64,000 bases of DNA from Adineta vaga (Eukaryota; Animalia; Rotifera), in contig CP075492.1 of NCBI GenBank assembly GCA_021613535.1, forward strand, positions 9,920,001 through 9,984,000, given 5' to 3'. The notes beneath the pieces were generated by a model. That model saw only the letters and a program-made list of their open reading frames with translations. It did no database searches and was not told the origin of the DNA. Each line of letters opens with the position of its first letter. The first letter of the stretch is position 1. Made by a program: the position numbers and the translations under genes. Of this stretch, positions 1 through 64,000 are shown piece by piece.

Positions 1-90
1 ATTGATTCTTTCAATGTCTTACGTGATTTAGCAAAGAAATTTCTTGAAACATCAACAACCAATGTCAATACGAATACAACCACAAAATAA
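1..90 (+). CDS. 3' end of an unidentified upstream gene (IDSFNVLRDLAKKFLETSTTNVNTNTTTK*)
   Basis: Frame 1 is open from base 1 to TAA at 88-90, followed by T-rich UTR-like sequence with AATAAA near 164. Confidence 0.45.
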   Translation: MDSFNVLRDLAKKFLETSTTNVNTNTTTK

Positions 91-204
91 ATGATATTCT
101 CTGTCTCTCTATTCATATTTTTTTTCTTTGTTGTCTATCATTTCTTTTTTTTATTGCATATAAAATAAAAATACACACGAATAACACTCAGTAGTTGAAA
201 AATA

Positions 205-750
205 ATGACTGATCAATTCTACCATACCATAGCCAATTCTGAATATGAAAATCTTCCAGAAACAGATGCAACGAATAATCTCGATAATGATTTCAAAAGT
301 TATATGGAAATCCTTATTGCCGAACACATTGGATATATTTCCAAAAGTTATCGAGTATGTTCTTTTTCGTTTGCTTTTCGAAACAATAAACGAACATTAT
401 TTCGACTTTAGATTGAACATCAACGATTATCATCATATGCCTATTATCCACCGATGAATGAAGAACAAATACGAGTTCTAACAATTGGTAATATTACATC
501 AAATGAGATCAAACATCAATTGAGTGAAAAGATTTATAAACAATTAGAAACAACGTTTGAAAAGAAAATGGTTCAATGGAATTCCATTGTTCAAACAACA
601 GCGAAAAGATTTGTTACAAATTCTGTTGAACAAGCTATCGATACATTTCGAGAAAAATTATCTGAAATTTTTCAAGATGAAGAAAATCAAACGAACAATA
701 TCATTGTTCAACGTTTTATACTAGTTAATAATGAATTAAAACTAATTTGA
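205..750 (+). pseudogene. Degenerate coding fragment (helical, E/K/Q-rich), product unknown
   Basis: Three overlapping or abutting ORFs (205-411, 245-457, 454-750) read as protein-like but are broken by frame changes and a stop. Confidence 0.3.
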
Positions 751-2286
751 AAAAGAACATTTTACGAAATAAGAAATAGAATGATCGATTTTCAATGTCT
801 AGCCTTAGAATACTTTTTCACTACATTGATTTTCATTATCTATACGATCGACATGCTTTTGTTTATGATGATTTTATTACAAAGATAAAATTCAACATAG
901 TTACAAGGAAGAAATGTATATCAAAATACATTTTCATAGCAAAAAATAAATTGTTGATTCATCTTATAAATATCTAAGATTCTAACGAGCGCCAATTTTG
1001 AAAAAGTTAATTCTTTCTTTTCCGATAGACGAGTGTGGGTGGTTGTATCTTTTCTTGAATTACACTCTCACTGAATTGCGTCGCAATAAAACTCATGGAT
1101 ATGAATTTTACGGTAAAAACAATTGATCAAAATACATAAAAATAGAATTAACCTTAAGTTTTATACTATTCAACTGCTGAAACTTATCCACATTCGCATA
1201 CCAGATGATGATTATTATCGATAATTCTCATTGATGAAAAGCTCAATTCATCCGTACAAACGAAAATTTTCTATATATGTAACGATATAACTTTGAAAAT
1301 AATTCATCACTAAGCTGATACATTGGTGATTACAGATTCATGAACATAACAGTTCAAATTATCCATCGTATCAAACACTGATCCTCGCAGTCACTATAAC
1401 CATCGGATACTCATTTTCATCTTTCGTCCGCTTTTCGTATTGTTTATCGTTTCTAACGATTAGTCTGAGGCGAGAATGAATGAGTCGGGCAACTTATATT
1501 TAGCATCATTTAAGTATGCTCCAAGCAGTTCACTTGTTAGTCACATATCTTTGAGAAGGTTTACTCTCGTAGAGAAAACAGTTATTTTTTTTTGTCTGCG
1601 AACATATGAACTACCAGCGCCTTCTATCGTATATATTCCCATTGGATTATTAAGTTATATTCTAAGATTATAATGTAGTAAGCACGGTGCTTTTTTTCAT
1701 ATCTGAATCATTCGTTATAATTTTAACGAATCTCTCTTGAATATATTTTATTCAAATAGTTTTCTATTCTTTGTCTACAAGATTTTACCATAAAGACTCT
1801 TTTCTTATTTTCCTCATCTTACAAAACCTTTTCATTTGTTTACTATTTAAATTTCAACATTTTTATTTCATTTCTGTAAGTTTCTAACATGAGAAGAAGA
1901 AAAACAACAATGAGATTCGTACGTGATTACATGTACGATATCGAATATTTATTTCTCTCATTAGTCATTTACACACTATTACACAATCGACAAGTACATT
2001 TTATCAATCAGTTTTCAGACGTGCTTGAATAACATATATAAGAATCATGGTGAAATTATATTATACATATATATATTCACAGTTTAGAAGTCTAATGGCA
2101 TTCGATAGGTCAATGACTTCTAAATGAGATGCGATCGTCGATCATTGTTTACTGTCTAGCTTAGATAAACTTTATTCATGGATTTGTCTTCTTGACGGAC
2201 GCGTATTACATTCTTGTTTATCTGCTGAAGAAAACTACGAATTTTTTTTTCTCTATTTCTTAGATCATCGAGAATTTCTTTTGTAA

Positions 2287-3197
2287 ATGGAGACAACTCA
2301 ATCTCATGTACCATCAGTAGCATTATTTGTCACTGTAAGTATTAAATTCATTTGCGAGAATATTATAAAACAAAAACAAATTATTCTAGCGATCGGAAAT
2401 CGATTTTTCTCATCGATCACCAAGTCCAATATGTCAACGATGGTTTATGGTTTTATATCTAAAATCTGAAGCAAAAGAACTTGCATTAACTGTAAGTTAT
2501 TGCTTGATTTCATTTCTATTCATTTACATATATATATATATATACATTGAATTCATAGGTTTATCCAGTGAATATGAAAAATCCTGAACAAGAATTTAAA
2601 AAAGCTTATAATTCCAATCCACCTGTTGTTGTCTTTGATGAAACAATTGATAAAACATGTCAAGTTGTGTTAACTGATAATCGTGATATTGATGCTGAAA
2701 TAAGTAAACGTTTTCCAGTAACAAACATGAGCTCATTAAAAGAAGCGGAAGATGTTTGTTCCAATGTTTATATAAAATTCCATCCATATTTAAAATCACC
2801 TGTTGGTGATCCTCAAGAACAAATTAAATTACGTTCATTATTAAGTGAATTAAAACGTATCAATGATTATCTTGAAGAAACAGGCACATTATTTCTTTCA
2901 GGAAATGAAATGACATTTGTCGATTGTGATATTATGCCAAAATTACAACACATACGTGTTGCGAGCAAATATTATAAAAATTTAGATATTCCAAATGAAT
3001 TAACAGCATTATGGTCATATATGGAACGTTGTTATCAAACAAAAGCTTTTCAAGAATCATGTCCATTTGATCAAGATATATTGATGCATTATGAAGGTAA
3101 AGTTGGTGGTCAGAATAAACCATTTGGTAAAACACCAACATTACAACAACCAACAATGACATTAACAATACCAGGTCGAGAAGAACAATCGAAATGA
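2287..3197 (+). CDS. CLIC: Chloride intracellular channel protein (CLIC/EXC-4 family, GST fold), 3 exons
   Basis: Spliced model METTQSHVPSVALFVT|...SPICQRWFMVLYLK...|VYPVNMKNP...; C-terminal motifs FLSGNEMTFVDCDIMPKLQHIRVA and AFQESCPFDQDILMHY; GT-AG introns at about 2335-2389 and 2492-2558. Confidence 0.9.
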
Positions 3198-3453
3198 TTT
3201 GCATTTTGCTTTCTCTTACGTGTGTGTATATTTTGATTTATTCAACAATCTCACATTTTCTTCTCTTGTCTTCTTTTTTTTTCGTTATCATTAGCTATCT
3301 TTTATATATATATATTTGCGAGAGATGTTGAATGATTGATTGATCTAGAATGAAATCTCTTGGAAAAACTGGTCAAATAAAAGTGTTAGCTTTTTTCTTC
3401 TTTACATCTTTATTTTAGATTGAATTTGTTAAGAGTATATAGCTACAAATAAC

Positions 3454-6400
3454 ATGGAAGAAGCACAAGAAAAACCTATGGTATTTATTCTAATTTCTAG
3501 TTAGAAAGCTCTTTATCAGAAGAACCTCAATCTTTATCAACGAAATCAGTTACTCACTAGGATTCACGTTTCATCTATTTAGGATAAAATTGCTTGTTTC
3601 AAAAAAGGCGCATCACTAACTATTACTGGTCAACAGTATAATGTATGTTCAGAAAATCTCAAAACCAACCTACTTGTTTCATCGAATCGATTTGGTTATA
3701 TATTGTATGGTACTGAAAGCGATGGTCTTGCAATCATTCCATCAGCACATATCGATCATGAATCACAAAAATTAATTGTATCATCTGATAATGATGATGA
3801 TGAACCGAATGTTAATCTTGATAAAAATTCGATTATTTACCGATCTTATTTACCTGGTCAATCAGTAAAACAAACGCCATCATTAATACCATATTGGTTA
3901 TCATTAAATTCGGACGAAACGATTCTTGCTATTATTCTTCTTCAAAAAGATGCTCAAGCATCACTTTTACTTTTCTATGATGTTGTTCAATTAATTCAAA
4001 AAGTATTTGAAGGAAAAAAACGATTTTCGTTTTTTATGATAAGATTTTTTTTCTTTTAGTCGGATTCATCGCTCATATGTCCAGCTATGCGTTTAACAAG
4101 AGATGTGATCGGTGATAGTATTCATAATTTTATTTGGAATCCAGCAATGCCTAATTTATTTGCATTTATTGATGGTCTTGGCTCTGTATCGACATATTCA
4201 ATTGATAAACAAGTAACCAATGTAGGCAAATCCATTGCAGATGTGAATAATTCTTCCAGTAAGTTGTTTTTTGTATCATCGATTGTTTCACTTTATTCTT
4301 TTGTCTAGTTTGTTGGAGTCCAAAAGGTAAACAAATCGTCGTAGTTAAATATGATGGTTCATTAGAATTATTTTCCGAAAATATGCAATCAAAGAAGAAA
4401 CATCCATCGCTTACAATCAATGCATCATTTCCTCCATGTATTAGTGTTCTTTGGATTTCAACTCCTCAATTCTTACTTGGCTTTTCAAAATCGAATTCTA
4501 GTTCTGATCAGAATCCATTCGTTCATATCATGGCAACATATAATAAAGTAGGACATTGAATTTTCACAAACTTGTTATTAAATATTGAATTGTATAAAAA
4601 CAAAATAGGAGCAACCACCTAAAACACAAATATTCTATGATCTCTTTTTTCGATGTAATGGACGTTCCAATGAATACGAATCTTCAATACTTTTATGTTC
4701 AATCGAATCAAAAGTATGACAATAATTTCATTGACCAATTAAGAACTATTTTAAAATCATTTTTAGTAAAAATGTTATTTGTGGTTTATCAAAATCGATC
4801 AAAATTAGTGTCTTAGGATCCGATGAACTCACTCCGGTATGTTTTTCTAGAATTGATTTCTTATTGCAAAGATAATTTTTCGAGAAAAAATCCGAGTTAT
4901 TTGATCTGCTGTATAATAGAATAATTCAAAGGTTTATTATTAAAAATCTTTTCATGACAAATAATGTGTTGATAAGTTTACAAATACAAAAAGCATAATA
5001 ACAACAATAAGTGTAGATAAGAAAAAAATGAATATAAAGACATAGATAAGGATGTATCTTTGGGATTGACTTGAACATTGAAGGATGAAGGTATTTCCGT
5101 TTTTAAAACTTTAATTTTTCGATCTTGACATAAACGATTACATGAATGAATTGATGAACAATTGAAATAATTATCTAATTCATATAATTGTATGGCTGGT
5201 AAACTTTCATTACGTAGCAAACAACCTTGATTTAATTTAAATATTCGATTAATACTTTGATTTGTTTGTTGTCGTTTGATGTGAAAAATCGTTTTTAATT
5301 GACAATCACATTGAAGTTTTGTTTGACTATCTTGACTAATTTGTAATTGAGGATAATTAATTAAAAGACAATTATCTAATGGTGAAATTGAACTATGTTT
5401 TATATGAATTGATAAACGTTGAAGATGTTCAATACCACAAAAGGCATTCTTATCAATAGAATTCAATGGATTATTTGATAATGTTAATTGACGAAGTTTA
5501 GGTACATGTTCAAATGTATATTCATCAATGGACTCAATTAAATTTGAACTTAAATCGATGTCATCAATTGTATTAGATTGTAAATGTTCGATGGTTTTCA
5601 ATTGATTATGTTCAAATAGAATATATTTCAAATGTTTTAATTTTCCTAATGATGATATGAGTGGTTGACTTTGAAAGATTTCAGGTAGATGACGTAGAAG
5701 TAATCGTTGAAGAACTGTAAGATATTCAATAGGTACTAAACTTGTTTGATGTGTATTCATTAAACTTAAATAAGTTAAATTTTGTCCAATCGATTGAATT
5801 TCATGATAACGATAATTATCAAGATGAATGTTAATTAATTCTAAACGATATAAATATGGTAATTGTTGTAATAAGAGTTCAAAATTAAGTTTTTTATCAT
5901 GTTTATGAACTTGATGATAATGAACATTTTTCAATGTTAAACTTTTTAAAGTTTGAAATGAATTTGCCGAAAATATATCTTGAAAATTTTCATTTGAAGT
6001 TGTAAGAGATTTGATAGTAGAATTTTCTAAGGAGAATTTTTCGAAATGTTTAATATTTAGAAATGATTGATCATTGAGATTTTGAAGATTACAATGACGA
6101 ATACGTAATGTATTTAAAGTTAAATCATTAAATGGTATTGTTGCAAAATTGAAATCTTCAAGACAAGATTCAATTTCTATAGTTTGATATTGAAGATTCG
6201 AAGGAAAATGTGGAGATTTTGTAAGACTAATACATTTTAATGAGATAGATGGTTGATCATTGCTTGAAACATCTTCACATTCACATTGTTGAGATGATGC
6301 TTGAGATGAATAATATTCCGTACAGATCGATGATGAACATAGATGGATATTGAAAAGTATGAGAAGAAAAAATGAGAAATAAAACCAGCTTAAATACATC

Positions 6401-9400
6401 TGAAATAGAATTCAATTATGAGCATATATATATGTATCGGCTCGATTATTATTCTAATTGATAAATCTTATTTTATACAATTTTTTTTGTTGTTTATATG
6501 TCATGTTGATAGAAATGTTTAGTCGAGATTTATAGATAAGAATACGTGATATATGCAACGATAGAACATATGTATAGGGATAGTAACAAAAAAGAAACGA
6601 AGAATAGATCAATCTTTATTCAATCAAGTTGAACTTTAACAACAAAAAAAAACTAGACATATTAACCTTCTTAGAATAGTCTTCCTTCACTGAATATCAT
6701 AGATTTTATTACGATTACAAGAGAATGTGTGGACATTTATGACTTTCTTCGTTCAAGTAGACGTTATTAAGAAAGATATAATTTCTTACCTTAAACGCAC
6801 TAGACAAATTATTCATTTAGTTCGATAATCTAATTCGGGTCATCGGAAGTTTAGATTGATAAGAAGATACAAAATGACTTTTTATCGTCATTTTTATTCA
6901 TGCGCATAGTCAGACGATAGAATATGAGAAGAAATACTTCGAAAGTATGATATCTCTTGATGTTTTTATAGTTATCTGAGACTAAATATACTACGATTGA
7001 TTGCCAATTGATCCTGTTAATGTGCTCGTATAAATGCGATGTTAAGAAAAATTTACGTTCAATCGCATACCGGAACAGTTGATCTTTTCTTGCAGTGCGT
7101 TTTTTCTTCTTCGCCTTGTTTGAATAAGAAGAAGAAGAAAAAAAAATATATATATGTTCATTCTTTTCTACTACTTGTAGGGCACCATCACTTGAATCGT
7201 ATGGTAGAGTATTGGCTATTCTCTTCTCTTCTTTCTCTCTTTCTCTTCCCTCTCCTCTCTTATTCTTCTGGTAATCAGCTTCACATCTTGTTGAGGCTAT
7301 TTTTCCTCTCTTGCTCTCATTCTCTTTCGCTTTGTGCCCTGAATTAAAGAAAAGAGAAATGTTAAGAAGCGGAAATGCACAACAATAAGACGACTAGCGG
7401 TCAATAGAATATCCATTTCAAAAGCTTTGTTACATATACATAGGAAAAAAAAGAGAAAAAGATGTGAGGTGAAGGTAATCGACATGTACGGTAATAGATT
7501 TCTTTTTACTATTACATGTTATTGTCAATTAAGTAGACAGATGGACATGCAAACTCGAAGGAAAGAAGGGAGAGAAAGAGCGAGGTAATAGATTAAAGTT
7601 GAATATGAATCGATGTAGACTTGACATGAAGTCATCATTCATCGCATCGTATATGAAATGATAATATATATATTTATCTATCGGTATGCTGATCCCCTCT
7701 CTCTCTCTCTCTCTCTCGTGCGCGTTCATTTCATATGTTTCTGCTATCTGTGATTGAATTGGTATCAGAATGATAAAGGCTTAAATATGATATGCTTCTA
7801 TTGAAAAAAAAAGAAGAAGAAACCATAGAACTTCTAGCAGAAAAGCAATTCATTAATACGAACGTATGATCGAACATCACAAACAACTTACTATTATACT
7901 ACTATTTCTCTCATAAGACATGCATCTGTATGAGGTGGGATGTCTGTTCAATGTTCACTTTTTCTTCCTCTCTTCGCCGTCTTCTTCTTCATCTTTTATT
8001 CCCTAATTCTTTCTCTCACATATTGCTCACCACATCGTCAAGAATAATGCCATTCTCTCCTGTTCAATACACGAACTGGACAAGTGTCCACTCTTGTCGT
8101 TGTGCTCTATGCTTAGTTATATATGTAGATGTGTGTGTGTGTGTGTGTGTGTGCGAGTTGATGTGATGATGCAATGGTGTGACTAATGGATTGAGTAAGA
8201 TGACTATATGAAACATGAAAGCTATGTGACAGTGTCTGGTCGAAGAAAAGCTTTTAAAAAAATGAACGGAAGAACGAAAAACTTATCTACATCAAGGATA
8301 TGTATACTCACGATTTCATAGTAAATTGTCTCTTGTTCTTATTCTCACTATTAAAACTATACCAAATGCGTAATCTTACTCGTGCACATAAACACACGCG
8401 TTGATTACATAAAAAAATCTCTATGATGGAGGTTACGACGTTGCTATCTTTTCCTTCTCATTCGATGTATGTCTAATTCCTTTGTTTGACCAAGGCAATG
8501 TCGTTGTTAGATGGTGTAATCAAGTCAATTCATTTTTCGGTTAAATGCGTTCATTTTCTTTTCTAATAAATTTACTGTCATTCAGATGTAATTGATAAGA
8601 ATAAACAGAACTCATCAACTAAGAAAATGTTCGATGGCCTTGCGTCATTCAACTGTAAAGCAGAAGGAAAAAAAACGGAAAGATTTTTACGCAATTCTTA
8701 TATAAATATTTTTGTGTTTGTAATGATGGTGTAAAGCATTTAAGATCATTTTTCTCCTACTTGTTATTTTCATATATATGTATATAAACAATGAATAATG
8801 ATGATCTTATTAATATAGTCAAGATGTTCTTTTAGCTTGAAATAGAAGAATATGGAAGTGATTGAAAAGTAACAATCAGACGAGAGTAAGAAAAGAATGA
8901 AGATGGATAAGATAAAAAAAAGACGTGAATGATTTAAAAGAAAGAAGGAAGGAGAAGAAAAAAAAGACGTTGAAAATATTCATTCGACACTCATCACTCA
9001 CTTGTCCTTGACCGATTCTAGTTCATTGAAAAGTTCTTATTTCTTTTTTCGATCGAAACGATTTATAAAAAACATAATACATCTTATTAATGTTTGGAAA
9101 AGAAAAGATCATTCGAAAATGTCGGACTCATTTCTTTATTCTTAATCGATCTGAGTAAATTAATGATAGGTCTACACTACCATCATCATCATTATCCTGT
9201 CCGAGAACGTATCACTACTCAGCAGGCAATAGTCCGAATACTGGTTAATAAGGCGTCCATCTCATGTTACATATACGTATAGATCTATATGTATACATAC
9301 ATACATATATATATGTATATAAACGCATGCAGGGCGATGCTATTTACCTTGAGTAAGGTGGTTATATCGATTGATGTATTGCGACGTTTGAACAGCATAA

Positions 9401-12400
9401 ATACTTGAACTGTCTTCGTTCTATCTGCTAATTGAAATGTTCAAGTTGATCGAACATGTTCAGTACATTTCTATTCGCACCTCGTCATTCATGGTCAGTT
9501 TGTAGATTGCTGACATAATTTGTCCTCTGGTATACACACAGCTGGTTCTTCTCTCTATTCTAATGTATTCGATGAACGTTGAAGAAAGAAGAAGAAGAAG
9601 AAGAGAGAAAAGAATCGTGGTTCACTTCATTTTTTTTGTTAAGAAAAGAGAAAAGAAAAAGGAAAGAATTTAGTCTTGACAATGTTTATGAAGCTAAAAC
9701 AATTCTTAACTATAATATGATCGAGACAATTTTCATTCAAGCGTGCACCAGATGTGTTTAACAACGCCCGAGAGACCATGACACAAGTGCGGTTAGTTCT
9801 ATTTATCAGCGAATGAGTTCAAAGTTGATGATTAATCTTCTCACGCATTGGAACCATCTGTCAAACAAAAAAAAATGACAGAATAGAACAAGAGAAGAAA
9901 TTCATCCAAATCTTGATAAGAAATAATACAGACAAGCATGCGATTATCATGAGAAAAAAAGAAAATGGATAATGAGAATTATGATTATTATCATCAAGAT
10001 CAAAAAAAATAAAAGAATCAAATCAATGAAGATCAAAATCTTTCATTAATTGTCTCTATATTTATTATTAGGATTCATATGATATCTGGACATTTGATGA
10101 TCATCTTCGAGCCGATGTTAAAGGTTCTTTAAAAGTCGATAGTAAACAACTTACTCTTACTGGCATGGCACTTGGATTAAATTCGACTATTTCAATCAAA
10201 GAATATGGAAAACAATTACCATCATGTCCAATGTTACTTCTCTCCAATAGTGAAGGTGTTCTTCAAGTGTATTATTTTATTCATGAACAATTTCAATCCA
10301 TTTGTCGTGCACCTGAAGTAATCAAGCAAATTCAAGTAGGAAATATTCTTGGAACATCGACATCATCAGCATTACCAATAGTTCCATCACGTAAGGTTTT
10401 CTACTTACTTGTATAAATGGATAAGGAACATTCTTTCTCTCTTTCTATATTTATATTGTTGCCCTATCTTCGTTAGTTTCGAGGGAATGTTGAGAAAATA
10501 ACAACAACAATCTGTTAGGCGAACATGATCATCATTAAGAAAGAAGAGAGAGAGAGAGAGAAAGATATTACATCATATCTATGCGGCATGGATTTCTGTA
10601 GTGATGAGTCGAGTGTCAGATAACAATCATCTATAGGAAAAGGAGAAGAAGGAAGAACATTATCTAATAATGAACAGAAAGTTCAAGTAACAACAACAGT
10701 CATCTAAAAAGATTATATTAGTCTACGATACAGACAGATCATAATGTGAAACATTTGTTTAATAGAATCGATCATTTCTTTTGACAATAATAGCTCATAG
10801 AAAATAATGAAATGATTTGCTTACTGACTGTTTAATTTGATGTTAACAATAACAAGTACTACTACAATATGAATAAGAAATAAAATACGGAAGCATATAT
10901 ATATATATGTGCGTGTTTTTCATTAGTTTCTCATAAAAACAGACGAATCTCACCACTTGAGACTAAAAAATCAAACATAATATAATATTAATTAAATTTA
11001 ATGTCCTTTAGTATTCAACCTTGAGTACTGTTGTCTTATTTTGATTTCTTTACACAAGAGATGAACAACAAAGGTTTTGAACAACTTACATCTTTTGTTT
11101 GCAGAATTACTAACAAACGGTTCTTTAACGACATCTGCAAGCACACCGATCGCTTTGCAACCAAAAGAAAAGACCAATCTTATTAATACGTTCGGTTTTA
11201 ATCAACAAACTGTCAATGGTTCATCAATGAACGATTTTTCCAAACCCATGACTATGAATTTAGATACTAAAACAATCTCTACGCAACAACCACCAATAAA
11301 AAGTAAACTAGTCTTTGTTATGTGAGTTTTTGATAAGATATATATTTGATGTATTTAGGTGTAATGAATAATGAACAATCATCGACACCAATGATAGATA
11401 GTAAAAAATTTCTCCAAATGGTAAATCAATCGAGTTTGATTTCTTTTGTTTGAAAAACATTCAGTTCTGCAGGTTTATATGCTTTTTCTTTTTAATAGGT
11501 CGATCAATTTCAGTCAAAGCTAAGCTCTTTAGGGAAATCTATACCAAAATCATCTACGACACAAAATGATTCAAATGATCCCTTAAACAACTTAAAGAAA
11601 ATGCTAACAGACATGACTACTTCATATCAGGTAGTTCATTCATTTATTTCTCTTCTCAATCTATTATAAAAATCTTTCATTTCGTTTTAGAAATCGATGC
11701 AATCGATCAAAACTATGACCAGTGAACATATTGAATCTGTGACAAAGATTGAAAATGCTCGTTATCAATTACGATTAAGTCAAAAAGAAAATCTTTATCA
11801 TTCATTAAAAGATCGTGAACTGGATCCATGGACTCAATCTCGTTTGGATTCAATCAAAACGAAATATGATCAACTTAAACATAATTTAAATGTCCTATTA
11901 CAAGTAACACATACAACTATTCACGATACATCGCTGCTTGATGCGTCCGATGATGCAGAAAATGAGTATGTAGAAACAAAATTAAGAAATTGAACTTTTA
12001 TCTACAATTTTTTGATTATTTAGATATTTCTTACCGGATTTAAAAATATCATTGAATACTAGTCAAACTATGAAACAACGAATGCAAAATCGTATATGTG
12101 AACTTAGTCATAAAGTGACAGAAACAGAAAGAGATCTCGAAAAGATTTGTTCTGCATTAAATAATGATATTTTGAGTAGCAAAACATTCGAGTAAGAACT
12201 TTGTATATATTAGTTCATAATAGAAATTCTTTTTTCTTCTCTTTTAGTAAGACGACGATGTCGTCTGAACGACCATTTCATACTTTAGATGCACAAATTT
12301 TAGCACATCTTCAAGCTACTCATAAATCTATCACTCAAGTTATTGTTCCACCTGCTGTCGGAATAAATATATCATCGACTGTTGAATCATTGAAAAAACA

Positions 12401-14334
12401 AACGCCCATTGAAATATTAAAACCCAAAACACCGTTAATTCAACCATCAGCAGCACTTCAACAACCAAATACACCATCTGCTGAGTCTGAAAGTTTTAAA
12501 AATATGTTACGCATCGTTCGAACATCGATTGATTTATTTTCTGGTGTAACTAGTCCGGAACAATTACAAGAATTATCAAATACAATTGCTACAAGTCCAT
12601 TAGCGACAACACAAAGATCAAATACTACATCGATGCCGAAAACTCCAACAACGACAAAAACAACAACTTTAATTAAAACACCAACGATATTAAAGCCACA
12701 GCAACAAGCAGCACCTATTCTGCAAACACCTGCAAAATCGATAACTTCACCAGTACCAACAATTTCTGTAACACCTGCTACACCAGCTACGCAATCTCTC
12801 TCATCAAATACACCACTTTCATTTGTACAAGCTAAACCTGTAGTTCCTACACTTACTGATCAGACAAAATCACAAACTTCATCAGCAGCGAATGATAGTG
12901 CTATTCGTTCATTACTTAATAGTACAGTATCTCCTCAAACAAATGTAACATCGGTTACTAATCAATTAGGAACTGTTATTACACCTAATCAAGTTGCACC
13001 TATGGCTGCATTCAGTAATTCTACGTCGTTGAATCAAACAGCTTCATTTCCGTCGCCATCAGCTACTTCTACTTCATCAGCGGTTACTGTAGCATCACCT
13101 TCTTCAACAGTAACAACTTCAGTGCAATCAACTTCACCAACAACCAAACCATTGATATCTGCTGGCAGGCGCTTTTGGATCAAAACCTTCACTTAGTGGT
13201 TCTGCACTAAATTTAGGATCTATATCAGCCAGTATTCCATTTGGTAGCAGTTCTATGGCACCAACGACAACTGCCAGTACTGGACAACTTTTTGGTGGTA
13301 CTAGCGCGACAGCAGCATCAATTCCTAGTCCATTTGGTAGCGGCTTTAGTACACCTTCTTCACCTGCACCAGTTTCAACTGGAAGTCCATTTGGTGGTGG
13401 TGGTACTACTGCTACAACAACATCAGCTCCCACAACTGGTATATTTGGAAATCCATCTACTTCAACTTCTAGTCCATTCGGTACTGCTGGTAATTCTACA
13501 GTAACAACTGCAGCTCCAACGGCTGGCTTTTTTAGTACTCCTACCACTGCACAAGCTAGCCCATTTGGTAGCACTACAACCACTTCTACCACTGGTGCAT
13601 TTGGTACTACAGCAACTACTGCAGCTCCTCAAACTGGTATATTCGGTGGTACAACAAACCCAAGTTCTAGTCCATTTGGTGCTGCGACATCTACTGCGGC
13701 GTCAACAACAGGTATATTTGGTGGTGGTGGTGGATTTGGATCTAGTGGTTCAACAAGTTCTCCATTTGGTGGAAGTTTCACTTCAACACCATCAACCTCT
13801 GTCGCTAGTCCATTCGGTAGTAGTGGATTTGGTACGACATCATCAGCTCCAACAAATTCAGTATTCGGTGGATTTGGTAGTACATCAACAGCACCAACAT
13901 CAACATCCACCACTGGTGGTTTCGGTATAAGTTCTTCTACCAGTTCACCAACAAGTAGTACAGGATTTGGATCTGGTCCATCATTTGGTGGTAATTTTTC
14001 TGGTTTCAATACGCAGTCAAAATCATCTGGATCGTCGACTGGTTTTACTTTTGGTGGATTTAGCGGAGCATCTTCGAATACAGCTGCACCACAACAAACA
14101 TTTGCTTCCTTTGGATCACCAACATCAGCAACATCACCACCAGCAGCATCTCCATTTGGTGGTTCCATGTTTGGAGGTTCATCGATGACTCAGTCAACCG
14201 GTTTTAGTAGTAAGTGGTTTGTTTTCAGGAGAAATCTTTTCTATTTTCCGCATCTTTTAGCAACAGGTTCGACTTTTGGTGCTTCAGCAGCTCAATCTCC
14301 AACGTCAGGTTCATTTTCAGCTTATCGTAAATAA
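3454..14334 (+). CDS. NUP214: Nucleoporin Nup214/CAN-like (beta-propeller, coiled coil, S/T/P-rich linker, FG repeats), multi-exon
   Basis: Propeller motifs LLVSSNRFGYI, WNPAMPNLFA, CWSPKGKQIVV and PMLLLSNSEGVLQVYYF; coiled coil with RELDPWT; terminal exons with dense SPFG/GIFG/GFG repeats. There is an apparent +1 indel near 13164. Confidence 0.88.
4978..6399 (-). CDS. Leucine-rich-repeat cell-surface protein (signal peptide, LRRNT, LRRs, LRRCT, hydrophobic GPI-like tail), nested antisense in a Nup214 intron
   Basis: 473 aa single coding exon with LxxLxLxxNxL repeats (IDDIDLSSNLIESIDEYTFEHVPKLRQLTLSNNPL), an LQCDCQL cap and hydrophobic N- and C-termini. Confidence 0.88.
   Translation of the reverse strand: MYLSWFYFSFFLLILFNIHLCSSSICTEYYSSQASSQQCECEDVSSNDQPSISLKCISLTKSPHFPSNLQYQTIEIESCLEDFNFATIPFNDLTLNTLRIRHCNLQNLNDQSFLNIKHFEKFSLENSTIKSLTTSNENFQDIFSANSFQTLKSLTLKNVHYHQVHKHDKKLNFELLLQQLPYLYRLELINIHLDNYRYHEIQSIGQNLTYLSLMNTHQTSLVPIEYLTVLQRLLLRHLPEIFQSQPLISSLGKLKHLKYILFEHNQLKTIEHLQSNTIDDIDLSSNLIESIDEYTFEHVPKLRQLTLSNNPLNSIDKNAFCGIEHLQRLSIHIKHSSISPLDNCLLINYPQLQISQDSQTKLQCDCQLKTIFHIKRQQTNQSINRIFKLNQGCLLRNESLPAIQLYELDNYFNCSSIHSCNRLCQDRKIKVLKTEIPSSFNVQVNPKDTSLSMSLYSFFSYLHLLLLLCFLYL
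7696..7717. repeat. (CT)n microsatellite
   Basis: ctctctctctctctctctctc run. Confidence 0.85.
8130..8153. repeat. (TG)n microsatellite
   Basis: tgtgtgtgtgtgtgtgtgtgtgtg run. Confidence 0.9.
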
Positions 14335-14505
14335 AACTTCTAGATACAAATGATTCCCATATATTTTTCTTTATTTTTCTGTAATTATCAAAACAAATTG
14401 CCTTGCCCACATCACATTCAGTTTGTTCCTTTTTTCTTTTTTTTCTGTGAAAACATATCTGTGTGATTACAATAAACAAGAATAAATATGTGTTATGAAC
14501 AAAGT

Positions 14506-14515
14506 AAAAAAAAAA
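14506..14515 (-). terminator. Pol III oligo-T terminator of the RNase P RNA gene
   Basis: T10 run on the minus strand about 8 nt after the P1 3' strand. Confidence 0.7.
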
Positions 14516-14523
14516 GAGAACAA

Positions 14524-14858
14524 TGTGTATGTCGGTAGAGAGTAGTCTGAATTGAGTTCTGATCATCGAAATAATCATCTCACTCATTGAACTTCATGTT
14601 GCTGACCACAGGCTTTCACAACTTTCTCAATGATAAGAGTATCTCAACGAATGTTGATCTTGTACTCGAATATTACCATTAAGAAAGACACTTCACGCCG
14701 GAAGCTTTCTGATCACCTGCCATACGTTAAACGCATGGAACCCTGCTAGAGTCTCGATTGGTCTTTATCTCAGACCTTCCCAAGGATAAAGATAGAAGAG
14801 TGACATTAAATTGCACTCGTTTGTAATCCCTGTGAGTAAGCTTCAACCTACATACACA
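14524..14858 (-). ncRNA. RPPH1: Nuclear RNase P RNA (RPPH1/RPR1 homolog)
   Basis: The minus strand has CCTTGGGAAGGTCTGAGA (CR-I/P4, matching human H1 RNA as I recall it), AGTTCAATG (CR-IV) and AACTCAATTCAGACTACTCTC (CR-V). The termini TGTGTATGTAGGT and ACCGACATACACA can pair as P1. Length is about 335 nt. Confidence 0.93.
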
Positions 14859-14883
14859 AAACTTATTCGTCCATATTTTCACC

Positions 14884-14890
14884 TTATATA
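14884..14890 (-). promoter_or_regulatory. TATA box of the RNase P RNA gene (type 3 Pol III promoter); PSE-like TCACC motifs lie further upstream at about 14915-14960
   Basis: TATATAA on the minus strand about 26 nt upstream of the predicted 5' end. Confidence 0.65.
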
Positions 14891-15664
14891 TTGAAATGTA
14901 TATGTACAAAGAAAAAGAACGGTGAATAACGTGAAGAAATGTTCGATAACGGGTGACACCTTTTCTCCTACTTATTTTGCTGAGAACGAATAGGAAGATT
15001 TTCATTTGTTTGATGATGATTGTTGATACAACACATTTGAAAAGATTTCCATGAGATCTTATCAAGTAAACAGTGAATGATGATGTGAAATATATTAGAT
15101 TGTTTTGATAAATCATCAAAACTTGCTTTAACATACACATGATTTATGCAATTTAATTGATACTGGAAAAATATACAAACGAATTCTGATTGAGAATATC
15201 ATGAAGTTTTTTCGCAATCTATCCCTAATTATTTGTTCGTTTTGTCGACATCAGTATGGCAATAAGTCAGGTTTGTTACATTCATTCTCTATCGATCAAT
15301 ATATAGATTCAACACATTAGCAGTACAGAATATATCTCATCATATGAGATTAAAAAAAATATTCTTTTTTTAATTTCATTGAAATCTATTACAATCATTG
15401 ATATAATGTCAATGAATTGATCATAGCAATTTTATTATTATAGTTGTTGATGAATCATGCCTTGTCTATCAGAGCCATCTGTCCAACTATTATCAAACTA
15501 CTATTCCATTTGTTCGCGTTGGCAAGTAATGGTAGACGTGCATGCAGCGCATGCAGTTAGTTGAGTGTATAAAGAGTGAATCAATTATAGTCAATTAACA
15601 AAGCTCATATTTCGAATTTGTTTCTACTGTTTCTCATTCAAAAAAGTTTTATTATTAATTTTAG

Positions 15665-17399
15665 ATGGCTGAAGTTCATTCATTTGGCAATTTACCTGTC
15701 ATTGCTCATGCTTGGAATCATGATCGGACACGTATGCATGTTTTTTTTAAAGTTTAATCTATATTGCATTCTTCTTTTTTGTTTTTTGTTCTATAGAAAT
15801 TGCCGTTTCTTTAGGCAAAAATGATATTCGTATCTATCATAAACAAGCAGGAAAATGGAAATTAACTCATACATTATGCGAACATTTATCTCGTGTTCTA
15901 GCTATTGATTGGGCACCGAAAACGAATCGCATTGTCACATCTAGTGCTGTAAGAATTCTTTCGTCGAATCATTAAGAAATAGTTTCTTCTTGTCTTCTTA
16001 GGATTATAATGCCTATGTTTGGACATATGAAAATGATACATGGAAACCGCAAATGGTTGAACTACAACGAACAAGTCGAGCTGTTGGTTGTGCAAAATGG
16101 TCACCGAATGGTAATAGATTAAAATACAATTCATTTTTCATATTCTGATTTTTCTCTCATTTGTAGAAAATAAATTTGCCATTGGTTCAAGTGATAAAAA
16201 TGTTGCGATATGTTATTATGAAACTGAACAACGATTTTGGGCAGCTGAAATGATTAAGAAAAAACCAAAATCAACGGTTACTTGTCTTGCATGGCATCCA
16301 AATAATCAGCTTATTGCTGTTGGCAGTTGTGATTATCGTGTACGAATTTATTCTGCACTTATCAAAGCAGTGGATGATCAAGCACAAACATCTGCGTGGG
16401 GAAAAATTGCAAATACAGGAGAGCTTTTACATGAATTTCAATCTGGTACAACTTCATTTTTATTTTCATTGATAACTATTTATGAATTTAGAATCGGGTT
16501 GGATTCATGATGTGGCCTTTTCACCATCAGGTGACAATCTTGCATGGGTATCGCATAATTCCATTATCTTTGCCGTTTCATCTAATGATCCGACTCGGTT
16601 TGTTTTATTTCAACTACTTTTATTCAATATATTGATTTATTATTTTAGTACGACAATGGAAATTACAAATTATTTACCATTTCGTTGTATCATTTTCGTT
16701 ACGGAATCAACATTCATTGTTGGCGTAAACGGAGAGATGACTGATTTAAATTCGAAAAATAAAATGAATTTATTTTCTATTTTAGGGTCATGAATTTTCA
16801 CCATTGATTTACAATTATGATAGTCGACGAGGAGCGATTGAATTTGCAGAAAAACTCGATCAACAAGGCGTAACTACTAACCGACAAACAATTGGGTATG
16901 AATCTTCAATATTCGATTCATTTTCGTTTTCATACTATTTTCCTTCAGAGAAGAAAACGAATTTTATACGCCATATCAGGCTTCGTATGAAAGAGTTTGC
17001 AGTGAAACTTGTTTTTGCATGTAGTTTTTCGAGTCTCGATTTGAATAGAGATTGGTTTGCAGTGTTCATGATGAAAAGGATACATAGTCTATTTGATATT
17101 TTCTTCTTAGCCGTCTTTTCGATCAACCATCGATGCAAACTCAAACACCGGAACCTGTCACAACACATCAAAGCATGATTACGTAAATATCTTGCGAACT
17201 TCTTTTCTTTTCTTATTTCAATTTGATGTTTATAGACAAATTGTACCTTATGAAACTGAAAGAACTAATTTGGTTAAAATAAGTTCTGCGGATTTATTTG
17301 GTCAAGTTGTCATTTGGAATTTAAGTGGCAAGGTAAATTAATCTATTCAAATATTTCATATATTTAATTTTGATTTTTATCTAGAAAATAAAAAACTAA
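15665..17399 (+). CDS. ARPC1: Arp2/3 complex subunit 1 (p41, WD40), multi-exon
   Basis: MAEVHSFGNLPVIAHAWNHDRT, IDWAPKTNRIVT, KSTVTCLAWHPNNQLIAVGSCDYRVRIYSA, GWIHDVAFSPSGDNLAWVSHNS. Confidence 0.93.
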
Positions 17400-18307
17400 A
17401 TCATTTTTAATCAATATCGAACAAATTCTTTTCTTTGGCTTGAGCTTGATAGTGTTTGTGTGTGTTTTTCTTTATTATAATTATTGTCCAAGATTCGCAC
17501 TTAATCCGCTGATTGTGCAATCATGCATGTGTTCGTATTTTTCTATGAAATTTGTCTGTGTTCTTGAAGATTTCCTTTCGTTCTTTCTCTTTTTTAATCT
17601 GTTATCTTCGATTTGACTTTGCTGTTTGTCATTTAACAATAATTCTTCCACGAATACAAAGAAATAGAAACATGTTTATTGAATATTTAATAAAAATAAA
17701 GTTTATGATTAAATTTCTTCATTCTCTTTTCAGAAAAATACAAATCTATAGTTAAATCCGTACTCATTAACCGAAGTAAGTTTTGATCCTTGACATTTTT
17801 AAAGCATTACACGAATGAAATACGTTTTCTTTAATTACACAACTAATTATCATCATCATCTGTATGTTTTGATAGGAAACAAATATGAAGTGTTTAACTT
17901 TCATGAACACTTGACTGAATTACAACGCATATATTTTCTTTGTTTTTTTTCTAATCAAATTAATACGCAGGAATGACTAGACGCATGTTTTTCTTCTTCT
18001 GTCAATATTACTTTTAACATAAAAATAAAACGACAAGGTTATACACTCAAACCATATCCTATTTGTAATTCTGTTCTTTTTTCCCTGCATTATACTTGAC
18101 TGTCGAAAAACGAACCGACAGATTTGGTATGTTATATGCAACAGATTTCTGAATTTTGAATATACGATGAAAACTAATCGTATTTATTTATTTATTTTTA
18201 GATGAATCAACGATTTTTTTCTTTTAATGAATATTTGATTTCTTTTATTAAGCAGTGATTTTTTCCTATATATATATATATAACTCAACTATTAGATATT
18301 CCTCATC

Positions 18308-22011
<3,704 letters not shown>

Positions 22012-22307
22012 TAACATAGATATCGTATCTTCTTCGTCTTATTTTTTCGAAACAAAAAACACCCAATTTTCTCACCGTATTTAATACATATCTAATGACA
22101 TTTTACAAATTGTAAATTGGTCATTATTCGACTTGTTTTTCTTTAATTTATTTAAACTTTTATTGTTACTTTTCTGTCCTATATCTGTTAAATCATTTTT
22201 TTTTGCAAAAAAGAAATTAACAAAAACACAACAAATGAATTATCTGACATTTATTCGAAATACTAGATTAAAGTACAAAGAAAACAATAGACTAACAAAT
22301 GGAATGT

Positions 22308-24366
22308 TTAAAACAATTGAATAAAGATAAGAAAGAATAAAATATGGAATGGAGAATAGTGTGGAAATAATTGATTGCTCGAAGATAGTTGAGTATAAAT
22401 TCGTTTACATCCTTTATTATCTCGATGAGTAATAAATTGTTGACAGTCAGGTGTTTCTAAAAGAAAATAACAAATTAAATGAAATAGAAAATTAAATAAA
22501 CTTACGATAAAGTGTAATACGTCCGTATTCGGGAGGAAAATCAGGTGAAGTTGCATTGATATAATAATGTCCGAGATCGGCTTGTTCAACATTGATAATA
22601 GTCAATCGTGATAGAATACAATCAGTACAAATGGACATTTCTGGAATGGTAGCTTCGATTAAATATTTTTGTGAATTCCAAATATCAGTATCATATTTCA
22701 TATTAGGAAGGCCAGCACTTCGTTCCTTTCGCCAGCTTTAAATAAAAAAGAAAATAAAAAAAATTGCAACGATGATATAAAATGAAACTCTTGATTTTTA
22801 CGAAATTTTTGGAGTTGGATAACCATAAACGTAGCATTCCATATAAACATCGACTTGAAAATCAGTTGCTTGACCCACTTCACGTTGACAGTAAATGTAT
22901 GGACGAACTAAATAGATGAGTAATAAAGTTGTACTAGATTGAGATTTATTCAAAGCTTACATCGCACTGAAAGCTTCAATGTCCATTCACTACCAAAGCC
23001 AACTAAATTACTAGCTGTAAAAAAAAATATAAGAATACTTTGTTTAACTCAATCATGTATAGTTTTCATACCAAGACATTTATAAATTCCTGTATCACGA
23101 CTTGTTACACGATAGAGATTTAGTTGTGAACCCTATTATGAGAAGTGATTAGTCAATTCGAATAGATTATATCTTGTAACCTACCACTTGACGAATGTAA
23201 CCTGATGAAAGAGGACGTGCATCTGCTTTTTGCCATTCAATTTTTGGAGTTGGATATCCTAAAGAAATATAATCGATGAAATTCAGTCAATTGTTAATCA
23301 AAAATTGAAAATTTACCTTGCGCATTACAAATCAATGTAACAGAATCACCTTCTTTTACTTCAATATCTTTTGTTGATGATTCCAAAACGACAGGTTCGC
23401 CTAGATTTATATTCGTTTATAGTCTAATCAATCTCATACAACAATTTACTTACTAATCACATTTAAAAATCGTGTTAAATACACATCACGTAGATTCGTA
23501 TCAGTTAAACGACCTAAACAGTTTAATTCTTACAAGAATATATCTTCGAAATATATTTACATGTTAAATTTCCAATATCATCACGATCGAGTGGATCAAA
23601 AATTAAATACCAATCCGGTGAATCTGTACCATGTATTGCTTGTAGACGAGGAACAGGTTGATTAAATTGTAAAACATCTGAATCAACAGCTAATGTAAAG
23701 TTTTTTCCATCATTAAATCGCTCCAATGACCATTCAACCTATTTGAAACGAGAATAATTAACGAGATGAAATAATATTACTTTAAAATAGAAGAAAAAGA
23801 AAGAATTCAAGTGAAAAGTGATTACGATGACGTGAAAGAAGATCTCGAATTGTCGAGAATCGATGGAATCAGACATCCTTCCTTCCACGTTTAATCAGAT
23901 GAATATAGAACGTGTAAAAAAGAATGTTATTTTTTTTGTTGTTGACACACGAATGTTTGCGATCTTTAGAATAAAATCATACCAATACGTTGACGAGAAC
24001 ATTTTCTAATTATACATGCTAAGAAGACTATAATACTTATTTAATTATCATACAACGCGACATAAATTAATATCGAGTAAGTCGAAGATTTTCTCAAATA
24101 ACAAATGATTTGATTTGGAACATACGTGTCGTTTATCACTCGGTGTTAAACCAACAAGAGTACATTTCGCCACTAATCTTTCACCAGCACGTGGTGCAAT
24201 TGGATCAAAGATTATGCCATCTTTATCTCGCATGTCGAATCGTGGCATTGTTTCGGCATAGATTGATGAAATTGATAGACATATTAAGTACACTAATTAA
24301 GAATCAATAAATGACATTTGTATAGAAGAAAAGATTTTTACCGGAAAACTTCCATTTTGTTTTCAT
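22308..24366 (-). CDS. Three-Ig-domain cell adhesion protein (lachesin/amalgam/DIP/IgLON-like), probably GPI-anchored
   Basis: Spliced exons give a signal peptide, Ig1 (AKC..VEW..DDIGNLTC), Ig2 (VTLICNAQGYPTPKIEW..DTGIYKC), Ig3 (MECYVYGYPTPKI..LTIINVEQADLGHY) and a hydrophobic C-terminus. Confidence 0.8.
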
Positions 24367-24716
24367 GTTTTCGTCAAAAAACAAGGTGAGATTTCTTTTT
24401 CTGCGATTGACACTCTAGTTGTCCTCAAAAATGGACAAAGGATGACCGATTGATTGACCAATGACTAAACGGTCAAACTTTTATTTGTTCATAAACAATA
24501 GAAATTTTATTTTAATTTTTCATATTCTTTTAATTTTTAAGAAAAAAAGTAACATTCATATTAAATTCACACAATTTGAACGACATCTATCCTTGACATT
24601 TCATTGGTTATTTGAATTAACTTATCCATCGATTTTACATCTTCATAATTTCATATTCATAGTAAAAGTGAAAAAAAAGAACGATTCATTAACAGTCCTT
24701 CTAAAACTCTCAACAA

Positions 24717-26417
24717 ATGGCACTTTATCAAAAAACGTAGGCGTTTAGTTCAATAAAAATCTAAATGTATGAAAATGTTTTTCAGACTCGAGCAATTTGA
24801 AACATTACTTAAATGTGATATGATTGATATAAAACAACTTAAAGTTCTTGCATTTAATGGTAATCATTTTCTTCAACGATGTTCAGCAGTTTAGTTTTTC
24901 TCTACCAGGTTGTCCTGCAGAAAATGGTATTCGTAGTTTAACTTGGAAGGTATACTTCTTAAACTCATTTTTTTAAATAAACTTTTGTTTTTGATCGATT
25001 AGGTTTTGCTCAATTATCTTGTTCTCGATCGGACTAAATGGTTATCGCATCTAACTAAACAAAGGTAAAGGATTTTTTTACGATAATTATAAATATAGTC
25101 AACTTTCTTCTCAAGGGAATTGTATCGTGGATATATTCGTGAAACGATTATAAAACCAGGTTTAAATCCAACAACAGAATCTGAAGTCGTTGATCATGTA
25201 AGTTTGATGATGACAAAATCAATTTGAATATCATATGTATTCTTTTAGCCATTAAATTCTGCACCGGATAGTTCATGGGCTGTTTATTTTAAAGAAAATG
25301 AAGTTTTACTACAAATTGATAAAGATGTTCGGTTCGTTTGTATTCTTTGCTTTTGTTCAATGTCAATGAAATATTTTATTTCGTTGTTTATAGACGTTTA
25401 TGTCCTGATTTATCATTTTTTCAACGTGAAACAGATTATCCATGTGCAGAAATCTTAAATCAAGAAGCTGGTTTTGAAAGTTTACGTAAACGTATTGTTT
25501 CAACTGCTCTCAAAGTTGAATCTCAATGTCGATCACGTTTAACGGGTCGATTAGAATTTGAATATCAAAATAAAAAACCTTCATCCTCAACAACATTTGA
25601 TGATAATGAATATCAATTATTACCTGATGGCCATGAAGCTCATTGGGAAGTTGTTGAAAGAATTTTATTTGTCTTTTCAAAATTAAATTCAGGACAAAGT
25701 TATGTACAAGGAATGAATGAAATTATTGGACCAATTTATTATACATTTGCAACTGATCCAAATCCAGAATGGAGAGGTTCGTAAAACTAAACTTAACCAG
25801 ATACTTGTCAGGATTTTACATATACTTGAGGTTTTTTTTCTATTTAGAACATGCTGAAGCTGATGCATTTTATTGTTTTACTAATTTAATGATTCATATT
25901 CGTGACAATTTTATGAAAATCTATGATCATTCCGAATTCGGTATACTTGTTCGTATGCAGAGACTTTTGATGTTATTAAAAAAGACTGAACCAGATATTT
26001 ATTATTTATTTGAAAAACAAAAAATTAAACCAGAATTTTATGCATTTCGTTGGTTAACATTATTATTATCTCAAGAGTTTCGTTTACCGGATGTTATACG
26101 TATTTGGGATTCATTATTTTCTGATCAAGAAAGAAATTTTGAATTTCTTCTCTATATCTGCTTGTGCTATGATTGTGTACGTATATAATCATTGAAATAA
26201 TTTCATTACAGTTTATTTTGTTTTTTTTAGTCTTCAACGAAATCGATTATCAACTGGATCAGAATCACAAAATATCAAATTATTACAAGTTAGATTATGA
26301 AAATTTTGTTATCACGAAAATAATAAATTTGTTTTGCTTTAGAATTATCCTCAAGATGTCGATATTTATCAAATCTTAGAAAAAGCCGTTGAACTTAAAC
26401 GTCTCTATCGTATATAA
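24717..26417 (+). CDS. TBC1D13: TBC-domain Rab GAP, TBC1D13-like
   Basis: QIDKDVRRLCPDLSFFQ, EAHWEVVERILF, YVQGMNEIIGPIYY, AEADAFYCFTNLM, FRWLTLLLSQEF. There is an apparent +1 indel near 26162. Confidence 0.92.
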
Positions 26418-26772
26418 TGAAATTTCTTGTTCTCTACCACAGTATCGTAATTGTCAAGTGTCTGTATAAAGTCTTTGTTTTCTGTTCAGATAGAATATTT
26501 ATTTCTTATTTTATTAATCATTCGACATAAGAGAGTCTTCTTTGTTTATTTGTGACGTGCAATCAATATAGAGAACGTGGATCTGTGTTGTTATTTCTTC
26601 TTTGTGATTATCTCATACATTCTTGAATTTTGTTTTGTAAGTTTTATCAGATATAAATTCTAATAAAAGAAATCTCGAGAGTATCAATGAAAAGATTACT
26701 TGAATGTGTTAGAATTTGTATGACACATATTTATCGAAACAATCCACATCTCGATTTTAATTATGATTTTAG

Positions 26773-28546
26773 ATGGCTTCATTAGCAACAACAAATGAAA
26801 ATGATTATACGATTGCAATTGATCAAATCAAAGCATGAGATTTGAAAAGTTTTTGTTGGTGATAATATGTTTATTATTGTTGTTCTAGGGTCGACAAATA
26901 ATTGCTAGACGACATTATCAATTAGGCGAATTGATATTCGAAGAACAACCACTTGTTTTAGCACAATTCGAATGGAATAAACTCTATAAATATTCAGTAT
27001 TTAATTGATGAAAAGAACGATGATCAAACGTTTAAATAAGATATTTTCTTCTAGGCATGTGAATATTGTTTATATCCATTGGAATCTTGTGAACAAAATG
27101 TTCGCCGTCTTTGTCAAGATTCATCGATTGTTATACCACATCATGAATGTGATCCAAATCAATCAATCAATCAACGAATTTTTCGATGTCCGAAATGCAA
27201 TGTTAGATTTAAAAGATTGAAGAATTGATGTTTCAAATATATTATTTGTAGGAAATGTATTGTTCAACAGGATGTTATCAACAAGCAATGAATAATTATC
27301 ATTCCATACTCTGTCAATCGGATGAAAATGATAGTAAAGTTCATTTAATTCGACATATTATTGATTTATGGAGGTAGAACGAAAGAATTGTTTTTTTCTC
27401 TCTTAATAATTACGATACATTAGATCGGCACATCCTCCACCGGAAACAACATCGATTTCACTTGTTCTAAAACTAATGGCTATGCTTAAACAGGTAATAT
27501 ACTAACTAAAATAATGATTTCAATTAAGAAATGTTTGTTTTTCTTTCTAGAGTAATAATCGTTTATTACTTCTTCAAGAACTTCAAAAATTTTCTCAAGG
27601 TGTTCAGAGTGAAAATCAAAGATTCTATCATAAATTATTACGAAAGGAATTTCAAGTATACTTATGTTATATCTTTCGTTTTCTTTTCAAAAGAAATATT
27701 TCTTTTCTTCTAGTCTCAAGTTGAACAATTGAGACAAGCGTTAGATAATTTCAATGAACAGTATATGCAAATATCAGAATTTAAATGGTTTCTTACTCCA
27801 GATGGTTTTCGACAATTATTAGCTTTACTTGGACGAAATCAACAGGGTATTGGAACAAGTCCACTTGCTGTTTGGATGAAAAATTCTGAAAAATTATCTT
27901 CACCATCACAAGCAGCTGCTAGTAGTGATATGTCACAGTTAATCGATGCGATTTATACAAAAATTGATGATGGTAAAATAACGAAAGGAAACTTTGTTTT
28001 TTTTAAAGTATTTTTTGATTGTTCGTATAGTTTCCGGTGAATTTATCGATTGTGAAGGAAGTGGATTATTTAAATTACAAAGTTGTCGTAAGTGTCATCG
28101 TGAAAATTAATGATATCGACATTTAGTTCTTCTCTTTAGTCAATCATAGTTGTGATGCTAATGCAGAAATACAATATCGACATAATAATTCTACATTATC
28201 TGTTGTTGCAACTCGATCGATATCGACTAATGAAGTTTGTTGATTTTGAAAAATAAACGAGAAAGAAAATGTATAATTGTTTTTATAGGAAATTACCATT
28301 AATTATTTATCTGAATGTGATCGAAATCGATCAAGACATTCAAGACAAAAACTTCTTCAGTATGTAACGAAACTAAACAACCAATTTTGTAAGAGAATAG
28401 AATCTCAAGATGATTTGCTTCTTTGTTCTAGGGAAAACTATTTGTTTTTATGTCAGTGCAATCGATGTGTATCCGAAGCTGCAGAACCCGATGAAACCAG
28501 TGAAGAAGAAGATGATGATGATGAAAATGAAATGGATGAAAATTAA
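26773..28546 (+). CDS. SMYD5: SET and MYND domain lysine methyltransferase SMYD5
   Basis: [75 protein letters not shown] and an acidic tail. Confidence 0.93.
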
Positions 28547-29175
28547 ATTGTTATATTTTGTTTTTCTTGTTATGAAAAAATAAAATTGACAACAGACATA
28601 TTTGCGTTTTTCAAAGTTATCCATTCGATTTGAGAAATATGGATGTGAATGACAGAATAAGCATTGTTTTTGCCCTTGCCCATCCCACATCCGCACCCAT
28701 CGTTATTGGTGAGAAACAGATGAAATATTTTATTCAGCTGAAAAGATGGTATAAAAAGCATGTTATTAACAATAATTACAAATACATTGGACAGGGTATT
28801 GTATTTTATTGTTGGTGTAAACTCGTTATTTGATTGATTCAAACTTTATATAGGGAGGAAGCCAATTGCCTTTGGTTAGTCAGTGTGCATATTCGAAATC
28901 TGAACTCTTGACCGTTGTATTTATCTACATAGCACGCCATCTATCTCTAGGCATTTTTCATTGGTTAACCTTGTGATTATTAGAGAAGAAAGTGAGCAAC
29001 CATCATTCGTTCGTTTCAGACAGAAAAAACCAAAATGCATATAGGCAAGCAAATTTTGCATGACCAATTGAACAAAATATAACTGAACTATAACTGTTCG
29101 TTTTTTCTTCTAGATTTTGTTTTTCATATAATGTAGAATTATAAAATAAATTATTTAGAAAAATAACGTCCAATA

Positions 29176-32100
29176 ATGATGAATCAAACGACATTATCTT
29201 CACAACAACCACAAACAGTTTACATGTCAAATTCTGGTGTGACAGATTCGAATCTTTCAAATTCTTCATCATCACCTATGACAATGAATTCTACTCAATT
29301 AAATTTATTTAATCATCAAATTCATGCTTATAAATATCTTGTTCGAAATCAAACTGTACCCGAACAACATCTTACAGTCATTAAACGAGGTCAACAACAA
29401 ACACAATTCTATCCACCAAATGCTGTTATTTCTAAACAATCACCTATTCCAACAGCTGATTCTCGATTCAATTCACCGACTATTAATACAATTAAACCAT
29501 CTATCAATGGTACGACGCCACGTTTTCCACCAATACAAACATATTATTCACCAGTGCAAGTTAATGGTACACATAATTATCAAATCGGAACTGTTCAAGC
29601 TTCTACAAATATAATTAATCAAACGCCATCGATAACTGAGAATGTTCTAACAAATGTATCAAGTGTACCACTTAACAATAATTCTACGCTAAATTCTACA
29701 ACAACAACAGCAGCAGCATCTCGTTCAACTAATCTTCGTTTAACACCAGTTCAAAAGCCATCTGGTGTAGATATGCAAGAAATTATTGTTGAACGTGATC
29801 TTCGTATTCAACATGATATCGTTGTTCGAATAAGTGAATTAGAAAATTATTTGCCAACTTTAATTCAAACTGATCTACGAATGAGAGCCATGATTGAACT
29901 CAAAGCACTTAAACTATTAAATTTTCAAAGACAGGTTCGTATTACTTTTGAAATAATAAATTCTATGATTTCTAATTTAATTTAATTTAATTTTCTTAGC
30001 TTCGAACTGAAGTCGTCACATGCATGCGTACAGATTCCAGTCTTGAGACAGGTAACAATCCCCGGTTATACAAACGTTCGAAACCATTCGGTATGCGTGA
30101 AGCACGTGCAACAGAAAAATTAGAAAAACAACAACGAGCTGAAATTGATCGTAAACGTCGACAAAAACATCAAGAATATCTTAATGCTATATTAACTGTT
30201 GCTCGTGAATTTAAAGAATTTCATAAATCTGTTCAATTAAAAAACAATAAATTAGCTCGATCAATACTTTCTTGGCATCAAAATACGGAACGTGAACAAA
30301 AGAAAGAACAAGAAAAACGTGAACGTGAACGTATGCGTCGTTTAATGAATGAAGATGAAGATGGTTATCGAAAACTTATTGATGAAAAGAAAGATAAACG
30401 TTTAGCTTATTTATTATCACAAACAGATGCCTATATAATAAGTTTAGTGAATCTTGTTAAAGAACATCAAGATGATTTGAAGAAGAAAAAAATGGAAAAG
30501 AAACAAACTTTCATTGAAGATGATCCTCAAACAAATGATGATTCAAATTATTTACGTGTTAAAGTTAAAAATTCAACAACTGGTGAAATTAAAGAAGGAC
30601 AAGATGCACCATTATCAACAGAATTAGATGTTTGGTTAGAAAAAATCCGGGTTGGCAGCCATTACCAAGAGATGCAAGTGATGATGAAGATGATGATACA
30701 TCACGTTTACCAGAAACAACAACTACTATTGCAGCACCAACACCTGAAGAACACGAAAAAGGTGTTGTTGAAGATGAAGGTGTTGTTAAAGAAGTTATAA
30801 CAAAAGCCAAACAAACAACAGATGATGATGAATATCATACATCATCATTGGATTCATATTATGCTGTTGCACATCGAGTTCGAGAACGTGTAGTAAAACA
30901 ATCAACATTACTTATTGGTGGATCATTGAAGCCATATCAAATCCAAGGTTTAGAATGGCTTGTTTCATTATATAATAATAATCTTAATGGTATTCTTGCT
31001 GATGAAATGGGTCTTGGAAAGGTACGCGCTTTTTTATTTAAATAAACATATTGATTGATTGATTGATTTTATTTAGACAATTCAAACAATTGGTCTTATA
31101 ACATACTTAATGGAAGTAAAAAAAGTCAATGGACCCTATTTGATTATTGTACCATTATCGTAAGTTGTTATAAAAAAAAATCATTTTAGTTGATTTCTTA
31201 TGTATCTGTCTTTAGTACATTGGCCAATTGGGTTAATGAATTTGGTAAATGGGCACCAGCTGTTTGCACAATTATCTTTAAAGGTAATCCTCAGATACGT
31301 AAAACTCTCGGTCAAACTTTACGAAATGGAAAATTTAATGTTCTTCTAACAACTTATGAATATGTTATTAAAGACAAAGCACTTCTAGCGAAAATCAAAT
31401 GGCGTTATATGATCATCGAGTTCGTTGCACAAGTTTTTCTTTCCTTAATTTCTATCGTTTGTCTTCTTCTTCTTGTTTTTAGTGAAGGTCATCGGATGAA
31501 AAATCATCATTGTAAATTAACTCAAGTACTAAACACTTATTATATTGCTCCTCATCGTCTGTTATTAACTGGTACACCATTACAAAATAAATTACCAGAA
31601 TTATGGGCTTTATTAAATTTTCTTTTACCATCTATCTTTAAATCATGTACAACATTTGAACAATGGTTCAATGCACCATTTGCTACAACATGTGAAAAAG
31701 TTGAATTAAATCCTGAAGAAACATTACTTATTATTCGACGTTTACATAAAGTTTTACGCCCATTTCTTCTGCGTCGATTGAAAAAAGAAGTTGAATCACA
31801 ATTACCCGACAAGGTAAAGAAACGAAGATAGAAAACAAAAAGTGAACCAATTGTGATTAATTTAGATTGAATATGTAATCAAATGTGATATGTCGGCTTT
31901 ACAAAGAGTTATGTATACTCATATGCAAACCAGTGGTATACTTTTAACAGAAGATAAAGTAATCAAAGAAAAGATTTTCGATTTGAGAAATATTTATTTT
32001 TGTTGTTTATTCATTAAGAATGGTAAACCAAGTAATCCAAAAGCTTTAATGAATACTATCATGCAATTACGTAAAATATGTAATCATCCATTTATGTTTA

Positions 32101-34522
32101 ATGAAATTGAAGAAAAAATTAGTCAACATTTTAATTATGGTAGTGGTGTTTGCTTGGGGTATGACAATATCTTTTTGTGGTTGATTTAATATTTGTATTT
32201 CAATGAAATATACTTTCTTTTTAGAGCTGATCTTTATCGTGCATCGGGTAAATTTGAATTACTCGATCGTATATTACCAAAATTTAAAGCAACTAATCAT
32301 CGAATTTTACTTTTCTGTCAGATGACTTCATTAATGACTATTATGGAAGATTATTTTGTTTATAAAAGTATGTGAATCTATTTATTTTGTTTGTTTTTTA
32401 TTATTTCTACTTTGCTTTCATAGATTTCACTTATTTACGTCTTGATGGACAAACTAAATCGGAAGAACGTGGAGATTTATTAGCAAAATTTAGTGAAGCA
32501 AATTCGGATATATTCATTTTTCTCTTATCAACACGTGCTGGTGGATTAGGTTTGAATTTACAAACAGCAGATACAGTTATTATCTTCGATTCAGATTGGA
32601 ATCCACATCAAGTATGTTCATTTTGTTTTCTATAAAAAAACTAATATTTTATTCTATGTTTTTATCAGGATTTACAAGCTCAAGATCGTGCACATCGTAT
32701 TGGTCAAGTAAATGAAGTTCGTGTTCTTCGTTTAATGACTGTCAATAGTGTTGAAGAGAAAATCTTAGCTGCGGCTCGTTATAAATTAAATGTCGATGAA
32801 AAAGTTATTCAAGCTGGTATGTTCAACAATAAATCGACTGGTAATGAACGGCAACAATTTCTAAAACAAATTCTTCTACAAGAAACAGAAGAAGGTGGTG
32901 AAGAAGAAGATGAACTACCTGATGATGAAATTATCAATCAAATGATTGCACGAAGTGAAGAGGAGTATAATCTGTTCATTGTAAGATAAAATTGTATTTG
33001 TTGGTTCGAAGATGATTTATTTCTTCTTGTTTTTGTTTAGAAAATGGATCGAGAACGAAGACATGCAGAAGCTCGATTAACAACTAGAAAATCACGATTA
33101 TTTGAAATATCAGAATTACCAGCATGGTTAACAAAAGATCCAAAAGAATTGGAAAATGCCATACTTGATCAAGAAACATTAGATTTACTTGGACGAGGTT
33201 CAAGACATAGAAAAGAAGTTGATTATTCCGATTCATTAACAGAAAAAGAATGGTTAAAGGTAATATAAACGATCAATCGAGTCCGTATTCATTTTTATAT
33301 GATTATTCATTTTTGTAGGCTGTTGAAGATGGTACATTGAATTCTACCGAACTCGAGAAAAAAAGTCGACGAAAACGTCGTACTCTCAATGCTGATATGG
33401 ACGATGATGATGATCAACATGATGATCTCGATGTTCGACACGGTGATCATGACATTGATGGAAGTGATTCAAAATCTGGTAAACGAAGTGGAAAACGTAA
33501 ATTGAAAGATTCACAAAAGTTTTATCGAAATGAGCCCATACCATCGAAATTATATAAACAAATGCAAGCTATATTAGATTTTGTTATTAAATATCGTGAT
33601 GAGTATGTATTAGCTAGAAAAATCTTTGTTTAATTATTCTCTTAATGAAATATTCTATTTGACTTTTAGTGAAGATAATCGAATTTTAAGTAAACCATTT
33701 ATGCGTTTACCAACACCAAAAGAATTACCAGAATATTACGAATTGATAAGACATCCAGTTGATTTCAATAAAATTAAGGTTTGTTAATTGATTATTTGAA
33801 TAAGAAAAAGAGAGAGAGAGAGATTTATCTTATATTTTCTTTTAGAAAAGACTTGGTGAATATCGTTATCGAAGTTTAGATGATCTCGAAGCTGATGTGA
33901 TGCTTTTATGTAAAAATGCTCAAGAATTCAATGTAGAAAATTCGAATGTAAGATTTAAAGTCAATAGAAAGATTTTGTTTTATTGATTTTTTTCTTTTTC
34001 AGATTCACGAAGATTCAATTATTCTTCAATCAGTATTTACAAATGCACGTGAACGTCTTGAAAAAGGTGAAATATCAATTAGTTCAAATTCGGAAGATGA
34101 ATCCGATGATGATGGTAGGAACAAAAATATTGTTTAAACTTAACGAAAACAATAATGACATACGAAATTTGATTTCTAGAACCACTGAAAAAACGAGTCA
34201 AGAAAGAAGATGGTCCAAAAAAGGTAAGAATAAACGATTTCTTAATTAAAGAATCGATTTTATTTTTTTGTTGTTTTAGAAATCTCATACTCAATCACGT
34301 ACACCAGGAAGTGTCAGTAGTAATTCAAATAGTCGACGTAAAACTCGTGTAATGAGTGATGATGAAGATATGACGATGGATGAAACAAATCAGGTATGTT
34401 TTCAATGAACATCTTGTTGCATGTTTCTATTGATTTTTCTTTTATCATTCATTTAGTCCTTTTATGGTGGTCTTGAAGATGATGATGAAGGAACTCGTGG
34501 TTCTGGTTCACGTCTCAAATGA
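29176..34522 (+). CDS. SMARCA2/4: SWI/SNF ATPase Brahma/BRG1 (QLQ, HSA, BRK, SNF2 ATPase, SnAC, bromodomain)
   Basis: QIHAYKYL (QLQ), [54 protein letters not shown], bromodomain [13 protein letters not shown]. There is an apparent -1 indel at 30640-30645. Confidence 0.96.
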
Positions 34523-34655
34523 AGAAATCCTTGTTTTTTTTTCTCTTTTTCTCTTCGAAATTTCTGTCACTGTATGCGTATTTTAGCTATACTGTCAAAT
34601 GTATATGTGTGTGAGTGTGTGTATTATATTCTAAAGAGAAGAGCGTGAAAAAGTG

Positions 34656-34681
34656 AAGAAGAAGAAGAAGAAGAAGAAGAG
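34656..34681. repeat. (AAG)n microsatellite in the SMARCA 3' region
   Basis: aagaagaagaagaagaagaagaaga. Confidence 0.85.
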
Positions 34682-35254
34682 ACGTTGTCGTGAGCATCGA
34701 TCCGAGCACGAACAGTTTTTCTGTGCAATATTTGCATGAACTGGAAACTTCCTCTTTCTTTCTTTCTTTTTCTCTCTCACGCATTTATTATTTTCGTTTG
34801 TACATTTCATTCATTCTTTCTTTCTTTCATTCATTCATTCTCATCAATGATGCGCTCGTATGTCGTTGTTCCTTTTGTTCTTATATTATTCTTCTTCATT
34901 TCTTTGACTCAAAGAATAAGAAAACAAATCTTCTATTCATTCAAACAAAACAAAACAAAACAGACAAATAAATATCTAACGACCATGTGTCTAACACACT
35001 CCTCATCTAATGGAAGGTTAACATGTATCAAGATTTATCTTATTGAGGATTGAAGAGTAGAATAAGAAGAGGATTATTGATTAGAATAGTCTCGTCTGAG
35101 ATTTATATGTATATCTGTTATTAATTGGATGAAACGTGCTTAACTTTTGTCGTTTGAATTGTCTGGTGAGACAAATAAATTCTCACCTCATCATGAAAAT
35201 TTTCATTTCAACTGCAGAAAAATGTTTGATCATCCTTCTGTTCTACATAGTAAG

Positions 35255-37847
35255 ATGTTTTTAGTAACTCTCTATTTTCATGAACAGTTTTGGTTTGTAT
35301 TAGTATTGGTTTTCGTTACCTTCCATGGAACGTTTAGTTCATTTGTGAATCAAACAACAACGACAACAACAACTTCCTTTTCCATGGAAAATTCAACAAC
35401 TGTTTTGAAAAAATTAGCTAAATGTATTCCTATATATAAACTTCTAAGATTGCATACTATACTTCATTTTTCGTTTCAATAGATACACTTCAAGAGAAAT
35501 TAAATGGTAGAAAATATATGTCTGAAATTGGTTCTCGTTGTTCAGGTAGATTATATTTAATTGTTTATAAATAGTAATGGCTTGATGATATTTGAAACGT
35601 TTTAGAGGATGGATTTTTTCCTGATAAAGATGATTGTCGAAAATTTCATGTTTGTTTCAGTGGTACACAATCTGTTCGTCGATGTAAAGAAGGAATGTTA
35701 TGGGATGCAATGAAGATTGGTTGTAGTATGCAAAATATGACAATATGTGCAGATGGTCGAAAAAAATGGAATCTAGATGAAGGTATAAGTCTTTAGAAAT
35801 AAATTGTGACCATCAATAAACAAAATTTAGATACGACAGGTGGTGTGTCGAAATCCATTAGAGCAAATTATACATGCCGTCCAGGTGCAAATGGTTTATT
35901 TGCTGATCCAAGTTCATGTTCAATTTATCATTGGTGTGTTCTTGGTATACTACATTCGACACATTTTTGTAATCCAGGTTTACATTTTTCTGCAAGTGCT
36001 AGTGGATGTGTTTTACCAAAAGATGCTGAATGTAAGTGAAATAGTAGAGAATAAACTGACAACTAATATCAATTTGATTAGTTCTGACTTTAAATTACTT
36101 TTCTTTTTTGAAGTGTACATACTATGATCTAGCTCGAGAATATATTATTCTTATTCGCTTATAGCTCTTAATCTTATCTATAAATAGAACGAGCACGCAA
36201 GACAAAGAAAGCAAAAGTCTCAACCATTGTGCATGTCGTCAACACTGTACGTTAAGTGTTGATATTTGCTGTTTTCACCTTGAATGCGCCATATGCATAT
36301 ATCTTCAGTAGAAATTGTCAAAAAGTACTACAATAGGAAGAATGGAAAAAAAGAACATATATTTCATGATACTGTTGATTGATATGAAATATGTGTATAA
36401 ATGACCATTTTCATGTTTCTATATCTTAATTTCAACTAACCTTTTACAATGACTTTTTAGGTGAAGGACAAATTGCTCCACCATATTCATCCATTGAATG
36501 TGCATTAGGTAGTTCAGGCTATTTTCCTGATCCATATGATTGTTCGGTATTTCATTATTGTGATGGTAAAGAAAAGATCATTCAGAAATTGATGAATATA
36601 ACTATTTTCATTTGAATTTAGGAGCAAAAGTTCGAAGTGAAGCATTACTCTGTTCAGAAGGTCGTGTCTGGAGTTCAAGTAAGGTTTTATCTATCAACTA
36701 ACAAAATAAACTAATTCATCGTTGACCTTTTCATAGAATTAGAAAATTGTGCTTTACCTCTTGAAGTTCCAGAATGTATGTAATTATCCAGTTCTTCTAA
36801 TCAGTTGAATAGATCAAATTTGATTTTCTCTAGGTCAAAATTCTTGTCCACCGAGTTATTCAAGTCAAATGCGTTTTTCTGATCCAGTTGTATGTTCGCA
36901 ATATATTCAATGTGTTGATGGAAGTTTACAACCAAGAACATGTTTGAATAATTTATTTTTTGATCGTATTACTAAAACTTGTAAACCATACGATCAAGCT
37001 GAATGTCATGGTGATAAACCTGGATCTTCATTTATTGGCACTACCAATGCTCCATGTAAGTCAATCGTTGTTGACTGTTTCTTATTTCTTTTTGAATTTA
37101 ATGAATTAGATCTTTCATCGGATATATCGAATGGTAATTCAATCTTATCCGATGGAGTCAATAAAAAACGAGTTGTTCCATTTGCTTGTATTGGTAAATT
37201 GATTGAAATATAAGTTTTTGTTGTTTTACTTCAAGTTAAATTTGATTTAGTTGATGGTTATTTTGGTGATCCACAAGATTGTCGAATCTATCATGTTTGT
37301 GATGATGGACGTGATTATCGTTCAATTTGTGCTTCAGGTCTTTATTGGGAATCCTTATTACGTTTGTGTATGCCATCTCATCTTGTTAATTGTCAAAAAT
37401 CGAAATCAATCGATTCATCGTCAGGTAATTTGAGCTCGAATGTTTCTCTTTATTTTACACGAACAAAAAACGTTTTTCTCTTCTAGGATCATCAAAGAGA
37501 AACTGGTTTCAGTTATTTACTCGTTCGGTTATAAAATCGACGACGACAATGACAACAGCTACAACAACAACATTGACAGCAACATCAATATTACCCTCGA
37601 TTTTTACCTGTGCTGGGCGTATCAGTGGTTATTATCCTGATCCAGTCCATTGTCATAAATTTCATTATTGCGGCACAGGTATGTATAGATAAATTTCTAT
37701 TTTGATTATTATCATTCTTTTCTCTTCATAGGTTGGCATAGCGTGATGGAATGTGATAAAGGTTTGGCATATTCAGCTCGAGAACACGAATGTATACCTA
37801 TTGAAATGGCTAATTGTAATAATGTTAAAACAACAACGAATTTATAA
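35255..37847 (+). CDS. Secreted chitin-binding peritrophin-A (CBM14/ChtBD2) protein with 6 domains and T-rich linkers
   Basis: Six Cys-patterned repeats: GFFPDKDDCRKFHVC, GLFADPSSCSIYHWC, GYFPDPYDCSVFHYC, FSDPVVCSQYIQC, GYFGDPQDCRIYHVC, GYYPDPVHCHKFHYC; hydrophobic N-terminus. The start codon is uncertain. Confidence 0.87.
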
Positions 37848-38367
37848 AAGCAAATAATCTCTTCTTTTCTTTTCTGTCATTTTCTGCTGAAAAGCCTAGT
37901 ACGACAATTTATTTAATCGAATAAAACGAAATTGAAGATTTTATTATATTAACCATATGCGTATTTTTCCCTTGATTACGATGCGATTTTTCGTTACGAT
38001 AACAAAATGTATTGAGTTATTTTCATCCAGTAGTGTATCCTATGTCTCTCAATTGCTCGAGAGCGAGAGAAAGAAAGAAAAAATGCTTTTCAGAAGCGCC
38101 AATGTAAACGTGTAGAAAAAGGAGGAAAGAAAAAGGGTAGAAATATTCAACGTATATAAAGTTAGAAGAGACAAAAATACACGCAAAACATTGTTCTTTG
38201 CGCACTCTTTTCGAACTACGACATGGTAGAGACAATTTCTCAATGTTCTCTTATTCTTTTTCTTTAAAGATAAAAAAGAAGTTTTATTGATTTTTTACTC
38301 GAGCAATTTATTTACTATAAATTGGAATTTGTACTAAGAATATACATGCTGTAATTTTACGAATACA

Positions 38368-41347
38368 ATGTCTGTTCTTGCGACAATTATACAGGATGAT
38401 ATTTCAACAGCTACTATACAGAAAGGTTTCTATGCACTTGCCGCATGTACGGTAATTGGTGCGGCAGTTTATGCAGGATATAAAGCTGCTGAACCTGAGA
38501 AAAAACAATTACCTTCTCATCGTCATCCAGAATCAAACGAACAGGTAAGAGGATGAAAATAATTTTCTTTCAATTGTCTTCTCGTTTTACTAATCACAAA
38601 GAGATATGATGCCAACATTTCTCTTCTTCTCTTTTACGTCATCAATACATATATTAGAACACGACAGACACTCAAAGAAAAATTATCCTTTCTTTTTATC
38701 TTAGAGTAAAGAACGAACAAGCCTCTACTTCATAATATTCCTATAATATGCATAGTACACTCTTTCATCCCATCTTGCAAAGAAAGTATTAAGAATGATG
38801 TAGAAAGATAGAGATAAGAATCAATAGTCATATTTATTATGATCATAAATAGCAAAGATGTCTGTATGAGAATCGAAACGAAAAATAAACAAAAATTAAA
38901 TCACATTTTAGTAATGATTGCTAAATATATTTCTCTTTTCGATGCTTGACGTTCGATTAAAACTTGATCATTACGGATACATATAAACTATTTTCTTCTG
39001 ATGTTTATAATTATTTTATCACTATGAAATTTCCTGTCACAACGATAATTACTTCCGCTTCTTGACACAGATTTACAATTGTATTTTTCTGACATATAAA
39101 CTCGAATTTTTTTCGGATAGTCAGTAAATGATTTATTTTAATACCTTGACTTGATTTGTCTTTGTCTAATAGATTGAAAAGGTTCTTGAACCTCTACGTC
39201 TTCGTGATGATACGCTTCGATATATTATGCAATTGCTTGATCGAGAAATGGATGCTGGTCTATCTCCAGCAACACATGCGACAGCTGATGTAAAAATGTT
39301 TCCAACTTATGTTCGAAATATAGCAGATGGATCCGAAACTGGCCAAGTGCTTGCACTTGACTTAGGTGGAACTAATTTTCGTGTTTTATTAGTTAATTTA
39401 TTACCACAATCAAAAGTTGATTTGACATCAAAAATTTTTGTTATACCACAATCAATTATGCTTGGTGAAGGAGTGAATGTAAAATAATAATTGTTTGTTT
39501 TTTTTGTAAAAAGAAATGTTATACTTCGATTTTTATAGTTATTTCGTCATCTTGCCGATTGTCTGATGGATTTTATGAATAGAGAAAATTTGAATAAACC
39601 CGGTGTTCGTTATCCATTAGGTTTTACTTTTTCATTTCCATGTAAACAAGAAGGTTTAGCTTCAGCACGATTATCTACATGGACAAAAGGTTTTACTTGT
39701 TCGGGTGTTGTGAATGAAGATGTGGTCAAAATGCTTCAAACAGCAATTGATGAAAAAGTATAACATTCGTTTCATTTGTGTTTCTTTTCTCATTGATCGA
39801 TTTTATTTAGAATATCAATGTTGAATGTGTTGCACTTGTTAATGATACTGTTGGTACATTAATGGCATGTGCATATAAAGATCCGAATACAGAAATTGGT
39901 CTAATATTAGGGACAGGTACAAATGCATGTTATATGGAAAAACTAGATCGAGTTGGTACATGGGATGGTGATTATAATGATCCGAAACAAGTAATTATTA
40001 ATATGGAATGGGGTGCATTTGGTAATAATGGCTATTTGAATAATATTCGAACGAAATATGATGAAGAAGTAGATCTTTCATCTGTCAATCCTGGAAAACA
40101 AATGTTAGTAGAAAGAAATGTTTTCTAAAAGAAAAATAATTTTCTTTTTCTTAAAAATTTAGTTTCGAAAAAATGATTAGTGGAATGTATATGGGTGAAA
40201 TTGTTCGTTTAATAATTCTCGATTTAATACATCAAAATTTATTATTCATTGGTAAATGCAATGAATCTGATGATTTTAAAACACCTTTATTTACACGTGG
40301 TGGATTCTATACGAAATTCGTTAGTACTGTAGAAATGGATGAAGGTATTGGATTTTCAAACACAAGACGTGTTCTGGAAGATGTTGGTATTAGAAATCCA
40401 ACTTATGATGATTGTGCAGTTGTACAACATATCTGCAAAATTGTTTCAAAACGTGCAGCAAGATTAGCTGGTGCAGGTAAAAATAATATGTTATCCGTAA
40501 GGTGCGTGATGCAATGCCCTAGACTCGTCATCTTTAGAGTATAAAGGTGCATATTTGCGTACGAAAAGAATACCCCATCTATGAATTTGTCGTGACTAAT
40601 CGTTGTCATTGTGTTATACATGAATGATTTCATATCAGAATTTCCTATAAAAGACGTTTTTCTTTTTTCAGGTCTTGCTGTGCTTATTAATCGTATCAAT
40701 AAATCAAATGTTACTGTCGGTGTTGATGGTTCGCTCTATCGTTATCATCCAAGATTTGGACGAAATATGGAAAAATGTATGCAAATATTAGTTCGTAAAA
40801 ATACCAAGGTATGATTTGAATATTTCACTTTACAAAAAAAGAACTACGTTCAGGAAGAGAAACACATCTTCATCTAACATGTAATATGAAAACGGAAATT
40901 CCTAATATTTCAGTTTGTACTTCAATTATCAAATGATGGTTCAGGTATCGGTGCTGCATTGACTGTGGCAGCAGCAAAAGCATTGCTTGATTCGTAAAAA
41001 AAGATTCTCTTACAGATCAAAACAGCATAAAGCATCGTACGTGTATGCTAGATCAAATTGTGCTTAAATGGGAATAGGTCAATTAACGCTTGTTTTCTAA
41101 TTCAATCGCTTATTTTCAGATTTATTTTCTAATAACCTCTTGTTTTTTTTTCATTTAGTTCAAATTAAGTATATCAGATGATGGTAGTGGAAAAGGAGCA
41201 GGATTAATTGCTGTGGTCGCCGAACGTTATTTAAAACGAACTTTACGATCGAAACCAGTGTTATTCAATCATGATGATGAAAAATCTCGTATACAATTTC
41301 AAAAACATATGTCTTCATCTGAATCTCCCGTGTCATTAATTTTCTGA
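38368..41347 (+). CDS. HK: Hexokinase (single domain) with an N-terminal hydrophobic anchor and two alternative last exons (40914-40997; 41159-41347)
   Basis: VKMFPTYV, LALDLGGTNFRV, PLGFTFSFPC, WTKGF, VNDTVGT, ILGTGTNACYME, INMEWGAFG, FEKMISGMYMGE, DGSG. Confidence 0.96.
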
Positions 41348-42545
41348 GTTAAATAATTCCCTTAATTCTGCTGTTTTGTTTTGTTTTGTTTCTACGCTCA
41401 ATATTTATATAGAAAAATGTGTCACGAAAAAGAAACCTTTAGGATCTCTTTTATCTTTCTTTTGCTTTTTTTTTATTTCAAAAATACTTCATTTGTGTTT
41501 GTTAGATGTCGATCGAATCAGAAGATTTGATCTGGATATATTGTATCTTTTCTTTTGTCTATCATTAGTACCAAATACAAGTCAAGTTTAGTCTATGCAA
41601 AATTATATGATTTAGTAACTTATCTCTTAGAAGAAGAAGAAAACAAAACAAAACACTCTTGATTTCATACTCGCTATATTGAGGAAGAAAAACACATGAT
41701 AAGATAATGAATCATAGTTAAATATCGATATTACCATCTATGGATATTAGAAAAGGAATGGTACACTAATCTGTAACGAAAAACAAACTAGTTTTTCTTC
41801 AAATCAATCATCTTAATATTCTCTTTTCAATAGAAGACACGCATTGCATGCAAAAAAAAAATCATGCTATTAAACGTTTTCATATGTACATTCACTACGA
41901 CATATTTGATTATATCGAAAAAGTAATATATCAGTAATACATTCAACGTATGTGTCATTGTAAGTAAGAGTGATGGTATGTTTTGATTTGTAATGAGTAA
42001 TATTATGATTCAGTTGAGATGGCGACTATCAGAAAGATATACTTATAAGGTTTGTTTTTGTGTTGTTGACGTTATTGGTATGATGTGGCATCCCGAGAAA
42101 AAAAAGGATTTTTTTTTGTTTTCTATTCTGACAGCACATGACAACCTACGCCTTACTCCTTACAGCCAGAAACACATTTTTTATGCTAAAAGAAGAAAAT
42201 GTATTTAAACAGAAAAGAAGAAAGCAAATGACGAGTATTTTTCTCATTTTGTAGGTGGAGGCAACTCATAGCTAACTGAAAACTATGTTCGATGTCGTCA
42301 ATATATATATGTATAATGAGTCAAAAAAGAAGAAGAGAATAGTATTACATCCCATCTTGTATTTAAAAAAAAACGTATATAGTGAGACAGATACTTTTGC
42401 GTGTTCACTTTTGTTGATGATGATTGTACAGATGAAAACAACCTATACAAGTAGACGAATGTGTGTAAACATTCTTCTCGATCAAATCATGTAGAGTTTT
42501 GAAAGTTTACTTTAACAAAATATTTATTCCTATATTATTTTTCAG

Positions 42546-44266
42546 ATGGCTGAACCAAATTTAATTCTTATAAATGATACTCCGTCCACTTTACAATCAC
42601 TCGAAGAAACAAATTCTCCTGTCAATCAGTCAAACATTTCTATTGTAGAGGAACCAATTCAAATAACTACTAATAACAACGAGACGAGTTCTGACATAAA
42701 ATCGTCAACCACTTCACTGTTAGTAGTATCGGAAAAGTACACGCCGGATTATCATACAATAATGAGTAACGTTCGATTAGAATTATTACGACGAAATGCT
42801 CATACACGTTGTTGTATCGATGAAGGTGACAATGATTCTTTTGATGACGATGATGAAGCAACTACCATGAAAAATTCTTTATGTTCATCAATATCTGCAG
42901 TTACATCGAATTATAATGCAGCATCTTGTCCAATTTGTTTTGAATCTGCTCGATTACAATCATCTTCATGTTGTACATTTCAATGTTGTAATTCTTGTTG
43001 GTATACTCATGTATCAACAACAATAAATGATGGTCGTATAAAAGTATCTTGTATATCAAATGACTGCAGTAAATATTTAACTAAAGAATCAATACTGAAT
43101 TTTATTCGTTATGATTCAATATTACATGACCGTTATTTGAAACTCTATATTAATGCTAATCAAAATCCACGTGCTAAAACATGTAAAAGAAAATTTTCAT
43201 TAATTTGATTTAAATTTCTTCTTTTTTCGTAGGTCCACGTTGTTCTCATCTTTATTCACTTGATGAAATCAATGGACAAAACCCTAATAAAAAATTATCA
43301 AAAAAAGATGAAAATAAAAAGATTCCTAAACAAGTCCAATGTTCCGAATGTTCTTTAGTTTGGTGTTTTCGTTGTGCAGCACCATGGCATGCAAATCTGA
43401 CATGTAAACAATTTGCTAAAGGTGATAAACTATTATTAAAATGGATTAATCAAAAAAATGAAGATCAATGGAATGCAAGAAAATGTCCAAAATGTGCGTC
43501 ATTTATACAACGTGCTGGAGGTAAGTTGAAAGAACTAAAGAAGAAGAAAAGAATAATCATCTGTTTACTATTCATTTAGGATGTCCTCATATGACATGTT
43601 CATCATGTCAATGCGAATTTTGTTATTTATGTGGCCGACGATATTGTAAAATTCCCGTTGTTGGGCATCATAATAATAAATTTAGGTAATTATTCGCGGC
43701 TAGTCTTCTAGTCTATGAAAATTGTTAAACTTCTAAATGCATTTAGTATGTTTGGATGTCCATATATTCTTCATCCTGAAAAACCATGGCTTCGTCGAAC
43801 TATACGTGGTACAATTGCAACGAGTTTAATTGTCGCATCACCAGTCATTGTTGCCGGTGCTTTAACTGCTGCTGTTACTGTTCTACCAACATTTGGCGTT
43901 TACAAATTAGTTAAACATATACGAGCGCGTCGTCGAGCAGTAATATTGTCCAGAGATCATGTGATACCAGATTTGCTGGAAGAGAGAGAATTTGCGTTAT
44001 ATCATGAACAACTTGACACTGATTCCGACGATCTAGTACACAATGCTGATGAGTTTCAAATATTCCGTCAACAATTACTTGAACTTGAAACTCCACCAGA
44101 AACTTTAACTGTTGCATTTCCGTTATCTATTTTTGCTGATATGGATGTGGAAAATTTATTTACAGAACAAACACAATCAATATCAGATAATCTAGCAGAT
44201 TCCACAACATCTGCAGACGATATACAACAAACTTTCCCAACATTAAGCATGAGAACGGATAATTGA
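42546..44266 (+). CDS. RNF217: RBR E3 ubiquitin ligase, RNF217-like (RING1-IBR-RING2-TM)
   Basis: CPICFE..., KTCPRC, WCFRCAAPWH..GDKLLLKW, NARKCPKC..IQRAGGCPHMTC, SMFGCPY..PEKPWLRR, then a TM segment. Confidence 0.88.
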
Positions 44267-44476
44267 ACTCCAAAACATTATTATTCGGTTAATTAAGAAC
44301 ATTCATTCGCTACATTTTTTTTTGTAAAACAAAACGATGTTACTCGAGTGTGTATTTTTTTACATTGATTATGCAAAATGATAAATAAGGTTTTCTACTT
44401 TTTGAATTTAATTACTTTTTCTAAATAAAGATAAATCACAATCACGAAATTATTCGATTAATTATTATTATTTTAT

Positions 44477-46505
44477 TTAGAACATCTTGATTAACAAAGA
44501 ATAAAAGCATTCTCCTTCGTCAAAGTTTTTTTCAATGAACGAATATGACGACCAATTACTTTTAGATGTTGACTTTTTATCTAAAAATGAATACGATATT
44601 ATCGTAAAATCTTTTAGAAGTCTTTTTCTTACGTTTACGATTTTCTGTGGAAATTTGACTAATGTATTGTTTACTAGAATCGGGTTCAATAGTGCCATTA
44701 TCGGGATTTTTCGTCTTTAAAGTAAATGCAAGACGCATATCAGCAAGATGATATGCCTTTTTAAATTCATCAGTCGTTTCAAATATGTCTGTAATTGGCT
44801 TTTTATCTATAGTAACAGAGTAATATACAATATAACATCAGTGAAGATATCATGTCTACATACTGCTTGCATTTTGTGGAGCAGAAAAGACCTTGAGTGG
44901 CTGGTCGCATTCCATTAATTCTTCATTTTTACATACAACGAGCATTAGGCGCAGTCTAAAATACACTGATATGACATTTATCTCATTAAATAGTGAACTA
45001 ATTACTTCAATTGATGAAATATTTCCGAGTACGATGATAAATTCGCTGCATTGTCAAGAGGAATGTAAATTGGATTGCCTCGTTGTGAGTAAGGATCAGA
45101 ATAATTTTTTGGAAGATTGAAATACGAATTAATATATGAAAATCCATTCACTTTTCTGGTGATAACAGAAATTTCTAACAAAGTTGAACACAAATCAGTT
45201 AGTAGATAACTTTTTGGTATCTGAAAGGAAATAAAATCGAATTTTTATATCAAATTTAATTACAGATAAACAAACCAATAGATTAAGAAAATGGTTGTTA
45301 TTTCGATCCGAAATACAACGTGGTGGTTTTTGCTTTGATGGATTGCTTTTTGAGGGCGTAAAATCACCTTTTGTACGACCGCGAAATTTACGCGGAGGTT
45401 CGACTTGAAGTTTCATTTTTGCTGTTTGATCCGAAGTTAAAGCTGCATCATCTGTTGATTCTAAAATCTCATTCGTGTATTTATTGATAGAATGGTTCGT
45501 TTTATACATACGTGATTCACTTGTCGAACAATCACTTTGTTCCATTAGGTCTGATTGATCTTGATTATGTTCTATGATATTCATTTTCATATATGAAATG
45601 TATAAACAGTTTAACTTACTCAATGGTGCTGTTTCTGTCTTACTATGTTTACGAACTTTTTCAGCTAGTAGTAAGTCTGCATACTCTATTAAATAGTGAG
45701 AATATTAGAAAGCAAATGAAAAAAATGAATATTCAATGGTTATTACCGGGTTCTTTTCGTTTGATTACTCTAATTTCCGAAGCCGATGTAGTAATCATTC
45801 CAGATAAATGTTCATCTTCATTGATTTCTGTGAAAAAAGAAACTAAAGTAAACGAAATCTAACAATATGTATTTACCTTTTGATGATGTTGGTGATTCAT
45901 CTGGTTGAAGAGCAGCATTATGATTTGGTTGTTCTAAATTATAATTTGAGAATAAGGTGCATGTTTTTTATACTACATTTCATCTTACCTTTTAGTTCTT
46001 TGACATATTTTTCGAAAAACTGTAACATCTTTGGATCATTTCGATCAAAGATTGTCTTTTTTTCGGTTGGGTTTTCCTCATCGACGAAATATAGAGGATA
46101 GTATTGGGTTTTTATTTCATCATAAAGCATGTAGACACAATCTTTAGTTGATTCGTACCCATCATTATAAGTTTTTTGTAAAGCATCGACATTCCCTTGA
46201 TCATCTTCTTTTATTGATACTAGTCGAATTATAATACCAGCTAATATCGACAGAGCTTGAAGTGCTAATTCCCCACTAGGTAACTTGCCCTTTTTGATAC
46301 GATTACAGTATTTTTGTATGCTTTCGCCACTACTTTTATGTTTTTCGACAATTGGATGTAATCTCTTACAAAGAAGAATACGATCAGCCAGCAACTCTAA
46401 CAAACGTTCTTTAGTTATTGTATTCAAACTAACATTGACATATTGAAACGCTGAATATAAACTGAAACGATTGTCTTCGACGAATCCACGATGAAATGTA
46501 GCCAT
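44477..46505 (-). CDS. Pseudo-OTU domain fused to a Rel-homology-like DNA-binding domain (about 9-10 exons; 3' end uncertain)
   Basis: Exon 1 (46505-45989) is paralogous to the neighbouring OTU but has DNRFSLY and QYYPL at the catalytic motifs. Later phase-compatible exons give KLQVEPPRKFRGRTKGD...LLEISVITRKVNG...LRLMLVVCK...YHLADMRLAFTL...YISQISTENRK, followed by a basic stretch. Confidence 0.65.
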
Positions 46506-47204
46506 CACAAAAAATGTTCAGCCCTTATATTGGAATTAAGAACGTTTACTGTAGCAAAACAAACTAATATTGCAGGTAGCGTTGTTTTGTGTAGTGAAAA
46601 AAGAACAAATCATATTCTTTATATATGCGTGCACGTCTTGCGAGAGAAAAAAAACCAGCATAAGAGAAAAATTTTGATCGTTCTTTCTTTTCGCTGAATC
46701 ATGGGGACGTCAAAAACCAACAAAAGTCGTAAGAAACGGCTGCCGATCGGAAATACATTGGTATGTGTAGGCTAAAAGATTTATTCTGTTTAAAAGTATA
46801 ACCAGTCTCTATTGATTCGAAGTTTTTCTTTCCTATCTATACCTGTTTGGTGAATGTTCCAGAAGGAATATAATTGCGTCGATAAGAGATGGATTTTTCC
46901 GACTCAGAAATAAAGATTTAGGTAGATGACCTTCAACTATGTAGGAATATAAAAGTAACTCAGTAACCACGACGATTTGAGAGTCACAAATATTCAAACA
47001 ATACGTTTTTTAGATTTAGTTAGTATTCTAAATAGAAGGGATTTTTTTATTTTTTTTGTTAGAACAAAAAAAAAGAAAAAGAAAACAAAGGGATAAGAAA
47101 CACATAAGATCATCGTATTAATGACTTGATTGTCATTTTCGGCTATCATATCACTTATTATGTCACTCGGAAAAAAATGAGTTTTATTGAGAGAAAAAGA
47201 ATGT

Positions 47205-48592
47205 TCATTTGGTTTTTGTTAATTCGTCGCAAGATTCAGACGTATCATGTACTTTTGTATTTGTATCGTATTGGCCTGAAGATTGTATGTCCATTTCAGA
47301 TGTGTCTTTCTGATCTTGCTGATTAGAAACTATTGAGAGGTTTGTCAGATCTTTTTGGTTTTCATTTGATTTATGGACTAGAGGTTCACTTTGTATTTCA
47401 TCTTGAATTGTCGTTGAATCATCGTTACATTCATCTAAAAAACGGTATTTATACAAAGTTTTTTTTTCCGTCATCAACTTACAACAAGCTGTTGAATTAT
47501 CAATACCAACTTTTGTACGCTTGTTCGAATCTAGAAATACATTCGTATGAGATAATACTATGTCCATTTCTAAGAGAGTACCGTAATATGTGTCAGATAT
47601 TTTTATTGGAATCATAAAATCATTCCTTGGAAGTGGTAAAATATTATCAAATTCTAAAAACATATACAAATGTAAGAAAAAACAATCAAACTTTCTCGGT
47701 TTCCATTACCGAGTTGTTTTCGTTTCATTGCAGAATCAATGGGCTTTCCGCGTATTGCAAACTATGATGAAAAAATTTGTTGAATATTTAATAAAATTAT
47801 GTTTTTACTATTGATTGCACATATTAATTCTTCAACATCACCCTTTGGACTTGTATCTAAGTTTATTATGCCTTCGTCTAAAATAGAAACAATTGAATTT
47901 TATTATCCATTTTACATATGAAGAAACTTACAATTGAATTTTTCTTTGAGAAATTCTTTGAGAAGTTCGACCATTGTAGTATCATTTCGTTCAAAAATTG
48001 TTTTTTTTTCATCTGAATTCTCTGTATTCACCATATATAAAGGGCTATAATGTATTTTGTTTTCTTCATACAAAATAAAAACACATTGTTCTGCTGCTCT
48101 ATTATCTTCACCATAAGATGAGGTAATGATTGTTCGCTTGCCATTTGTTTCTCTAATGAAGATGATACAAATTAATGTATCAAGTAAATCTGATAAAACT
48201 CTAAGTTCAACAGCACCAGCCAATAGCTTGCGCTTTGTAATTAATTCACAATAATGTTCAGCAGAATGAATTCGGTCAGCACTATTTTTAGCCAGTCCAG
48301 ATAATTCTTCATTTTCACGAATATAATTTGTCACTTGTTTGAGCATCTTTTCGATTATTTCCTTCATTTCTTTTTTCTTGAAAAACTGTCCATCAGTTAT
48401 AGCATCTGTTAAATATTGGTTCAATAAAGCACAATCAAACAGCGCTGAGAAAGCATCGGTGCTTAAATCTTCGTTGAGCATTCTCAGAATATATTGTTTG
48501 AATAGAAGAAGTATACACCAAAATAAACATGCACCATCACTAGCAACGATTCCACATCGGAACTTACGGTTATTGGTAGAGTCCTTATCCAT
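47205..48592 (-). CDS. OTU-family deubiquitinase-like protein with intact catalytic motifs and a low-complexity tail
   Basis: VASDGACLFW (D-G-x-C), AGAVELRVLSDLL and LYEENKIHYSPL (His box) in exon 48592-47932. The downstream small exons are less certain, with a phase problem near 47760. Confidence 0.72.
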
Positions 48593-49683
48593 ACTCGTTT
48601 GTTGTTAGCAGATGTACGAATTATATTATATCAATTGAACAAGGTACATGCTCTTTTATAAGCAGTGGTTAGAGACGTAGAAAAAAACAAGAGAACGAGA
48701 GAAAAAATAGAAGCCGCATGAGAGAAAGAAGAAGGAAAAAGGAAAAAGGATAAAAAAGTCGAAAAAGAAAGAAAAAACGTTATACTCTACGACTAACATG
48801 TATTTTATTGCCTTTTCAAGAAACGTACTACCAACATGTGAGTGCACCATGTGAATGTTGCTGATCTGGTTGACCCTACAAACGATGACTAAGCGATTGT
48901 GTATTTCAAAAGAAAGTATGCCATTTACGTGGCGTACATGTACCCGGAGATGGAAAAAAATTTCATCATAATATTTATACGCAATTCTTGTCTATTCTTG
49001 AAATAAAATTAGAAATTTCATTCCGAAGAAGAATTATAAGCACTATAGCTATATATGTATATTTGAGATCTGATTTGGATCGAATATTCTGGAACATTTA
49101 AAAAAGAATGATGATGCAGTTAAGGTGACCTGGGTTTTTCCAACTGTAGGTATTATATATAAATAGATGAGTCAGCACATAATCCATGAACGTAGTAGTA
49201 GTAGTAGTAGTAGTCATGGGAATAAATAAGATATTTTGACAATGATTTTTATTTGATTCTACGATATAGGAAGCAATACTGATTTATTGTTTATTATCCA
49301 CAATACAAAAAGACAAAACACATCATCACTGTTTACTAAAACATGTAAGAAGGCTAACGTAAAACAAAAAGAAAATGAGTAGGCACAAGAAGAAAAAGAA
49401 GAAGAAGAAGAAGAATGTACTGGTTCCTGATCATCACGAACTACAATGAGACAATATGACAATATAAATAAATAGGAATGTATAGCTTAGATAATTTCAT
49501 ATAGTAGCAAAAATATTTGAAAAAAACGGAATAGAAAAAAAAACAAGAACCGGTGTTTGTCATTTCTACACATACAAAAGACACAAGAAAAATTCCATTT
49601 TCATCATCATCATCATCATTAAGAAAGAAAAGTTAAAGCTCGAAAAAAAACACAACACGGAAGAAAAAGAAACGAAGATATTC

Positions 49684-52600
49684 TCAAAAATCATCAGCAG
49701 TTATATCGATACGAAAGGAAGAATTTGTTGAACGTGCTGGTGCTGTGGTTAAATAGAAATTTCCATTACTTTTCGATTGACGTACAGGACTATTAGTGGT
49801 AAATAGTTGAGTTCGTGATGAATCAAGAGTAGAAACAGTAAATGGATAATTGTTTCTCGATCTTGATGATAAAGAATCGTGAATATAACGTGTTTCGAAT
49901 GGTAGAGTATATTCATCTGTCGATGATTGTGTAATAACATTTTCTGTTCCCATATGAAGCAGTGGTGAACTAGATATAGGTGTTGTTCGTTGTTGTTGAC
50001 CATGATGAAGTGAAACTTCAAGAATATTTCCTGTATAATCAAGTCCATCCCGTTTCGGACTAAAGGAGAGTGACGAGAACGATGGGGACGTGGTAATGTA
50101 TCAGGTTGAATAACAACGGGCTGAGGAATGTATGTAGAAGTACGACGTGGTAATTGTCGAATTTGGGACTCATCAGGATATTCAAATTGATTCCGCTGTT
50201 CGTTTTCATCAATGGTTGGTGTTGTTTGAATATAACGATCAGCCATAAAGGGTTCATCGTCACATTGTGTATAATGATCAAAACTAACAATGAGTTCTGC
50301 CATGGTAGATTTATCATGCATAACAGGTGGTTCTTCTTCTTCATATTCTTCTTCTTCTTCTTTATCGTGTTCATCTCGATAATAGTCATTTCTTGTGGTA
50401 GGTTGTAGATGAAAGTTTTGAGGTGAATGATGTCTAGATGATGTCGAATGTAGTTCCGGAGAGTATAACCTTGTATCAGGTGTTAATGGACGATAATAGT
50501 TTGTTTGTTTTTTAGATCGTAAACTAGGTGTTGTACCTTTTTCATGTGTTGATCGAGGATCATATTGAACACCTGCATGCTGTTGACGTTTCATTGCATC
50601 AAGACTGGTATCTGTTTCTTGTGAACGCATTTGTGGTCGACGGCGACGAGTAACTGAATGTGGTCGACGTCGTGGAGATGATGTACGAGACTGATATGGT
50701 GATAATGTAGTACGATGGGGCGAATGATGACGAGGTGAACGATCTTTGAATCGTGAATCATAACAATAAACAGTTGTTTCTGGTGGTGGCGGTGATGGTG
50801 GTGAAGGTGGTGATGGAAATCTTCGTCTGGAATGTTCATAAGGTATTATGTCATGTTGACGATAAGAAATATCTTCTCTGTATGTTTGTGGAGATCGTGA
50901 AGAGGTTCTTGGATTTTTGTAAGATTCATCAACTGATGTTCGTCTTTGATCAGATCGTTCCCTAAAAGGTAAGCATGGTTTAGATGATTTTTCTTTTAAT
51001 GAAATTGATGTTTGTGTTGATGACGATTGTGGTTGAACTTCATGACCAAAATTGCGTGTTTCAACTGATTCATGCATTGTACCAACATTTCGTGTAGATT
51101 TTATTTCAGATTGAGTACTTTCATCAATACCTTTGGTTTTTTGTATATCATGTTTTGGTGTATTAGAACTACGGCTTCGTTGCATGTCTTCGGAGTCGTT
51201 GTCACCTTCTCTACTGTCGTCACCTGAATGAGTTTGATATGGTCCTGGTGTTCGTCGAAAACCTTGACGTTTACGAAAGTCTGTATCGATACCTATTAAT
51301 TCATCATCAAAACCAGTTGGTGATGTTGAAATCGGTCGAGGAATGTTATTCTTAGAGGAAAAATCGTGTGAAACGTTCGAGTGTATTGGTACAGTTGGTG
51401 GTTTGGGTACTAGAAATGAAAAACAAGAAAATCAAACTATTTAATAGTCAATATTGATAAAAGTAACGTTGCCCACGCAGACATTCCAATGTTTTATCAT
51501 CTATCTTCTTTCCCTTATTGACATTGTCCTTGTCATTATTATTATATGAAGTGGTTTCTTTTTCACATATGGTAGTTTATCATTAATATAAGACATGAAA
51601 AAAAAGAACAAAAATAGAATAGAATAGAAAATCTACTTAATCACAAAGAAAACAAAAGAACACCTTGAATTTAATGATTATTTTTTGGGTTTTTTCTTTC
51701 CATCTTGATTTATTTTACTTGATTTGTCGTCTTGCTTTCGACGTAGAATTCTGTCAAATATACTTGTACGTGATCTAGTACTTTTCGTTGATATACTCGA
51801 TGCCGGTGGACGATCATAATTAGTGGGTCCATTATTAGAACGGGACGCATCAGTAAATGGATTGTTATGTGGAACTGCACCGCTACCTGGAAGGAGTTTT
51901 GGAGTCGATTGAAAACGATCAGGATTCTCATTGCCATCAACATCATCGTCTGTATCGAGTTCATTAAAATTAAATTGATTTCTCTTATTATTTGCGTTGT
52001 TTGATGGGGCGGATTGATTTCTATTTATATACGGTTGGGCAGTTGATGTAGTACTAAGAGATATACTAGCTGGATAATCAGTTTTTTTCCATGGAGCTAT
52101 AACCACATCTTCATAATCCTTGTCCTCAACATTTGGATGATTAACTTTGTAGGTTTCACTTTCACTACGAGAACTTTGATTTGTAAATGATGATCTTTGT
52201 TTACTTAAAGTTGTTAATCGTTTATTCTCTGTAGTCGTTACAGGTGCTGGATTGGATGCAGTTTCATTCGTTGATGTTCCAGTATCGATAACCGTATGAA
52301 AAACGACATTATTAGGATTCGTCTTTTGTTCATGCTGACTCATTGGACGAGTGAAAGTTGGCTCTGGTGAGCGACTGAATACAAAACAACTGTTCTTCTC
52401 ATTTGGCGAGTTTTCATCATCATCATCATCATCGTCATCGTCATCATCATCATCTTTTTCTTCTTCTTCTTCTTCTTCTTCCGATGTGATATTTTCAGCT
52501 TTGGTACCAAAATAGTATCGAGTATTATACGAAGCAGGTAAGTATGACGAATGTCTCTTATTGGAAAGAGATAATTGACTCTGTGGACGTTGAAATTCAT

Positions 52601-55600
52601 ATAAATCATTTCTTGGTGATCGAAGAATATATAATGGTGGATTGGAAGTTGATGGATAATTGCTATACGTATTGTTTTGTGTTGGAGATACATTTACAGA
52701 AGCTAATCTTTGAATAGAACTAGCTGATGACGTACGAGTTCGTTGCTGTGCAATATGTTGTACTTCATTCGTTGCACGTTTTTGAACGTCAGCACGATCC
52801 ATTGTACCTCTGTATTCATAGGACGTGCGTGTATGTTTTGGTTTATAACTATAGATACTTCTATCATCTGATGGTTTTTTAGTTAATATAAAATCGCCTA
52901 TAACACGACGTTTTTCTTTTACAATTGGTTTTGATTTATCGCGTAGCGTACTTTGTTGAGATTCTTTTCTATAATGATGATTGAAATTTTCATAATCAGG
53001 ATCGAGTTGAGAATTTGAAGGTTGTTTCATTCGATATTTCGATGGTGTCAAAGTATATTCTCCTTTATGAAAACCGAATTGATGATCGCTGATATTAACT
53101 TCTGGAAAAACATTAGGTAGTTGTGCACGTTTTGTTAGACGATATTTGCTTGGAGTTAAATATCTGATATTTCCACTAGTGAAATAATCAAAATTGGAAC
53201 TGTCATTTGTAAAATCCACATTAGAAGTTGCATGATTATCTTTCAATAACCTCAATCGAGACATGATTTTTTCGGAAAATCAAACTGCTCTATTGCTGTT
53301 TTCGATAAAAACAAGGTGACCTGAAGAATAGAACGAATTGATTTCTATCAAGCCAAACCAAGCCAAGTATTGATATTGATTTATATCACCTACTCACAGA
53401 TCAATAGAATTAATCGAACAGCAACAGTAGCAGTAATTACGACCAGAATTCGATTGATGATAACAAAGTTACACTTTCGTAAGAAAAAATGATAAAAAGA
53501 AGAAATCTACGTTGATAGAAATATAACAAAAGTGTGTATAATTTGATAACACGAAAAAAAACCCGAATTCACGCGACAAAGACAGATAACAACAGGTAGA
53601 GAGAGAGAGAGAGAGCGCAAAGGACATAAAAAACGAATATCTTATAAAATAAATAAACTTACCAACAACTATGTCTTGCCATTGTGTTCGTATATCAGGC
53701 GATTCAACACTGGCAACACAAACTTGATATCTTCCAGCTAGAAAAAAAAGAATTGATAGAATGACAACGAGAAGAATATTTCAAAATGAATACGAACGAG
53801 TCTGAATAGAATAATCAGGAAAATCAACTAATGAACGACCTTGAATTGGTTCGAGATCTCTTAAAAGTACTGTTCTGATATTTGAACTATTTTCATCTAA
53901 AATCAAACAGTAAATAAAGAAAATTGAGTAGTCAACAAACAAAATCTCATACCTTTTTCTTCTAGTCGAACTCGATCTGTTAATCCTATGTCACCAGCTG
54001 CACTAAATGTTTGTATTTTTTCACCAGCAATAACTCTCGACGGAGGCGTATTAAACCATTCCAAATATGTTAATATCGGTTCTATAAATTGATCGATTAA
54101 AATAATCATCTGATTATTTTTCATTTCTTTCTACTTACGTTGCAAAGATTCTGTTAATCGAATAAATCGAAAATGATCATTTACATCCAAATATTTATCC
54201 TGAATAAAACAATACTCTAAAGATTCTTCATTACATACCGAATAAAACTTACAGATGAATTCAAAATTTCGTCACGTTTTTCATCCAATGTTTCCAAATC
54301 ATTGATATCCTTTTTACAAGAAATAAACAAATTCAATTCAATTTGTTCTATTTGAAATAACGTAATTTCTTACATTCACTAATAATGTCTGAAGACTTCG
54401 TTCAAGTCCATGTTCTCGTAATAAATTAACTAGACGCATATCTACTCCATAAAATCCAATTCCTTGTATACGAATATCATTACCACCATAATTATCCGCT
54501 ATAAATACTCGAATAAAACGTGTTTTTAATGGTGCAAAAAAGATATCCATCTTATTTCCTTCTAGAAAATAGATTGACAATATTCAACTATGATTATTAT
54601 TATTATTATTGAAAATTTATCAAAAATTCATACGAGATAATGAACAAGTAAAATCTTTGACTTTCAGCCAAGGACCATTGAAAGCATTAGATACATCAAT
54701 ATGACCATTTTTTGGTGTGGATTGATTTTCACTAGATAGAATTGAAATAATTCAATAAAATAAAAAGTCATTTTTTTCTTCTTTTTACCATCCAATGATT
54801 CTCATTCCACTTATATTAAATTGATGTTTTAAATCAAAAATAACCCAAGCATCTTTCGATTGTGTACAACACCAATAAGTTCCACTTGATGCTAGAAAAC
54901 AAAACAACAAGTTCTATTGTTATATAAAAGAATAATGTTGAAATTCACCATCAAGAAGGTTTTGTACAGATGAATTGACGTCTGTTTGACTTCGAAATTC
55001 TTCACTATCTAGTGTCCAATTTGGATGACTACGAAGTAATGGATGTACATATGGAATAGTATTGGCTTGAAACAAAAAACAAATAAATTACAAAATCGTT
55101 CGAAACATTTTCATAAGAAAAGAAAAACATGCCATTTCCGTTGAAACGATATGAGCAGCGATAGCAGTGAAAATTAATAGAAAAAACTATTAATCAGTGC
55201 AAAATATACAAAAACACAATGACATGCTCATGCAGTAGTGATGAACACTTACTAGTTAAGAAGTGGTTTATATAAAGGCTAAAAGTCATATGTGTTAGTT
55301 GGATTGAATTTTTAAAACACACAAAACACACGAAGGGTGATTCACTTGTCTCTCTCTCTCAATAAACAATACCTTGGATAATACTAGTTGCATATTTTGG
55401 AAATTCTGATGGTCCTAATCGTGATGTATCTAAAATTTGAATAAGAAAAGAAGAGATTATTAAAATAAAACAAACATCAAGAATGAAATCGAAGGTGTGG
55501 AGAATTTCATTGATGAAGAAGAAGGAAAAGATGGTAATTAATGTGTGTAAATACAAGTAGTCAAGAAATCAATCACAAAGGAGCAGAAGATCAAACAATA

Positions 55601-57017
55601 TGATTGATGGGTTTTTTTTTTCTTCACACCTCTAGTTATTGTTGGTATTGTTTCTGTTGTTGAATTGATATTTGGCATTGTTATCAACGAAGATCTGGCT
55701 ATTGATGCTATATGTCCTCTCTTTCTCACTCCATTCATATCAGATGCTATAGACGATGAGGGAAATTTTGTTTCAGTTAGATTAACTTCCATATTTGATC
55801 GTATTAAACAGAGACTTACTCGTTAGCACATTGAGAAATAATTGTTGCTGTTCAAGTGGAAGATATTCAGCGATAGTTAACGGTGTTTCTCCTCGATTAT
55901 CCACAAGATTTTGATCAGCACCATGAGATATTAAAATACGAGCTGTTGATAATTTCAATGAACGAATTCTATTGAAAATATGTTCTATAATTAATCAAAT
56001 ATAGAAGTATTTAGTATCACATACGCTGCATGTAATGGAGTTATACGAGTTCGATCTGTTATATTTGGATCCATACCATAATCGAGTAATGTTTCCAAAC
56101 ATTTATCATGGCCTAGAGATGATTGAGATAGAGATAAAAAAAGAAAATCATCAATTGATTTACCAAGACGAGCAGCATTAAGAGCAGCTCGATAAGCTCG
56201 TTGTATTAAAGTTCGATCATGAGAAAGTAACACACCAACAATTTCTAATCAAAGATATTGTGTTGATAAAGATCTTATTTGAAAATATTCGTTCATACCG
56301 GGTTTATTCGTAATAACTGCTTCATCAAGAGGTATTCGTTGATTTCGATCTTCTAATGTTGGATCAGCACCAGCCTTGATAGAAACATTAGGAATGGATG
56401 AATTGTGATAAATTCGTTTTATATTTACTTACATGAAGTAATGCTCGTATATGATTAGCATTTTCATCAACATATGAAACAACAGCACGATGTAAAGCTG
56501 TTTTACCTGATTGATTAGCAACATTTGGATTTGCACGATATTTAAGTAATAGATCCGCAATATGATATTTTTGACGATGAACAGCTAGATTCAAAGCTGT
56601 ATCACTGGAATACGAAAACAAATTTCATTCAATTATTAACTAGATGAGAAATTTGTTTTCACAACAAACCCTGTTGCACACTGTTGATTAGGATTTGCTC
56701 CATGTACAAGAAGAATTTTTGTTTTTTCATATGAACCTTTGCCTGAAGCAATAATTAGTGGTGTAATATTATATTTTGTTCCTGTACAATCAACAAAATC
56801 AATTTGATCATCGATAACTCCTTCATATGCAATTATTTCAGCTAGATTTCGAAATGGTCTTCGATGATATTGTTGTAGGAAAGTCTAAAATCATTTGTTA
56901 TTTCATTATAATAAATAAAAACAAAAGATAACATACAAATAACTGTTCGGCAGTGCCTCGGTCCACGATGGTCAACAGCTGCTGCCGCCTCTGTTGATCC
57001 TCGTGCCGAAAATCCAT
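49684..57017 (-). CDS. Ankyrin repeats + F5/8 type C (discoidin-like) + SAM-like + Ig-like domain, with a long R/S/P-rich disordered tail
   Basis: ATG at 57017; ankyrin motifs TPLIIAS, GDTALNLAV, GKTALHRAV, ITPLHAA and GETPL; F5/8C motifs GTYW..WVIFDL..KTRFIRVFIADNYGG. The phase-1 donor at 53662 joins the phase-1 acceptor at 51410 in frame with ORF 49749-51185. There is a -1 indel near 50050. Confidence 0.78.
51678..53264 (-). CDS. 528 aa intronless, disordered, low-complexity protein with a poly-E/D tract and basic C-terminus, inside an intron of the ankyrin gene (same strand)
   Basis: A 1587 nt ORF in very AT-rich DNA; internal repeat LTPSKYR x2; candidate 5'UTR intron 53397-53321. Confidence 0.7.
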   Translation of the reverse strand: MSRLRLLKDNHATSNVDFTNDSSNFDYFTSGNIRYLTPSKYRLTKRAQLPNVFPEVNISDHQFGFHKGEYTLTPSKYRMKQPSNSQLDPDYENFNHHYRKESQQSTLRDKSKPIVKEKRRVIGDFILTKKPSDDRSIYSYKPKHTRTSYEYRGTMDRADVQKRATNEVQHIAQQRTRTSSASSIQRLASVNVSPTQNNTYSNYPSTSNPPLYILRSPRNDLYEFQRPQSQLSLSNKRHSSYLPASYNTRYYFGTKAENITSEEEEEEEEKDDDDDDDDDDDDDENSPNEKNSCFVFSRSPEPTFTRPMSQHEQKTNPNNVVFHTVIDTGTSTNETASNPAPVTTTENKRLTTLSKQRSSFTNQSSRSESETYKVNHPNVEDKDYEDVVIAPWKKTDYPASISLSTTSTAQPYINRNQSAPSNNANNKRNQFNFNELDTDDDVDGNENPDRFQSTPKLLPGSGAVPHNNPFTDASRSNNGPTNYDRPPASSISTKSTRSRTSIFDRILRRKQDDKSSKINQDGKKKPKK

Positions 57018-57061
57018 TATTATCTTATCTGAAAGGAAAAAGACACATTACAAGAAAAGTT

Positions 57062-57990
57062 TTATTTTGATTCATGTATAACAGAATGTATTTGTTGATA
57101 GACTAATTTCAATAGAGATAAACGTGGAACAAGTTTAGCAAAAAGTGGTAACATAGATTGATCACCATCATTGATCATTAATGTTAAATAATAAATTAAA
57201 CGTTGCTAAAAGAAATCGAACATTGAACAGTGAAATTCACATAAAAAACAATACATACAGAAAGAAATCCTTCATTAATTAACACATCTTTGATGCGATT
57301 AGAACTGATATACACTGTTGTTTGTCTACCAATAACATACGTTGTTGTCAATTGTAAACCCATTTGATTGCCAACGATGATACATTCTATAGAAATGAAA
57401 ATAACTATATAATACTCTCATCCGCGAAAAAGTTTACATCAATTGATGATGTTAGAAACACCCTACCGAATAGAGTTTGTACTGCTTTTGAATAAATTAA
57501 CCTTTACCTCAAATATTTTCTACATTATTTCACACAAGAAAACATGTGTTATGTCTAATGTATTGAAAAGAAATTATATGTTGTTTATGATCTATATTCT
57601 ATCCAGGGATTTAAAATCTCATAAACATTAACACGAAATCCATATAAAAGACTAATTCATCAAAGCTATCTTACCACGTTTAACTTTCAAATAAGCTTTT
57701 AATAAGACACCAATTAATAAAACAATGGACAAAAATAATAACAATTTACTATCCTAAAACATTCGTTTTCTATTCTATCAATGTTTAAATTATGATAACA
57801 TTACTGTTTTATGAATGCCAATAAGTGCAGCTAGATAAGTGAATAGAATTGTTGATAGAATCCATTTTTGCATAGATACAGTCCGTCGTTCCAATCGACA
57901 TTCAGTACATAAATTATTTTCATGTTGAATTATTTCATATTCAAGTAATTCACCATAGATATTTTCACATGTACCACCAAGAAATTTCAT
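57062..57990 (-). CDS. PIGH: GPI-GlcNAc transferase subunit H, 4 exons
   Basis: Two TM segments, then ECIIVGNQMGLQLTTTYVIGRQTTVYISSNRIKDVLINEGF|QRLIYYL...LPLFAKLVPRLSLLKLVY, matching the PIG-H pattern (GIQ..IKDIVINE..YYL..PRL). Confidence 0.85.
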
Positions 57991-60191
57991 CTAGAAAAGA
58001 AATCAATCAAATAAATCTATGTAGTATTTTTCTGTCTTCTTTCCAGTTTATAGGACACAAATTTATTTTACATATTGAAGAAAATAGAAATCCTATGTTG
58101 TTCTTCTTTTTTCTTTGTTTAGAGAAGTTGATTAGGGTCACATACGTACATACAGTAGTATATAAGAAAAGTCCTGGATTGTCCTGTTCGAAGATATGAT
58201 CATTAAAGAACTATGAAGAAGAGAGATTTTTTTCGAGAAAAAGAAAAAACTTAAAATCAATGATAAATTCTTCTTCTATTCATGATACTCTATATCCATC
58301 AATAATTCAATCGAATTTGATCAACACTCCAAAGCTTATTGATATTTCTTGCACTGAATCATTAAAATCTATGGTTTCCCATTTAAAAAGCATCAGTTGT
58401 GACGAATTTACTCCTACAAATCTTTTTATCTTATCGGAGAAAAAAACGAAGGTCAGTCGCTATTTTTTTAATTTCTAAGTAACCAAATATTTCCTTGAGA
58501 AGAGAAGAATCATCGCTTATATCTATAAATACGAATACATATGAAACTAAGCCTATTAAGTTAAGTAGGCGAATCAGTCGTATTGATTTTACACGAGGTC
58601 ATATAATCCGTGACACCTACGACTACATTCATAATGGATGATTAAAAAAAAACGATATGTATAGTCATACTTTATATTGTGTAGGAGAAGAAAGAAACCG
58701 CAGGTTATTTGAGCTACTTGAGCTGATTTCATAGATGTTAGAACGTCTCTGATATGTTTCAAATATTACATTAAAAAAAACGATGATTGAAGAAACCCTC
58801 TTGAACTATTGTAATCTTCTCGTCAATCTGATCAAGTTTGACAGCTATTGTATACTTCGACATACAGTTGTTTTTTTCTTTCTCGTCGACACTCAATTTA
58901 CTCGACATTCCACTTGAAAAAAAAATCACGTATTCAATACAGAAAATCTTAGTAGTCAATTTTTCTGATGATTCATCGTTGAAAACATTAGAAATATGTA
59001 AATACATATACAAATGTCATTGAACCGAACAAAATGGTAAAAACTCGTTTGTTACACAAAACGGATGCAGAGAAAAAACAAGTTTTTTCCCCTAATGTAT
59101 GCACTTACTATTGACAAGATGAATATGTAATAATACGCGAAAGAAAAAAGAATAACAATAACAAACTGACCGTAGATTACATTTGAATAATTGTCGTAAA
59201 TGGAATTTGCATTGTCACGAATGAAAAAAAATATGAAAATTGATATTTGTTATTTTCGAATAGGAAATTTTATTCTTTTGTATTTTCTTCACCTTGTAAT
59301 GTAAGATCCTATTTTTCAAGGTCGCTTATTTTTCTTCTTTTTCTTTTTTTTTACTTTCTCTCACTCTCATTCTCTTTTCTTGCTTTAGAATATGTACAGT
59401 TTTGCGGTTTGTTTGTGATCAACTACTTTTCATGCTTACATCGTTTTTATACAGGAAAAAGAAATGACAAGTTACCTTTACTTCTCTACTCTTTGCTTTT
59501 CTGCTTCCTTTCAACAATTTTTCTTTCAATAACGACGATGTCAATCGATAGAGAAAGGAAGAAAAAAGCAACTCAACTAAATATTCAAATTGTGTCATTC
59601 AGTGACGAATGGTTGACTGCTTTTTCGCGTCACAGCAACACAATGATGTTGGTGGGATAAATGCACTAAACGTAAGAGTTGGCTGATATACAAAGTCAAC
59701 ATATTTCGCAATGAGAAGAGAAAGAAAGAGAACGGAACATATTTGTCAATTTATTTAACGAATGAAGAAAGATCTTATGGTGGTTTCAATTTACAACTAA
59801 ACTTGCTTTTCTTTACTCTCATTCATTGATGAAGGTGACAATTTCGACGTTTTTCTTTTCGTCAAAACTAAAGAGAGGAAAAAAAAGAAAACTTCTGAAT
59901 ACTAAAGAACAAAAATATCTTCCTTTACATGTTCCACTTCAATTTAAGTTCTAATCTCTCATTCAAACCACCGACCACATGCATATCGTGCTCGATTTTC
60001 ATCTCCACATCTTAAATAAAAGACACAGATCAATATTTGCATCTTTGTTTTCTCACAAATGAGAAAGAAAAAACGAAATCAAAATTCTTTTTTTTTCTTC
60101 ATATCGTTTTATGAAATATTTCATTTACAAGAACAACAAGAACAAGAACAACAACAACAGAAAACTTCACACACACATATCAGTCAGTCTA

Positions 60192-60609
60192 TTATGTGTT
60201 CAATCCATATTTTGCTTGTGTCTTCGCTAATTTTTCTTTCTCTTTGTCTAAATTCATTTTATCATGAGCTTTATTTGCTTGATAATATAAAACCACGAGA
60301 TAACGATTACAAACATTGAAACCAGACAAATGATCACATGCATTCTTTGCATCAAATATATCTTCATAGACAACGAAAGCTGTACCTAAATGAAAGAAAA
60401 TAAAGTTTTTAAAAGAAAATCAATTTGATAAGTTTTTATTTACCTCGTGTATCTGGTGTGTTTCCAACACGAATTTGCCGAATAGCGCCGTATTTACCGA
60501 ATATATCATACATTTCTTCAGCAGTAATTTTGTAAGGTAAATTACGAACGTATAAAATACGATTGATTTCAGGTGGTAAACGAAGATTTGCTCGCTTTTG
60601 CATCGCCAT
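60192..60609 (-). CDS. SF3B6: Splicing factor SF3b 14 kDa subunit (p14), 2 exons
   Basis: [55 protein letters not shown]|[36 protein letters not shown]. Confidence 0.97.
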
Positions 60610-61240
60610 TTTGATAAATTATTTCGAAATCTGAAGTAAAGAAAAAACTATCTTATTGTGATAATGACACATAAAAATGAAAATGTATTAATCCAACTCC
60701 TATGCATATTTATAATCGGATTAAACTGGCATACGACAACCCTAAACTCAAATTTCTATCACTCATTAAAAAAAAGCATCTTTTCTTTGATTGACACTGT
60801 TATTTCATTCCGAGTCCGAGAACAATAGTTTACGAAAGTACAGCTTTGTTTTTTTTATCTCCAAGTATTACTCCTATCGACCATTAGAAACCATTTAAGA
60901 AACCTCTGATTGTATCAGTGCTGACATCTATTTTGAAATTTTCTTGCAAAGTTTTGATTTTGAAAAAAAGAAAACAAAAATAAAACTGATTTATTTAAAT
61001 TTAAATTTCATTATATTGAAATCATTCGTCTATTTTCTTGACCAATTCTATTGTACAGAACAGAAAAAAGCAAACAATATGGCGATTTAATAGAAATATT
61101 CTTACATTACTTGAAGAAAAAAAAATCTCATCATAAACATCCCAATGTTTGATTTCAATCTAAATGAGTCTTTCGAATGAAGTTCACATCTTTTCTCAAT
61201 CGATTTTCTTTATCAATCCGTCGATTCAACGACGATCTTC

Positions 61241-63576
61241 ATGGCTCGAACCGAACCAGCAAATATTAATCATTGTGTTACTTCATCAATAACTTCACGT
61301 GCAAGTAATTTTCCAAAAGATAATATTCAACATAGTGATGAAATTAAAAATGAATTTACTTCACGTGAGGGTACATATAAAATCTCATCGTTTATTGATA
61401 ATCTCGGCAAAATCGGCACGAACACATGTCTTAATGAACCAGTTCGAATAACATTATTACCACGTATACAAACGAATTTTGATACAACAACAACAACTAG
61501 TCAAACAAATTCGAGACGTTCATCATCCACAAATAATAATCCAATTGATCAGACAATTGAACAAAAACAAACACCAATTACAAATGGAAATGAATTTCAT
61601 CAACAGAATGGAAATCATATTCTAACAGATATTTTAGCATTTAATGTCGGAAGAGAATTAATTGTTTATGAATTTTCTGAAGCTACACAGGTAGAATTCG
61701 ATTCTTTTTCAATCATATCTTATGTGCATTCATATTATTATTTCTAGTCTAATTTTGGTGAACCACTTGATCATCGTGTTTACAAACAAAATCATCATCC
61801 AACATGTCATGATATCACTCAACATCCTGATACCAATGGTTTACATATACTTGTTGGATTTTCTAAAGGTCAAATACAATATATTAACATGCAAACTAAA
61901 GATCAGAAAGTGTTCAATGAAGGAGTATGTACAACTAAATCATATTCTTATTTTTCTTTTGCTTTTTTTCTTCTCTTTAGAGTTATTTGGATAAAACAAA
62001 AGTAACATGTATCAAATGGTTATCGAATCCGAAAACTTATTTTATTGCATCCTATTCAAGTGGTTATTTATATGTATTTGATGAACAACTTAATTATCAA
62101 CGTGATACAAATATTCAACCAACATATACAACAATAAAAGATGATGAAAAAAACTTTTCTATATCGTATATAAAGGTAAAACGATTTGTTCGATCATAAA
62201 GAGATAATGAATGGATTTGTTTCTATTTTAGAATAAATCTAAACAAGCCCGAAATCCAATTGCACGATGGTCTGTTGGTAGTGGAAGTATCAATGAATTT
62301 TCGTTCTCGCCTGATAATATTTTTCTTGCTATTGTCTCACAAGATGGTTTTCTACGGATATTTAATTATGAAAAAATGGAATTAATTGCTTATATGAAAA
62401 GCTACTTTGGTGGACTTCTATGTGTCAGTTTTTTTTCCAACTTTTCTGTGTTTCGACATAATGTCAATTTGTTTTAGATTTGTTGGTCTCCTGATGGTAA
62501 ATATATAGCGACTGGTGGTGAAGATGATTTTATCACATTATTTACATTCGATCCTGATGAACATATATCTCGTGTTGTATGTCGTGGATACGGGCATACA
62601 TCATGGATAAGTGCAATATCATTCGATCCATATATGAACGCAAAAAGTTATTATTCATCATTCGTTCAAACATCTTCATCATCGTTCGATCATGATAATG
62701 ATGATTTGAAAAAATCAATACCATGTTCGCGTAGTAATTCGTCATGTTTTGATACGACAATTCCATCTTTATTCTATCGAATTGCTTCAGTTGGTCAAGA
62801 TAATCGTCTATGTTTATGGGATATAACTGAAGATATATTAAAATTTAATCCTAATAGTAAACAAAATTCTTCATCATATCCATTAATATCCTCGCCATCG
62901 ACATCCAATGGTTATGCATCATCATCCGATGCAACAGTGAATACTCAACCTCCCGTAGGAAAATCTTCATTTTCATCGTTAACATCACGTCTTTCATTTG
63001 TTCGTAATTCCAATAAAATCAATAAATCTGTTGATGATACACCGGATACATCGGTCGTAACAATTTCTAATGGAACATCAAAAAAATCTCGAAAATTATC
63101 TTTATTATCGAATACGTTAACTGGATCGAAATCTTCATCATCAAAATTACAGACAAATTCCGAAGATTCCAATAATGGATCATTATCGACATTAACAACT
63201 AATCAAAATCATTCATCATCACGACAAACTAATTTTGATCTAACAAGAAGTACTTTTGGAACCAATCTTTGTCCTAAACTAGATGATATACAATCGATTG
63301 AACCAGTTATTACTGAATTTATTGCTCATGAACGTTTAAATGGAATTTATTTCGGTGAAAATTATCTTTTGACATCTTCACAAGATGGAATTATTGCTAT
63401 TTGGGAAAAGCCACAGAAACTTCTAAATGCTGAGATTGTATGTAGGAAATAATAAGACTTTTCGAGCTGATCAAAAATATTTTCTCTTTATTTTGTAGAC
63501 TGATGATCTAACAACGAGTTCAACAACATTACCTAACAGTAGTACTCATCATTCGACAGTTTCCCACCGATTATAG
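61241..63576 (+). CDS. WDR20: WD repeat protein WDR20/DMWD (USP12/46 activator)
   Basis: EIKNEFTSREGTYK, FNVGREL, DKTKVTCIKW, RNPIARW, MKSYFGGLLC, WSPDGKYIATGGEDD, GHTSWIS, SVGQDNRLCLWD, IAHERL. Confidence 0.93.
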
Positions 63577-64000
63577 ATCCCTTTTTTTTCTTCTTCATTC
63601 TACGAACTAAGAGAAAAACAAACAATATCATACTTTCTATCTGTTCTTCGGTAATTAATATTCTTTCTCTTCTTTATTTCGATTTATTTCTTTTTCTAAA
63701 AAGTTCGGAGAGACAAAGTAGCCGAAAAAAAAATCTATACTTGTTATACCACACACAGATACACCCGGTGATTTTTTTTCTGTTCATATCCGTCAATGTT
63801 TCTTTTCGTTTGAAATTCTCTCTTTTCCGTTCATAAACTCGCCTAAACTTTTCTTCTTGAAGAACATCTGTGTGTTCATGTGTATGCGAATGCTTTTAGA
63901 ATTGCTTTGTACTTGTACTGTGTATCGGACTACTGTTGCTACTTTTCTTTTTCTCTCTCTATCTCTCTCTCTCTTGCGCGCGCTCTAAAAATATCCGTGT

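Follow-up and report, generated by a model that had tools for sequence, protein, structure and literature searches.

A transcribed bdelloid rotifer gene joining an OTU-like domain without its catalytic residues to a predicted Rel-homology-like fold

Transcript and exon structure of the locus

We analyzed a window of 64,000 nucleotides from the bdelloid rotifer Adineta vaga (contig CP075492.1, positions 9,920,001 to 9,984,000), in which a minus-strand gene begins with an ATG at 46505 and ends with a TAA at 44479-44477, so that the ends of its coding sequence fit the coordinates 44477-46505 (Table 1). The original prediction for this gene, made from the letters alone, was a chain of minus-strand exons joined by GT-AG splicing, and the peptide strings quoted in it are all found in the minus-strand translation. 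RNA-derived contigs from four runs (X1, X3, X5 and X6) in three studies bear out this chain: their joints read CT..AC on the plus strand, that is, GT..AG on the minus strand. The same chain is that of the deposited A. vaga protein I4U23_013917 (P0001), with the first 489 residues identical. Full-length work relied on this deposited sequence and parts of it, the exons being concatenated solely for comparison with it and for sorting variants. The reading frame is intact across 10 exons, and all splice sites are in use. Transcripts carrying the OTU and Rel-homology-domain (RHD)-like exons in separate mRNAs would have refuted the prediction; instead, a single spliced contig of 1476 nt (X3) has one end in the OTU exon (46462) and the other in the last exon (44510), and thus both halves are present in one mRNA.

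Only the last junction remains unsettled. The deposited I4U23_013917 model ends in a different short tail. Contigs from a divergent allele (X3 and X6), with 12 differing letters within 44627-44563, retain the last-exon frame of the first reading and run on in it to 44510 and 44504.

The encoded protein of ~500-516 residues has three parts, in which a linker (residues 173-272) connects the OTU-like domain to a C-terminal domain (~274-480). The linker is acidic and Ser/Thr-rich (net charge -11) and is probably disordered; it carries a K-R-K...Y..L motif, conserved across the family in the alignment consensus and resembling a nuclear localisation signal. Immediately upstream lies a tandem paralogue, I4U23_013918 (P0014). 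No RNA contigs cover 46652-47092, so this paralogue is a separate transcript. We considered the tail of I4U23_013918 as an RHD-like remnant and rejected it, the family HMM giving only E 0.68.

Table 1. Features of the I4U23_013917 locus and its tandem paralogue, in positions of the window
Feature	Position	Strand	Evidence
Tandem upstream paralogue I4U23_013918, OTU Cys and His kept	47197..48592	minus	Pfam OTU 5e-7; PDB OTU1 1.5e-4; own RNA joints
Exon 1, with the start codon and the complete OTU-like domain (residues 1-172)	45989..46505	minus	BLASTP; Pfam of relatives; family profile vs 4boq
Ser15 codon, OTU catalytic Cys column	46461..46463	minus	Family alignment; column fixed by profile alignment to 4boq
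Gln134 codon, OTU catalytic His column; Tyr136 for Asp two codons on	46104..46106	minus	Family alignment
RNA joints, first to eighth	45989/45933, 45877/45827, 45747/45685, 45620/45571, 45512/45460, 45276/45220, 45006/44955, 44864/44806	minus	RNA-derived contigs
Exon 2, linker	45877..45933	minus	First and second RNA joints
Exon 3, linker with NLS-like K-R-K...Y..L motif	45747..45827	minus	RNA joints; alignment consensus
Exon 4, linker	45620..45685	minus	Third and fourth RNA joints
Exon 5, acidic linker	45512..45571	minus	Fourth and fifth RNA joints
Exon 6: linker end and RHD-N-like start (first strand, recognition loop, strand B)	45276..45460	minus	RNA joints; AF2 model, fold searches
Recognition-loop codons R287-G-R289-T-K-G-D293	45363..45383	minus	Both Arg invariant in 10 family members
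Exon 7: RHD-N-like core strands, LLEISVITRKVNGFSYINSYF...NPIYIPL	45006..45220	minus	RNA joints; AF2 model, fold search
Exon 8: RHD-N-like domain, LRLMLVVCK...QPLKVF	44864..44955	minus	RNA joints; AF2 model
Exon 9: last RHD-N-like strands and basic E-N-R-K-R/H-K-K stretch	44633..44806	minus	RNA contigs; AF2 model, fold search
Exon 9 3' boundary	44633 or 44627		GT-AG prediction (44633); variant-allele contigs (44627)
Last exon and stop codon TAA (44479-44477); 5' boundary unsettled	44477..44580	minus	X3 and X6 contigs keep frame

An OTU-like domain with its catalytic residues replaced

Taken alone, the first part of the protein is not recognized as an OTU domain: a Pfam scan of exon 1 or of I4U23_013917 alone gives no OTU match, a phmmer search of exon 1 against the PDB returns only chance matches to designed repeat proteins, and a word-based homologue search with exon 1 returns no match. 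Its relatives are more informative. By BLASTP, exon 1 is 33% identical to the tandem paralogue (E 6e-25); this paralogue and the orthologues pass Pfam OTU (PF02338), and the identity of I4U23_013917 to proteins above this cut-off is 33-38%. Between the family profile and OTU1/YOD1 in the PDB (4boq), 157 positions align (E 2e-17). The OTU assignment made in the original prediction is thus secured through paralogues, orthologues and the family profile.

To compare the domain with known enzymes, we used YOD1 and yeast Otu1 (PF02338; PDB 4boq and 3by4). The common motifs are Y-C-x-x-I, G-G-x-x-E-l-x-a-L, h-Y-d-P-L and T-I-F-x-R-x-D. In contrast to these enzymes, I4U23_013917 has neither a UBX-like domain nor a C2H2 zinc finger, taken alone it falls under every Pfam OTU threshold, and its catalytic triad is replaced. 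In the family alignment, the column of the catalytic Cys holds Ser15, that of the His holds Gln134 and that of the Asp holds Tyr136 (T-Q-Y-Y-P-L); OTU enzymes read D-G-x-C-L-F around the Cys and H-Y-D-x-L around the His, with an acidic residue or Asn as the third member. The Cys and His had been predicted to be replaced, and the precise residues can now be named as the S of DNRFSL and the Q of QYYPL. An ungapped reading against YOD1 had placed Phe in the Cys column; the family alignment rules this out. Judged from these residues, the module would have no thiol deubiquitinase ability, and a pseudo-enzyme is its most fitting interpretation. When the pseudo-OTU was modelled in complex with ubiquitin of A. 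vaga, the prediction scored 0.00, which we rate as no verdict, neither for nor against binding.

Predicted fold and DNA-contact residues of the C-terminal domain

We modelled residues 270-490 of I4U23_013917 with AF2 and obtained a confident model (pLDDT 90.6, pTM 0.88) with the Rel-homology N-terminal (RHD-N) fold. When this model is compared with 48,161 chains by VIA-align, the best six are all RHD, with Z of 11.2-12.5 and 157-176 residues aligned: p65 (6ggr_A, Z 12.5, 158/168 aligned), 2o61_A (12.4), TonEBP (1imh_D, 12.0), 8u9l_A (12.0), p52 (7cli_A, 11.9) and p50 (8tqd_A, 11.2). The matches that follow are velvet (Z 7.2) and p53/Cep-1 (Z 6.3). Foldseek ranks 1-44 are NF-kB, NFAT or TonEBP throughout, with a best E of 4.4e-6. 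A first AF2 model, from 17 family sequences without paralogue fragments, reached a pLDDT of only 52 and is a lead only; its four best chains were RHD. Searching the ESM Atlas by features gives a PF00554 cluster as the top match (0.88, 175 shared features), and the ten best family-bearing matches are all in PF00554 or its clan; searching by shape gives clusters from rotifers, in one of which 14% of the members carry PF00554. As far as predicted structure alone can decide, the domain at ~274-480 has the RHD-N s-type Ig fold of NF-kB and NFAT. The RHD-like nature proposed for the C-terminal half, which the lack of a structural match would have refuted, is therefore supported by the AF2 model, VIA-align and Foldseek.

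No sequence method ties this domain to RHD. The C-terminal 215 residues have no Pfam match and no PDB sequence match. PF00554 is absent from Pfam scans of 10 family members as isolated RHD-like domains (E<=10), of 18 full-length proteins including I4U23_013917 (9 at E<=0.1, 10 at E<=1), of the paralogue exons and of each exon separately, and two family profiles (A1 and A4) give 0 matches to PDB sequences at E<=10. Searching the genome in six frames with PF00554 and PF16179 also gave no match, but control genomes were equally silent, so these searches are uninformative on absence.

The predicted fold is the same as in the RHD-N of NF-kB p65, p50, p52 and c-Rel, of NFAT1 and of TonEBP/NFAT5 (PF00554) across nearly the whole domain; the motif order is alike, and the spacing from QP/EP to the first Arg is that of NFAT. 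The two recognition-loop arginines are shared, as is a basic residue at the position of p65 Arg187, followed by a basic stretch. The alignment to 6ggr_A ends at model residue 211, which is Asn480, opposite p65 186, so E-N-R481 falls on D-N-R187; Arg187 belongs to the established p65 contact residues. A basic residue at this position is kept across the family. The loop itself is as divergent as predicted, with R-G-R-T-K-G-D in place of the R-x-R-Y-x-C-E of RHD: both arginines remain and Asp supplies the acidic residue, while Tyr is replaced by Thr and Cys38/Glu39 by Gly/Asp. Comparison of 10 family members, drawn from 8 bdelloid species, shows no variation at either loop arginine or at 12 further positions. 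R-x-R-Y is retained in some orthologues and in paralogues without an OTU domain, whose loop reads Y-R-A-R-Y-K-S-D-Y. The tyrosine of R-x-R-Y has been described as conserved in all known NF-kB orthologues (PMC13042239).

I4U23_013917 differs from RHD proteins in placing the RHD-N-like domain C-terminal to an OTU domain and in lacking RHD-C/IPT, ankyrin repeats and the glycine-rich region. No Pfam match to the IPT/TIG dimerisation domain (RHD_dimer) was obtained in the family members scanned, and the protein ends about 17-36 residues past the RHD-N-like domain. The earlier statement that no IPT domain is visible holds because the protein stops ~30 residues after this domain. The dimerisation domain is required by NF-kB for DNA binding. 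The fungal velvet proteins (VosA/VelB, VeA), the next best structural match (Z 6.5-7.2, compared with 11-12.5 for true RHD), provide a parallel: theirs is also an RHD-like DNA-binding fold outside the classical Rel family and unrecognisable by sequence. In contrast to the present domain, velvet proteins have a different loop chemistry, form dimers and are confined to fungi.

Paralogues, possible function and significance

A paralogue on chromosome 6 and its Adineta and Rotaria relatives (e.g. P0056, P0015, P0038) contain a dead OTU, a live OTU and an RHD-N-like domain. They resemble I4U23_013917 in the order of OTU, KRK-bearing linker and RHD-N-like domain, in the sequence of that last domain (29-33% identical) and in taxonomic range. 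However, the OTU beside their DNA-binding domain has Cys and His, with an extra dead OTU upstream, whereas the sole OTU of I4U23_013917 is dead; in the OTU tree, their OTU domains and those of the I4U23_013917 type group apart, each in its own clade. Word-based homologue searches, whether with I4U23_013917 or with the family alignment, return two Rotaria proteins and, apart from I4U23_013917 itself, no others. Among named proteins, and as far as sequence comparison can tell, the putative OTU plus RHD-N-like layout was found only in bdelloid rotifers. No description of an OTU-Rel homology fusion was found among the best-ranked papers on OTU and Rel homology, and a literature search for a rotifer Rel homology domain found no papers.

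We consider it somewhat probable that I4U23_013917, taken as a whole, is a three-part protein in which a pseudo-OTU and an acidic linker precede a DNA-binding RHD-N-like domain. Our analysis demonstrates that the gene is transcribed, that its first part is homologous to OTU domains but without their catalytic residues, and that an RHD-N fold is predicted for the C-terminal domain. The functional steps are inferred: the protein would enter the nucleus and bind DNA through the RHD-N-like domain, either as a monomer like NFAT or with a partner, and the dead OTU may serve as a binding or regulatory module, ubiquitin binding being unsupported either way. Because some paralogues combine this DNA-binding domain with a live OTU, a DNA-targeted deubiquitinase is the probable starting point of the family. 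I4U23_013917 would then be a non-catalytic derivative, acting as a competitor at the same sites or as a reader of ubiquitin rather than an eraser. The ubiquitin-sensing or decoy transcription factor put forward in the original prediction is likewise an inference. We count against the three-part reading that the fold is only predicted, that there are no data on DNA binding, nuclear location or ubiquitin binding, that variants between alleles or strains and a long OTU branch suggest weak constraint, and that the domain has no sequence link to RHD, a changed Tyr, Cys and Glu in its loop and no dimerisation domain.

The changed loop and the missing dimerisation domain would also fit a domain that is real but does not read DNA. 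Such a domain could be an Ig-like protein-binding module, and the protein could take part in ubiquitin signalling in the cytoplasm, for instance as an adaptor or an inhibitor for the live OTU paralogues, one of which adjoins the gene. We regard this as unlikely, though it deserves to be kept in view: the whole family retains the two arginines of the loop and a basic residue opposite p65 Arg187, the domain is basic (net charge +12), the KRK motif in the linker is conserved, and the nearest folds are all DNA-binding domains.

It is also improbable, in our judgement, that the gene is a decaying duplicate, expressed under little constraint and heading for loss with no function of its own. The catalytic triad is gone, exon 1 lies below any Pfam OTU score, the terminal branch of this gene in the OTU tree is 1.26 long, and allele or strain variants are non-synonymous in 9 cases and synonymous in 5; this ratio, together with the long branch, suggests weak constraint. 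Against decay stand the intact frame and used splice sites, transcription in three RNA studies and the conservation of the RHD-like core residues. In addition, proteins of the same layout with Ser for Cys occur in Adineta steineri and four Rotaria species, indicating that the Cys-less form is old and retained.

We give very little weight to the possibility that the resemblance to RHD reflects convergence or generic Ig-like similarity instead of homology. The domain matches neither PF00554 nor any RHD chain by sequence, and identity in the structural alignments to RHD chains is merely 10-17%. However, the six RHD representatives all stand four Z units clear of any other family, with nearly all of the p65 domain covered; the Foldseek ranks are exclusively RHD down to 44; the language-model search is an independent match to PF00554; and motif order and spacing fit (L-x-I-x-x-x-P, four residues, R-x-R-[YT]-x-x-[DE], with D/E-N-R at the end), the OTU-less paralogues reading Y-R-A-R-Y-K-S-D-Y. 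Finally, the idea that Ser15 serves as nucleophile in an OTU that is still a hydrolase is hardly tenable: Ser does occupy the very column of the Cys, and in several Rotaria orthologues it is accompanied by an intact His and Asp, but here the change of His to Gln and Asp to Tyr leaves no general base, and Cys-to-Ser OTU mutants serve as inactive traps.

Bdelloid rotifers have been reported to be without canonical Toll-like receptors (PMC8609888, PMC6043800). Starting from the three-part protein with a DNA-binding RHD-N-like domain, we offer as a speculation with only a small chance of being right that bdelloids run a compressed ubiquitin-to-transcription pathway: an NF-kB/NFAT DNA-reading domain would be covalently joined to a live or dead OTU, the factor would erase or sense ubiquitin at its target sites, and I4U23_013917 would be the non-catalytic reader or antagonist.

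To our knowledge, in all animals studied the OTU enzymes that control NF-kB (A20, OTULIN, Cezanne) do so as separate proteins. Here a single polypeptide unites the OTU and RHD-like families, with the enzyme live in some proteins and dead in others, and the lineage concerned is one in which immune signalling has hardly been described. The case indicates that a Rel-homology domain can diverge so far that Pfam misses it and can persist in the absence of its dimerisation half, which has consequences for surveys that score the presence or absence of NF-kB by HMM matches. If the domain binds DNA, the family would provide a natural DNA-targeted deubiquitinase together with its pseudo-enzyme counterpart; if it does not, the RHD fold would have been reused for another purpose.

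One spliced mRNA for both domains

The assembly of A. vaga comprises 100.8 Mb in six contigs with ~30% G+C, and the window corresponds to C3:9920001-9984000. Within it, on the minus strand from 46505 to 44477, I4U23_013917 begins with a start codon and a 172-codon exon 1, followed by short exons with GT-AG borders. Its product (P0001, 497 residues) is deposited as "hypothetical protein I4U23_013917 [Adineta vaga]". We placed contigs from four public runs (three studies), labelled only as probable RNA, on positions 44300-48700. These contigs omit exactly the predicted introns, each omitted stretch being CT..AC on the plus strand, that is, GT..AG on the coding strand; the absence of introns and the canonical borders show the runs to be RNA-derived. 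A single contig of run X3 (record 7, 1476 nt) spans 46462 (within exon 1) to 44510 (within the last exon), and exon 1 is likewise connected to downstream exons in contigs of runs X1 and X5. The gene is therefore expressed as a single spliced mRNA that holds both its OTU (ubiquitin-protease) and its RHD (Rel-homology domain)-like exons; separate mRNAs for the two would have refuted the original prediction. The predicted exon chain agrees with the joints in the contigs and is identical to P0001 over the first 489 residues. Full-length searches used deposited P0001; exons were concatenated only for comparison with P0001 and for variant classification.

The last junction of the gene is not settled. 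The GT-AG rule predicts one position, deposited P0001 splices to a different short tail, and the contigs that cross the junction, which belong to an allele or strain diverged by 3-4%, have 12 other letters from 44627 to 44563. These contigs keep the predicted frame of the last exon, ending at TAA 44479-44477.

Positions of the genes, splice joints and related loci
Feature	Position	Strand	Basis or content
I4U23_013917 splice joints	45989/45933, 45877/45827, 45747/45685, 45620/45571, 45512/45460, 45276/45220, 45006/44955, 44864/44806	-	contig placement
I4U23_013917 last junction	44633/44580	-	GT-AG prediction
P0014 (I4U23_013918)	47197-48592	-	376 aa
P0014 splice joints	47932/47877, 47710/47653, 47582/47530, 47483/47434	-	own spliced transcript
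Convergent neighbour	42546-44266	+
L003, chromosome-6 paralogue	272-820 and 1429-1989 of the locus = C6:5990189-5991906		OTU ORFs
L012	C5:13120606-13121400		RHD-N-like module
L015	C5:13123289-13123950		RHD-N-like module
L014	C2:4304790-4305580		RHD-N-like module
L016	C6:945240-945970		RHD-N-like module
L021	C3:9992500-9997500	-	ORF with a weak match to the family profile

The tandem paralogue encoding P0014 lies 1.4 kb upstream. Since no contig from the four runs spans 46652-47092, we regard its transcript as separate from that of I4U23_013917; in one allele, the 47433/47434 acceptor is shifted by 1 base. The convergent neighbour has a RING-like Cys pattern in its first exon, a weak IBR_1 match below the cut-off (E 0.004) in exon 43591-43686, and a hydrophobic stretch in its last exon. 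It resembles a membrane-anchored E3 ubiquitin ligase of the RBR type, and the gene ends ~200 bases from the I4U23_013917 stop codon.

An OTU domain without its catalytic triad

Exon 1 alone gives no Pfam OTU (PF02338) match, and its homology to OTU domains is established by indirect lines. It shares 33% identity (E 6e-25) with exon 1 of P0014 (47932-48592), and P0014 matches both Pfam OTU (E 5e-7; 30.7 bits, cut-off 23.3) and structures of human OTU1/YOD1 (4boq, E 1.5e-4). With exon 1 as query, HMMER run exhaustively over 1.84 billion representative proteins yielded 57 relatives, and orthologue-like Rotaria proteins score above the Pfam OTU cut-off. The profile built from 20 family OTU domains aligns with 4boq over 157 positions (E 2e-17).

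In the family alignment to 4boq, I4U23_013917 has Ser15 in the catalytic Cys column and Gln134 in the His column, which bears out the predicted replacement of both residues and fixes the exact substitutions; Tyr136 stands two positions after the His column, where YOD1 has Asp. We conclude that the N-terminal domain has an OTU fold without the catalytic triad, failing the catalytic-residue tests for OTU enzymes. P0014 retains its Cys (S-D-G-A-C-L-F) and His (I-H-Y-S-P-L), and its tail does not match the RHD-like profile significantly. The Cys-less state is old, since Ser also occupies the Cys column in same-layout proteins of Adineta steineri and four Rotaria species; His loss on top of Cys loss occurs in I4U23_013917 and a few others. 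An in-silico attempt at ubiquitin binding gave no verdict and counts neither for nor against it.

A predicted Rel-homology fold in an orphan domain

By sequence, the C-terminal domain is an orphan. Pfam gave no match at E<=10 for the RHD-like domains of ten family members taken in isolation, none at E<=0.1-1 for this domain in 18 full-length family proteins including P0001, and none for the paralogue exons of the module; two family profiles found no PDB sequence at E<=10. From 17 family sequences, AlphaFold2 first gave a poor model (pLDDT 52); nonetheless, when it was compared without bias against 48,161 PDB representatives, the four top-scoring chains were RHDs (Z 5.2-5.7). A second model was computed from an alignment (A4) in which exon fragments from the five paralogous loci described below were added as separate rows, never joined, and reached a mean pLDDT of 90.6 and pTM of 0.88 (all five models 82-91). 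Foldseek ranks 1-44 against the PDB were all NF-kB p50/p52/p65/c-Rel/RelB, Gambif1, NFAT1 or TonEBP (best E 4.4e-6, probability 1.00). VIA-align over 48,161 chains gave Z 12.5 for p65 (6ggr_A; rmsd 3.3, 158/168 aligned), followed by 2o61_A (12.4), TonEBP 1imh_D (12.0), 8u9l_A (12.0), p52 7cli_A (11.9) and p50 8tqd_A (11.2); the next families were velvet (7.2 and 6.5), Cep-1/p53 (6.3), CSL (6.3), Ebf1 (5.9) and T-box (5.7). The structural match whose absence would have counted against the RHD assignment was thus found. Separate evidence comes from the ESM Atlas, where the language-model search put a PF00554 cluster at the top (0.88, 175 shared features) and a rotifer cluster second (PF00554 in 44% of members), with 10/10 of the best family-bearing matches in the PF00554 family or clan; the search by shape returned rotifer clusters, in one of which 14% of members have PF00554. 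As modelled, the domain has the fold of RHD-N, the N-terminal, DNA-reading half of the RHD (PF00554), keeping two loop arginines and the linker arginine.

The motifs proposed to parallel those of NF-kB and NFAT occur in the expected order. M-K-L-Q-V-E-P-P-R-K-F-R-G-R-T-K-G-D parallels, with equal spacing, the NFAT sequence L-R-I-E-V-Q-P-K-S-H-H-R-A-H-Y-E-T-E-G. The structural alignment to p65 stops at model residue 211 (Asn480), opposite p65 residue 186, and on this basis E-N-R481 is placed on p65 D-N-R187, whose arginine is the DNA-contacting linker residue of p65. Both recognition-loop arginines are invariant (10/10 family members). The loop does diverge from RxRYxxE as predicted: the tyrosine, described as present in every known NF-kB orthologue (PMC13042239), is replaced by Thr in I4U23_013917 and is Tyr in several relatives. 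Net charge is +12 for the domain and -11 for the acidic linker, which carries a conserved KRK motif. Because the protein stops shortly past the RHD-N-like domain, it lacks the IPT dimerisation half, again as anticipated. Of the criteria for Rel proteins, I4U23_013917 fails those on Pfam and the dimerisation domain; its loop agrees with R-x-R-Y only in part, with both arginines kept and the tyrosine lost.

A profile search across the genome located the RHD-N-like module (~230 residues), its exons collinear and matched one by one, at five more loci, namely the chromosome-6 paralogue plus four on C5, C2 and C6. ORF listings of the four 3-kb loci, the only evidence used here, contain no OTU-like reading frame, and the loop of all four, Y-R-[AP]-R-Y-K-S-D-Y, is closer to the canonical Rel R-x-R-Y-x-C-E. 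A C-P-[NH]-C-x-H motif (S-C-P-N-C-x-H in L014 and L015) and a basic stretch follow the module in L012, L014 and L015, and were not seen in L016. The sole OTU of I4U23_013917 is dead, whereas the chromosome-6 locus carries two OTUs, one dead and one live, together with collinear RHD-like exons. At that locus the dead OTU ORF (N-D-N-L-S-L-Y, R-Q-Y-Q-P-L) lies directly upstream of the live one (G-D-G-H-C-L-F, K-H-Y-E-S-L), and the RHD-like exons follow; gene models of its A. ricciae, A. steineri and R. socialis counterparts join all parts into single proteins (870-955 aa). At L021, ~28 kb from I4U23_013917, an ORF reading F-R-F-E-I-D-I-A-D-H-Q-R-R-Q-Y-E-S-D weakly matches the family profile over its first 30 positions (E 0.023) and, judged from these residues alone, may be another very diverged RHD-N-like gene.

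Relatives, rival readings and interpretation

All named relatives are bdelloid (Adineta vaga, A. steineri, A. ricciae, Rotaria socialis, R. sordida, R. magnacalcarata and Rotaria spp. Silwood1/2), apart from one match to the OTU query only, P0026 of the stick insect Dryococelus australis (2981 aa, auto-named centromere protein F), whose 14 matched stretches may be a repeat or contamination. The relatives are unnamed, hypothetical or, automatically, "Ubiquitin thioesterase OTU", and none carries an RHD annotation in the databases. We found no paper on rotifers and the Rel homology domain, and no OTU-Rel homology fusion is described among the best-ranked literature matches on the two. According to reviews, A. 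vaga is without a canonical Toll-like receptor, and rotifer immune pathways are undescribed (PMC8609888, PMC6043800).

In a maximum-likelihood tree, the family OTU domains fall into three groups. Two of these, supported at 100/99 each, are the dead OTUs and the live OTUs of chromosome-6-type proteins. The remaining group contains I4U23_013917, on a long branch, P0014, same-layout Rotaria and A. steineri proteins and short stand-alone OTUs.

The proposed fusion is confirmed and its structural interpretation supported, and we hold the domain-level description with high confidence; the whole functional reading is only somewhat better than an even bet. The RHD-N-like domain could instead be an Ig-like adaptor that does not bind DNA, which we consider unlikely. 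Less likely still is a decaying duplicate: the variants (9 non-synonymous to 5 synonymous) and the long branch point that way, but the ten-exon frame is intact, the gene is transcribed in three studies and the Cys-less orthologues are old. That the likeness to RHDs reflects convergence of fold is improbable, and a serine hydrolase is hardly credible.

Under the preferred reading, inferred from domain content, I4U23_013917 would be a nuclear protein that binds and recognises DNA by means of its RHD-N-like domain, as an NFAT-like monomer or through another partner, and its OTU-derived module would bind instead of cleaving. That it is a ubiquitin-sensing or decoy transcription factor is still a hypothesis. 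Because sister proteins combine the same RHD-N-like domain with a live OTU, the simplest history would be a DNA-targeted deubiquitinase family, with I4U23_013917 as a non-catalytic derivative, competitor or reader. What is new is the domain architecture and a cryptic, dimerisation-less RHD. The protein is non-canonical for the OTU and Rel families, yet built from both folds.
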